A stretch of 61,721 bases of DNA, the filler included, from Stramenopiles sp. TOSAG23-3 (Eukaryota), in assembly GCA_900128585.1 (NCBI GenBank). It is 23 parts of 23 records of this genome, joined end to end, with 100 filler letters (N's around TTAATTAATTAA, not from the genome) between each part and the next. Parts side by side here need not be neighbours in the genome. Positions count along the whole stretch, not along the records: positions 32,370 to 34,952 come from LT644710.1; 22 more parts are not named here. One strand, written 5' to 3'. The notes under the pieces were generated by a model that was given only the letters and a program-made list of their open reading frames with translations, had not been told where the DNA came from and did not search any database. Below are positions 1 through 61,721 of this stretch, piece after piece. Every line of letters begins with the position of its first letter. Position 1 is the first letter of the stretch. The position numbers and the translations under genes were made by a program.

Positions 1-2358
1 CAGTTTGTGCTTCCGTGCGCTCTCTCCGGCCATTTTAACGATGTCCACGATCTTTCTTGACCCCTCCTTCTTCCGCAAAATATCCCGCAAGGTCTTGTCG
101 CCATCCTTGAGGCACACTGCCACTATCCGGATCAGGTGACCCAGCGCTGGGCCATTTGCAGCAGACATAACGTCCACCAAAAGTTCAAAGGCATGAGCCT
201 CACACAGTTTCTTCCTGCCTTCTTTGTCCAGGGCACACCGGGCCAACAGACCCGCCGAGCGGGTGTACACTTCCGCGCCCAAATTGGCCCCTTTCATGCC
301 GAGCAGAATCAAGAGCAAGGACACCGCGCCTTGCTTCACGAGGCTGGATCGAACCGCGCCGTACACGGATTCCGGGGTGTCTGCGTGTTGGACGGCGCCG
401 TTCATAAGCGCAGCCAAGGCGTTGGCTTGGGTCACTGCACTGTCGCTTTCCCCAGCAAGCACCGAAAGCAGCCCGCCTATGATGTCGTCTTTGGCGACGT
501 GCTTTCGAAAGCGCGGGTGAAGCAGCAAGTTGGCCAGCAGCCTGGTCAGCGCCTCCCTGGCGGCGGCCCCGGCCGCTTTGTCGCGCTCCTTCGAAGACCT
601 CAGGAGCATCGTGCCCGCAACTTCCACCACGTCCCTTTTGAACAGGGAGCAGGAGTTGTAAAACTGCTCCGCATCGGCAGTTTTCAAAGCGAGCACGCTC
701 AGGGCACCCGCAAACGCCTCGGTTACGGTCGAGTTCTCCGTCCCTTTCAAAATCTCGACCAGGCAAGGAATCAGTTGCTGGTGCTTTTCCTTTTGCAACC
801 GCTTTTGCATCAGCGCATGGTCCACCATGGTCTCAAAAAAATTACCTACTGCAATCGCAGCGTCGACGTCAATCTCCCCGTCTTCGGTCGATATGAGCTC
901 TACAACGCGCGCTTCAAGGACGACAAACGCCCCGTTCTTCACGAACAGCTGCTGGTTCTTTCGGTTGACGCACGCCGCTGTCAACGCGCTCAGCAGTCCA
1001 ATGTCATACTTCCTCCGCTTTTTGGGAAGCAGGGAGCCCGCCTCGTCCATGAAGCAAGACAGCAGCTTCTCGAAATGGCCAGCAGACCGCAGGTAAATTC
1101 GCCCGGTCTCATCGTCGCCTTTGAGAGCGCCCGCCAAAGTCTTGAACGCCACTTGGATAGTGCTCCCGTCATTGCCGACCACTTTTCCCATCAGCTTGTC
1201 AATGAGCTTAAAGCTCGACGGTCGCTCCACCGCTGTCTTGGGTGCTACGGCCGGGACTTCCGTAACGGACACCTCCTCCGCCTCGCCTGGTTCCTCCTTC
1301 TTCTCGTCGTCCTTCGCCCCCGCCTCATCGGCAGCACTGGCTGGGGCGTCCTTCGCACCTTCGGCAGGCTCCATCTCTGTCTCCTGGGGGGCCATGGCGT
1401 TCTTCACGAACGCTTCGCCTTTCACCTCTTCCCACTCGTCCACGCAGACGCGGTGCTCGTTGAGGAGGGATTCATTCTCGGGCTCAATCTTCAACCCAGC
1501 ATCCAAGTCCTCAATCGCCTCTTTGTACATTTTCTTCCGCCTCTTGGCAAGGGCTCGCCGCGAGTAGGCCTTCACCCACGTCGGCTTCAGGAAGATCGCG
1601 CGGGAGCAAAACTCAATGGCGTCGTCGTACTGCTTTAGCTTGATGTAACATTGCGCCATGTTGGACAAAACGGGCACCAGGAACGGCAGCGCGTCCAGCG
1701 CCTCCCAATAGCGCCGCAGGGCCGCTTCGTAATCCCTTCGTTTGAACGCTCTATTGCCCTTTTGCTTCTGGACCTCGGCCGTCGTCTCCTTGCTTAGGCG
1801 GGACTTTTCCCTCTTCTTCATATCGTCCATGAAGTTCTCGCAGAAATCGGGGTTGTTCTTCTCGAAGAGGGCGTCTTTCTCCTTGTTCACCTCTTGCTCT
1901 TTCTTTCGCAGCTCTTCCAACGACACCGGGTCGTCCGGAATCCACTTCTCCCAGACGGAGTAGTCTATGCAGTCCTTGCCTTTCGATTTTGGCTTTGGGA
2001 AAGAGTGGCCTTCGATCTCGACGGGCTCGATCACCTCTCGCTGCTCTCTTCGCTCCTCCAAGCTCTCCACGCGAAACCGCGCCCCGCGCCACCACTTCTC
2101 GTGCTCTTCCTTCTTCTCCTTGGCCTTTCGCGCCGCCTTTTCCCTTGCACGCAGGGCCTTCTCCTCCGCCTCCTCTTTCAGCTCCTCCGCGGTCTTTTCT
2201 CCCGGGACCTTGACATCTTCCGGCTTCAGCTCACCGCTCTGAAGCATGTCCAGCTGCTTTTGGACATCGTTTACCTTGGACAAAAATGAGTCAATATCGT
2301 CGTTCTTAATACCGGTTCGTTTCTCGGTGTCCAGAAAGGCGTCGACGTCCAGGGACAT
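1..2358 (-). CDS. TTC12: TPR + ARM-repeat protein, TTC12-like (axonemal dynein assembly factor); 3' end runs off the window
   Basis: Not in the ORF track because it has no stop in the window. Manual translation from ATG 2358 gives MSLDVDAFLDTEKRTGIKNDDIDSFLSKVNDVQKQL..., then TPRs (KQKGNRAFKRRDYEAALRRYWEAL...VLSNMAQCYIKLKQYDDAIEFCSRAIFLKPTWVKAYSRRA), then a long helical region still in frame at position 1. Confidence 0.75.
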   Translation of the reverse strand, partial: MSLDVDAFLDTEKRTGIKNDDIDSFLSKVNDVQKQLDMLQSGELKPEDVKVPGEKTAEELKEEAEEKALRAREKAARKAKEKKEEHEKWWRGARFRVESLEERREQREVIEPVEIEGHSFPKPKSKGKDCIDYSVWEKWIPDDPVSLEELRKKEQEVNKEKDALFEKNNPDFCENFMDDMKKREKSRLSKETTAEVQKQKGNRAFKRRDYEAALRRYWEALDALPFLVPVLSNMAQCYIKLKQYDDAIEFCSRAIFLKPTWVKAYSRRALAKRRKKMYKEAIEDLDAGLKIEPENESLLNEHRVCVDEWEEVKGEAFVKNAMAPQETEMEPAEGAKDAPASAADEAGAKDDEKKEEPGEAEEVSVTEVPAVAPKTAVERPSSFKLIDKLMGKVVGNDGSTIQVAFKTLAGALKGDDETGRIYLRSAGHFEKLLSCFMDEAGSLLPKKRRKYDIGLLSALTAACVNRKNQQLFVKNGAFVVLEARVVELISTEDGEIDVDAAIAVGNFFETMVDHALMQKRLQKEKHQQLIPCLVEILKGTENSTVTEAFAGALSVLALKTADAEQFYNSCSLFKRDVVEVAGTMLLRSSKERDKAAGAAAREALTRLLANLLLHPRFRKHVAKDDIIGGLLSVLAGESDSAVTQANALAALMNGAVQHADTPESVYGAVRSSLVKQGAVSLLLILLGMKGANLGAEVYTRSAGLLARCALDKEGRKKLCEAHAFELLVDVMSAANGPALGHLIRIVAVCLKDGDKTLRDILRKKEGSRKIVDIVKMAGESARKHKL

Positions 2359-2605
2359 GGTGCGTTGCTTGGGAGGGAGAGACCTGTCGGTTACCGTGCA
2401 GAAACTACAATTGTGTAGAGAAATACGTTTTGGGCAAACCTTTTTTGCCACCGTTTAACTTTTCTTTACAAAATAGATTGTTAAAAACAAACACCGATAG
2501 TTCAAACATTCTTTCATTTATACCTCGTTCCAAAACTTACAAACACACTTCTCAAGAAAAAGTAAAAACCTGTAGTATAATTGAATAATAGTTCCGTATT
2601 TTATT

Positions 2606-2705
2606 NNNNNNNNNNNNNNNNNNNNNNNNNNNNNNNNNNNNNNNNNNNNTTAATTAATTAANNNNNNNNNNNNNNNNNNNNNNNNNNNNNNNNNNNNNNN
2701 NNNNN
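2606..2705. other. Artificial contig-joining spacer N44-TTAATTAATTAA-N44 (stops in all six frames); first of 22
   Basis: Equivalent 100-nt spacers also start at 5311, 8015, 10719, 13422, 16124, 18825, 21516, 24206, 26895, 29583, 32270, 34953, 37635, 40315, 42994, 45673, 48350, 51026, 53702, 56376 and 59050. Contig length falls from 2605 to about 2572 nt along the window. Confidence 0.99.
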
Positions 2706-3773
2706 TTCTTTTTTTTATTAATAATAATTATATTCACAACACTCTGTTGTTATTTTTTTTTTCTTCTCCGTTCTACTACACTGTACACTGTACGGTACCG
2801 AACTGCAAAATTTAGTACTAATATAATAATATTCCCCAATAATAATAGATTAGCTATTATTATTATCCTCGTAGTCCTAGTTATAATTGATGAGAGTAGT
2901 TGTAATAAACGCAGAGAAGAAGAAGAAAGATGATGATCATTATCTTCGACGATTTGATTACAGAATACAATGGAGGTAGGTATTCGTAATATATCAATAC
3001 TAGGTACCTCCTATTACAATGGCTAATATACTAGAATAAGTATATTCATTCCAAAAATTATCTTTCTTTATTCCCCACCAGGTGCCACTAGGCAACAAAC
3101 CAAAAAAGGCCAAAAAGCTATAAAGGCCCACTATAGTATCGGTTGGAATGAAGTAGATACAGTACATTCCTAGGGGGGGAGGTGGGATCACAAGAGCGTA
3201 GAGTGTTATGCATCCTATTTAAATTACGTACTATAGACTAACATTAAACTCTTCAACTGATGTGCTAATCGATACACCCCACACGCCCTTCAACCTTCAA
3301 CATCAAATATCTGTCAATGTTCATTATTTATTTTGAGTTATACTTCTGTCACAACTTGTACACATCTCTTTCCTTCTCTTCTGCCCTGCTGCTGCTGTTG
3401 CTTGTTTCATACTGTACTTCTAAATATACTAATATATATAGTCCTAGTAAATACTAAATAGCCTTTGGCCTGTGGCCTGTATCGACAAATCGTATTTTAC
3501 TGGTAATTGAAAAAATGAAGATCGTTTTTTAATTTTTGAGATCCTCAGTCCTCAGTTCGTTCTTAGTATTAATAGCTATTATAATCGTTCTTCTTCTAAT
3601 AAGAGGACAACAGCGATATATACAACTGTCTTGGATATGACCTTGTATTTTAAATGTACTAAGTATATGTAGTGTATCATTCCTATCATCAGAAGATATT
3701 TTTACTGTGGAAGCATTATTAGACTATGAAGTAAAATAAAATATGAAGAACAACTCTCTTCTCGCTTGGACAA

Positions 3774-4716
3774 TCAGTTTTTATTATTAGGCAATTCAAT
3801 CATTTCAACGGTTTTACCACTTTCTATATCCGTCGAAGGCTGCGCGTTATCATTAGGCGGAACCTCATCGCCAGAATCTGTAACGCTCCTGACACTCGAT
3901 TGCGACTGCAGACTACTTGCACTCGATTGCGATTGCAGGGTCTTTTGCCTTTGGATGTCTTTCTTTTTCAAACTACACATGAGTTTCATAAATTCAACGT
4001 AAGTTATATCCTCACTTCCGTCGTTTTCCATAGTCAAATACATTTCTTCTAATTGCGTTTCGTCGGGTTCAATCCCTATCTCTTTCAGCCCGGTCTTTAA
4101 TTCGTCTTCATCGATGCCTCCACTTCGATCTGTGTCTAAAATAGTAAAGACCGTTTTGTACAATTCAACAGTCTTGTTGGACAATCCCATTTTCGACGCC
4201 GCAACTTCAATTGCCTGCTCATTATTCTTTTCCTGCTTTTGTGCCTCTTGGGCCTCTTCCATGCTCGTCGTGATAACACCAATGAAGAGTGTCAGCAGAA
4301 CCTGAGCACCAAGAATGGTAAAAATAACCCAGAACACGTACCCTGCAAATGGTTGAGGGTTTGATTTTTCAGGGCAGCAACAAAACAACTCGTTGAATGC
4401 TTCTAAGTCGCTCTCGTCATCAATGCGGGCAGAACAATTGTGCTATGATAACAAACGTTACAAATAAATTAAACCTTTCTCCTTCGGCTATGACCTTTGA
4501 TGGTTTTGCAATATAATTGATGTAAGTTTTGCAGAACGAACTCCTCCCTTCAAGATCAGGGTCCATGTGAGGATTATATTTCACAACTTTTGCTGCTTCT
4601 TCCTTTTCGACTCTCTTTCTTTCCATTTCTGCCCATTCTTCTTCAGTCATGTTCTCAAATTTTGCGTCGCGATCTTTTTTCGCCTTGCGCATGGCGATGA
4701 TAGCGGCGGCGGCCAT
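3774..4716 (-). pseudogene. Single-domain voltage-gated cation channel (EukCat/BacNav-like) with C-terminal EF-hands; internally deleted and frameshifted
   Basis: The 5' part ends in an S1-like helix (IAEGERFNLFVTFVIIA). It switches frame at ~4440 into a pre-S6 loop and S6 (CCCPEKSNPQPFAGYVFWVIFTILGAQVLLTLFIGVITTSMEE), then an EF-hand (LDTDRSGGIDEDEL) and a degenerate second one. S2-S5 and the selectivity filter are absent. Confidence 0.7.
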
Positions 4717-5410
4717 GATGCTTGTTTTTCAATGAAGCGTTTGATTTATATAAGAATTAGATGAAACTACAAAAACTTCCCGAAAACCTAGTGAAGAATC
4801 GCGCTGCTTTATTCACAGACTAAAAATATCTAGGGGAGATTCATTCAAACGCAGACACCTAATCATCACAGATTTTCTTATATCGTTTGTACTTCATAGA
4901 ATGTTTTTTGGTTAAGAGAAAAAAAGAGAGCATTAAAGCGTTCATTATTATTAAATAAAGAATAATAAAAAATATGTCATGATGTGATGATGACAGAGAT
5001 CGACGACAGCCACAAAGCGACACAACAACGAAATGGCCAATAAGCAAATAAATAAAATAAAATAAAAGAGAATGTACTCTCCTCTTTGATTATTTTATTT
5101 GTTTAAGTAAGCTGTACACTAATGTAATATAGACACAATAGTGGAGTAAGGTACGGTATATGATTGTATCATATAAATAAAGTCAGGTAAAAATAGCGTT
5201 ATTTAAAGGAATTCTTCAGTTGTTGTACTACGTAAGTGATGTAGTAGATATAATAGCTGTCTTCAAGGAGACGAAGGCGATTGTATCGGACGGTAAGAAG
5301 GCTCCTTTTTNNNNNNNNNNNNNNNNNNNNNNNNNNNNNNNNNNNNNNNNNNNNTTAATTAATTAANNNNNNNNNNNNNNNNNNNNNNNNNNNNNNNNNN
5401 NNNNNNNNNN

Positions 5411-5486
5411 CTTCTCTCTTCTCTCTTCTCTCTTCTCTCTTCTCTCTTCTCTCTTCTCTCTTCTTCTTTCTTCTTCTTCTTCTTCT
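5411..5486 (+). repeat. (CTTCTCT)n / (CTT)n microsatellite at contig start
   Basis: Visible heptamer repeat followed by CTT repeats. Confidence 0.95.
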
Positions 5487-6074
5487 GAAAGAGAGACGGA
5501 GGAAGGGAGATCTCAGAAGAAGAAGGGAGGACGGACTTTTTGAAAGAAGAAGTGAGGATTTTGTTGTGTTGTTGTGTTGTTATTATTATTATATTATTTA
5601 TACCGGTACGTAGTCGTCTGTTGTGTTTGTTGTAGTAGTATAATAGTTGTTGGGTAGAGACAAATAATAATAATTTTATTATCCACCATCCATGATTCAG
5701 GAGATATTTATAGGTGGCTTCTTTTTTTGTTTTGGTATCATCTTCTTTTTTTGTAAAGAAGAAGAAAACTTGGGGATATTAGTAAAGAATTTCACTCTTT
5801 TCTTTCCTTTGATGTTTCCAATTCAAGCAGTGAGAATATATTCCTTCATTTTTTTCTTCTTCTCTCTCTTTGTTTCATTCATTCATTTAATGCCTGGTCT
5901 TACTTTGTATGCGAATTTGCAGTAAGTTTATTGGAGGAAGCGAAAGATACAAAAAGGAACGAGCCATTAAGCATACCCACATTGGTTTGGGAATGAGACA
6001 ACAGAAAAGTGTTTGCATCGTAGATACTAATAGAGCGGCGACTAAATTGGAGGAACAAAACACACACACACGGA

Positions 6075-7679
6075 ATGGGGAATCACAAAGACCCGCCTGC
6101 CCGGTTCAGAATTTTTCCTTGGCTCCTGTTTCTCTCAACGTTTTCTATCGCGCCAGTGTTGATTTTTCTTGGCGTTACTAAAACGAGCTGCACGGAGTAC
6201 GATGAACGTTTCCCCCCGTTAGGCGTAAAAAACCTGCGAAACTGTCTGTTCAAAAAGTCTTGGCCCCCTGAACCGTTTGCTCCGTGGCGAATTACGGACT
6301 GGATGCCGGCAAGGCCTTTGAGCTCCGGTATAAGCAGCACGTTCAACCCTAGCTCGACGTGCAGGTCCTTGAAACCCAAACAGTCGTACCACATTAGGCA
6401 GCAATTGAAACACTGGACCGCGGCCTCCGTGACCCCGGAACTTATGGAGAAACATTACCACGAAAGTGGTTTTTGGGGAGGCGGGCGCTTCCGAGTTCAA
6501 ATAGTCGACGGGCGTGTTTACGCGGTCCCACCGGACTGCTGCCCTGGTGCGCCACGGTGGAGCAAGTGCTGTGCTCCCCGTTTGGGCCCGCGAGAGAAGT
6601 ACACCCTTGCCCAGCTTTGGACGCTTAGCAATTGGTTTGGCAAGGCCTTGCCTGACGTAGATTTTTTCCTCAACACCCGGGATGAACCGTCGGGCTTGGA
6701 GGCGGCTGCGGAGAAGGTGCCCATCTTTGCGTACGCAGTGTACAAGCGTGGCCACGCTGTCTCGGTGCCATATAAGTCCGATGGGCTCAACCCTGCAGTT
6801 GGCGCTGGTTTGGGCATTGCCACCCCATGGGAAGAGCGAGCCAGCCGGGCCGTGTGGCGGGGGGGGCCGACAGGGTTCAATTGGGACTGGAGCGTCGTTG
6901 AACGAGGGGAAGCGCGGGGACACCCTCGCGGGATTCTGTGTCTATTCGCCGGAAAGCACCCGGATCTCATTGACCTCGGGTTCGCTTCCCCAATGATGGT
7001 GGGCTGGCCCGACAACCCCGTGCCGTGCCGTGTTTCAAAGGAAGGCGCGCCCATGGAACTGGCCATGTCCTACAAAGAGCAGCAGTCGAAGTATAAATAC
7101 ATAATAGACGTAGAAGGGTATAGCTGGAGTTCTCGGCTGAAAAACATTATAAACTTGGACATGTTGGTGATAAAGCTGGAGGACGAATACACGGACTTTA
7201 CGATGGAATTTTTGAAAGAAAACGAGCATTACATTTTGGCCACGAGAAACTCCAGCGATTTAGACGCAAAGATAAAGTGGGCTCAAGAGCACGACTCCAT
7301 CGCCCACCAAATTGCGATTTCAAGCAGCACGTTCGCGTCCAAGTTCCTGTCCGAAGAAGCGGAGCTTTGCTATTGGTACACCCTCCTGTCGGAGTATTCA
7401 AAATTGCAAAAGAGTTCGCACATTCGGCCCCACAAAAACGCGAGGCTAGTGGACCAGAAAGTCGCGGGATTGTCGATGGCCGAATCCTTGTTCCTGCTGC
7501 TCGCGTTCATATTGACGGTGGTGGGGTACACCTGGATCCTGTGCTGCATATACATCACCCCACCGCCCCGTTGCGCAAAGGAAACGCAACCTGCCAGCTG
7601 CTGTAAATTACTAGGGGGCACAAAGGTGGACAAAGTGCAAAAATACGCGGGCGATCAAGACAGAGACCTGAACGTATGA
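6075..7679 (+). CDS. Glycosyltransferase family 90 (CAP10/POGLUT/KDELC-like), membrane-anchored
   Basis: 534-aa ORF with an N-terminal TM, LPDVDFFLNTRDEP, PWEERASRAVWRGGPTG, KYKYIIDVEGYSWSSRLK, LKENEHYI, DLDAKIKWAQEHD and CYWYTLLSEYSKLQ, plus a second TM near the C-terminus. Confidence 0.9.
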   Translation: MGNHKDPPARFRIFPWLLFLSTFSIAPVLIFLGVTKTSCTEYDERFPPLGVKNLRNCLFKKSWPPEPFAPWRITDWMPARPLSSGISSTFNPSSTCRSLKPKQSYHIRQQLKHWTAASVTPELMEKHYHESGFWGGGRFRVQIVDGRVYAVPPDCCPGAPRWSKCCAPRLGPREKYTLAQLWTLSNWFGKALPDVDFFLNTRDEPSGLEAAAEKVPIFAYAVYKRGHAVSVPYKSDGLNPAVGAGLGIATPWEERASRAVWRGGPTGFNWDWSVVERGEARGHPRGILCLFAGKHPDLIDLGFASPMMVGWPDNPVPCRVSKEGAPMELAMSYKEQQSKYKYIIDVEGYSWSSRLKNIINLDMLVIKLEDEYTDFTMEFLKENEHYILATRNSSDLDAKIKWAQEHDSIAHQIAISSSTFASKFLSEEAELCYWYTLLSEYSKLQKSSHIRPHKNARLVDQKVAGLSMAESLFLLLAFILTVVGYTWILCCIYITPPPRCAKETQPASCCKLLGGTKVDKVQKYAGDQDRDLNV

Positions 7680-8503
7680 AAACAGTTTTTATCATTTTTA
7701 TTCGTAAAAGTCTTAACCAAACATCAGTCACCATCTCTTTCCATTTTGTTTCGCTTCGCATTCCTTTCGTTTTCCTGTGTCCCCCCACTCTTTTCCTTTA
7801 TTCCCCCAAGCACATGTACTTATTATTGTTCTATATATATAGTCCAATATTATTTACCTATCTAATACATAATTATGAGAGTATTTATAAGAATTTCTAA
7901 TATCTATTATATCGTATTCCCTTGTATAATATTCTCTGGAAAATCTTACTTTTATTAGTTTAAAATAATATATATTTTACCTTTATTTTTTTTATTAAAT
8001 TTATTATAGATTAANNNNNNNNNNNNNNNNNNNNNNNNNNNNNNNNNNNNNNNNNNNNTTAATTAATTAANNNNNNNNNNNNNNNNNNNNNNNNNNNNNN
8101 NNNNNNNNNNNNNNGGAGGAAGGAGGATGATGATTGATTATTTGCTTTCTTCTTCTTTTCTTCTTCTTCTTTTTTCCCAAAAAAATTATTCTATTATTAT
8201 ATTTCGTTGTTGTTTTTTTATTATTAATTTATTATTATTATATTATAATAGCAGCAGCTATTATTTTTTTATTATTACGCGGTGTATTATTTATTATTAT
8301 TAATAATTAATTATAATACCAACCAAGAAGTAAAGTTTGTCGTCTATTATTAATTGTGCACGTAAACTTCTACATACTATAATTTATGCTTTTTTTTTTT
8401 TAAACTCATAAGATACACAACATTCAAATTTCATTGTATTCGTATAGAATACAGGCCGGGTATGTGCGCGTATCGATATAAAAGCAATAAGTTATATCTG
8501 AGA

Positions 8504-9697
8504 ATGCAGGCAAATCTTCATTGTTTCTTTTTCGTAGGACTCTTGCTGTGTGCATGTTTCGACCGGGACTATGCGGTTTCAGCCGCCAATGAACGTTCAA
8601 TTTCCTGGTGGTGGGTTGGGGATACTGTCGACCCAGGAGTGGACGCTTTTTTATCTTTTTGCAGAAATCACAGCAACATTGTCACCACTGTTATCATGCG
8701 TTGTGGCATACAGACCTGCTTTCGAAACCAGTCGACGACCAAACCAAACATTAAGTGCTTGAACAACAACGGCGAAGGTGGCACAATAGCAGGAAACTTG
8801 AGCAAAGCGTGCGAACAAGTGATCCCAGAACTAGCAAAGATCGGCATTCGCAGCGAACTATGGCTGGGTGAAGACGACAGCATCAATAGTGCTCGTTATT
8901 TATTTGCACACGCCGAAGAGACTGCCGACAGCCTGGTCGCGCTCAACAAACAGTACCCCGGGATAAAAGGATTCAATCTTGACCTTGAAACGGGCGGGGG
9001 CAACCGTGCAGACGTCGACAACTACAGCAAATTTCTAGGGACGGTAACTTCACGTTTGAAACCATTGCGCTTCTCTGCGGATGTTGCATGCGGCGCGAGC
9101 TGGGCACCGTTGTTTAACGATTGCAAAAAACTGTCGTCAAGTGGAGTTGGGCGGCTGATGCACATGTGGACGTACAACGGTGTTTCATACGAGGACTGGT
9201 ACTATACCCTATTGGCTCCAGCCCTTGCCGTCGGACGGCCAGATGTAATTTCTATCGGTTTGGGATGTTGGGTCGACCATAATTTGTACCATACATGGCC
9301 AACGAGTGCCATTTCGGCCGAGGAACGAATATGCATGCTTATGAACCATTCCGTACAGGAAGTGGCAATGTTCGTTTTACGACAAGGCAACCAAAACCCT
9401 CTTTTGAATTTCCCCGAGCCCTTTTGGATAGCCAACCTGGAAAAATTCATGTCTGGTAAATCGTGCGATGCCGTGATGCCAAAAAAAACAAAATGCCCTG
9501 AGGCAAGCGTGGGGCCGGCTGGCAGTTGGACTCCTGGCGGCGACCCCCACTGCTGCATTTCATCCGCGAGGAGGGGCGCTGCAACGTGTGACTTAGACTG
9601 CGCAAAGAAGGAGTGCTTGTCCAATCCTGGAATGGTGTGGAAGCCAGAGAATTATTCTGTTCACCCTTACGAATGTTGCGAAAAGTCGGCTGTGTAA
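8504..9697 (+). CDS. Secreted GH18-like (chitinase-fold) protein with Cys-rich C-terminal module
   Basis: Signal peptide from ATG 8504 (MQANLHCFFFVGLLLCACF; an upstream in-frame ATG lies at 8462). GIKGFNLDLE resembles the GH18 DxxDxDxE strand, followed by LMHMWTY and a Cys-rich tail. Confidence 0.6.
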   Translation: MQANLHCFFFVGLLLCACFDRDYAVSAANERSISWWWVGDTVDPGVDAFLSFCRNHSNIVTTVIMRCGIQTCFRNQSTTKPNIKCLNNNGEGGTIAGNLSKACEQVIPELAKIGIRSELWLGEDDSINSARYLFAHAEETADSLVALNKQYPGIKGFNLDLETGGGNRADVDNYSKFLGTVTSRLKPLRFSADVACGASWAPLFNDCKKLSSSGVGRLMHMWTYNGVSYEDWYYTLLAPALAVGRPDVISIGLGCWVDHNLYHTWPTSAISAEERICMLMNHSVQEVAMFVLRQGNQNPLLNFPEPFWIANLEKFMSGKSCDAVMPKKTKCPEASVGPAGSWTPGGDPHCCISSARRGAATCDLDCAKKECLSNPGMVWKPENYSVHPYECCEKSAV

Positions 9698-9873
9698 TTC
9701 TAAAAAGTGGAAAGAAAGAAAAACTAATTTTCAGTTTTAAAAAAATTCTAGAGAGTCCCCAATCCTCAAAGAGAGTATAAGCTTTTTATTAAACTCAAAA
9801 TTCGATGTAATTAAAATTAAAAAAACACAAAATGCGTAATACCTTTTACGTACAAATTATCTTAAAAAACTAT

Positions 9874-10368
9874 TTATGCACGGACCGATTGGATTAGTTT
9901 TGCCAATTTTTTCGCTTCGTCGCTCATCAGCATCGCAGCATGCTTTTCGCGTAACTGCTGGCCAGCCATTTCTGCCAAGTGACCCGGGCAATCGTGGTAT
10001 TTAGGGAGTCTATGGGTTGAACAGAATGATTTGTTGCAACATTTGCACGTGAAAGGTATAACGTCGCGCCGCCTGCAGCCCTTTTTCTTGCACTTTGGAA
10101 GTTTCTTCTTTTTCCTCCGTTTACTGCTGCCTGAGGCGCTTACGCTGCTGCTTTCAGTGGCCCCACTACCAGCTGATTCGAATTCAGCTGAATCTGGTGC
10201 GTCATCTTTTTTCTCTTCAGAAGTTTTTACACACATGCAGTCATGATTACCGACATGAAAATGCTTCGAACAAAAATTTTTTCCGCAACCCCCGCATATC
10301 AGTGGAAGGTAGTCATGCCTCTTGCAACAATGGCACCTGGCCCCAAGATCGAACTCTGTAAATTCCAT
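9874..10368 (-). CDS. AN1-type zinc finger protein with two AN1 fingers (ZFAND1/2-like)
   Basis: Two fingers: DYLPLICGGCGKNFCSKHFHVGNHDC and IPFTCKCCNKSFCSTHRLPKYHDC. N-terminus MEFTEFDLGARC. Confidence 0.9.
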   Translation of the reverse strand: MEFTEFDLGARCHCCKRHDYLPLICGGCGKNFCSKHFHVGNHDCMCVKTSEEKKDDAPDSAEFESAGSGATESSSVSASGSSKRRKKKKLPKCKKKGCRRRDVIPFTCKCCNKSFCSTHRLPKYHDCPGHLAEMAGQQLREKHAAMLMSDEAKKLAKLIQSVRA

Positions 10369-10818
10369 TCTTTGCTATAAGGGTATTTATAAAATTTGGA
10401 TATACAGTATATCTATTTACGATGATTCAATTGGTCGTGTTACGCTTAAAATCTTTCTTTTCGACCTGTTTTCTTCTTTCGTTTCACTTTGTATCAAAGG
10501 AAATGTTTTATGTATCGGTATATATACCAGTATTATATGAATTTTATCACGCACCGCCGCCGCCGCCGATCTCTATCGAAAGAAAGAAGCCATCCATACT
10601 ACTTTTTATACAGCACGCACACAGCATCATCCAGGATCATTTTTTTAGTTCGGGCACTTCACCAAGAGAAGGAGGCCCCACGCACAACAACATAACAAAC
10701 TCTATTGTAATAGGAGGANNNNNNNNNNNNNNNNNNNNNNNNNNNNNNNNNNNNNNNNNNNNTTAATTAATTAANNNNNNNNNNNNNNNNNNNNNNNNNN
10801 NNNNNNNNNNNNNNNNNN

Positions 10819-22158: not shown

Positions 22159-24129
22159 ATGTCCCGTCCACCCTCGGCGACAAGCACTCGGGGAAGTCGT
22201 TCGTCCAGGCGCTCTCGCCCCGGGTCGGGGAAAAAGATAGTAGTGCGGACAGAGGAAGAGCGAAAGCAATTGGAGAAAGAGGCGTTACAAAGAGAGACGT
22301 TTGCCAAGCATGTAAGGATGTCCAGGAAAGAGGCGAAGAAGATTGTTCGCCGACTTCGAAAACGTGTTCGGGAGTGGCATAAACAGGACGAAACCGAGCG
22401 GTACGGCGTTGACATTGGGGAAGAGGTCAGCGCCCAAGTTCAGCGTTGTGCGAATTTTGCGGCGGTAGATCAAGAGGTTATTGATGATATGGTTGTGAAT
22501 AAGGCGCCGAAAGCGTTAATCGAGTGGATGGCCGAAGAACCTAAATTTAGCAACATTATTGGCTGGTCGACATTTCTCCTTGGAACTATGTGCGCTGGGA
22601 ACCACGAAACGTACGGCAAGGACTGCCAGGCCTTGGGGGCAATCGAAAAAATAGTGGAGGGCATGCGGCAGCACCGCCTGGTCCCTGCCAATCAGTGGAT
22701 GGGTCTTAAGGCAATTTTTGAAATAATGGGCTCTAGTCCAGACGCACAGAAAGTAATGACGGGGTGCGACGGTATACGGCTTATTGTGAAAGCCTTGAGG
22801 AACCACCCTCGCGACAATAAGGTTCAATACCACGGGTACTTGCTCTTGGGCAACATGTGCCACAGCAACCGTTCGAACATGGCAAAAGCGTTAGAAGTAG
22901 GGGCGGGGAGGGTCATAGGAATGGGTATGAACAACCACCAAGGTGATGTTGCAGTGCTTCGAAACGGAGCCTACTGTTTGAGCATTTTAAGCTTTGAAAA
23001 CATTCCACTGCAGCGGCAAATAATCGACGCCATGGGCCTGGTCCCTTTGGTGCAGGGAATGTGCGCCCACATCAAAGACACGGAACTTCAAAAGTGGGCC
23101 ACCCTCGCGCTCAGCAATTTGGTCGGTGCAGACGGTCAAAATCAAGAGGATATGGTCAAAGTTGAGTGTGAACGAGCGCTTATATTTGCCATGCAGTTTC
23201 ATAACAGCCACTTCGAAGTGCTGGAGTACGCGATGACCGCACTGACTCGTATAGCAAAGGACAACGCAGTGACGCAGCTAGCGATCGCAGAATCCGACGG
23301 GGTCCGACATATTGTCAAAGCAATGAGGCGCCACCGCACCGTTGAAGAAGTTCAGGTTTTAGGAATCATAGCCATTGATCGATTAGGATCCCCGACGTCG
23401 ATTCCAATAACTGAAACGGGTTTCAAGATACAAAAGGAAACGGTCGACTCCAAGGGGCCGACCGTGATTATGGCCGCAATGAAGAGTTTTCCTGAATCGT
23501 ACGAGATAGCAGAATATGGACTGCGGGCGTTGGCAAACCTGGGCCTTCGAAATGACGAAACCCAGCAAGTAAACATTCAAGATGGGGCTTTGGATCTGAC
23601 ATGCGAAACAATGAAGCGTTTCCGAGAGAATTCGGAGGTTCAAGTCCTCGGGGCTTACATGATCGGAGTCCATGCCGCTTTTGCACTGAACAACCGAACC
23701 GTTTTGAACCCCACGACCGGAACGACCCGATTTTTGAAAACGGACGTCGTGCAAACTTTGTTGGACTCCATGGCTGCACATGAAAGTGAAGAAGACGTAC
23801 AGTGCATGTGCTTGGCTGCTCTGGGGAGCATAGGCCATACAAACCATAATAACGTAGTGGAGATACCTCATCGAGGGTCTATTGAGGCTGTGGAAAGTGC
23901 CCTGAAACGATTCCCAGATAACGATCTCTTGCAAAATTGGGGGTATACTGTGCTGGGGCATAGCCACGCCCTCGACTTTGCGGATACGATGGGGACTAGA
24001 AATCGATGGCTTGGGCGAGAGAAACCGCCGGGAAAAGCTGTTATACCTAGCCCCATAGTCCGAGCAAGGGTAGCGCGAAGGAAGCAGAAGGGGTACTATA
24101 TTTGGAAGCCGAGCGAGGAAGAGACCTAA
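22159..24129 (+). CDS. Armadillo-repeat protein (aardvark/LRRK2-ARM-like)
   Basis: 656-aa ORF with ~43-aa repeats such as GIRLIVKALRNHPRDNKVQ, GVRHIVKAMRRHRTVEEVQ and AIEKIVEGMRQH. Confidence 0.85.
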   Translation: MSRPPSATSTRGSRSSRRSRPGSGKKIVVRTEEERKQLEKEALQRETFAKHVRMSRKEAKKIVRRLRKRVREWHKQDETERYGVDIGEEVSAQVQRCANFAAVDQEVIDDMVVNKAPKALIEWMAEEPKFSNIIGWSTFLLGTMCAGNHETYGKDCQALGAIEKIVEGMRQHRLVPANQWMGLKAIFEIMGSSPDAQKVMTGCDGIRLIVKALRNHPRDNKVQYHGYLLLGNMCHSNRSNMAKALEVGAGRVIGMGMNNHQGDVAVLRNGAYCLSILSFENIPLQRQIIDAMGLVPLVQGMCAHIKDTELQKWATLALSNLVGADGQNQEDMVKVECERALIFAMQFHNSHFEVLEYAMTALTRIAKDNAVTQLAIAESDGVRHIVKAMRRHRTVEEVQVLGIIAIDRLGSPTSIPITETGFKIQKETVDSKGPTVIMAAMKSFPESYEIAEYGLRALANLGLRNDETQQVNIQDGALDLTCETMKRFRENSEVQVLGAYMIGVHAAFALNNRTVLNPTTGTTRFLKTDVVQTLLDSMAAHESEEDVQCMCLAALGSIGHTNHNNVVEIPHRGSIEAVESALKRFPDNDLLQNWGYTVLGHSHALDFADTMGTRNRWLGREKPPGKAVIPSPIVRARVARRKQKGYYIWKPSEEET

Positions 24130-24307
24130 AGGAGTGGGTCTGTAAATTTTAAGTAATTTAAGAATTTTTTCTTAGACTCTTAAAACAAAATTATGGCTGT
24201 TATTTNNNNNNNNNNNNNNNNNNNNNNNNNNNNNNNNNNNNNNNNNNNNTTAATTAATTAANNNNNNNNNNNNNNNNNNNNNNNNNNNNNNNNNNNNNNN
24301 NNNNNCG

Positions 24308-25678
24308 ATGAAAGGACTCTCCAGCTCACAGGCCTTGGATGCCATTAGAAGTTCGACCATACCACGTACCGTCCGGTTCAGATCGACGGTTAAGCGAGAC
24401 CAGCCAAATTTGGTAGACATCCCCGACGAGCTGACGATAGAGAAGAAAGAGCATTTGCAAGTGCTGGGCGGGAAGCAAGGCGTCCTCGCCCGGCTGCCCT
24501 ACGCGACGGCGCTGTTCGGGCCAACGAAGGGTGTTGGGGTAGGCGGCACGGGAAAATTTTCTGTGGCGCCTTCAAAGGGGTTCGACTGGTGCCAACCGTA
24601 CGAAGTCGTTTTCGCGGAACCGAGGGACGCGTGCAGTGCCCTTGCGAGCGAAGAGTCGTTGAAGAACAAAGTCGTATTTGTTCATAGGGGCAAGTGCAGC
24701 TTTGTTACAAAAGCCTGGCAACTGCAATCCGCGGACGCGGTTGCCATGGTCGTGGTGAACCTGGACGGGTCCCTTTTTAGAATGCCAGAGGGGGACCAAG
24801 ATACCGACGGGTTAAGTCTGGCATCGTTTATGCTCCAGCTGGACGCGTTGATGATGCTCGAACCGCTGGCGATGTCGCCTGAAAACAGCGAAAAGTTGCG
24901 CGTCCGGTTCATAAACCCGGAAGTGTGCACAGACCTGAACGCGTCCACGGCGCGAATTTTGGAGACCCTGAACAGCTCTGTGTCTGTTGGCGTCGACGGG
25001 TCGATGTCCGGCATTAGCGACGCAGCCGTGGTTGAGGATAGCAAGTTTCTTGGCGGGGAGCTAACCGTTTTTGGAAAGGGTAATTCCCGGCTAGGGTCCG
25101 AATTTTTGCACTTTCAAACCGGTTCAAAAGCGTTGCCTCCGAAGGCCGTCACGTTGGTGGAGGCAAGCCAGTCGAACGCTTGCAACGCCATTGAGAAAGT
25201 TCCCCCTGAAGCGTGGCTTTTGGTAGACCGAGGAGGTTGCTCGTTCCATGAGAAGATACAAAACGCCAAAGTTGCTGGCGCGGGGGGAGTCGTGATCGTC
25301 AACGACATCCCCGGCATCGTACACGGGAAAGGGGTGCTGGGCGGAACGATCGTAGAAAACGACGACGGTTCGCACTTGCCGACCGTAATGGTGACATCTT
25401 CCTTTGGCCGCAGCATTAGGAACAAAGTTGGCCTCCCGGCCGTCGTTCAGCTTGCCTTCAAGCCCCACGTCGTGAGCCAATGGAATGCTTTGCTGGAATT
25501 GGAAAATGCAAAGAATTGGCCAGAGGGGGCGGGCGAGCGAAGAGCCATTTTTAAATCGTTAAGTTTGCAGAACCACCCGGACAAAAGCGGTGGAAATGAG
25601 GAACGTTTTTCGTATTTACGCCGGCTGTTCGAAGCCATCAATTCGGGCCAAGACGTAAGCCGAGAAGGGATGCTATGA
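24308..25678 (+). CDS. C-terminal part of a protein with a PDZ-like end, two PA domains and a C-terminal J-domain-like HPD segment
   Basis: ALDAIRSSTIPRTVRF (PDZ end); PA motifs KVVFVHRGKCSFVTKAWQLQSADAVAMVVVN and LLVDRGGCSFHEKIQNAKVAGAGGVVIVND; FKSLSLQNHPDKSGGNEERF. Confidence 0.8.
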   Translation: MKGLSSSQALDAIRSSTIPRTVRFRSTVKRDQPNLVDIPDELTIEKKEHLQVLGGKQGVLARLPYATALFGPTKGVGVGGTGKFSVAPSKGFDWCQPYEVVFAEPRDACSALASEESLKNKVVFVHRGKCSFVTKAWQLQSADAVAMVVVNLDGSLFRMPEGDQDTDGLSLASFMLQLDALMMLEPLAMSPENSEKLRVRFINPEVCTDLNASTARILETLNSSVSVGVDGSMSGISDAAVVEDSKFLGGELTVFGKGNSRLGSEFLHFQTGSKALPPKAVTLVEASQSNACNAIEKVPPEAWLLVDRGGCSFHEKIQNAKVAGAGGVVIVNDIPGIVHGKGVLGGTIVENDDGSHLPTVMVTSSFGRSIRNKVGLPAVVQLAFKPHVVSQWNALLELENAKNWPEGAGERRAIFKSLSLQNHPDKSGGNEERFSYLRRLFEAINSGQDVSREGML

Positions 25679-25826
25679 GAAGGGAGTGTTAATTATTCGT
25701 CTATCCAAAAATCTATATTTTATACTTATACACATCTAGTCTTTTTTCTAAAAAGAACAATAAATTGTTTAAGAGTTCAAATGTTGAACTATAAATTTTG
25801 TATTAAATTATTCACAACCCGCGAGT

Positions 25827-26894
25827 CTACAGTTTCTTCTCGCAATGCGTTGGGCACGTCTGGCAAAAGTTCTTAGACTTTGAATTTTTCCCAGAAAACA
25901 GCTCGTCTCGCAACTCCCAGCCTGCTTTGCAGGAGTCCACGCACGTTCGCACCCACTGGTCCTTTGCCCCGTTTGCATCTTTGGGCATCGTTCCATTCTT
26001 GCCATTCTTGTATATATCGTACCCGTACTCGTCCGGTTTCAGAAATATTTGGTCCACAGTCTCGTCACAGTATTGCGCGCAATCTTTTACGCTGGGGATG
26101 CCCCTCAAGAGTGCCTCGCGGCACCCATTGATGCAGCCAGAGCGGTCGATTCCCGCATCGGTTTTCTGCGACGTTTCGCACATACGTAAGCACGGGTGCC
26201 ACTTTCGCAAGTCTTCGCACGCGTCGTCTTTTTCCGTCTCTCCCGCAACGGCGTGCAAGTAGGACAAGTCCTTTGCAGCCTGCCGCGCTTTGCATACACC
26301 ACCGCACGGCACGGCCTCCTCGGTCCCCGTCACCGCCCCCGACTTGGAGTAGGCGGCCACCGATTTCGCCGGTACAACTGTGGAGCAACAAAGGGTGCAT
26401 GCTTTTGTCCACGTTTTGGCATCGGGCTCTTCGCCCGGTATGTCTTTCAACACTTGACTTCTGGTCTTTTCGCAAAATTCTGGGCACTGGTCGTCGGAGT
26501 GCAAGACGGTGGTTGGGTCAGCTATCTCGGCGTTCGGCGGGGGATGCTCTTGCCTCTCGTCCCCGAGCACGATCCCCTCCTTGATGAGCTGCTGCAAAAC
26601 CGCGTCGTCCCGCGCAACTAATTCCTCCGCCACGACTGGGTTCTTTTCGTCGAACTCCAGGTTCGCGTTGTGAATGACCGCCCGCATGATGTCACGCGTG
26701 GACGGGGATGCCGAAGCTTTCTTTTGCAATTCAAAAATGTTGGGGTTCTCCTTTTTCATCTCTCCCAAAAGGTCCTTCCTCAACTCCTTCATCGTGGCAG
26801 CGTCGATGGCTTTGGGCTTCCCGCCGGACCGCTCCCCTGCCTCGACAAACGCGGGCAAGCTCTTCCCGTTCAGCGCCGTCTCCTTCAAGTACTG
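25827..26894 (-). CDS. Hypothetical Cys-rich protein, 5' partial
   Basis: Open ORF of more than 353 aa with repeated CxxxC pairs. No family recognised. Confidence 0.7.
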   Translation of the reverse strand, partial: QYLKETALNGKSLPAFVEAGERSGGKPKAIDAATMKELRKDLLGEMKKENPNIFELQKKASASPSTRDIMRAVIHNANLEFDEKNPVVAEELVARDDAVLQQLIKEGIVLGDERQEHPPPNAEIADPTTVLHSDDQCPEFCEKTRSQVLKDIPGEEPDAKTWTKACTLCCSTVVPAKSVAAYSKSGAVTGTEEAVPCGGVCKARQAAKDLSYLHAVAGETEKDDACEDLRKWHPCLRMCETSQKTDAGIDRSGCINGCREALLRGIPSVKDCAQYCDETVDQIFLKPDEYGYDIYKNGKNGTMPKDANGAKDQWVRTCVDSCKAGWELRDELFSGKNSKSKNFCQTCPTHCEKKL

Positions 26895-27069
26895 NNNNNN
26901 NNNNNNNNNNNNNNNNNNNNNNNNNNNNNNNNNNNNNNTTAATTAATTAANNNNNNNNNNNNNNNNNNNNNNNNNNNNNNNNNNNNNNNNNNNNCCCCCC
27001 CCCCCCCACCACCACCGCCCACCCACACACGGCTTCCTCATTCGCTTTTTGCTATACTAAATAAACGAT

Positions 27070-28647
27070 ATGGGGAAAAAATCAACAGAAGCAAAAATGC
27101 GGCAGTGGACCAGTCCTGCAGTGTCAGACGTGGTCGAAGCATTTGAAAATAGAGTACAAAGTGCAGTCGAGCGGCATCGTGGCAATCGAGACAGGCTTGT
27201 GGAAGAAAACAGGTGCATGGAAATGAAAATGGAAAGGATGAGGACTGCATATAACGATTTGAAACTAAATGCTGAGGCAGTAGTGCAAAGCGAAGATGAT
27301 GACCAACTTGATGTCTGGGCACAGAAAAATGGTTCGATTGAGGTCGAGAGTGAAAAAGAAAGGTACAAAACAAAAGTGTTGCAATTCATGAAAACCCGGG
27401 AAGAATCAATAGAAATGGAGCTACGAAAGCGAAATAGGAGAACCGAGGAATACTACAAAGCAGCATTCAATGCTGCAAGGGAAAAACAGAGGGAAAAGCG
27501 GGCGAAATCGGAGCTATTGGCAAACGCAAGGGAATCGTTGCAGTCGACAAAACAGCACATAAATGAAAATATAACACAATGGCGCAAACTTATTGCACAG
27601 CGACAAGAAGAGCAAAAGCTGAGGGAGGAGTTTGCAACCTTTTGTACTCGTCTCCTTGAGGAAAAAGAAGTTGAACAAGACACTATCACTATGCATGACA
27701 AAAAAAAAATGCTGATTTTACAGATTAGCAGTATCCTAAAACAAAAACTATTCAAAGAGAACGAACTGTACAATGATGAACGAATGTACGAAGAAGCTTT
27801 TGAGCGCATTGGATTTTCGATAGGCGTGAAAAAAATCGACCCTTCTGCAATCATCCAACGGTGCCTTCACCATGAAATAGTTAACAATGAATTGCACTCT
27901 CGGCAAGAGAAGGAACAAGAAAAAATAGATTCCTTGAAGGAAGAGTTAGCCATGCTCGAAAAGTCATGGAATAGCGAATTTTATGGACACGAGCGTACGT
28001 CGTATAGACATGTCAAAGAAATCGAGAATGGCCTGGCAAAAACTCTAAAGGAAAGACAGGCATGCGTGGACGAATATAATTTTTTAAATATGCATCTACA
28101 GTCTGTAAAGTTGAATCTTTCACATTTGTCTAATCGTGTTCTAACAATGGGGATGAGTCTGGAAACCGATGACCACTATACATATCTCGTTGGTGCGATC
28201 GCAGGGGAACTAAGAAAATTAATTAAAAAGAGGGGTAAAGAACCACCACCCGTCGCTGAAAAAGTAAAATTTAATAATCACAAAAGTGATTTCGGTTTAT
28301 TTCCAGATGCATGGTCAGCACTCGAGGCATCACTATCGCGCCACAATTTACGCATTAACATCTTAGAGGTGATAAATCGCCCCGGGTGTAATGTATGGAA
28401 CATAGGTGAAAATCATGTTGCTATCACAGAAAAACACGTGTTAGAATTAGGAGAAAACAAGAAGAAAGACAGTGACACAGTGAATCGAGTTGCTGCAAAA
28501 CGGAGATCGCGTGCTTTCGTCAAACACGTCTTGAAACGGGACGGAAAAAAATCAAGTTTTGCAAAGCAAGTGGAAAAAAGCAATAGATTGCACGAGGTTT
28601 CAGTATCAAAACGCGAGAGGCGTGTTTCGAAGCATTTGAAAATATAA
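27070..28647 (+). CDS. Coiled-coil protein, possibly outer-dynein-arm docking complex related (CCDC151/CCDC114-like)
   Basis: 525-aa E/K/R-rich coiled coil. YEEAFERIGFSIGV..IIQR and a late HNLRI segment resemble ODA-DC family members. Confidence 0.5.
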   Translation: MGKKSTEAKMRQWTSPAVSDVVEAFENRVQSAVERHRGNRDRLVEENRCMEMKMERMRTAYNDLKLNAEAVVQSEDDDQLDVWAQKNGSIEVESEKERYKTKVLQFMKTREESIEMELRKRNRRTEEYYKAAFNAAREKQREKRAKSELLANARESLQSTKQHINENITQWRKLIAQRQEEQKLREEFATFCTRLLEEKEVEQDTITMHDKKKMLILQISSILKQKLFKENELYNDERMYEEAFERIGFSIGVKKIDPSAIIQRCLHHEIVNNELHSRQEKEQEKIDSLKEELAMLEKSWNSEFYGHERTSYRHVKEIENGLAKTLKERQACVDEYNFLNMHLQSVKLNLSHLSNRVLTMGMSLETDDHYTYLVGAIAGELRKLIKKRGKEPPPVAEKVKFNNHKSDFGLFPDAWSALEASLSRHNLRINILEVINRPGCNVWNIGENHVAITEKHVLELGENKKKDSDTVNRVAAKRRSRAFVKHVLKRDGKKSSFAKQVEKSNRLHEVSVSKRERRVSKHLKI

Positions 28648-28746
28648 TCTTAATCAAATATAGACTAAACAAATGTCAAAATCCGTACGTAACGGGTGAA
28701 TCACCTGCCGGTGTCTCTAAAACTTGGACCAAACTCCATGGACGAT

Positions 28747-29002
28747 GATAATCTATCCCCCCCAACATCACAAGAGCCGAACAGATCCAAGCAACCAAAA
28801 AACAAATTTAGCCGCTGTTTGAACTCTGGGGATGATGTGGAAATGGATCCTACAGCTACCTCCGCTAAGTGTAACCAAGTGCTTCACCGGCCGGGTTTTC
28901 CAGCATTTGGACCCAATTTAAGAGACGCGGATAATCTATCCCCCCCAACACCAAAAGAGTCGTACAGAACCAGGCAATCAAAAAACAATTCTAGCCGCTG
29001 TT
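28747..29002 (+). repeat. Two diverged ~73-bp direct repeats 183 bp apart inside a short low-complexity ORF (28696-29157)
   Basis: GATAATCTATCCCCCCCAACA...TAGCCGCTGTT at 28747-28819 and 28930-29002, encoding DNLSPPT..KN..SRC twice. Confidence 0.8.
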
Positions 29003-29683
29003 CGATTTTCGGAAATAAAGGGAAGAATGATTCTCCAAGTGACTCTGATGAGTTCGGCGAAGAAGTGATCTACTCACATGAGTCTCCAGAGGCGGCTGAA
29101 ATTATCACAGACTTTGACTGGGATTTGGGTCGAGTTGTTGCGTACAGATCACCTTAAACAAGAAAAGAAATATTACCACTTGGTAGTAATTCTTTTCATC
29201 GGAATATACATAATTCCTCAGTGATTGACAATCAACGAAACGAAATTAAAAAATCAAATTAAAACATCAAGATAGGATCAGGGTTGGAACTGAAATTGTA
29301 ATCGATTTAAAATGAGAGTCTTAAAGCATACTATATATATATTTTTTTCCAAAATCCGTACTTTTTTTGTATCATACGTTTTTTATTTTACGATTATTAT
29401 ACTTGGAAATGAAAGTAGTGCAAACCTTTTCCTGAAGCGAAAACTAAACCACCATATTGGGGAAGACTAATTCTTGGCATCCTGTCAGGTATTAGGTAAT
29501 TGCAAAATCCCCTGCTGATACTAGTCCAGGGACCAAAAATTAACGAAAACGAAAACGAAATATATGAAAATAAGGAAATAATNNNNNNNNNNNNNNNNNN
29601 NNNNNNNNNNNNNNNNNNNNNNNNNNTTAATTAATTAANNNNNNNNNNNNNNNNNNNNNNNNNNNNNNNNNNNNNNNNNNNNG

Positions 29684-30067
29684 TACCATGGCGCTCGGAA
29701 TTTACAGCTGGCGTGCATGGACTTCTTCCTTCGGCCAAAAACCCAGCGGGCATTGCCGTCGTCCGCAAAGTCGTACAAAGAAATGATCGACGACATTTTA
29801 AACAAGCGATGGAAAAGCCTTGGGGTCCAATCGATCAGAAAAGTGGCAAACCCTCCTGCAACCGAAGAAAGTGCGTCCTTGCCAGTCAACCCAATCGCCC
29901 ACGCCCCAGAAGTGCAGGTGCTCCAAGTGCCGGACGAAGATTTGATGGATTTGTTCGTTGACGAGGACGAGGAGGACGAGGAAGAAATAGAGGAGGAGGA
30001 GGACGACGACGAAGAAGGCAATGTTGTTGAAGAGAATCCAGATGAACTGGATCCTGCAATTGCATGA
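29684..30067 (+). CDS. 3' end of an unknown gene with an acidic tail
   Basis: Open from contig start: YHGARNLQLACMDFFLRPK...DEDEEDEEEIEEEEDDDEE...AIA*. Confidence 0.6.
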   Translation, partial: YHGARNLQLACMDFFLRPKTQRALPSSAKSYKEMIDDILNKRWKSLGVQSIRKVANPPATEESASLPVNPIAHAPEVQVLQVPDEDLMDLFVDEDEEDEEEIEEEEDDDEEGNVVEENPDELDPAIA

Positions 30068-30788
30068 AGAGTATATAGGCTGCGTGTGTGACATCTTGGG
30101 TGCTTGTACAGCATCATTTTAAAAACTATTTCAAAAACTATACATAAGCTTTAATACGTATGATACTTGGTTCTATTTTGTTTGTTTTTCATTTCTTGTA
30201 GAGTTAAATAACAGCCAATTTTCTTGCTTGAATGATGGGCAAGATAATAGGTAAAGAAGATCGCACTACACGAAGGAACGTAAACCTTTAATGGACAAAA
30301 GGAGCAAATTTCAATCAATCAATCAAATAAATATCGCAGAAAGTTCTTCTTCAATGGTGTACACCTGTTCTAGCTGACATCAAAACTAAACTAGTCGTCT
30401 AACTACTAACAACACAAAAAAAGCAAAAAAATGATTTTTTTAGCGTCCTACCTTTTTCACTGTGTGTCTCCTCTGTTGTTTCTTGTTGTTCACACATCTA
30501 TCATCATCTCGTTTTTTGTTTTGTTTTTTTGTTATTAATTAGCTTATTGTATTATAAGTGTGTTTTGAGTCTTGAAGGTTTGGTTCGGTAGATTTGTTAC
30601 CTTCGAAACGAAAACGAGTTCATCTTTCAATTTCGTAGCTTGTCTACCATGCATGTCTTCAGATATATACTGTAAAAACATTTCATATCTCAAGGAGATG
30701 TTGGAAATCGGAGAGACGAAGGAGTCTGCCCCTACTTCGAGTTTTGGTAGAGTGCCACTTCTTGAGTTCCATTCTGTAAACGGCAGGG

Positions 30789-32084
30789 GTGGGGGGGGCG
30801 GCAAGTGGTAGTCTGGAAAATGCCTCTAAACGCAACTTCATCTGCCGTGTCTTGCCTATGTATTTTGCTTGTGCCGTCTTTGCTATTGTCATTTTCACAC
30901 TATTCTTTTTCACGTCCCACCAGGACGAGCAAAAGCTCATATTTTTGTACCGCGACGCAGGGGAATTTTATGGACTGTACCCGGTTCAGCAGAAAATGCT
31001 AGAAGAGCAAAGCAAGCGGAAGCTAAATAGTTTGCGGAAACTTACAATAGTAGGGGTTGTCATAGACGGTGGCACAGCGCCTTTAGATAGCCCGCGTTTC
31101 CCCGGAGTAAGACTGTTATCTTCATACGGAGTTCATATGGGCCCGGCAGAGAGGCAGAGAAATGCTTCCATACCGGACCTGGACGTTTTCGTCAGGTCAG
31201 TTGCAGGCACGAGCCCCGGTGCAAAGGGGTTGCTGGTGAGTGGAATGGTCAGTCAGGGTCAGATCGACATAGCCGTTGAATTGAAGGGGCGAGCCTTCAA
31301 AGTTTTTGGGTTTGATGACGGGTTCTCTCTATGGAGTGACTCATCATGGCCGGGCATGATGGCGAAACAAGGCGCGCTAACGGACCTCATGGTGACGGCC
31401 TCCGAGCTGAAGGGGGAAGTCGAACGGCGCCAGGTAGAGAAAGAGCTGCCGTCCACATTTTCCACAAGCGTTGTCGGGTCTCCAACTTTTTTAGAGTGGG
31501 AAGAGAAAACAGAGAAGAAATCCCAAGAGGAGCTCTTTGAAGTGCGCCAGTACATGTTTGGAGAGCAGGACCCACATTTCCAGCGCCCAGGCTGCCTGTT
31601 CTTTGGCGGGTACGGAGAAGGTTATTATACTGCAGTATCAATATTTGCCAAGGCGGCAGCCGAGCTGAAGACGAAAATGTCGTTTGCTTTCGTGGCGCAT
31701 CCTGGACCATTCAATACCAGCAGAGAGCGGTCAATTTTTGACTTGCATGGGGCTCAAGTTAAGGTCTTAAACCGGTCAAAAGAAAGCACGGCTGTTTTTG
31801 CAAAGGTTGCAAATGTCACCGCCTCGCAAGGAAGTACCTGTGGCCCGCAAAGTCTGTCCATTGGCGTCAATTCCGTGTACGTGTTGCCGATAGGAGCAGT
31901 GACAACAGACGTCTTTGCTAAGAATGGCCTGATTCCAATTGCCAGGAATGGTTCAGCAGCAGCTACCAAATTTGAAAAATTGGCCAGCAAACCTTTTGAC
32001 AGGAAGGAGCTCTCAAAGGCAGGAATACCTAGCAATTCGTTGCAGCTGATTGTCGAGAAAGTGAAGGCGTGCGTCTACTCATAA
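30789..32084 (+). CDS. Type II membrane protein, possibly a GT-B-fold glycosyltransferase-like enzyme; true start probably ATG 30653 across a poly-G indel
   Basis: 431-aa ORF with an N-terminal TM and VVGSPTF, LFFGGYG, FVAHPG, GSTCGPQSL motifs. The upstream ORF (30653-30811) overlaps it at a G8 run. Confidence 0.55.
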   Translation: MGGAASGSLENASKRNFICRVLPMYFACAVFAIVIFTLFFFTSHQDEQKLIFLYRDAGEFYGLYPVQQKMLEEQSKRKLNSLRKLTIVGVVIDGGTAPLDSPRFPGVRLLSSYGVHMGPAERQRNASIPDLDVFVRSVAGTSPGAKGLLVSGMVSQGQIDIAVELKGRAFKVFGFDDGFSLWSDSSWPGMMAKQGALTDLMVTASELKGEVERRQVEKELPSTFSTSVVGSPTFLEWEEKTEKKSQEELFEVRQYMFGEQDPHFQRPGCLFFGGYGEGYYTAVSIFAKAAAELKTKMSFAFVAHPGPFNTSRERSIFDLHGAQVKVLNRSKESTAVFAKVANVTASQGSTCGPQSLSIGVNSVYVLPIGAVTTDVFAKNGLIPIARNGSAAATKFEKLASKPFDRKELSKAGIPSNSLQLIVEKVKACVYS

Positions 32085-32168
32085 AAGTTTAAATGAAAGT
32101 AATGTGTCATATATAAGTATGATATCATATATGTATGTATGATATAAAAAAAACATTTTATATAAAAA

Positions 32169-32189
32169 CAAGAAAATTGGCTGTTATTT
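32169..32189 (+). promoter_or_regulatory. Conserved 3'-intergenic motif CAAGAAAATTGGCTGTTATTT (representative copy)
   Basis: Exact copies also at 30206-30226(-), 45060-45080(-), 48589-48609(+) and 51996-52016(-). Variants at 52029-52048(-), 59232-59246(-), 24186-24205(+) and 33877-33887(-). Function is inferred only. Confidence 0.6.
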
Positions 32190-32369
32190 ATAAGTAATTA
32201 AATTTAGCTTCTTCGTACCCTAAACCTAACTTGGTTCTGTAATTTTGTTTCATTGTTGGTTGTCAATCANNNNNNNNNNNNNNNNNNNNNNNNNNNNNNN
32301 NNNNNNNNNNNNNTTAATTAATTAANNNNNNNNNNNNNNNNNNNNNNNNNNNNNNNNNNNNNNNNNNNN

Positions 32370-33011
32370 ATAGTCAAGTTCCACGCCCGTGTCCATGTCG
32401 TAAAGGTCCTCGTCCATTTCGTCGTAGAGAAGTCCTTTTCCTGGGCAGGTCGCTCCAACTACCGCGGCGTAATCGCAAATCCTCCCAAATTTATCACGGA
32501 ACTTTTTGATTTTTCGTGCAAGTTTTTTGGCTTTTTTACCCCACTTTTTCAGTTTCTTTTTAAAGCCCAACCGCCTTTGTGCTCCCACGTACGGAAGGCG
32601 TCGTTGCATTAGCCGTCGCTCACTGTCCATGTCCCCGCGAGGAGAAAACAACCTCCTCTGGACCCCACGCTCACGTCTAAACAGGGCACACTTTGGATGT
32701 GAATACGCAAAGTCTGAAAATGCTTTCAAATCCTCCTGTGATCGTATCGGGCAAGCAGTTGACTCTGCTCCTGCAAATTGAAAGCAAGTTCTTGCAGCTT
32801 GTGTACAGTATCCTTCAAAAAACTTCTCCGGGGGGCATGTATGCAATTTACATATGGCATGATTTAAAATCGCATTTTGTTTTCGTTCTCGTTCACGGTC
32901 CAATTCAGGTTTTGGACGATGGTTATGGTTGGAAGCCCTCTGGGCGACGGCGCCTTGTTGCGAAAGTAAAACTATCGCAACGAGTGATAACAAAAGTAAA
33001 GTTGGTTTCAT
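32370..33011 (-). CDS. Secreted prepro-peptide precursor with RRL sites, a cationic amphipathic peptide and an acidic C-terminal piece (candidate antimicrobial peptide precursor); 3' partial
   Basis: Signal MKPTLLLLSLVAIVLLSQQGAVA, a 6-Cys domain, QRRL/ERRL/QRRL/QRRL, GFKKKLKKWGKKAKKLARKIKKFRDKFGRIC..C, then LLYDEMDEDLYDMDTGVELDY. Confidence 0.65.
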
Positions 33012-33994
33012 TTTTCGTTTACGGCTTGGGGGGTGAGGGTTTGTTTGTTTTTGTTGTGGCGTGTTTTGATACTTGTTTAGCATATATTTTGTTTTCAGCG
33101 TGTAGCGCGTGTAGCGCGCACGCAAAAGGAAGCTGTCCCTGTGGGACCGAACACGCAATAGAAGAATAAAGAAATAAAAAGACACTTATATATAATACAA
33201 TAGGATTGTTTTGGATCTTTATATTTGGGCACACCTTGCCTTAACTTTAAAAATGTGCTGAAACTAAAGAAACTTCTCCTTCGATCTGTAGAAAATCAGT
33301 GTTAGCTATAAAGTATAAGCTAAAAAGACGTACTTCGTCGACACAACTCTTTTCAGAAACTCTCTGAAGATTTGCCACAGCAGTCAGACACCTGTTCCAC
33401 ACTCTAGGTTCTGATTGTCAGAAACACCTTGCACCGTAAACAACCTTCTACGACCGCTCCTTTTGTCATACTATACAGATCGGTATCTGGTGATAAAAAA
33501 TAACCTTAAATGGCCGTGATAAAGTTGTCGTTCGCCATGACTGACACAACTTCCATTTTTTCTTCGGCGGCGGTGTAGTGCCCCCCACCACCTGGATTAT
33601 TATTCTATCGTTTTTTTGGTTATATCATCTACCTCGGCTATTGCACCATTGCACCGCCGATCGAAAATATCACAAATGACCCTCCCCTCCCCCGACATCT
33701 CAATCTCAACCCACAGATGATAACAACCTCTTGACCGATTTACAAGACAGACAACGAGCACCTCAAAAACAATTTAAGCCGCTGCTTGGAACTTGGAAGA
33801 TCGTACAAGGATTGATTTATCTCTGAGTGAGATATTAATATCGGATGAGGGCGTTAATGGACAAATGGAATCAAATCAATTTTCTTGTTTTTTAATATCT
33901 ACCTTATATCCTCTATATAAAAAACAAAATACAAGTATAATAATAAAACATTAATAAAAATACACTTTTTTTTCGAACCAATTCCAATACTGCT

Positions 33995-34693
33995 TTAATT
34001 GCCCCAGATGGCACCATTCGATTCTAATATTTTGACGGACGTATTGACTCTCCCCCCATCCATGATTGCCCAATCGAGGGCCGAGTTGCCGTGCAAATCT
34101 TTCACATTGACCCCCGCGCCGTGGTCCAATAGACTGCGAAGCACGCCAACGTCGTTGTTCTGCGCCGCAATCATGAGTGGAGTCTTTCCGTCTCGGAGCA
34201 GGTCTGGGTCCAACGCGGGGACTGCGCAGAGCAAGAAATTCACCATGGCGGCGTCACCAGTGTCTATGGCAACGTGGAGCAGGGGGGTCACGCCACTCCC
34301 CTCCCCCGGATCACCGGCCCATGCGGCCAAGAGAACGTTCAGTTTCGTGTAATCCTTCGACGCCACGGCGCGTGTCATCTCCTCCATGGCCTGGTGCTGC
34401 TGGTTCCGTCGCAGGATGGCGTCCTGGAGGCGTTCCTGCAGCCGAAAGGCAAGGTACCCAAGGCCGCCGTTCCTTGATATGAAAAAATGTCCCCCAAACT
34501 GCACCACAGACGGGTCGGACGGCAGTACATCGTGAACGGCTTTGAAAAACGATGTATCGTTGCAGTGGTGTTCTAGGACGCGAAGAAGCGCGGCGACGCC
34601 TGTCCCAGTAAGGTAAGCGTTTAGTTTTTTCAAAAACCACCAACCCAAGCAAAGAAAGTGCTCTTCGTTAAGAAGTCGCTGGCCTTCTTCCAT
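33995..34693 (-). CDS. Ankyrin repeat protein
   Basis: LLHVAIDTGDAAMVNFLL, GKTPLMIAAQNNDVGVLRSLLDHGAGVN, GNSALDWA. Confidence 0.85.
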   Translation of the reverse strand: MEEGQRLLNEEHFLCLGWWFLKKLNAYLTGTGVAALLRVLEHHCNDTSFFKAVHDVLPSDPSVVQFGGHFFISRNGGLGYLAFRLQERLQDAILRRNQQHQAMEEMTRAVASKDYTKLNVLLAAWAGDPGEGSGVTPLLHVAIDTGDAAMVNFLLCAVPALDPDLLRDGKTPLMIAAQNNDVGVLRSLLDHGAGVNVKDLHGNSALDWAIMDGGRVNTSVKILESNGAIWGN

Positions 34694-34874
34694 ACGAAGC
34701 GATTAGTTCATTAATTCATTGCTTTTTCTTTTATAACTCACTTTAAAACAAATAAACAATCATCGTTTTGTTCTCGGCATAATATATATATGTAGCAATT
34801 CCATTCAATTCAATTCAATTCCATTCTTCTTTGAAATCTTTCTTTCTTCCTCCTCCTTTCTTCTTCTTTCTTCT

Positions 34875-34906
<32 letters not shown>

Positions 34907-35411
34907 TCGACTCTTTCTTTCGACTCTTTCTTTCTTTCTTTCTTTCTTTCTTNNNNNNNNNNNNNNNNNNNNNNNNNNNNNNNNNNNNNNNNNNNNTTAA
35001 TTAATTAANNNNNNNNNNNNNNNNNNNNNNNNNNNNNNNNNNNNNNNNNNNNAGAAGCAATGAAAAAAAAAAGATATTTTTTTTTATAATTAATTCGTTC
35101 GTCGTAGCTGATGGATGATGATGATGATAATACCTCCTACCTGTACCAAGTATTATTATTATTAGTAGTTATTATTATTTATTAAAAATTTATAAAGAAG
35201 TGTATAAATATAATATAAATATTTCGTAATAATGATGTCATAAACGATTTAAAACAATGGTTCAATTTGTATTTCAAAAGAATTGCCAGATAGGGAATAA
35301 TCGTAAGGAAGTGAAATGGACGCACAAGATATATATATATAATGTAAGATTCTTATGATAAATTATAATTAATGAATTGAAGGGAAAGCTTTTAACTAGA
35401 ATTTCAATTAC

Positions 35412-36623
35412 ATGGCGTCCACCATGCTTGACGAGGACGAGGACGGGGGGGAGACTTTCGATGGGGATCATCGACTCACGAATACCTTTGTTCTGCATTA
35501 CGAACAAAAGTCAGAGAGCTACCAGCTTTTGTGCAAACCGGAGAGTGGCGACCGGAACGCGAACAAAATTGGGTGGGTGTACGATAGACTGCACTCCTTT
35601 CGGCCCAGGGACGAGACGACCCCGTACATGCGTGTGCCAAATCGACCGTTGGTGGATTTGGCGAGAGAGCGGAGCATCGCTCGAGATAGAAATTTGCAGT
35701 ACTTGTTGGAGCAGCGTCCACTGCTGCCCAACCAAGACCAATTCGACAGCTTCCTTGCAAAGACAGAGCGATTCAATATAGAAGTTTCCAAGCTGCAGCA
35801 AGAGCTTGCCCGAGCATTCCGGGACCCGTTCATTTCTCGGCTGAGAGAATGGTCGCAGATGATTGGAAAGCTTGAAGCGAACAGCATTTTTGCGAGGAAC
35901 ATGGTGCCGCTCCATAGAATCCCGGTCGCAGTTTGGACCGCAAGCGATAATTCAAAACTAGAGGTAATGCTCGTTCTTATGAAAATTTCGAAAGCGTATA
36001 GCGCCATGAAGTACGAGTTGGATGGCTTTAAGAGCCAGACCACCCAAACGGTGAACCACGGGATTCAGTTGCTCTGCATGATTTTCGAACAGGAGGAGTT
36101 CGAGCTGTACACAAATATCTTAAATCAAAGGGCGTTGAACAAGCCGCAGAAGAAAATGGATACAGAGGGCATGTCGGTCCCTACCAAAAAGAAGAAACTG
36201 TGGGGAAATCTTAAAGCGAATGTTAAGAAGAACATTACTGGCCGCCAAAAAGCGAAGAATGACATCAAAATCGTATTCTTGAATACAGCCCAATCACACC
36301 ACGCGTCAGGTAAATACCATGATTTGTTCGACAAGAAAGAAGGGGCTGCCGACTACAACCCTGCGTTGTTGGCGGAAGATTTGGACGGCGACATTGTTCA
36401 CGTGCTGAACGGAGGCCAGCCCGCCGTGTGCCGTGTAAACACTGTCATCGCGTGCGTCACAAAAGAGTGGCGGTTGAACGATATTCAACAATTGATTCAT
36501 ATGGCGAGCAAAAAAATCGTAATCTGTGAGATGCACGACGGCGCCTGCATAAAAATTCGAGGCAACGTAGACGCAATGGATGAAGTAACTTTCGAAGATC
36601 CAATATTTTACCCGAACAAGTAA
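35412..36623 (+). CDS. Hypothetical protein
   Basis: 403-aa ATG-initiated ORF with coding-like GC between AT-rich flanks. No family recognised. Confidence 0.75.
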   Translation: MASTMLDEDEDGGETFDGDHRLTNTFVLHYEQKSESYQLLCKPESGDRNANKIGWVYDRLHSFRPRDETTPYMRVPNRPLVDLARERSIARDRNLQYLLEQRPLLPNQDQFDSFLAKTERFNIEVSKLQQELARAFRDPFISRLREWSQMIGKLEANSIFARNMVPLHRIPVAVWTASDNSKLEVMLVLMKISKAYSAMKYELDGFKSQTTQTVNHGIQLLCMIFEQEEFELYTNILNQRALNKPQKKMDTEGMSVPTKKKKLWGNLKANVKKNITGRQKAKNDIKIVFLNTAQSHHASGKYHDLFDKKEGAADYNPALLAEDLDGDIVHVLNGGQPAVCRVNTVIACVTKEWRLNDIQQLIHMASKKIVICEMHDGACIKIRGNVDAMDEVTFEDPIFYPNK

Positions 36624-36689
36624 AGAATTAAAAACAAAGTACATATGTTGTAACGGTATGGTGTTATTCACCCAGGCCATGGGTATGTT

Positions 36690-37349
36690 TTAAACGGCTG
36701 TTTGCTCTAACATTGTTCTCCTTTCTTTTCGTGCGCTAAAAAATTTTTGGGCAACTTCGTGCCATTTCTTCATCACCTTCTTCATTAAAGAACGCTCAAA
36801 CACATGGTTATATAGGGCCCGGTCTCTTGCAGCAGCATTCAAGAGGGACATTGCTGCCTTATTGTCGCAAAATTTTGCGATATCGTACGGCGTTTGTCTG
36901 CCGCAATTCCTCAGGTCTAAATCAGCATGACTTTCAATCAGCAGGTCGATTGGTTCCAGAAAGTTCGTTGCCGCTGTAAGGTGCAATGGCGTGTTGCGCT
37001 CCGTGTCAAAAGCGTTAGCGTGCGCACCATAGTCTAGTAAAAGCTTGATTATGTTTAAATGTCCATTTTCACATGCACGATGAAGAGGACTGGTGCCGTC
37101 CCTGTTCTGTATGTTGGCGTCTGCACCGTTCTCTAAAAGGAGAGAGACTGCTTCCGTGTAGCCTTTTCCACTTGCAATGGTCAAGGCCGTCGTTCCAGCG
37201 TCACAGGGGGAAAAGTTTACAATAGACTCGATTGCTTTTGTCGTCTTGCAGCCATGCTTTACCTTGTCCAGCAGCAGACGTAAGCGTTCTAGATTATTGC
37301 AACGCGCACACTCCCAAATAATCGGTGCTTCTACTGTTGCAACGCTCAT
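36690..37349 (-). CDS. Ankyrin repeat protein
   Basis: GTTALTIASGKGYTEAVSLLLENGADAN, GTSPLHRACENGH, NTPLHL, QTPYDIA. ATG at 37349. Confidence 0.9.
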   Translation of the reverse strand: MSVATVEAPIIWECARCNNLERLRLLLDKVKHGCKTTKAIESIVNFSPCDAGTTALTIASGKGYTEAVSLLLENGADANIQNRDGTSPLHRACENGHLNIIKLLLDYGAHANAFDTERNTPLHLTAATNFLEPIDLLIESHADLDLRNCGRQTPYDIAKFCDNKAAMSLLNAAARDRALYNHVFERSLMKKVMKKWHEVAQKFFSARKERRTMLEQTAV

Positions 37350-37809
37350 ATTGTGCGCCTTTGAACACAGGTACACACCTCCAATGTTCCATTAAGAACC
37401 GTTATGCATTCTCCAAAATTCATATTTTGGTTCAACATGAATTTGTTTCCATTTTTTTTATATTTACGAACGAGTACATATGCAAACAATGCTCACTCAC
37501 AGAAATAACAACAACCGTCAGTAAAATTGCACACTATCTTACCGTACGTACGAGGAGGAGTAGACACGTAAGTATAGGAAAACAAAATAAAAGTACAAAG
37601 CAGAAGGTGAACGTTTTGTTCTAATAGTGTTCTANNNNNNNNNNNNNNNNNNNNNNNNNNNNNNNNNNNNNNNNNNNNTTAATTAATTAANNNNNNNNNN
37701 NNNNNNNNNNNNNNNNNNNNNNNNNNNNNNNNNNGTATACTATACTTTTATTAAAATTATTGTTTCAAACTTCAAACTACGTGGTCTTTCAAGAAAAAAG
37801 TAGTAAGGC

Positions 37810-40314
37810 TTAGGACTCTTGGTACAGGTTTTCATCGCTCCGGCACTGCTTAATAACAGCTTGAAACTGTCGGGTCTTCACAGTAAATGGTCGATCATAT
37901 TTCTTGATTTGAGGATCAATAGGATACAGTGGTACTTTGTCTATTTGCAGCATTGTTCCTGGTCTGAGGGAATGCGTTCGGAACATTATCTCCCAAAGCA
38001 ATGTGTCGTAGTATTTTGTTTTGTTTTCATCTACATAAAATGGCTGATACGTCATAAGATTTCGTTCTTCATTGTATATCGATTTGAACCAACGGCATGG
38101 AACCGCCCACTTTCTATTATCTAAAACGTTTGTTTTCCCCTTAATTCTCACCTGTTCATCATACCATTTTTGAGTGCTGTACCCAACGACTCTGTCACCA
38201 ACCCACTTTCCTTCCTTTGACCCCTTTTTCTTAGCTTGCCAGCGTTTATTCACCAAAGATTCTTCAGTCCTTGAAGTTGAAACAACTTGTGGAGGTCCCA
38301 ATACTTCCACTAAGGATATGCCAGGATTACGTGGGTCCTCTCCTGGAGCAATTGCTCTGTCTTCCCTCTCGGTTGATCTCACAAAGAGCAGCATACCTTT
38401 CTTAATTTTATTCCGTACTTTTTGTGCGCGCATCTGCAAAGATTTGTCGGCCGACATCGTATTGGACGTCGTTGTCTGTAGTGCATGTTCTTCGAAGCTT
38501 CCAACAGTTTCAATATTCTCACATACACCAACAGCGGGTTCCCCCTTTGGAAGATGCCAGTTCCTGCAACAAACACTGCAAGAACAACAAGCCCACCGGA
38601 TTTTAAGTTGTCCAGTCATGATGGTATTTTCAAAGTCGTGATTACTTCGAACTCTGCCTTGTAACCCTGTTACATCTCCCTGATTTTCAGCAGGAATTTT
38701 ACAATGATCTATGAAAAAGAATCTACGGCGATTTATAAAATTTGCCTTTCTCCGATCTTTCTCCGAGTTGTGTTTTCCTTTCTTCTCTGTAAAATTCTTT
38801 TTTGCGTATTCGTATGCCTCCTTTGATGTAGTGAGGAAAGCATCTTTCATAGTGAGGGCAGCGCTCCACCCACATTTAACCACAGCACCCTCGGCGTCGC
38901 TTGGNNNNNNNNNNNNNNNNNNNNNNNNNNNNNNNNNNNNNNNNNNNNNNNNNNNNTCGGTCCAAATGGTCAAGTGATGCAGCGTCGTAAACTGTTCAAT
39001 ATATTTCAAGACTTTGTTCGTTGCATGGGTAACAAATGCATTACTGTGTAATTGGTCATTTGAAACTATGTTAATGGCCCACCTTTCAATCTGTTCGTTA
39101 ATGTTCAGATAAACTATACATGGGAAAAGAGTAGTCTGCGTGCAGGCCCAATGTTCCAGCTGAATGGTTCCCTTGTATTTGTGTGAGAAGTTCATTTGAA
39201 AGTCCATTAAAAGCACTGCCTCTCCTGGCTGGACATCTCTTATGTCCAAGTCCCACGCTGCCGAGTTACATTTTACCACAGCACTGTGTTTCAAGTACTT
39301 CGCTATGTATTGCTGGAATTCGAGAAAAAAATTATCGAATTGTTTCCGGGCAACCATCCGGACTTTCATCGTGTTTCCCAAGCTGTTTTCTACATTTGAG
39401 AAAACTCTCATTGTAATTTCACGTTTTGATTTACATCCTCGTAAAATTTTGATGATGTTACTGTTTCCATATCCACATTGTGAGCATAGACTGTGTGAGC
39501 AGATCTTCTTTGGTATGGATCCTGCTCCGCATTCCAAGTCATCCCGAATAAGCTCCCGTAGCTTCTGCTCAGACCATGTTTTTTTTTTGGTTTTAGCCAA
39601 GATGCAAGATGCGCACAAGCAGTGGTTTATGTGGCCATAAAGAGCTTTTATAAAGTCATTGAACTTCATATGGTCGCCACACATGCATGTCTGGGCTGTC
39701 GCTTTGCGCAACTGAAACGGCGAAAACTTTCTCAACATTTGCGGTGTGACCTGTTTGCAACTGGTCTTTATGTTTGGCAAAATTTTTTTTTGGAAAATTT
39801 CTGCCCCATTCTCCCATGTCTCTTTTCTGTCGTATCTTGCTAGTATTTTGCAGTGAGATGTGCACCCCTTTCTGCAAAATTTTTTCTCATTACCATATTC
39901 ATCAAAATGTTGCGTCACTGTTTTGTCCGGAGCGGCCTGTGAAAAGTCATGCGACAGGCAAAATTTGGTTATTGCCTGTACGACTTCAGGGTATTTGTTT
40001 GGGAAACTGTCCTTCCGAGGCTTCCGTACTGAGGAGGGAGCGGGAAGTTTCTTACTCGAGCTACCGCTACTTCGAGGCTTCCGTACTGAGGAGGGAGCAG
40101 GAAGTTTCTTACTCGAGCTACCGCAGCGATTTGCTCCAATAGAAAGATGTTTTCGTTTCTTCCCGCTTATTTTCCCTGCCTTCTGTTTCTGACATGTTTT
40201 CTTTATGTTTTTTAAGTCCTGTTCCATTTTTAGATTGTAAGCAAGCAGTTCATTAATTAAACCCTCACTACCGTTCTCTAGCACGTTTTCAGTGCATGCA
40301 GGAATCGAACCTAC
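37810..40314 (-). mobile_element. DDE/DDD DNA transposase, Sola2-like; 5' partial with an internal N gap at 38905-38956
   Basis: Cys-rich region (TCMCGDH, C..C..CG), then VLLMDFQMNFSH..IQLEHW..QTTL, SNDQLHSNAFV, LTIWT[gap]PSDAEGAVVK, and later CCSCSVC. This matches the DF.EN..Q..HW..Q.T / W.DG / K..D..G...K pattern I associate with Sola2. Confidence 0.65.
40016..40123 (-). repeat. 57-bp in-frame tandem duplication in the transposase N-terminus
   Basis: GSSSKKLPAPSSVRKPR is encoded twice with near-identical DNA. Confidence 0.9.
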
Positions 40315-40414
40315 NNNNNNNNNNNNNNNNNNNNNNNNNNNNNNNNNNNNNNNNNNNNTTAATTAATTAANNNNNNNNNNNNNNNNNNNNNNNNNNNNNN
40401 NNNNNNNNNNNNNN

Positions 40415-42211
40415 GCTAGTATCTTGGAAACAAAAGGCTACCGGTCTAAGCGCGATTTTTCTGATATTGTGACAGCAGCTTCGATTATTTTGCCGATGAG
40501 CAAACGGGAGAGAATTCCCAAAGTTAACCAGAAGGAGCTGACCACCGTAATGGAGGGGTACTTGAACGAAATTGAGTCTATTTTTGAGAGCGCAGAGGGA
40601 GAGTCCAAGACGGACTTGATGGCAAAAGCGGCAGGATGGCACAGGAAGCTCAGCGTTGAGCTGGAGAAGCACGCATCTAACCTCCACGAAAAATTCATTC
40701 TCAGGAGTCTGGAACCGATCCAATTGGTCCTCGACCAACAGAATTACAGCCAGGGGGCGGAAATCGCTTTAAAGCAAACGTTCGCAGCTGCAAAGGCGAT
40801 CATTGCCTCTCGTTCATCGTTGATTGAAAAAGTTTTTGAGCATCTGGAGCGAACAAAAGTTGAGCAAATGTTGACAACGCAACTATTTACGAATCAAAGT
40901 TGCGGAATTGCAACTGCTATTCACCAAGTTCTTGGGGTTCCAATTCTATGGGCGGATGAGAACGACTTTGGAAGTAGCATGGAGGGAGAGCGGGCGGGCG
41001 GGGATCCCTTGGAAAGAAAACTGGAGCTGTTGGCGTGGGCGTACAACGAGACGGTGGTAATGTCGAAAAGTTTACAAATTGACCCAGAGTACGTTATGAA
41101 TGCCGCAGAGGCACTCTTTGCCCCATACCGCAAGCTGTATTCTTCCAATGGGATACTCTGGGTAGAATCCTATGCAGCCTCTGCAGTCACCACGGTCCAG
41201 AGCCGCAAGCCTACCGCGCTCGCCAGCCAGCCTTCCGTGCTGGCAGCGAATTATACAGAAGACGAGCTGAACGAAATCCAGAATATCGCTTTCGAAAGCT
41301 TCAACCGGTCGTCCAGGCGCTGTTTGATTTTACTTCGTGGGACGGAGCGCGACGAGACTTTTATGAGATTGTACGAGTGCTTATGTGCAACGTTCGAAGA
41401 CGTGATCTTCGGTTCAATTTTTGAGTTGGCAGGAGGAACAACGGCGATGCCCAGCAACAAACGCTATGGGGTGGGGCAGTCGGGGGCGGCACCGATGGAC
41501 GCAACGGAGACGAAAATGCTTATTCCATTGCTTCAAATGACCAATGATTCGGCATTTCTATTTCAGAATCATTACTCAGGAAAAGTTTGCGCGCTTGGAA
41601 TGGTGTGCAACAGGCCCGTCTTGCCTCGGGTGAATCGAACGAAGGACAACCTTTTGCTTCAACTAGAGTTGAGCGTCGACGCAATTTTGAGGGCATGGGT
41701 CCATGCGCAAGTGCAGGATATCGACAAAAACTTTGCAGAGTGTATTGGGTATGATGCGTTTACCGGAGACGCCACGCCAATATGCATTGCCATATGCAAA
41801 GGGTTGACCAAGATATGCTTAGATATGGAGCGGATGGTGAACGGAAAAAATTTCGTGGCAGTAAAGATTTTGCTCGTCTCTGAGTTTTTCGCTGCGCTGG
41901 TTAAACACGTATTGTCTCACAAATACACACCGCTGCAAGCACAGCAGCTGAAGTGGGACCTCCAAATATACGAGCAGCACACTGCCAAACTCTTCACTAT
42001 ATTTTGGGCCGACTTTGATTTAAGGGCAAGCCCGAACTGTGATTGTGAAGTCCAAAATTTTCTAGAACTGCGGCGACTGATCGATATCCTAATTGTAAAC
42101 GATAACAATGGCGCGAAGAACCTTTTGAAAGAGTCCCCATTGGTGGAGATAGACCCTTCCGTTTTGAAGAAATTTCTAAACTTGCGAAGGGGCTTAGTAA
42201 TGTGCTTTTAA
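40415..42211 (+). CDS. Exocyst component Sec10 (EXOC5)-like, divergent; 5' partial
   Basis: Helical protein with TPICIAIC, NGKNF..EFFAALVKHVLSHKYT..AQQLKWDLQIY and LKKFLNLR, resembling the Sec10 C-terminus. Confidence 0.55.
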   Translation, partial: ASILETKGYRSKRDFSDIVTAASIILPMSKRERIPKVNQKELTTVMEGYLNEIESIFESAEGESKTDLMAKAAGWHRKLSVELEKHASNLHEKFILRSLEPIQLVLDQQNYSQGAEIALKQTFAAAKAIIASRSSLIEKVFEHLERTKVEQMLTTQLFTNQSCGIATAIHQVLGVPILWADENDFGSSMEGERAGGDPLERKLELLAWAYNETVVMSKSLQIDPEYVMNAAEALFAPYRKLYSSNGILWVESYAASAVTTVQSRKPTALASQPSVLAANYTEDELNEIQNIAFESFNRSSRRCLILLRGTERDETFMRLYECLCATFEDVIFGSIFELAGGTTAMPSNKRYGVGQSGAAPMDATETKMLIPLLQMTNDSAFLFQNHYSGKVCALGMVCNRPVLPRVNRTKDNLLLQLELSVDAILRAWVHAQVQDIDKNFAECIGYDAFTGDATPICIAICKGLTKICLDMERMVNGKNFVAVKILLVSEFFAALVKHVLSHKYTPLQAQQLKWDLQIYEQHTAKLFTIFWADFDLRASPNCDCEVQNFLELRRLIDILIVNDNNGAKNLLKESPLVEIDPSVLKKFLNLRRGLVMCF

Positions 42212-42536
42212 GTTTAGAACAGACAGAAAAGGACGGGGATATTTTTAATAATATAAAACTTATAAGAACTTAAGAAGTATGACTTAAAACATACTATATA
42301 TAATTTGTTTTTTAATTTTTAACGGTAACGTGCTTTGAAAAAGACTTATGATATCTAATTCTTTACAAGGAGGGTGTTTCTTACGAATGCCCTCTATCCT
42401 AAAAATATTACGACCTGGGGATTCAATGGAAGCGTGTGTTCGCGTGCGCATTTCTTTCAATACGATTTAAAACAAAACACACCTTTTTTATTTTTGTGAT
42501 ATTAATGAGCCGCATGCAAATAAGCCATTTGAAACA

Positions 42537-42992
42537 CTACGGTTCCTCGTCGACATTCCACCCCCAGCATTGAGTCTCAGCGTACTTGTGGGAAGTTGCG
42601 TTGACGACGTAGGCACACGTATGCGTGGCCCCAGTGTTGATCGCTGAGAAATTGAAGCCGTCCCCAAGTGCTGGAAACACTACCGCAGGGGCCTGTTGAA
42701 AGGTGTTGTCGCCCCAGCAAGTCACCCTGTTTCTGCCCTCATCGTCAAAAAGCGCACACGAATGGTACCCTCCCACGGCAGCTTGCTTGAACTTCCCAGC
42801 AGGGCAATTCACTTGATTGTGGTTGTTTTCCCCAAAACAGTCCACGGTCCCATTTACCATTGTCACGCACGTGTGATGGAATCCTGCAGACACGTGTTTG
42901 TATACCCCCCCCGTCAAACTTTTTGGGGCTTGGCCAAACCAATTTGAACCCCAGCATTTTACGTCCTTGTCCGTGGAAATAGCACAGGTATG
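42537..42992 (-). CDS. RCC1/BLIP-II repeat protein, C-terminal fragment
   Basis: HTCAISTDKDVKCWGSNWFGQA, SAGFHHTC..VDCFGENNHNQ, VGGYHSCA..VTCWGDNTFQQ, TGATHTCA..CWG. Confidence 0.85.
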   Translation of the reverse strand, partial: HTCAISTDKDVKCWGSNWFGQAPKSLTGGVYKHVSAGFHHTCVTMVNGTVDCFGENNHNQVNCPAGKFKQAAVGGYHSCALFDDEGRNRVTCWGDNTFQQAPAVVFPALGDGFNFSAINTGATHTCAYVVNATSHKYAETQCWGWNVDEEP

Positions 42993-43348
42993 GNNNNNNN
43001 NNNNNNNNNNNNNNNNNNNNNNNNNNNNNNNNNNNNNTTAATTAATTAANNNNNNNNNNNNNNNNNNNNNNNNNNNNNNNNNNNNNNNNNNNNGGGGGGG
43101 GGGGGGGAGACTGTCCCCGGCGGGCCCACGCACACCGCATTTTTTGTAACTCCAGTGTCCCTGTTACTTTCATCGCGCATAGGAATTACTTAAAAACAAG
43201 GGCGACTTCTGCAAACTTTTGTGGGAGAGCAATTTTATGCTAGAAAAAGAGCAAGGCAGTGGCTATAACCTCTATCTATCTTGAATAGAATCGCACAATC
43301 GTTACTAACTTTGCCATCTATACTCGGGACTCTCCACTCTAACCAAGT

Positions 43349-44710
43349 ATGGCGGCAGCAGCAAAGAGCGTCTCTGGGGAGGACGACACCAACTCGTCCG
43401 GGGGCAGACGGAACCGCCCAAAACTAGAAGTTGCTCCCTTTATTCGGTCAACCTACAGCATTCTAGATTCTCAAGCAGGGGAGGATAATGCAAAATACAT
43501 AAAGTGGAACACGGATGGAACGGCCTTGCACATAGTAGACGAACACGGCTTTGCAAAGGAAGTTCTGCCCAGATTTTTCAAGCACTCGAACATTTCCTCG
43601 TTTATTCGACAGTTAAATATTTATGGTTTCAACAAAACAAAGCAAGACCCGCAATGGAAGGAGTTCAAAAACCCCAATTTTAAGCGTGGCTGTCCCCATT
43701 TGCTCAGCAATATCCACCGTCGGACCACTGCTGGCAAGGGGAAAAAACGGGGAGGCACAGCAGAAGTAGAAAAGGTTCTTGCAGCCCAAAAGTTGAAGGC
43801 GAACGACCAACTAGAGTTCAAGAAACTGCTTGAAGACATGAAAGAAATGAAGTCAGTGTCAGAGAAGTTAGCGAGGCGGCTGCGAGGCGTAGAGACCGAA
43901 AACCGGGAGTTGCAGCAGAAATACAGATCGAAGACGCTGCAAACAGAAAAAATAAAGTTAAGATTGGAACAGGCCACGAAGGAGCGCGAAGCTGCGAGCA
44001 GGGAGCGAGATAGGATCAGTAATCGGTTCCAAAAAATGAGTACGCAAGTACACAAAATGTATTTGTTCATGTGCATGGTTTACCAAAAGGGGGGGGATGG
44101 GAATCGTGGATCTTTGCATTACAATCCTGGGGAAAGTTCGTCGTCCGCAAGAACAGTGACTCGCCAGCATTCTCTGAATGATTATTTGAGCAATGGGCTG
44201 CTAAAAAATGCGCCAGTACTTCCGTTCCACCAAGATGACGACGACAAAGAAGGTGTAGAGTTCAATGCTGTCGACGGGTTGGACGATGATTCGCCAGGAA
44301 TGTTCGACGTCGATGATCCTCTTAGCTCTCCTCCCTCTCTACGCAGAGGGAACTCCTTTCAGAGCATCCCAGACGCAAACATTTCTAGCATTTCGTCCAT
44401 CGGCACGGGTGGGTCTGCTACTGGATCCACAAGGGGCTCCTCCAGCGTGTTGGGCAAACGAACGCGGCCTCCTGCTGCTATCGAAGATACTGACCGTCTG
44501 CTGTCTGTAGGAAGCAGCATTGGTTCATTCGAGTATGACAATCTTCGCGAAAACTTTAATAGTAAGGCCAGAAACGCCACGCAACGGATGAACTCGGTGG
44601 AGGAATCACTCGGGCGCATCACTGGTGGAGAGGGACGATACGACAATGCACGGTTGTTTGATGATGGAGATGCGTCCCTTCTTGAGGAGTTCGATACCCC
44701 GTCTTTTTAA
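43349..44710 (+). CDS. HSF: Heat shock transcription factor
   Basis: PFIRSTYSIL..IKWNTDG..FAKEVLPRFFKHSNISSFIRQLNIYGFNK..EFKNPNFKRG..LLSNIHRR, followed by a coiled coil. Confidence 0.95.
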   Translation: MAAAAKSVSGEDDTNSSGGRRNRPKLEVAPFIRSTYSILDSQAGEDNAKYIKWNTDGTALHIVDEHGFAKEVLPRFFKHSNISSFIRQLNIYGFNKTKQDPQWKEFKNPNFKRGCPHLLSNIHRRTTAGKGKKRGGTAEVEKVLAAQKLKANDQLEFKKLLEDMKEMKSVSEKLARRLRGVETENRELQQKYRSKTLQTEKIKLRLEQATKEREAASRERDRISNRFQKMSTQVHKMYLFMCMVYQKGGDGNRGSLHYNPGESSSSARTVTRQHSLNDYLSNGLLKNAPVLPFHQDDDDKEGVEFNAVDGLDDDSPGMFDVDDPLSSPPSLRRGNSFQSIPDANISSISSIGTGGSATGSTRGSSSVLGKRTRPPAAIEDTDRLLSVGSSIGSFEYDNLRENFNSKARNATQRMNSVEESLGRITGGEGRYDNARLFDDGDASLLEEFDTPSF

Positions 44711-45109
44711 ATTTTATCAAACCATAAATGTTTAGCTTTTATGAAGAAAAAAACAAAATTATATATCTAGTATGCTTTAAGACTCAATTTAACTTCTATG
44801 ATATCATTTTGCCAAACGTCAAACACGCCAACGTAAAAAATACTCTCTCTTCGTACATTTACGAGAGAAGTAACATCTTTTCAGTACCACAGACAACGAA
44901 CCCCTTTAAAACATTAATGTCGCTGTGTACTTTTAATTTTAAGACCAACCAATCGGAATCTTGACCAGAACTTGGGGAGGATCTGCAATAGGAAGAGATA
45001 TTGTTCTTGAACTGACACCTTCTTTTTTCTTTTTATATTATTTTAATTATCATGCTCTAAAATAACAGCCAATTTTCTTGTTTTTAAAGAATTCATACGG
45101 AATTTGACT

Positions 45110-45670
45110 TTAAGAATCCATCGTCAAGACCCGTTTTTGAGTCCCTCTTAAAAACAAGACCGGTCGATCAATCGATCTCGAGGTCAAGTCTAACATTGCC
45201 ATGTAGGAGAAATGATCTATGCTATTTTTTGGAAATGGTAACGATACGACTACCAGCTCTGCCTCGCCCGACGCTGAGGCGATTGCTTCCCCCAATATTG
45301 CACTTTCCGCCAGCCGCCCTTTGGTAACAACGTCATCCTTTTCTGCTTCTTTCTTCCCCGAATCAGCCCCTGCTGATTCGACCGTTTTCAGCTCTGCAAT
45401 TTTTGCTCTGAGTACGTTTAATTCTTTCTTCGTTGTGCTTCCCACCCCGAGGTTGGCAGTTTTCTTCAGATCAATGACAACTACATCGTCGATTTTGATA
45501 CGAACACGGTGCAGAAGGTCCTTGATATTCGCTACTTGGGCGTTCTTCGATCCCGCTCTCTTATCCTTCGGGACAAACAAGCGTAGCTTGCACTTCCTCC
45601 AGTTCTCGTGGCGGATCAACAAATGTGGTAGGAGCAATTCGACTCCCCCAGAGTCATCTAACCACCATAT
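45110..45670 (-). CDS. SLC12 cation-chloride cotransporter, C-terminal fragment
   Basis: IWWLDDSGGVELLLPHLL..WRKCKLRLF..LLHRVRI..LVVVSLPFP..YMAMLDL..PVLFLRGTQKRVLTMDS. Confidence 0.9.
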   Translation of the reverse strand: MWWLDDSGGVELLLPHLLIRHENWRKCKLRLFVPKDKRAGSKNAQVANIKDLLHRVRIKIDDVVVIDLKKTANLGVGSTTKKELNVLRAKIAELKTVESAGADSGKKEAEKDDVVTKGRLAESAILGEAIASASGEAELVVVSLPFPKNSIDHFSYMAMLDLTSRSIDRPVLFLRGTQKRVLTMDS

Positions 45671-45773
45671 GTNNNNNNNNNNNNNNNNNNNNNNNNNNNN
45701 NNNNNNNNNNNNNNNNTTAATTAATTAANNNNNNNNNNNNNNNNNNNNNNNNNNNNNNNNNNNNNNNNNNNNA

Positions 45774-47867
45774 GGGCATTACATTGCGATGGGAATAGAC
45801 GAGTTTTACGAAAAATTCGATTCCATCATGGCCTGCCACCCGCTGAACAACTATCCTTGGGTATCTCGCATTAACGTCCAAGGGTATTGGAAGGCAGGCT
45901 TATGCCCCGGAATAACGTCGTTAAAGCATCCGCAGTATCGTCTGAAAGTCCCGTTGTCGTGCCAAGCCGTGATATCGATCGAAAAGCAGAGCCCAGGCAC
46001 ACCAAATGACCAGGCCGGCCCGACCACCATCGGAGTTTTGGTCGAAAAACCTTTGGAAGAACTCCATGATGATGAAATTGGCAAGGCCAGGCTGCAGGTT
46101 GGCATGCCTGGAAACCGTTTGGAGAATGGATTTCGAACTTGCCGGACCGGGAACTGCTTTGTTTCTGTAACGCTGCAATCAACGCGGATCTGTACAGAAC
46201 CCTACGTGGTCATACCGCTCACGATAGTGCAAAACGATCCGATAGAAGTTACAAAGTTTTCATTAACGGTGCATACTACGAAAGGTGGCGTGAACATTGT
46301 CCCTCCGGAACTGAACGGTGGAGTGGCACAAAGCGGGTACCGATACCGTCTCTTTCACAAAGGCAGCGTCGGACAAGATGCCGGGCGTGGACGAAGGAAA
46401 ATACCGGGCGGTGGCAGCTACCCTACCCATCCTACCTGGTGGAAGAACCCCCAGTACATTTTCAACGTCGTCGGAAACGAAAATGATACGGGCAGCGACG
46501 TGTACCCTTGCACTATCGTTTTGAACAACCTGACGCCTCTTACGACTCGTCGTGTGCGAGAGTACGGCAACTCTGCTGAAGCGGGCACTCCACCTCCTAA
46601 AAAGGGTGCGACTGGGAGCTCAAGCGAAGGCACTAAGCTTACTTCCTTCAATCGTGGGTGGGATCGAATTGGGTTTTTGGTCGCCCACTGCGATCATGGT
46701 CACGAGATTCATTCGCTGACAAAAATGACATTTGTGGGCAACTGCCCATTGTCAAAACTTCCGACAGTCGTTGAAACCATGCTGCTTCCGAAGGGGCAGT
46801 ACATAGTGATACCGTACGGGGAAAGCCCGGATGTGCTGTTCCGCTACCGGCTAACGATATTTTCCGACAGCCTGGTTGACAGTCTCCGTTTCGCCCCAAA
46901 ATGGAAGGCACACATTACGCTTTTGGGCGAATGGAGACCCAGCTATGCGGGAGGGTGTTCGAACAATCGAGACACATGGCTGGAGAACCCGGTGGCTGCG
47001 TTCCACGTCGGCGACGATACATTCACTAACCCATTCGTGATTGATGATTCGATCCAAAAGACAGACTCTGGCAGGGAGCTGCCGGAGTCCCACCCCGTAG
47101 TGTTTGTGTCCAGCATAGACGAAAATAGCCAGGCAAGTCTGCACAAATCCTTGCGGGTGGGCGACATTGTAGAAAGTGTGGGGAAGGTGTCTGTCGCCAA
47201 CCAACCGTTCGCTGCGGTAATGAGTGCCATAAGGCAATCCCAGCGGCCAGTCGACGTGACGTTTCGTAGCCCTACTCTGTCACGACATTCGAACGCAGGA
47301 GCCGAGGGCAAAGCAGTGGAGCAGAAAAGCTACACGTTTGGAGAAGGTAGCATGGGGATGGTTCTGAGCAACGTGGATATCGGCAAGTTCCTGCAGTACC
47401 GCCAAGAGCTCGAAGGGCTCGAAGAGCTCCTTCCGGGCGATTCTGGGGGCGGGGATGAGAACAGCACTGTCGGTGCCGCGTTTGCTGGGGAAAACAGTGA
47501 TGACGAAATGGAGCAATTTAAAGTGAAAGTGAAAATATTGCAGCTTTTAGAGGATGGCACGGGGCAAGTCACGGAGCAAGCAAAACGTGTCCACCCCGGT
47601 TTCCTGCTGTACCGTGGGCTCCCCCCTTTTCGGTATTCCAAAGGCAGTGTCGTCGGGGGAAAGCACTGGATCCAAGACGAATTCAACGGCGTGTTGGAGC
47701 CCGGGGTCTACACGATTGTACCACAGACCTACAACCCCGGCATGTTTGCAAACTTTGCTGTCCACCTGTGCAGCGAAGTCGAGCTGATACCATACGTTCT
47801 ATCAACGCAAGACGAGGAAGGCACGAAGTGGTTGACTGGTGCAGAGGCACGAGGGTTTCGGTGGTGA
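45774..47867 (+). CDS. Calpain-family protein C-terminal part: three domain-III (C2L) modules with a PDZ-like insertion
   Basis: MGIDEFYEKFD (end of CysPC); GYW..HPQYRL; GGS..WWKNPQY..GQYIVIP; GEW..AGGCSNN..WLENP..LEPGVYTIVPQTYNPG; PDZ-like LRVGDIVESVG..AIRQSQRPVDVTF. Confidence 0.8.
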   Translation, partial: GHYIAMGIDEFYEKFDSIMACHPLNNYPWVSRINVQGYWKAGLCPGITSLKHPQYRLKVPLSCQAVISIEKQSPGTPNDQAGPTTIGVLVEKPLEELHDDEIGKARLQVGMPGNRLENGFRTCRTGNCFVSVTLQSTRICTEPYVVIPLTIVQNDPIEVTKFSLTVHTTKGGVNIVPPELNGGVAQSGYRYRLFHKGSVGQDAGRGRRKIPGGGSYPTHPTWWKNPQYIFNVVGNENDTGSDVYPCTIVLNNLTPLTTRRVREYGNSAEAGTPPPKKGATGSSSEGTKLTSFNRGWDRIGFLVAHCDHGHEIHSLTKMTFVGNCPLSKLPTVVETMLLPKGQYIVIPYGESPDVLFRYRLTIFSDSLVDSLRFAPKWKAHITLLGEWRPSYAGGCSNNRDTWLENPVAAFHVGDDTFTNPFVIDDSIQKTDSGRELPESHPVVFVSSIDENSQASLHKSLRVGDIVESVGKVSVANQPFAAVMSAIRQSQRPVDVTFRSPTLSRHSNAGAEGKAVEQKSYTFGEGSMGMVLSNVDIGKFLQYRQELEGLEELLPGDSGGGDENSTVGAAFAGENSDDEMEQFKVKVKILQLLEDGTGQVTEQAKRVHPGFLLYRGLPPFRYSKGSVVGGKHWIQDEFNGVLEPGVYTIVPQTYNPGMFANFAVHLCSEVELIPYVLSTQDEEGTKWLTGAEARGFRW

Positions 47868-48869
47868 GCGCCGCAAGGTCCGGTAGATTGTCGCCGTGGT
47901 AAAACACTTTGGCACGCGTGCTAATAATTTAAACAGACACTGTAGAATATATTTAATTATTACTTTAATCAATAGTAAAGACAGGGTTTCCATTCGTTAC
48001 TAGGGGACAGGATGTATACGATGATGTTTCAGGTGGTGATAGAGAGGTAGACAGGGACGGGGTCGAAGGTACACAGTAGAGGCGAGCGTTGATCATGTTC
48101 TTCTTGGGGTCAATAAGCGTCGCGTTGATGAACGCGATTTTGTTTGTTGCCTCTGAGTTCAAAGGCAGGTGTTTCGGTTCGACTAATGCACCTTTGGAAA
48201 GATGCTTTAATTGAGGCGAAGACAATCGTGAAGACGAAAGTACATTTACTTCTTTGCAACCTTCTTGGACTTCTTGTCAGGCTCCCGAGAATGCCAGACT
48301 TTTCATGAAGCCAAGAAAACTTCATGAAAAACACATTTTCTACAATTTCNNNNNNNNNNNNNNNNNNNNNNNNNNNNNNNNNNNNNNNNNNNNTTAATTA
48401 ATTAANNNNNNNNNNNNNNNNNNNNNNNNNNNNNNNNNNNNNNNNNNNNAAACGTATTATGATGATCATAATGATGAGTTTCTTTCAAGTCGTATACATA
48501 AACCTGCGTAAATGTATTTTCTAAAGATTCAAGTCTACTAAGATAAGAGTATGATATCAGCTTTGATACTGATATTTTAAAATAAGAACAAGAAAATTGG
48601 CTGTTATTTAAAATATGCTTCAAGAAAATTACAGTTCGAGTAAGATTGCTCTTAAAACGAATCTCGTAAAATAAACTATAAGAGTACAAAAAAAAACAAA
48701 TTATATAGTATATCGTTTACCTAAAGTTTGTAAAGACTAAAAAAGGTACACTCAGTGTATCAACCGGCTCTGCACTTCTTCACACAACATACAATGTAGG
48801 AGGAGTAAGCTATCATAATACAGAAACACGGGGAGGACGGCGTCGTCTTCGCTTCGAGCCAACGCTTCT

Positions 48870-50333
48870 TCAGTGACGACGAGCACGGGTCTTTTTTGTG
48901 GGCGCCTTTGCCCGCCACACGATGCCGTTCTCACAGTCCCCGTTCAGCGTGACGTGTTCGATCTCACTATTGTAGTACTCCACGGTGTGTTTGCCCGTTT
49001 CTTTGTCGTACGCCGTGACGCGCCCTGCGTACCATTCCCCGTTTTCGGGCCATTTGATCTCTACGACTTTTCCAACGACCAACGTTCCCATGGAGGATGG
49101 GAAGACCGCGGAGACGTCGAACGCGGGCTCTTTCTGCACCAGCTTGGTGGAAGCGGGGGACATCTTCCCGTTTGCCCGCTTCTTCATCCTATCCTGGTGC
49201 TGCCACTCGCTTGCCTTTTTCCCGCACTCGGTGCACATGTCATACTCACACTCGCTGCAGGCCCAGCGCTGGCCCAACACAAAGTTCTTGTCGCAATCGT
49301 CGCAAATCCACTCCCCGCCCGGGTAGGCTTTGCTGTCCTCGACTAGTTTGAAGTCGCACGCGTGGTGCCCGGGGCACTCTGGGGGGAAATCCTTCGCCTC
49401 CTCCTTCTCGCCCCCGTGCACTTCGACGCGGTGGCAGGACGACTTGACGTGTTCCATTACTTTTTCTGGTACCTTGGCCGCCCCCCCGGCCTCCAGAAGC
49501 TTGATCAGTTCTTCCATCTCCGCGCGCTTGGCCGCCAGCGCGTCCCTCGCAAGGGCCATGTCGCCGAGGTTCCCGCCGCTCAGAATTGCATGGAGGTCTC
49601 TATGCTGTTTCATTGTGGGCTCGCTGTGGGCCCAATCCCCGATCCAGCCGGCTGCCGCGGTGGCGATGGCGGAACCGTCCGGCTTGCGCTTCTGTTGCGC
49701 CTTGGGGGTCTCCGCTTTGTCGGCAGCGGCAGCGGCGGCGTCCTCCTCCTCCTCGGACTCGTCGTCGTCCTCTTCCGAATCAGAAGACGACGACTCGGAC
49801 TCGGACTCGGACTCGCTGTCGGAGGAGCACTTTCGCTTCTTCGCTGAATGCGACTGTGACAGCGGGGACTTCCTCTTCTTGCCCTTGGCGCCGGGCTGGC
49901 GCTTTCCCTTCCGCTGGGCCATGGCGAGCTTGTGCTGCGCGTGCCGTTTCGTGGCGCTGGCGTCTTTCCAGGGCGACGTTTCCCTCGTGACGGGTAGGTC
50001 GTTCTCGCTACTACTATCATTGTACGATGGGGAGGACGGGGCCTCGGTTTCCGAATCATCGTAGTTTAGCACCGCAAAGGCGCCGTGGTACTTCTTCGCC
50101 GCCTCGTCGTACACGGTGGCCGCCTCGAACTCGCTCTTGTACCGCCCAAGGTACATGGTGTTCCCGTCGACCTGTATCTGGGCCTGCCACGTCGACTCCC
50201 CGCGGCGGATTACACCACGAAACTTCGAGCTGAAGGTCTTCCCCTTTGGCTTCGCTTTCGCATAGCTTTTGTTCGAGCTGCCGCTCTTGCCAAAGGCCCG
50301 CCTGGAGGCGACCACAGAGCTCATCCGCGGCAT
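48870..50333 (-). CDS. AP2-domain protein with ZZ-like zinc finger and C-terminal Tudor-like domain
   Basis: SSKFRGVIRR..WQAQIQVDG..YLGRYKSEFEAATVYDEAA..LNY; WICDDC..RWACSECEYDMCTEC; LVVGKVVEIKWPENGEWYAGRVTAYD..HTVEY. Confidence 0.9.
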   Translation of the reverse strand: MPRMSSVVASRRAFGKSGSSNKSYAKAKPKGKTFSSKFRGVIRRGESTWQAQIQVDGNTMYLGRYKSEFEAATVYDEAAKKYHGAFAVLNYDDSETEAPSSPSYNDSSSENDLPVTRETSPWKDASATKRHAQHKLAMAQRKGKRQPGAKGKKRKSPLSQSHSAKKRKCSSDSESESESESSSSDSEEDDDESEEEEDAAAAAADKAETPKAQQKRKPDGSAIATAAAGWIGDWAHSEPTMKQHRDLHAILSGGNLGDMALARDALAAKRAEMEELIKLLEAGGAAKVPEKVMEHVKSSCHRVEVHGGEKEEAKDFPPECPGHHACDFKLVEDSKAYPGGEWICDDCDKNFVLGQRWACSECEYDMCTECGKKASEWQHQDRMKKRANGKMSPASTKLVQKEPAFDVSAVFPSSMGTLVVGKVVEIKWPENGEWYAGRVTAYDKETGKHTVEYYNSEIEHVTLNGDCENGIVWRAKAPTKKTRARRH

Positions 50334-51125
50334 CTGTCTTTCCCTATACCAGTACGCACACGCACGTCGCGACCTTTCTCCTCCCGTCGGTTGCTACGCA
50401 CACAACGTTCGAACGAAGCAGACCAAACCAACTCTCTTTCGCTGAACCGCTTCTTTTTTCTATACAATGCAGAAGGAAGGAAAGAAAGAAAACAAGGCAA
50501 ACGCAAGTGAATGACGAACGCCTACGTTGTTTGTAAAAAAAGAAAAGGTAGTACCGTATACCTACCCCTTTTCCCTTTTGTTTTTGGTCTGGCTGTTGGC
50601 GGTTGGATGCGCAAGGAAGAGGAGGGTCTCGAAAGAAGAAAAAAAACAATCCTCCACGAACCCAATCAATGAAAACCCACCCACAAGACAAGTATGGGCG
50701 AACAATCTAACAATCTAATTTAAATTACCAAACGAAACAAAAATTGAAGCTATATTTGTTTCCAATTCCTTTCCTGTCGATCGTATCGTATTGCATCGCA
50801 TCGATGGAATGGACAGGATGTATAATCTAATTTAATAAAATTGAATATTTTATTATATCTAAATATAATTAAGAAAAAAATATAAGGTCACGATGAGGCC
50901 AGGCGCCAGGCCAGGCCATCCAGGCTACGGCTAGGCTATTAGGAGGATATAAAACAAAAACAAAAAAGCCTCTTTAAAATTATTAGGAAGTCGTCTATAA
51001 TGTAATGTATAGGTATAGGTATATANNNNNNNNNNNNNNNNNNNNNNNNNNNNNNNNNNNNNNNNNNNNTTAATTAATTAANNNNNNNNNNNNNNNNNNN
51101 NNNNNNNNNNNNNNNNNNNNNNNNN

Positions 51126-51782
51126 GCGTTCAGTTCGTGCAGCGGTCTTACGTCGGTGACGATCCCGGACAGTGTGAAAACGATAGGAGAGGGTGCATTC
51201 AGATCGTGCAGTGGCCTTACGTCGGTAAATATCCCGAATAGTGTGAAATATATAAGGAAGGATACATTCAGATCGTGCAGCGGTCTTACGTCGGTGACGA
51301 TCCCGGACAGTGTGAAAACGATAGGAGAGGGTGCATTCAGATCGTGCAGCGGCCTAACGTCGGTAAATATCCCGAACAGTGTGACTTTGATAGGAAGGGA
51401 TGCATTCAGATCGTGCCGCAGTCTTACGTCGGTGACGATCCCGCACAGTGTGGAAGAGATAGTAAGGCAGGCATTCAGTTCGTGCAGCGGCCTTACGTCG
51501 GTGACCATCCCGGGCAATGCAGGAAGGATAGGAAAGGGTACATTTGAGCATTGCAACGAAAAATTACGTTGTGATAGAGGGTGTACGACAGGACCCAAGG
51601 TATGCAACCCAATATGTGGACAGGAAGGGTGTACCGCGAATGCGATCTGGAAATTGAAGTGTCCTGGAAATGAAGACGTCGCCTGCGAGGAATGTCCAAA
51701 AAAACAAGCACCTGTTCCTCCTGTACTTCTCTACTTCCTCTATATTGGCCTTCTTTGTGTAATAATCTTCTTAGACACGTAG
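51126..51782 (+). CDS. BspA-type leucine-rich repeat surface protein with Cys-rich stalk and TM; 5' partial
   Basis: Six 23-aa (69-bp) repeats AFxSCSGLTSVTIPDSVxxIG, a TNFR-like Cys segment, and TM VLLYFLYIGLLCVIIF. Confidence 0.9.
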   Translation, partial: AFSSCSGLTSVTIPDSVKTIGEGAFRSCSGLTSVNIPNSVKYIRKDTFRSCSGLTSVTIPDSVKTIGEGAFRSCSGLTSVNIPNSVTLIGRDAFRSCRSLTSVTIPHSVEEIVRQAFSSCSGLTSVTIPGNAGRIGKGTFEHCNEKLRCDRGCTTGPKVCNPICGQEGCTANAIWKLKCPGNEDVACEECPKKQAPVPPVLLYFLYIGLLCVIIFLDT

Positions 51783-52130
51783 AGAAGAATAGACATCTTT
51801 TTCCTCCGGAGGAAAAAATTGTTCCCCCAGAGGAAAAAGCTGTTGCCTTAAAAGCTTACAATTAGTAAATCCATACTTCGTACAAGTAGGGATTTGCCGA
51901 GTGGATTGGGGAACTTATTCGGCCCGATGAGGATGGCCTACAAGGAACGGCCAAGTTAGGATTAGGGTATGAGGACGCTAAATTTAATTACTTATAAATA
52001 ACAGCCAATTTTCTTGTTTTTTTTATTTAACAACAGCCAATTTTCTTGTTTTTTTTATTTCAGAAAAGTATTAAGTTAGCGTCATAACAACCAATTCTAT
52101 TGTTTTTAAGTTATGATAGCGTCAAAAATA

Positions 52131-53267
52131 TCAAAATCCAATGCTCCGTACCTCCAAGCTCTGAAATAACCCCTCTATCACGCTGGTGGTGGACCCATGG
52201 TTATAATTCTCCTGGCCATACCCAACTTCCTTCAACACCCATGCATCTGGCACGTCCCACTTTGGGCCAAACACTGGTGCTGGATTTCCGTCCGTCGTAC
52301 CTTGGAGAATGCACCCCTTAAAGTCTTCCCACCTGACCTCCATATGAAATGTTTTCTCCTCGCCAAATCTTTTGTTAACGGTCGCGTTCCCCCATGAACT
52401 CCAGGCAGTGCAGCGGCCAGCAACGCTGCCACTGTTGAAGCTGGTGTTGTGACCGTTTTGGTTCATTGGTCCTAGAAAAACAATCAGACCATTCTGCGCT
52501 GGGTCGTCGAGCACTCTGGCGTCTGCCTTGGGTCCATAAGCTTGGAAGCCGGCAAGCAACGTCTTAACGTTTAGCGAGATTTGGCAGAAGGATCGCGACG
52601 TCGAGATATTGCACTGCTCGTTGATGAAGACAATACGCAGGGCCTGCTGCAACTGTTGAAGGGAGGGTTCTGGCAGCTCGACCGCGGTAGCGTACTGGAC
52701 AGCAACGATAGCTGCACGAAGGCGGCCTGCTTTCAGCTCAGGAGCGCCGAAGGGTTTCATACGGCGGTCCTCGCTCGCTCGCCACGGCGGGTTCAAAGTG
52801 ACGTAGGCCGCACCTATGAATTTGTTCGCGTGACTTGGACCTTGGCCTAATTTGCCATACGTTCCAAATGGCCCGCCCGTCGATGCGACAGTACGGACCA
52901 GGTGCACTGTTGCTCCAGTTGATGCGAGTGTAACGTCAGCTTCGACACTGGGGCCAAACAGGACGCCGTCGTCTGTAGGACAGTCCGGGGAGTAGGCCTC
53001 CTTCACAACTCCCAGTGGGGAAGAGAGCCCTCGCCGGGCGTTGTACCCCCAGATCCGGTGCTGACATTTTGCAGGCGTGGTTGATACGAATCGACCCCAG
53101 AATGTAAGACCTCTCTCGTTCTTCAACATTGGTGCACCCGTGGAACCAGTGCCCCAAGATGAGTTTGCCCGTGGCGGGTCCGTCGCAGTTGCAAGATAGT
53201 GCGTTGTCGAGGCGTTGGCTGGGGACGCAGCTGCCACAATGGCAATGCCGAACAAGAACACCCACAT
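52131..53267 (-). CDS. Secreted hypothetical protein
   Basis: 378-aa ORF with signal peptide MWVFLFGIAIVAAASPA. No family recognised. Confidence 0.75.
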   Translation of the reverse strand: MWVFLFGIAIVAAASPANASTTHYLATATDPPRANSSWGTGSTGAPMLKNERGLTFWGRFVSTTPAKCQHRIWGYNARRGLSSPLGVVKEAYSPDCPTDDGVLFGPSVEADVTLASTGATVHLVRTVASTGGPFGTYGKLGQGPSHANKFIGAAYVTLNPPWRASEDRRMKPFGAPELKAGRLRAAIVAVQYATAVELPEPSLQQLQQALRIVFINEQCNISTSRSFCQISLNVKTLLAGFQAYGPKADARVLDDPAQNGLIVFLGPMNQNGHNTSFNSGSVAGRCTAWSSWGNATVNKRFGEEKTFHMEVRWEDFKGCILQGTTDGNPAPVFGPKWDVPDAWVLKEVGYGQENYNHGSTTSVIEGLFQSLEVRSIGF

Positions 53268-53622
53268 AATAATTTTGATGTTTAATCACAAAATAGGTAT
53301 ACACGTGGGTTAGGGTTAAGGGAGCGAAAAAATAACACAATTGTATACAATCCAGACACCAGACAGAGATATGCGGTATTGAAAAAAAATAAAGATTAGT
53401 AAGTACCTCTGGTTCGTTTCAGAGTTCTTCAGAATTCAGAATTAAAAAGAGTCAGTCTTATAAAAAATATAATATATAATAATACAGGATAGGAGAGGAG
53501 AGAAGAGTTCACAAGGTTGTTGTTGTGTTGTTGTTCACGAGCTCGTCCGGAAGCTGTGCTTCTTCTTGTTTTTTTTTTGACTCCTGATTCCTACCTATGG
53601 ACCTGTTATATTATTATATAAC

Positions 53623-53624
<2 letters not shown>

Positions 53625-53699
<75 letters not shown>

Positions 53700-53701
53700 A
53701 A
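53625..53701 (+). repeat. (GAAA)n microsatellite
   Basis: Perfect tetramer array at contig end. Confidence 0.95.
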
Positions 53702-54272
53702 NNNNNNNNNNNNNNNNNNNNNNNNNNNNNNNNNNNNNNNNNNNNTTAATTAATTAANNNNNNNNNNNNNNNNNNNNNNNNNNNNNNNNNNNNNNNNNNN
53801 NCTCCCGTCAAAGAACGGAGGGGTATGTACTGTACATATATATATAGACACATGCACTTGTTTCGATAGACGGTTGGCATTTGAAGAACGAAATTATTAT
53901 CATTACTCACAACGGTGTAAGGTTGGACCACGCTTAGAGGGCCGCGTACACCTTTCTGGGCGACACCACTGCCGACAGTCTCCACTTGGCAATATGTTTA
54001 CAAAAGGGCTTTTTATTTTTCAATTCGTAAGCGCGCGCGCAAGTAACACTATTGCACGTGGTATTGATGGATGGAACGCTCTGAGTGGATTTATATTTTT
54101 TTATATAAATAAATAACTTTTAGATAATTTCTGAAGCATAAAATTGTCGTCACTTTAACATTAACACAAAAGGAAAAAGACCCCAGGATTTCTGTACGCA
54201 ACCCCTCCACAAATTGCAGATACTGCCCTGCTTATCTTCTACCGTTGCACCCTGGGGCAGCTCCCTCCCCGT

Positions 54273-55901
54273 TCAATTACCCTTGTTGTGGGCCGGGCCG
54301 GCGATTCGCAAGTACTCTACAGATTGCATCTCTGTGAGGCGCGAAACAGTGCGGTCGAAAGCAAACACCTCGTCCTTAACCACTGGGGTGTACTCTGCGG
54401 TTCCCAAAAGGTCCCCATGGTTGTTCGCGTCAGGGTCCGGAACGTTTGTCTGAAAAAGTTGCAGGGGTTCAGCAGCAGCGCTGACGACGACTTTGGTCTT
54501 GTGCTCGTAGAACACGTCAATCATCGTTATGAACCGTCTCATCTCGTTCACCTCGAACGTCGTCAGGACTGGAATACCGGTGATGAAGACCGTGTGGTAC
54601 TCCCCCGCAATCGTCAAGTAATCGCCCGCCCCCAACGGCTTCTCGCAAAGGTCGGAGAAGGTAAACCGTGCCGTATCCGTAGCTTCCGCGGCCATGGGGA
54701 CGTTGATGTTCCGCCCCTGGCGCGTCAGGACTACGGGTTTGGACACGGAGTTCTTCGTAAGCTCTTTCCATAGTGCTTCCACCTTGTCCGAGCCCTCGTC
54801 ACTCAGCGGGGTGATGTACGTGCTCCCTTCCAACGTTCCTGCCAGGCGGTAATCCTCTTTGGAATTGAAATCGAACACGTTCGATTTCTCTTTTACTTGC
54901 TTAATAAATGGGACAAAAAGGTGCCGTTGGATCCCGTTGTAGTACAGGTCGTCGGGGGGGCGGTTGCTCGTTGCGACGACGATGATGCCGCCGTGAAACA
55001 GTTCGTCGAAGAGCCGGCGCAACAGCAGCGCATCGCCGATATCAGTCACCTGCATCTCGTCAAAGCAGAGCAGGTAGCACTCGTCCAAAATTTGCCTTGC
55101 CAGGTGGGGGATTGGGTCCTCGCTGACCCCGCTCTGCCGCAAGCGGTGCATCCGGTCGTGGCACTCCAACATGAACGCGTTGAAGTGGACCCGTCGTTTT
55201 CTGCGCACTGGGCTCTGATCAAAAAACATATCCATCACCATCGTCTTGCCGCAGCCGACGCCACCGAACATGTACAGGCCTTTCGGTGTTTTCCCCGTCC
55301 CCGATCGCTGCGTTACGACTGTGGATTGCTTCGGCTTTGCCGCCGGTTTCGGTTTGCTACTACCAAAAAGGGACGAGAAAAATCCGCCCCCGCTGTTGTC
55401 GTCCCGGTCGCTCCCCTTCTCCATGGAAAACCCTTTCACTGCGTCCTGAAGGGACATCCCTTCCCCCGTCTTCCTTTTCAATGGGACCAGGGGCCCCGGG
55501 TTGTAATCCTGCACCTCGTTGAAGAGTGGTTCTAGGAGTTCCAGGGCCTTGACCTGGCTTTGGTCCGTCGACAACTGTCCGTTTTTTACCTTCTCTTTGT
55601 ACACTGTGAGCGGCGAGGACGTGGAAAAATGGGAACGGTTTCCGGCTTGGAAACGTGGTCGTTCGCTAAGCAGCCTTGCCGAGGCAAGCACCCTGCTGCT
55701 GCGCAGAAGTGCCGATTCTAAACTAGCCGTGCTCGTCAATGTATTGACTAGCCTGCGTTGGCGCGTTGTCCCGAGCGGACGCACGGCACGCCCGTAGGTC
55801 GCACGCAAGGCAGCTGCACCGACCCTGCTCCCACCCCGCACACGGCTTACCCCAATACCAACGCCCGCTAGCACCCCTCGTGCCACAATACGCCTATACA
55901 T
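54273..55901 (-). CDS. AFG1L: Mitochondrial AFG1/LACE1 (ZapE-family) ATPase
   Basis: Arg-rich targeting presequence; PKGLYMFGGVGCGKTMVMDMF, RVHFNAFM, LLCFDEMQVTDIGDA, ATSNRPPDDLY, RRFITMIDVFYE, FAFDRTVSRLTEMQS. Confidence 0.95.
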   Translation of the reverse strand: MYRRIVARGVLAGVGIGVSRVRGGSRVGAAALRATYGRAVRPLGTTRQRRLVNTLTSTASLESALLRSSRVLASARLLSERPRFQAGNRSHFSTSSPLTVYKEKVKNGQLSTDQSQVKALELLEPLFNEVQDYNPGPLVPLKRKTGEGMSLQDAVKGFSMEKGSDRDDNSGGGFFSSLFGSSKPKPAAKPKQSTVVTQRSGTGKTPKGLYMFGGVGCGKTMVMDMFFDQSPVRRKRRVHFNAFMLECHDRMHRLRQSGVSEDPIPHLARQILDECYLLCFDEMQVTDIGDALLLRRLFDELFHGGIIVVATSNRPPDDLYYNGIQRHLFVPFIKQVKEKSNVFDFNSKEDYRLAGTLEGSTYITPLSDEGSDKVEALWKELTKNSVSKPVVLTRQGRNINVPMAAEATDTARFTFSDLCEKPLGAGDYLTIAGEYHTVFITGIPVLTTFEVNEMRRFITMIDVFYEHKTKVVVSAAAEPLQLFQTNVPDPDANNHGDLLGTAEYTPVVKDEVFAFDRTVSRLTEMQSVEYLRIAGPAHNKGN

Positions 55902-56475
55902 TACTACACACAAAATTGGGAAGAACCTAACCGTTTAAAAAAATGCACCGCGAACAATCGGACTATTAGCAAGAAAGGTGGAACTATTGTGTTTCTAAAA
56001 GAAATAGCACACACCCATGGTTTAATATATAGAGTATCAATTATACCATCAGAATAAAAAACTGCTGTAAAATAATAATAAAAAAATAATAATAATAATC
56101 TCATCATCGAAGAAGAAGAAAGAAAACAATAGCAAACTCAACAAGAAATTAAATCAAAACGTAAGAATTAACAGACTATACAAAAAAAACAATCGTACGA
56201 ACGTATTGATTATGCCTTTGTTTAAAATGTTTAACCAACCACCCACCCCCCACCACATTTATATATATTATTTCGTATCTATCTATCTCCGTCCTCTCTC
56301 TGTCACTTTTTTTTTTCTTCTTCTTCTTCTTTTTCTTCTTCTTCTTCTTCTTCTTTTTCTTCTTCTTTCTTCTTTNNNNNNNNNNNNNNNNNNNNNNNNN
56401 NNNNNNNNNNNNNNNNNNNTTAATTAATTAANNNNNNNNNNNNNNNNNNNNNNNNNNNNNNNNNNNNNNNNNNNN

Positions 56476-59049
56476 TAAAGTTGACACGTACCCATCCACA
56501 GTGACAATCACAGGGTGGTCTTTTCCGGTTCCTGCGGGCGAATCCCCAGAAATGGAGGTGTTGCTAGACCGGGTCACATTTGTCCATGCTTGACCATCTG
56601 TCGTAATACTCACTACCGCACTGCTTGAATCGCCAAAATTGTGCCCGGTAAAATTTACCGTAGCGCCTCCCAGCGTAGTGATTATATTGGTAGATGCAGA
56701 TGTTACAGCAGGGTCTGCCAGGCAACAAGCGTGAGGGCTGAAGAAGCACACTTGGTAGCGGGGCATATCGCAGACAGGCGAATCTGTGCCGTTCGGGTAC
56801 GCCGCTTCCACCCCGGACGATGATACTAGCGTGCTCGCAACGCCCTTGCTCACAACGCCCTTGACACCGTACGACAGTCCCCAAAAGTTGTTACTAGCGG
56901 TTGTTGAGTTAAGCAGCGTATTCTTCATGGTGAGATTCCATTGAGGATTTGTGCAGCCATCAGAAGGACAAAGATTCTCGTGGTAAGCAAAAAACGCATG
57001 TCCCCTGTTTGCTGCGGCGGTGTTGGCAACAAATTCGCAAAATGTAAATGTTGCCGTAATGTCGGACCCAAAGTAAACTGCCCCACCGCCGAAATAAGTC
57101 GAAGGGTTACTTGAAGAATCTGTTGATGCCGTGCTGTTCTGTTGGTTGTTGCGGAAGAAGCAGTTGGTAATTGTCGTGGCTGCGCTCGCTCCAAACCCAC
57201 GGGCGTTTCCTTCCCCAGCATGATCGAGATCTATATCTGCATCAAAAAGTCCAACAACTCGACTGCCTATGTAAACCGCGCCCCCCATCGACTCTGCCGC
57301 GTTGTTTTCAAAACGCACATTTTCCATATGCAATTTCGCGACGTTCAGCGCACCTCCCGCGCCGGCACCAAGCCAATCAATGTCATTCAAGATAGCACTT
57401 GACGAGGTAAAGTTAGTGTTGTGTATGCTAACAGTGCTTAAAGCATTTCCACCACCATCGAGACCACTATATGGTCGTTGATAAATGCTACCACCCATCA
57501 CCGCTCTGTTATTGTGAAACCAGCACTCTCTTATTACAAGTAACTCTGCGCCGAAGAAAAGCAGTATAGAACCACCTGCCTTCGCAACTCCCCCCATGCT
57601 TGACATTGGAAAATTAGTGACGTCCCCGCCCGTTAATTTTAACCATTTCAGTGTAAGCGAGTATGCCATCCCGTAATTAGCCAAAACAAAGTGCCGTTCC
57701 CCTGCTTTCGCATTTATTGTAACCAACGTACTTTTCCCGGTAATTTCTAAATTTCCAGTAAGCGACGCAGCACCATACTGGGTGCACGAATCATAGGAAA
57801 CAATTAAAAATGCCCCATTCGTTTGCATGCTAGCAGTATCGCATACCCATTCAAAAATGCACGAGCCACTGATGTTTTTAGAGCCTGGCTTGCACATGCA
57901 GCACTCCTCAGCCGTACTGCCGTCGGCTGAAAAGTTCTGTAGAATCGAATTCGGATCGGAAGCAGTGCAATTATAATTAGAAGCACAAGTCCCTCCACAC
58001 AGTGTGTTGCTTCCACTCTTATCCTCTGGCCAACCCTGTGGGCAACCACAGCATCCCGTGTCCGTCGTCCCATCAACTGTTTTATTTAGTACTGCGTTCG
58101 CATCAGCGCAAGTGTTGGCACTACCCCACGTATGCAAGCACGTTCCTCCACACAGTGTGTTGCTTCCACTCTTATCCTCTGGCAAACCCTGTGGACAACC
58201 ACAGCATTCCGTGTCCGTCGTCCCATCAACTGTTTTATTTAGTACTGCGTTCGCATCAGCGCAAGTGTTGCCCCACGTACGCCAGCACGTTCCTCCACAA
58301 ACAAGATTGTCTCCATCAGTGACTTCCTTAAACGGCGACGGGCACGTACAGCACGTTGCATCCGTGGTGCCGAAAGCATTGGCTCGTTGTTCCGCATTCG
58401 CATCGGCGCAATTGTAATTGTTTGCACATTTAGGCGTACAAACGATGTTCTCCCCAGAAAAGGTTTCTTGATAGCTTGAATTGCACGCGCAGCACGCTTG
58501 ATCCGTAGTACCGTGGAAATTTTGTGGGGGGTCATTCTTAAGGATTGAATTCGGATCGGACGCAGAGCAATTATAACTAGTATAGCAAGTCCCTCCACAC
58601 CTTGTGTGGCTTCCACTCTTACCCTCTCCCCAGCTCCCCGGACAATCACAGCATTCCGTGTCCGTGGTTCCATTAGCAGCTGTATTAAGTACTGCATTCG
58701 CGTCGTTGCAACTGTTGCTAATGTTCCAAGTAGTTTTACAGGTGCCTATGGACACGCAACATGCCCCTGCATCAGAACCGTCCGCAGTAGGGTTGACGGT
58801 GGTGATACCAGGGCAAGTGTTACCACCCATGACATGCCAAACCTTAATGCACGTTCCTCCAGATACGCAGCAGCTTGATTCATCGGAACCATCCGCATTC
58901 GGCCTGACGATTGCCTCTGAATCACTGCAATCATTTCTTGAGACTACATGCCAATCATGATAGCATGTACCTCCACAAGTTGTATAAGACCCATCGTTGC
59001 CTTTTGTATAGATTGGGTAGCTGCACTCGCAACATGCTATGTCGTCGGA
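56476..59049 (-). CDS. Large surface protein fragment: Cys-rich repeats + GGA(I/V) beta-helix (POMP-like) + IPT/TIG domain; open at both ends
   Basis: The frame stays open upstream of ATG 58830 to the contig edge. ~50-aa repeats CGGTC..C.DANAVL..GTTD..CC; GGSI/GGAL/GGAVY with FxNN; TLGGATVNFTGHNFG..SPAGTG..VIVTVDG. Confidence 0.85.
57992..58270 (-). repeat. 153-bp near-identical coding tandem repeat (51 aa)
   Basis: CCTCCACACAGTGTGTTGCTTCCACTC starts at 57992 and 58145. Confidence 0.9.
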
Positions 59050-59330
59050 NNNNNNNNNNNNNNNNNNNNNNNNNNNNNNNNNNNNNNNNNNNNTTAATTA
59101 ATTAANNNNNNNNNNNNNNNNNNNNNNNNNNNNNNNNNNNNNNNNNNNNAGGAACGTAAACCTTTAATGGACCAAAGGTGAGCAGATGCACATCCACGGT
59201 ACATGAGGAAGATAAATTTTAATTGACAGACACAGCCAATTTTTTGTTTTACAAATAATCATTATTTTATGTACATGATACTAAAATGCACACCTCTGCA
59301 CCCAGTAGTAAAGTATCCACGCACTACGCT

Positions 59331-60314
59331 TCACACACCTTTCGAATCCTCCCAAGATCGTTCGACCACCTTTATCAAAGCAATTGCAATTCCGAACGAA
59401 AGGCCTTTGGCAACGACATTTATTCCCGACCCTAATAGTGGGAAAGTCAACGTCCTTCCGATCGCTTCCCTTGTCGAGAAGCCTATGTTCCGAAAATTAC
59501 CAATATTTCGCAACGGTACCGTGATTATTTCCACAATTGATCGTGCGGCAACACCAGACAAAAATGCGTTAAAGACTGGGTAATCCTCTTGCCAATGCTT
59601 CGGTGTCCAAAATTGGCTGTACATCGCAATTTCGAATTGAATCGAAATTTGGCAGCCCTTCAATAGCAACCTCGGTATCCCCCCTGGCGCGGGCCCAAAT
59701 TTTCCGACAGGAATTTGCAAAGGGGGCTGCCCCCCCTTTACGCGTTCCATCAAAGTCAAAGGCGTAATTTTAGCTGCGCCCGCCGTGTATGGCAACGCGA
59801 AAGGTCCGTTGATCATGTATTCAACGCTAGAGGCTGTTAATATTCGAACGGAAAGCTGCTCTAGTTTCGAACATTTCCTCCAATATCTATTCTCTTTCAG
59901 ACCAATCTGTGAGCCGTACCTAGCCCCATTAGCCGCAATTAAGAGCCTTCCGGCGGGCCACAGCTGCCGATAATAAGCTGGAACACCTATTTGTTTTGCG
60001 GTAGTGACAAGATTACTTATGAGACTAAACGAGGTCGTCGGTGGTACCTTGAACGGCTCGACCGACGACGAAAAGCGAGACCAAATGGCGCCTTTCCCTC
60101 GGAAATACATAATGGGGCTATCTGCCAGAGGGACCCAACTCTTGTTCAATCCTGTCCTGGGCAAAAAAAAAATCTGTACAATTGTCCCACAAAGGGGCGG
60201 AATGGTCATTTTAAATAGATCTTTTGCATAGTTCGTTTCAACTACGGCGTTCGGTACGCCAATTGAAAGTTGGGGCTTCTCTCCACCAGGTGGACTGGAC
60301 GCTTCTTGAGGCAT
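59331..60314 (-). CDS. Membrane protein, possibly a divergent mitochondrial carrier (SLC25-like)
   Basis: 327 aa with three spaced helix+Pro segments (CGTIVQIFFLP, ASSVEYMINGPF, SGVAARSIVEIITVPL) and YYRQLWP..RYG. The canonical Px[DE]xx[KR] motifs are degenerate. Confidence 0.45.
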   Translation of the reverse strand: MPQEASSPPGGEKPQLSIGVPNAVVETNYAKDLFKMTIPPLCGTIVQIFFLPRTGLNKSWVPLADSPIMYFRGKGAIWSRFSSSVEPFKVPPTTSFSLISNLVTTAKQIGVPAYYRQLWPAGRLLIAANGARYGSQIGLKENRYWRKCSKLEQLSVRILTASSVEYMINGPFALPYTAGAAKITPLTLMERVKGGQPPLQIPVGKFGPAPGGIPRLLLKGCQISIQFEIAMYSQFWTPKHWQEDYPVFNAFLSGVAARSIVEIITVPLRNIGNFRNIGFSTREAIGRTLTFPLLGSGINVVAKGLSFGIAIALIKVVERSWEDSKGV

Positions 60315-60854
60315 ACCACAAAAAATGCAAGTGCCGTAGTCTATGATTGAACTGTTCTATTTTAAAACCCTGCGTGTTGAGCCAAAAGATTGTGCTTAGG
60401 ATTTCAATGCCTCGCCCCATAATTTATGCGCACATAGTAAATACTGGAAAGACATAATAATGTTTGTACTATATATGTTTGATATACTTGGTAGTAACTT
60501 TGTCCGCGACAACACCACCAACCAAGAAGAAGAAGGGAGGCGGCGACAAAAAATATTTGTTAAATAATTTTATTATTATTATTATATTATTTGATGTTGT
60601 TTGCAACAACAACAAAAAATGACAATGATGTGCTCTTGCTATAATATAATATTATATTAATTAATCCAACAACAATAAATAATAAATTATAATAAAGAAA
60701 GAAAAAAAAAGACGGGTCGGACGGATGGACGACGAGGTAAAAATTTAAAAAATACAAAAAATAAAACAGTGAGTATAAATGTTTCTAGTCGGCCGGTATA
60801 TTCCCCAATGATGGCTGCATTAATTTGAATCTACCGCGCTCTATCAAATGGCCT

Positions 60855-61721
60855 CTATAATTCTTTCCATGGGCCGTAGAAACCGCCATACAACTTGTGC
60901 GCGGCTTCGTTGCATTCTGGGTCAATTCGATGGGCGGCAGACCAGACAGATTTTTCTGCCTCTTCCATCTCTTGTTTTAGCCTGCGAACAACATCTGGGT
61001 ACAGGGCAGACACTTCGTTGCGCTCTTCAATGTCATTTATAACGTTGTACAAGCAGCCCTGGGGGGGGCATTCGAAACTATACTTATCGATCGGGTCATT
61101 TGCAGTGCTGGCATTCGGATAAACGGGCCCTCCCCAGTTCGACTCGATCATTTTTGAACCGCCGGCTGCATACTTCCATTCACCCGACATGTAAAGCCCT
61201 GGCTGAACCAGCCAGCTCTGTCGAGGGGAAGTGCCTGTGTTCCCAGACAAAAGTGGCCAAACGTTGACGCTGTCAACGGGTGGCAGACCCGACGCAGCGG
61301 CGGACTTGTCGAACGGGTTCACGCCTGCCAATTTGCAGAATGTTCCATACCAGTCTGCGATATGTATGGGTTGGTTTTCAATCGTTCCCCGGGCCTTCTT
61401 CGGCAAATATCCGCCACTCGCAAACGCGTTTACTCGAATTCCGCCTTCAAAGTTTGAGTACTTGCCGCCCCGAAGCGGGTAATTGTTCGCCCCTGACTCC
61501 CCATTGAAACATGCAGTGCCTTTTCCCACGTCTTCCCGCGTATTGTTCGTCCACTCCGTCGTGTTGCACAGGCCGTTCTCTGCCTTCACGTATCCGCCGT
61601 TGTCCGCCGTGAATATCATCAAGGTGTTGTCCCACAAACCTTGGGATTTAAATTCTCCTGTTATGTTTGCCAACTGGTCGTCTAAAAAATTTGTCATTGC
61701 TGCATACATTCGGCGGTTGTC
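60855..61721 (-). CDS. Arylsulfatase B/I/J-like sulfatase, C-terminal part
   Basis: YAAMTNFLD, GLWDNTLMIFTADNGG, NNYPLRGGKYSNFEGGIRV, HIADWYGTF, CLYNVINDIEERNE. Confidence 0.92.
   Translation of the reverse strand, partial: DNRRMYAAMTNFLDDQLANITGEFKSQGLWDNTLMIFTADNGGYVKAENGLCNTTEWTNNTREDVGKGTACFNGESGANNYPLRGGKYSNFEGGIRVNAFASGGYLPKKARGTIENQPIHIADWYGTFCKLAGVNPFDKSAAASGLPPVDSVNVWPLLSGNTGTSPRQSWLVQPGLYMSGEWKYAAGGSKMIESNWGGPVYPNASTANDPIDKYSFECPPQGCLYNVINDIEERNEVSALYPDVVRRLKQEMEEAEKSVWSAAHRIDPECNEAAHKLYGGFYGPWKEL

Follow-up and report, generated by a model that had tools for sequence, protein, structure and literature searches.

The locus and its probable secretory precursor

The window, which denotes here the whole analysed stretch of 61,721 nucleotides from Stramenopiles sp. 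TOSAG23-3, is composed of short contigs of about 2.6 kb, joined approximately every 2.7 kb by artificial N44-12 nt-N44 linkers. The gene of interest was detected on the minus strand as an ORF of 214 amino acids, extending from the ATG at 33011 to 32370 with no stop codon and no visible intron. Position 32370 corresponds to base 1 of contig C5660, which belongs to a 28.4-Mb assembly of 7,088 contigs; the ORF runs off the contig end, and the stop codon is missing for this reason. According to the ORF reading and the contig mapping, the gene is real but truncated, and 32370..33011 (-) holds the 5' part of a precursor ORF. The adjacent stretch at 32270..32369 is an artificial linker with unrelated contigs on either side, so the genes to the left are not true neighbours. 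The only real neighbour on C5660 is a short ankyrin-repeat gene located upstream on the same strand (33998-34693 (-)), with no visible link to the precursor gene. Further along the window, at 37813-40227, two Cys- and basic-rich ORFs split by an internal N gap (38905-38956) looked transposon-like by eye.

The stretch was present in 20 of the 24 runs listed, originating from 14 studies, and all the runs with a recorded habitat were marine. Six of the runs holding it were RNA runs, from 5 studies. In two oligo-dT runs from two studies the RNA contigs stopped at about 33017-33041, and both DNA runs continued past this region. The position of the RNA contig ends favours the ATG at 33011 over the in-frame ATG at 33083; being the ends of contigs, they give a weak hint of transcription starting just upstream of the ATG. 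No light-harvesting protein was matched in the source assembly, which fits a heterotroph, although the assembly is incomplete and the absence proves nothing. Likewise, this incomplete assembly gave no 18S match, and it contained one stand-alone TPI with no TPI-GAPDH fusion found. The genes, together with the source of P0002, mark the organism as a eukaryote. A silicon-transporter-like gene was detected on C3152 (5037-5594, -; L073), with a Silic_transp match of E 4e-23 which covers profile positions 253-436 of 513.

The N-terminus of the precursor is hydrophobic, with a best 11-residue Kyte-Doolittle mean of 3.34, and a signal peptide with a presumed cleavage site was predicted from hydropathy for aa 1 to ~23 (32943..33011 (-)). 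The DNA of the upstream and signal-peptide region (32961..33100 (-)) matched at least five other contigs (C6409, C1324, C3610, C1722 and C3708), which carry different cargo downstream. The signal peptide assigned in the preliminary description is thus borne out as a prediction by hydropathy and by conservation among the paralogues, and the hydrophobic N-terminus together with the common signal-peptide DNA supports a precursor of the secreted type.

After the signal peptide comes a six-Cys helical module, hereafter Cys6 (aa 37-121; 32649..32903 (-)), in which the six cysteines described previously were located at positions 54, 59, 69, 76, 87 and 108. The module ends at the first RRL, which serves as its end mark and is missing in the L029 allele. 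A copy with 90.5% DNA identity on contig C5597 ends at the same RRL and continues into unrelated cargo; the join between Cys6 and this cargo was present in one DNA run and one RNA run (loose end at 32652, matching L002). C5597, P0006 and P0009 contain Cys6 but no helix; conversely, P0007, P0008 and the P0016 cluster contain the helix but no Cys6. The C5597 copy with its other cargo, and the absence of the helix from P0006 and P0009, indicate that Cys6 is a movable module, which is probably not a cathelin-like pro-domain. It is perhaps a cargo in its own right.

The model of Cys6 was all-helical with a pLDDT of 85.8. Fold searches with it gave no significant match (best E 1.7 with Foldseek against the PDB, best Z 3.2 with VIA-align, best E 3.3 among viral folds), and a profile search of candidates of 44-536 residues returned solely the three proteins already known. 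Pfam at E<=10 resulted in Conotoxin alone for the window protein P0001, with E 0.16 and on the signal region, and the ESM Atlas gave no usable match for P0001 or P0016. Overall, the Pfam, PDB sequence, fold and ESM Atlas searches yielded no homologue of known function, family or fold. Another six-Cys module, different from Cys6 and with the approximate spacing C-x20-C-x8-C-x2-C-x5-C-x14-C was recognised by eye at L015:147-1325 (-), L010:1589-2116 (+) and L014:364-942 (+) and in P0018. On C369 it occurs in two tandem copies, each closed by RRL or RQL, and no Pfam match was obtained for it.

The repeated unit and its cationic helix

The four RRL motifs reported in the preliminary description were confirmed at aa 119, 132, 137 and 146, within a 30-residue span. 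The last three of them (32618-32610, 32603-32595 and 32576-32568) lie in a pro-segment at 32568..32621 (-) which opens a tandem repeat unit, and the last RRL is invariant in all units aligned. The order within the unit is RRL sites, helix, Cys loop and acidic spacer. The 252 nt at 32370..32621 (-) are completed by 3 nt past the contig end to a unit of 255 nt, or 85 amino acids. The repetition was detected as a back-joint from 32621 to 32370 (252 back, with 3 letters between) in three of the four runs, namely X1, X17 and X18, which comprise one DNA and two RNA runs. The unit closes with an acidic spacer of 18 residues and net charge -9 (32370..32423 (-)), a variant of the DEMDDE spacer found throughout the family. 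This segment had been taken for a D/E-rich tail, which turned out to be wrong: the repeats in relatives and reads identify it as an internal spacer, with a second unit behind it, and in relatives either a second unit or other cassettes come next.

A word-indexed search gave three proteins and an exhaustive search of 1.84 billion representatives gave six. P0002 matches the window exactly and extends into a second unit; two units were determined also for P0003, P0011, P0012 and P0015. P0012 and P0015 are full-length alleles, in which the signal peptide and Cys6 precede two units of 85 residues and a C-terminal acidic region, and P0012 comprises 354 amino acids from the MKPT start that it has in common with the window ORF. 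The L029 allele carries a single unit and a frameshift within an A-run. A second lineage is formed by P0008 and by P0016 with its cluster, and a third one by P0007; in these the unit directly follows a different signal peptide and a short pro-region, without Cys6. Within the P0016 cluster, two units were counted in three of 10 members and a single unit in the other seven, so the number of units varies in two lineages. Different assemblies of the window-gene lineage show four different sequences behind the unit. In the source assembly only the last 27 residues of a second unit were found, on C5737, which is either the 3' end of the same gene or that of a paralogue. The gene product is very probably a multi-unit secretory precursor.

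The cationic amphipathic helix occupies aa 149-178 (32478..32567 (-)). The residue counts given beforehand for 32567-32478, 16 K/R and 1 D in 30 residues, were exact, and the net charge is +15. The hydrophobic moment, the calculation of which had been suggested as a check, was 0.65 (0.648 compared with 0.197 in 5,000 shuffles of these residues, p=0.0004), with the best angle at 102 degrees. By sequence reading, the non-polar residues follow a strict 4-3 heptad (F2, L6, W9, A13, L16, I20, F23, F27 and I30). The mean hydrophobicity of -0.05 makes the helix far more charged than hydrophobic, and Ser is absent. As a background, 11,351 30-mers from the 24 long ORFs of the window were evaluated; five, overlapping in one stretch, had a net charge of at least +10 and a moment of at least 0.5, and none of the five exceeded +11.

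Similar values were determined for all 11 distinct helices examined. Their net charge was +12 to +17 and the moment 0.54-0.66, each with p<=0.0008, and the best angle fell between 100 and 104 degrees. Charge and moment were kept although the helices agreed in only 18-21 of the 30 residues. The 11 helices were chosen by a pattern requiring G after RRL; unfiltered alignments display the same RRL-G start. One helix carries a 7-residue insert with the register kept, in a single sequence which may be an assembly slip. The pattern RRL-G-aromatic-x-KK resulted in 6 matches compared with 3 in the control, and only the window gene and C3465 were precursor-like.

The helix is followed by a C-x9-C pair and PGKGLLY (aa 179-196; 32424..32477 (-)), the Cys pair noted earlier being Cys 179 and Cys 189, with a putative disulfide between them. 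The window unit was compared segment by segment with P0008 and P0007. P0008 shared 12 of 18 pro-segment residues, 21 of 30 helix residues, 8 of 11 residues of the Cys loop, 5 of 7 of PGKGLLY and 8 of 18 of the spacer; for P0007 the corresponding numbers were 11, 19, 8, 6 and 8. The five aligned units agreed without exception in RRL-G, both Cys and CPG-x-G. Over three lineages the Cys pair and PGKG(I/L)LY are conserved at least as well as the helix, which suggests that the mature peptide probably comprises about 48 residues with a net charge of +15, starting with the G behind RRL, including the Cys pair and ending at approximately Y196. AlphaFold gave a single helix at unit residues 21-56 with low confidence, and the model, with a pLDDT of about 50 at the loop, does not support the putative disulfide. 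A cationic helix with a C-terminal disulfide loop, as predicted here, is reminiscent of esculentins and brevinins.

The offset of the cationic peptide by an anionic propiece, as it had been proposed, did not hold: the spacer of -9 leaves the unit at +11 and the full precursor at +15. The homologues do not present the helix as a linker in a known protein, and none of the observations named beforehand as refuting was made in the analyses run. A PDB sequence search with the 46-residue peptide resulted in chance matches alone (E>=3.3), and the Pfam matches DUF4304 and TRCF on the helix were set aside as composition effects. C-terminal amidation at PG-K/R was considered as well. Three copper monooxygenases were found in the genome, and amidation is not claimed since the best candidate matched dopamine beta-hydroxylase (E 2e-14) better than PHM (E 2e-7).

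A paralogue family built from spacers, RRL sites and varied cargo

The family includes at least 19 related ORFs or fragments with common signal peptides and DEMDDE spacers and with very different cargo, in line with the paralogues predicted in the preliminary description. Cys-rich, Pro-rich, poly-basic or cationic, and larger folded cargoes were distinguished, separated by acidic spacers and RRL-like sites; the cargo in the 19 ORFs and fragments was split by a rough pattern, and the pieces were left uncounted. C3610 encodes a second cationic helix with a Cys pair. Many of the family cargoes are not cationic helices, and several are short and of low charge. An additional member was found by chance beside the TPI gene.

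The DEMDDE pattern was detected at 17 places on 13 contigs, compared with 0 for the reversed control. Of the 13 contigs, a whole signal peptide was recognised in four and a shortened version in another; seven break off at the 5' contig end, and the remaining contig is ambiguous. The same 18-mer DNA was present in 11 of the 17 spacer matches (9 of the 13 contigs), whereas codon use predicts 5.4%. A looser spacer pattern gave 19 matches compared with 4, and 2 of the 10 new loci read resembled acidic-spacer proteins; the counts given here leave out these 2 loci and the short C1722 fragment. RRL occurred 21 times in 3,160 amino acids of the family and 7 times in 12,047 amino acids of the long ORFs of the window, which is approximately eleven times denser, 7 of the 21 coming from two ORFs that were found through RRL.

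Contigs C941 and C2742 agree at 97.6% for 208 nt as far as a spacer, behind which they diverge, and C5449 and C6120 behave in the same way. A nine-residue cargo together with its spacers is common to four contigs. Of 27 internal ends of shared blocks, 20 fall in both genes on an acidic run or an RRL-like site, compared with 28% of positions near such a site. This count is partly circular, as the loci were chosen by the spacer, it includes pairs that depend on one another, and short reads may have been misjoined at repeats. The ending of most shared DNA blocks at spacers suggests cassette shuffling, and owing to the above limits real shuffling is regarded as likely rather than proven. The family would diversify by recombination at the near-identical spacer DNA.

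Several further features were observed among the members. A cassette of about 90 nt at L023:441-532, consisting of a spacer and a 21-residue peptide, is repeated in tandem and adjoins many different flanks in contigs from both DNA and RNA. Its summed contig depth in DNA and RNA runs was far above that of the flanks; the depth was not used as evidence since summed contig depth represents neither copy number nor expression level. Runs X1 and X3 did not cover the C3610 cargo at L023:137-408, and such a contig hole proves nothing. At the C-terminus of the C3610 product, a poly-Arg peptide with net charge +12 in 17 residues follows RRL (L023:723-782 (+)), which resembles cell-penetrating peptides, and the P0016 lineage has a poly-Lys peptide at its C-terminal end. 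A visible stop is present in 15 family ORFs, and five of these terminate in -RL (L015:147-149, L019:1627-1629, L021:346-348, L022:327-329 and L023:780-782), as does P0007. Cleavage after RRL would give internal peptides the same terminal -RL, which may act as a sorting or recognition signal.

The gene at L071:1988-2806 (+) on C1457 carries, as its first cargo after RRRL, a domain of about 216 residues which opens with a long Gly/Ala/Val-rich and possibly amphipathic part. Pfam and PDB searches with this domain gave no match, and it is a candidate membrane-active protein. On C1324 (L010:1589-1620 (+)) the signal peptide stops after nine residues and passes directly into a spacer, which is either a recombination product with lost secretion or a misassembly. 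The neighbours at 12 family loci, where 11 ORFs were scanned, were unrelated (ankyrin, 2OG-Fe oxygenase, GH16, CLC channel, DnaJ-TPR, DEP and VWA-like), and many of the family contigs are too short to reveal a neighbour. LRR-like neighbours were restricted to a short LRR frame on C5597, with no membrane segment seen, and a single LRR-like motif on C6120, with no Pfam match.

The use of RRL as a processing signal, put forward in the preliminary description, is supported as likely by the start of the helix exactly after the conserved RRL in three lineages. Cleavage at this motif is considered quite probable by analogy with described systems. In Toxoplasma, the Golgi aspartic protease ASP5 cuts RRL after Leu at N-terminal or internal sites, as described in PMC4764566; its TEXEL substrates (RRLxx) are thus cut at the same motif (PMC4764566), but they are large effectors and not peptide arrays. 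Diatom Sil1p and the RXL proteins (cingulins, silacidins, frustulins and Sin1) have in common with the window gene a signal peptide, an acidic region and Lys-rich repeats bounded by RXL/RRL which are removed (PMC4557024, PMC5525289). The mature silaffins are reported to lack the RRIL/RRNL ends of their repeats (PMC4557024), and the protease removing the RXL ends is given as unknown in these sources (PMC4557024, PMC5525289). The silaffin units contain modified Lys and Ser and precipitate silica, whereas in the window gene the unit consists of an amphipathic helix free of Ser, together with a Cys pair.

By the same analogy with Toxoplasma ASP5 and the diatom RXL sites, a membrane-anchored aspartic protease would cut after the Leu of RRL, and a cut behind the last RRL would leave the helix with its invariant G at the free end. 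A second cut at the acidic spacer would free the peptide; it is assumed because spacers bound the cargo throughout the family. Ten pepsin-family matches were found in the genome, two with a C-terminal hydrophobic stretch. The products of L059:925-2658 (-) and L060:1030-2871 (-) are putative membrane-anchored aspartic proteases, each with RRL just before the catalytic domain, and they are candidates for the RRL protease. In the PDB search with L060, plasmepsin V ranked 8th and 9th of 57 matches, and the four matches of L059 at E<=1e-15 were all chymosins; this ranking does not single out plasmepsin V/ASP5 orthology for either.

Comparison with known systems and the probable role

The net positive charge and the amphipathic helix which define the functional class of cationic amphipathic helical antimicrobial peptides were both found in the window gene. 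Tandem units with spacers in variable copy number, as in peptide polyproteins of the magainin, apidaecin and MF-alpha type, were determined in two lineages, and RXL-bounded repeat units in a predicted secreted precursor, which characterise the silaffins and RXL proteins, were detected as well. Magainins, apidaecin, naegleriapore and alpha-factor are all listed as products of polyproteins in PMC5850478. The frog skin precursors described in PMC13128954 (ranid brevinin, esculentin and temporin) are similar in having a conserved signal peptide, an acidic spacer and varied mature peptides, with antimicrobial and other cargo on one export cassette (PMC13128954). They differ in KR cuts and in a signal peptide on its own exon, whereas the window gene has RRL and several unlike cargoes per chain and belongs to a single cell. 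No sequence homology between the window gene and the frog precursors was found.

The cathelicidin layout suggested in the preliminary description was not supported, given the optional Cys6, predicted to be all-helical, and the lack of a cathelin Pfam match for P0001 and P0012. The cathelin fold is cystatin-like, unlike the all-helical model of Cys6. Cathelicidins also have a cationic amphipathic peptide downstream of a disulfide-bearing domain from which it is freed by proteolysis, but they are defined by the cathelin domain (PMC3978493), and Cys6, which has no Pfam match, is not always linked to the helix. The piscidin/pleurocidin layout was not supported either, with ~125 residues between the signal and the helix (~45 in P0008) and with repeated units. 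In piscidins and pleurocidins, according to PMC3978493, the amphipathic helix is likewise followed by a C-terminal pro-region, but the mature peptide stands right after the signal peptide and the gene contains introns. The window gene differs from them also in the upstream pro-segments, the tandem units, the Cys pair and the much higher charge, and no homology is indicated (no Pfam match). Amoebapores and naegleriapores are antimicrobial peptides of phagotrophic protists, the latter derived from polyproteins (PMC5850478); they are saposin-like, whereas the proposed active part here is a linear helix with one loop, and no saposin Pfam match was obtained for P0001 or P0012.

A description of such an RRL peptide-precursor family was not found by searches of the open literature on stramenopiles, MAST-4, phagotrophic protists and protist polyproteins, subscription papers and supplements being outside the scope, and a word search of a 2026 preprint on uncultured protist genomes gave no mention of it. 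Nor did these searches reveal a frog-skin-like peptide arsenal described for such cells. Bacterial killing by small marine grazers has been largely inferred from lysozymes, proteases and saposin-like proteins.

The best explanation, which we hold with somewhat better than even confidence, is a secreted polyprotein cut after RRL and at the spacer to free a membrane-permeabilising peptide of about 48 residues. The gene would encode the polyprotein with its repeated 85-residue unit, and the acidic spacer would partly mask the peptide before release. The freed peptide would be a +15 amphipathic helix with a predicted disulfide loop, and it would bind and permeabilise negatively charged bacterial membranes in the food vacuole or just outside the cell. 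Cationic helical peptides act on anionic membranes. With half of the residues basic and a conserved non-polar stripe, action on anionic membranes appears the most plausible, and antibacterial membrane activity is slightly favoured as the main role. The low hydrophobicity and the two non-polar positions per heptad also fit a coiled coil or a polyanion binder, and considering the varied cargo, the family members may not share one role.

Alternatively, the precursors could yield signalling peptides of pheromone or neuropeptide type, excised at RRL and acidic sites and recognised by receptors, with the repeated units raising the dose as in the case of yeast alpha-factor. Variable-repeat polyproteins are described as typical of pheromones and neuropeptides in PMC5850478, and the short cargoes of low charge in the family would suit such a function. 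However, the +15 helix keeps its amphipathicity while a third of its residues change, which would fit a physical target better than a receptor pocket, and the unrelated neighbours at the family loci read weaken this reading further; it is considered unlikely. We give a similarly low probability to structural polycations, that is, silaffin-like silica precipitants or matrix and condensing peptides of granules or extrusomes which pair with spacers or other polyanions as coiled coils. The grammar of Sil1p is the same, comprising a signal peptide, an acidic region and repeats rich in Lys that end in RXL (PMC4557024), the genome has a single Silic_transp match (L073), and the strict heptad with the best angle of 102 degrees agrees with a coiled coil. 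Yet silaffin activity is attributed in PMC4557024 to modified Lys and phosphorylated Ser, whereas the helix is Ser-free with an aromatic/aliphatic face, and SIT-like genes are recorded in some non-silicified organisms (PMC5100055). The diverse cargo and the low repeat number would also suit bioactive peptides over a bulk matrix.

The very high charge with low hydrophobicity, and the short poly-basic peptides after RRL at the ends of other members (C3610 and the P0016 lineage), raise the question of a released but non-lytic peptide, which would cross membranes or bind nucleic acid, lipopolysaccharide or virus particles and disable prey, rivals or viruses from within or by aggregation. This is rated as improbable, since the non-polar face kept in 11 of 11 helices goes beyond what nucleic-acid binding would seem to need. 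Finally, RRL may stay uncut in a whole surface or secreted repeat protein, the cassette swapping being an artefact of short-read assembly. Most family members do lie at contig ends, the spacer cassette is collapsed in assemblies, and four different sequences come after the unit in different assemblies. However, the joins recur in independent sources, that of the unit to the acidic C-terminal cassette in JGI and ENA proteins and in L029, and that between Cys6 and its cargo on C5597 in one run each of DNA and RNA, and RRL-G is invariant at the helix start across the lineages, which leaves this explanation very improbable.

Returning to the membrane-permeabilising peptide, a wider reading can be proposed tentatively, at a confidence clearly below even: the family may form a venom-gland-like arsenal of a single-celled marine predator, with dozens of cassette polyproteins cut at RRL and DEMDDE and recombined at the spacer DNA. 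The cassettes would be lytic helices, disulfide-rich, Pro-rich and poly-basic peptides and small folded domains, and the window gene would supply the bacteria-killing helix. If this is true, the processing signal doubles as a shuffling site.

The membrane-attack reading is cheaply testable with synthetic peptides. As a source of peptide scaffolds the family is so far untapped, and the six-Cys helical domain without a fold match is one of them; the family would also extend RRL processing, as in Toxoplasma effectors and diatom wall proteins, to peptide arrays. Cassette shuffling has been proposed, though not demonstrated, for frog skin peptides in the account of PMC13128954, and the apparent spacer-bounded swapping in this family, if real, would be a direct case of it. 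If the linear cationic helix is indeed produced from a multi-copy precursor, it would represent, in a unicellular eukaryote, an antimicrobial peptide of the animal type.
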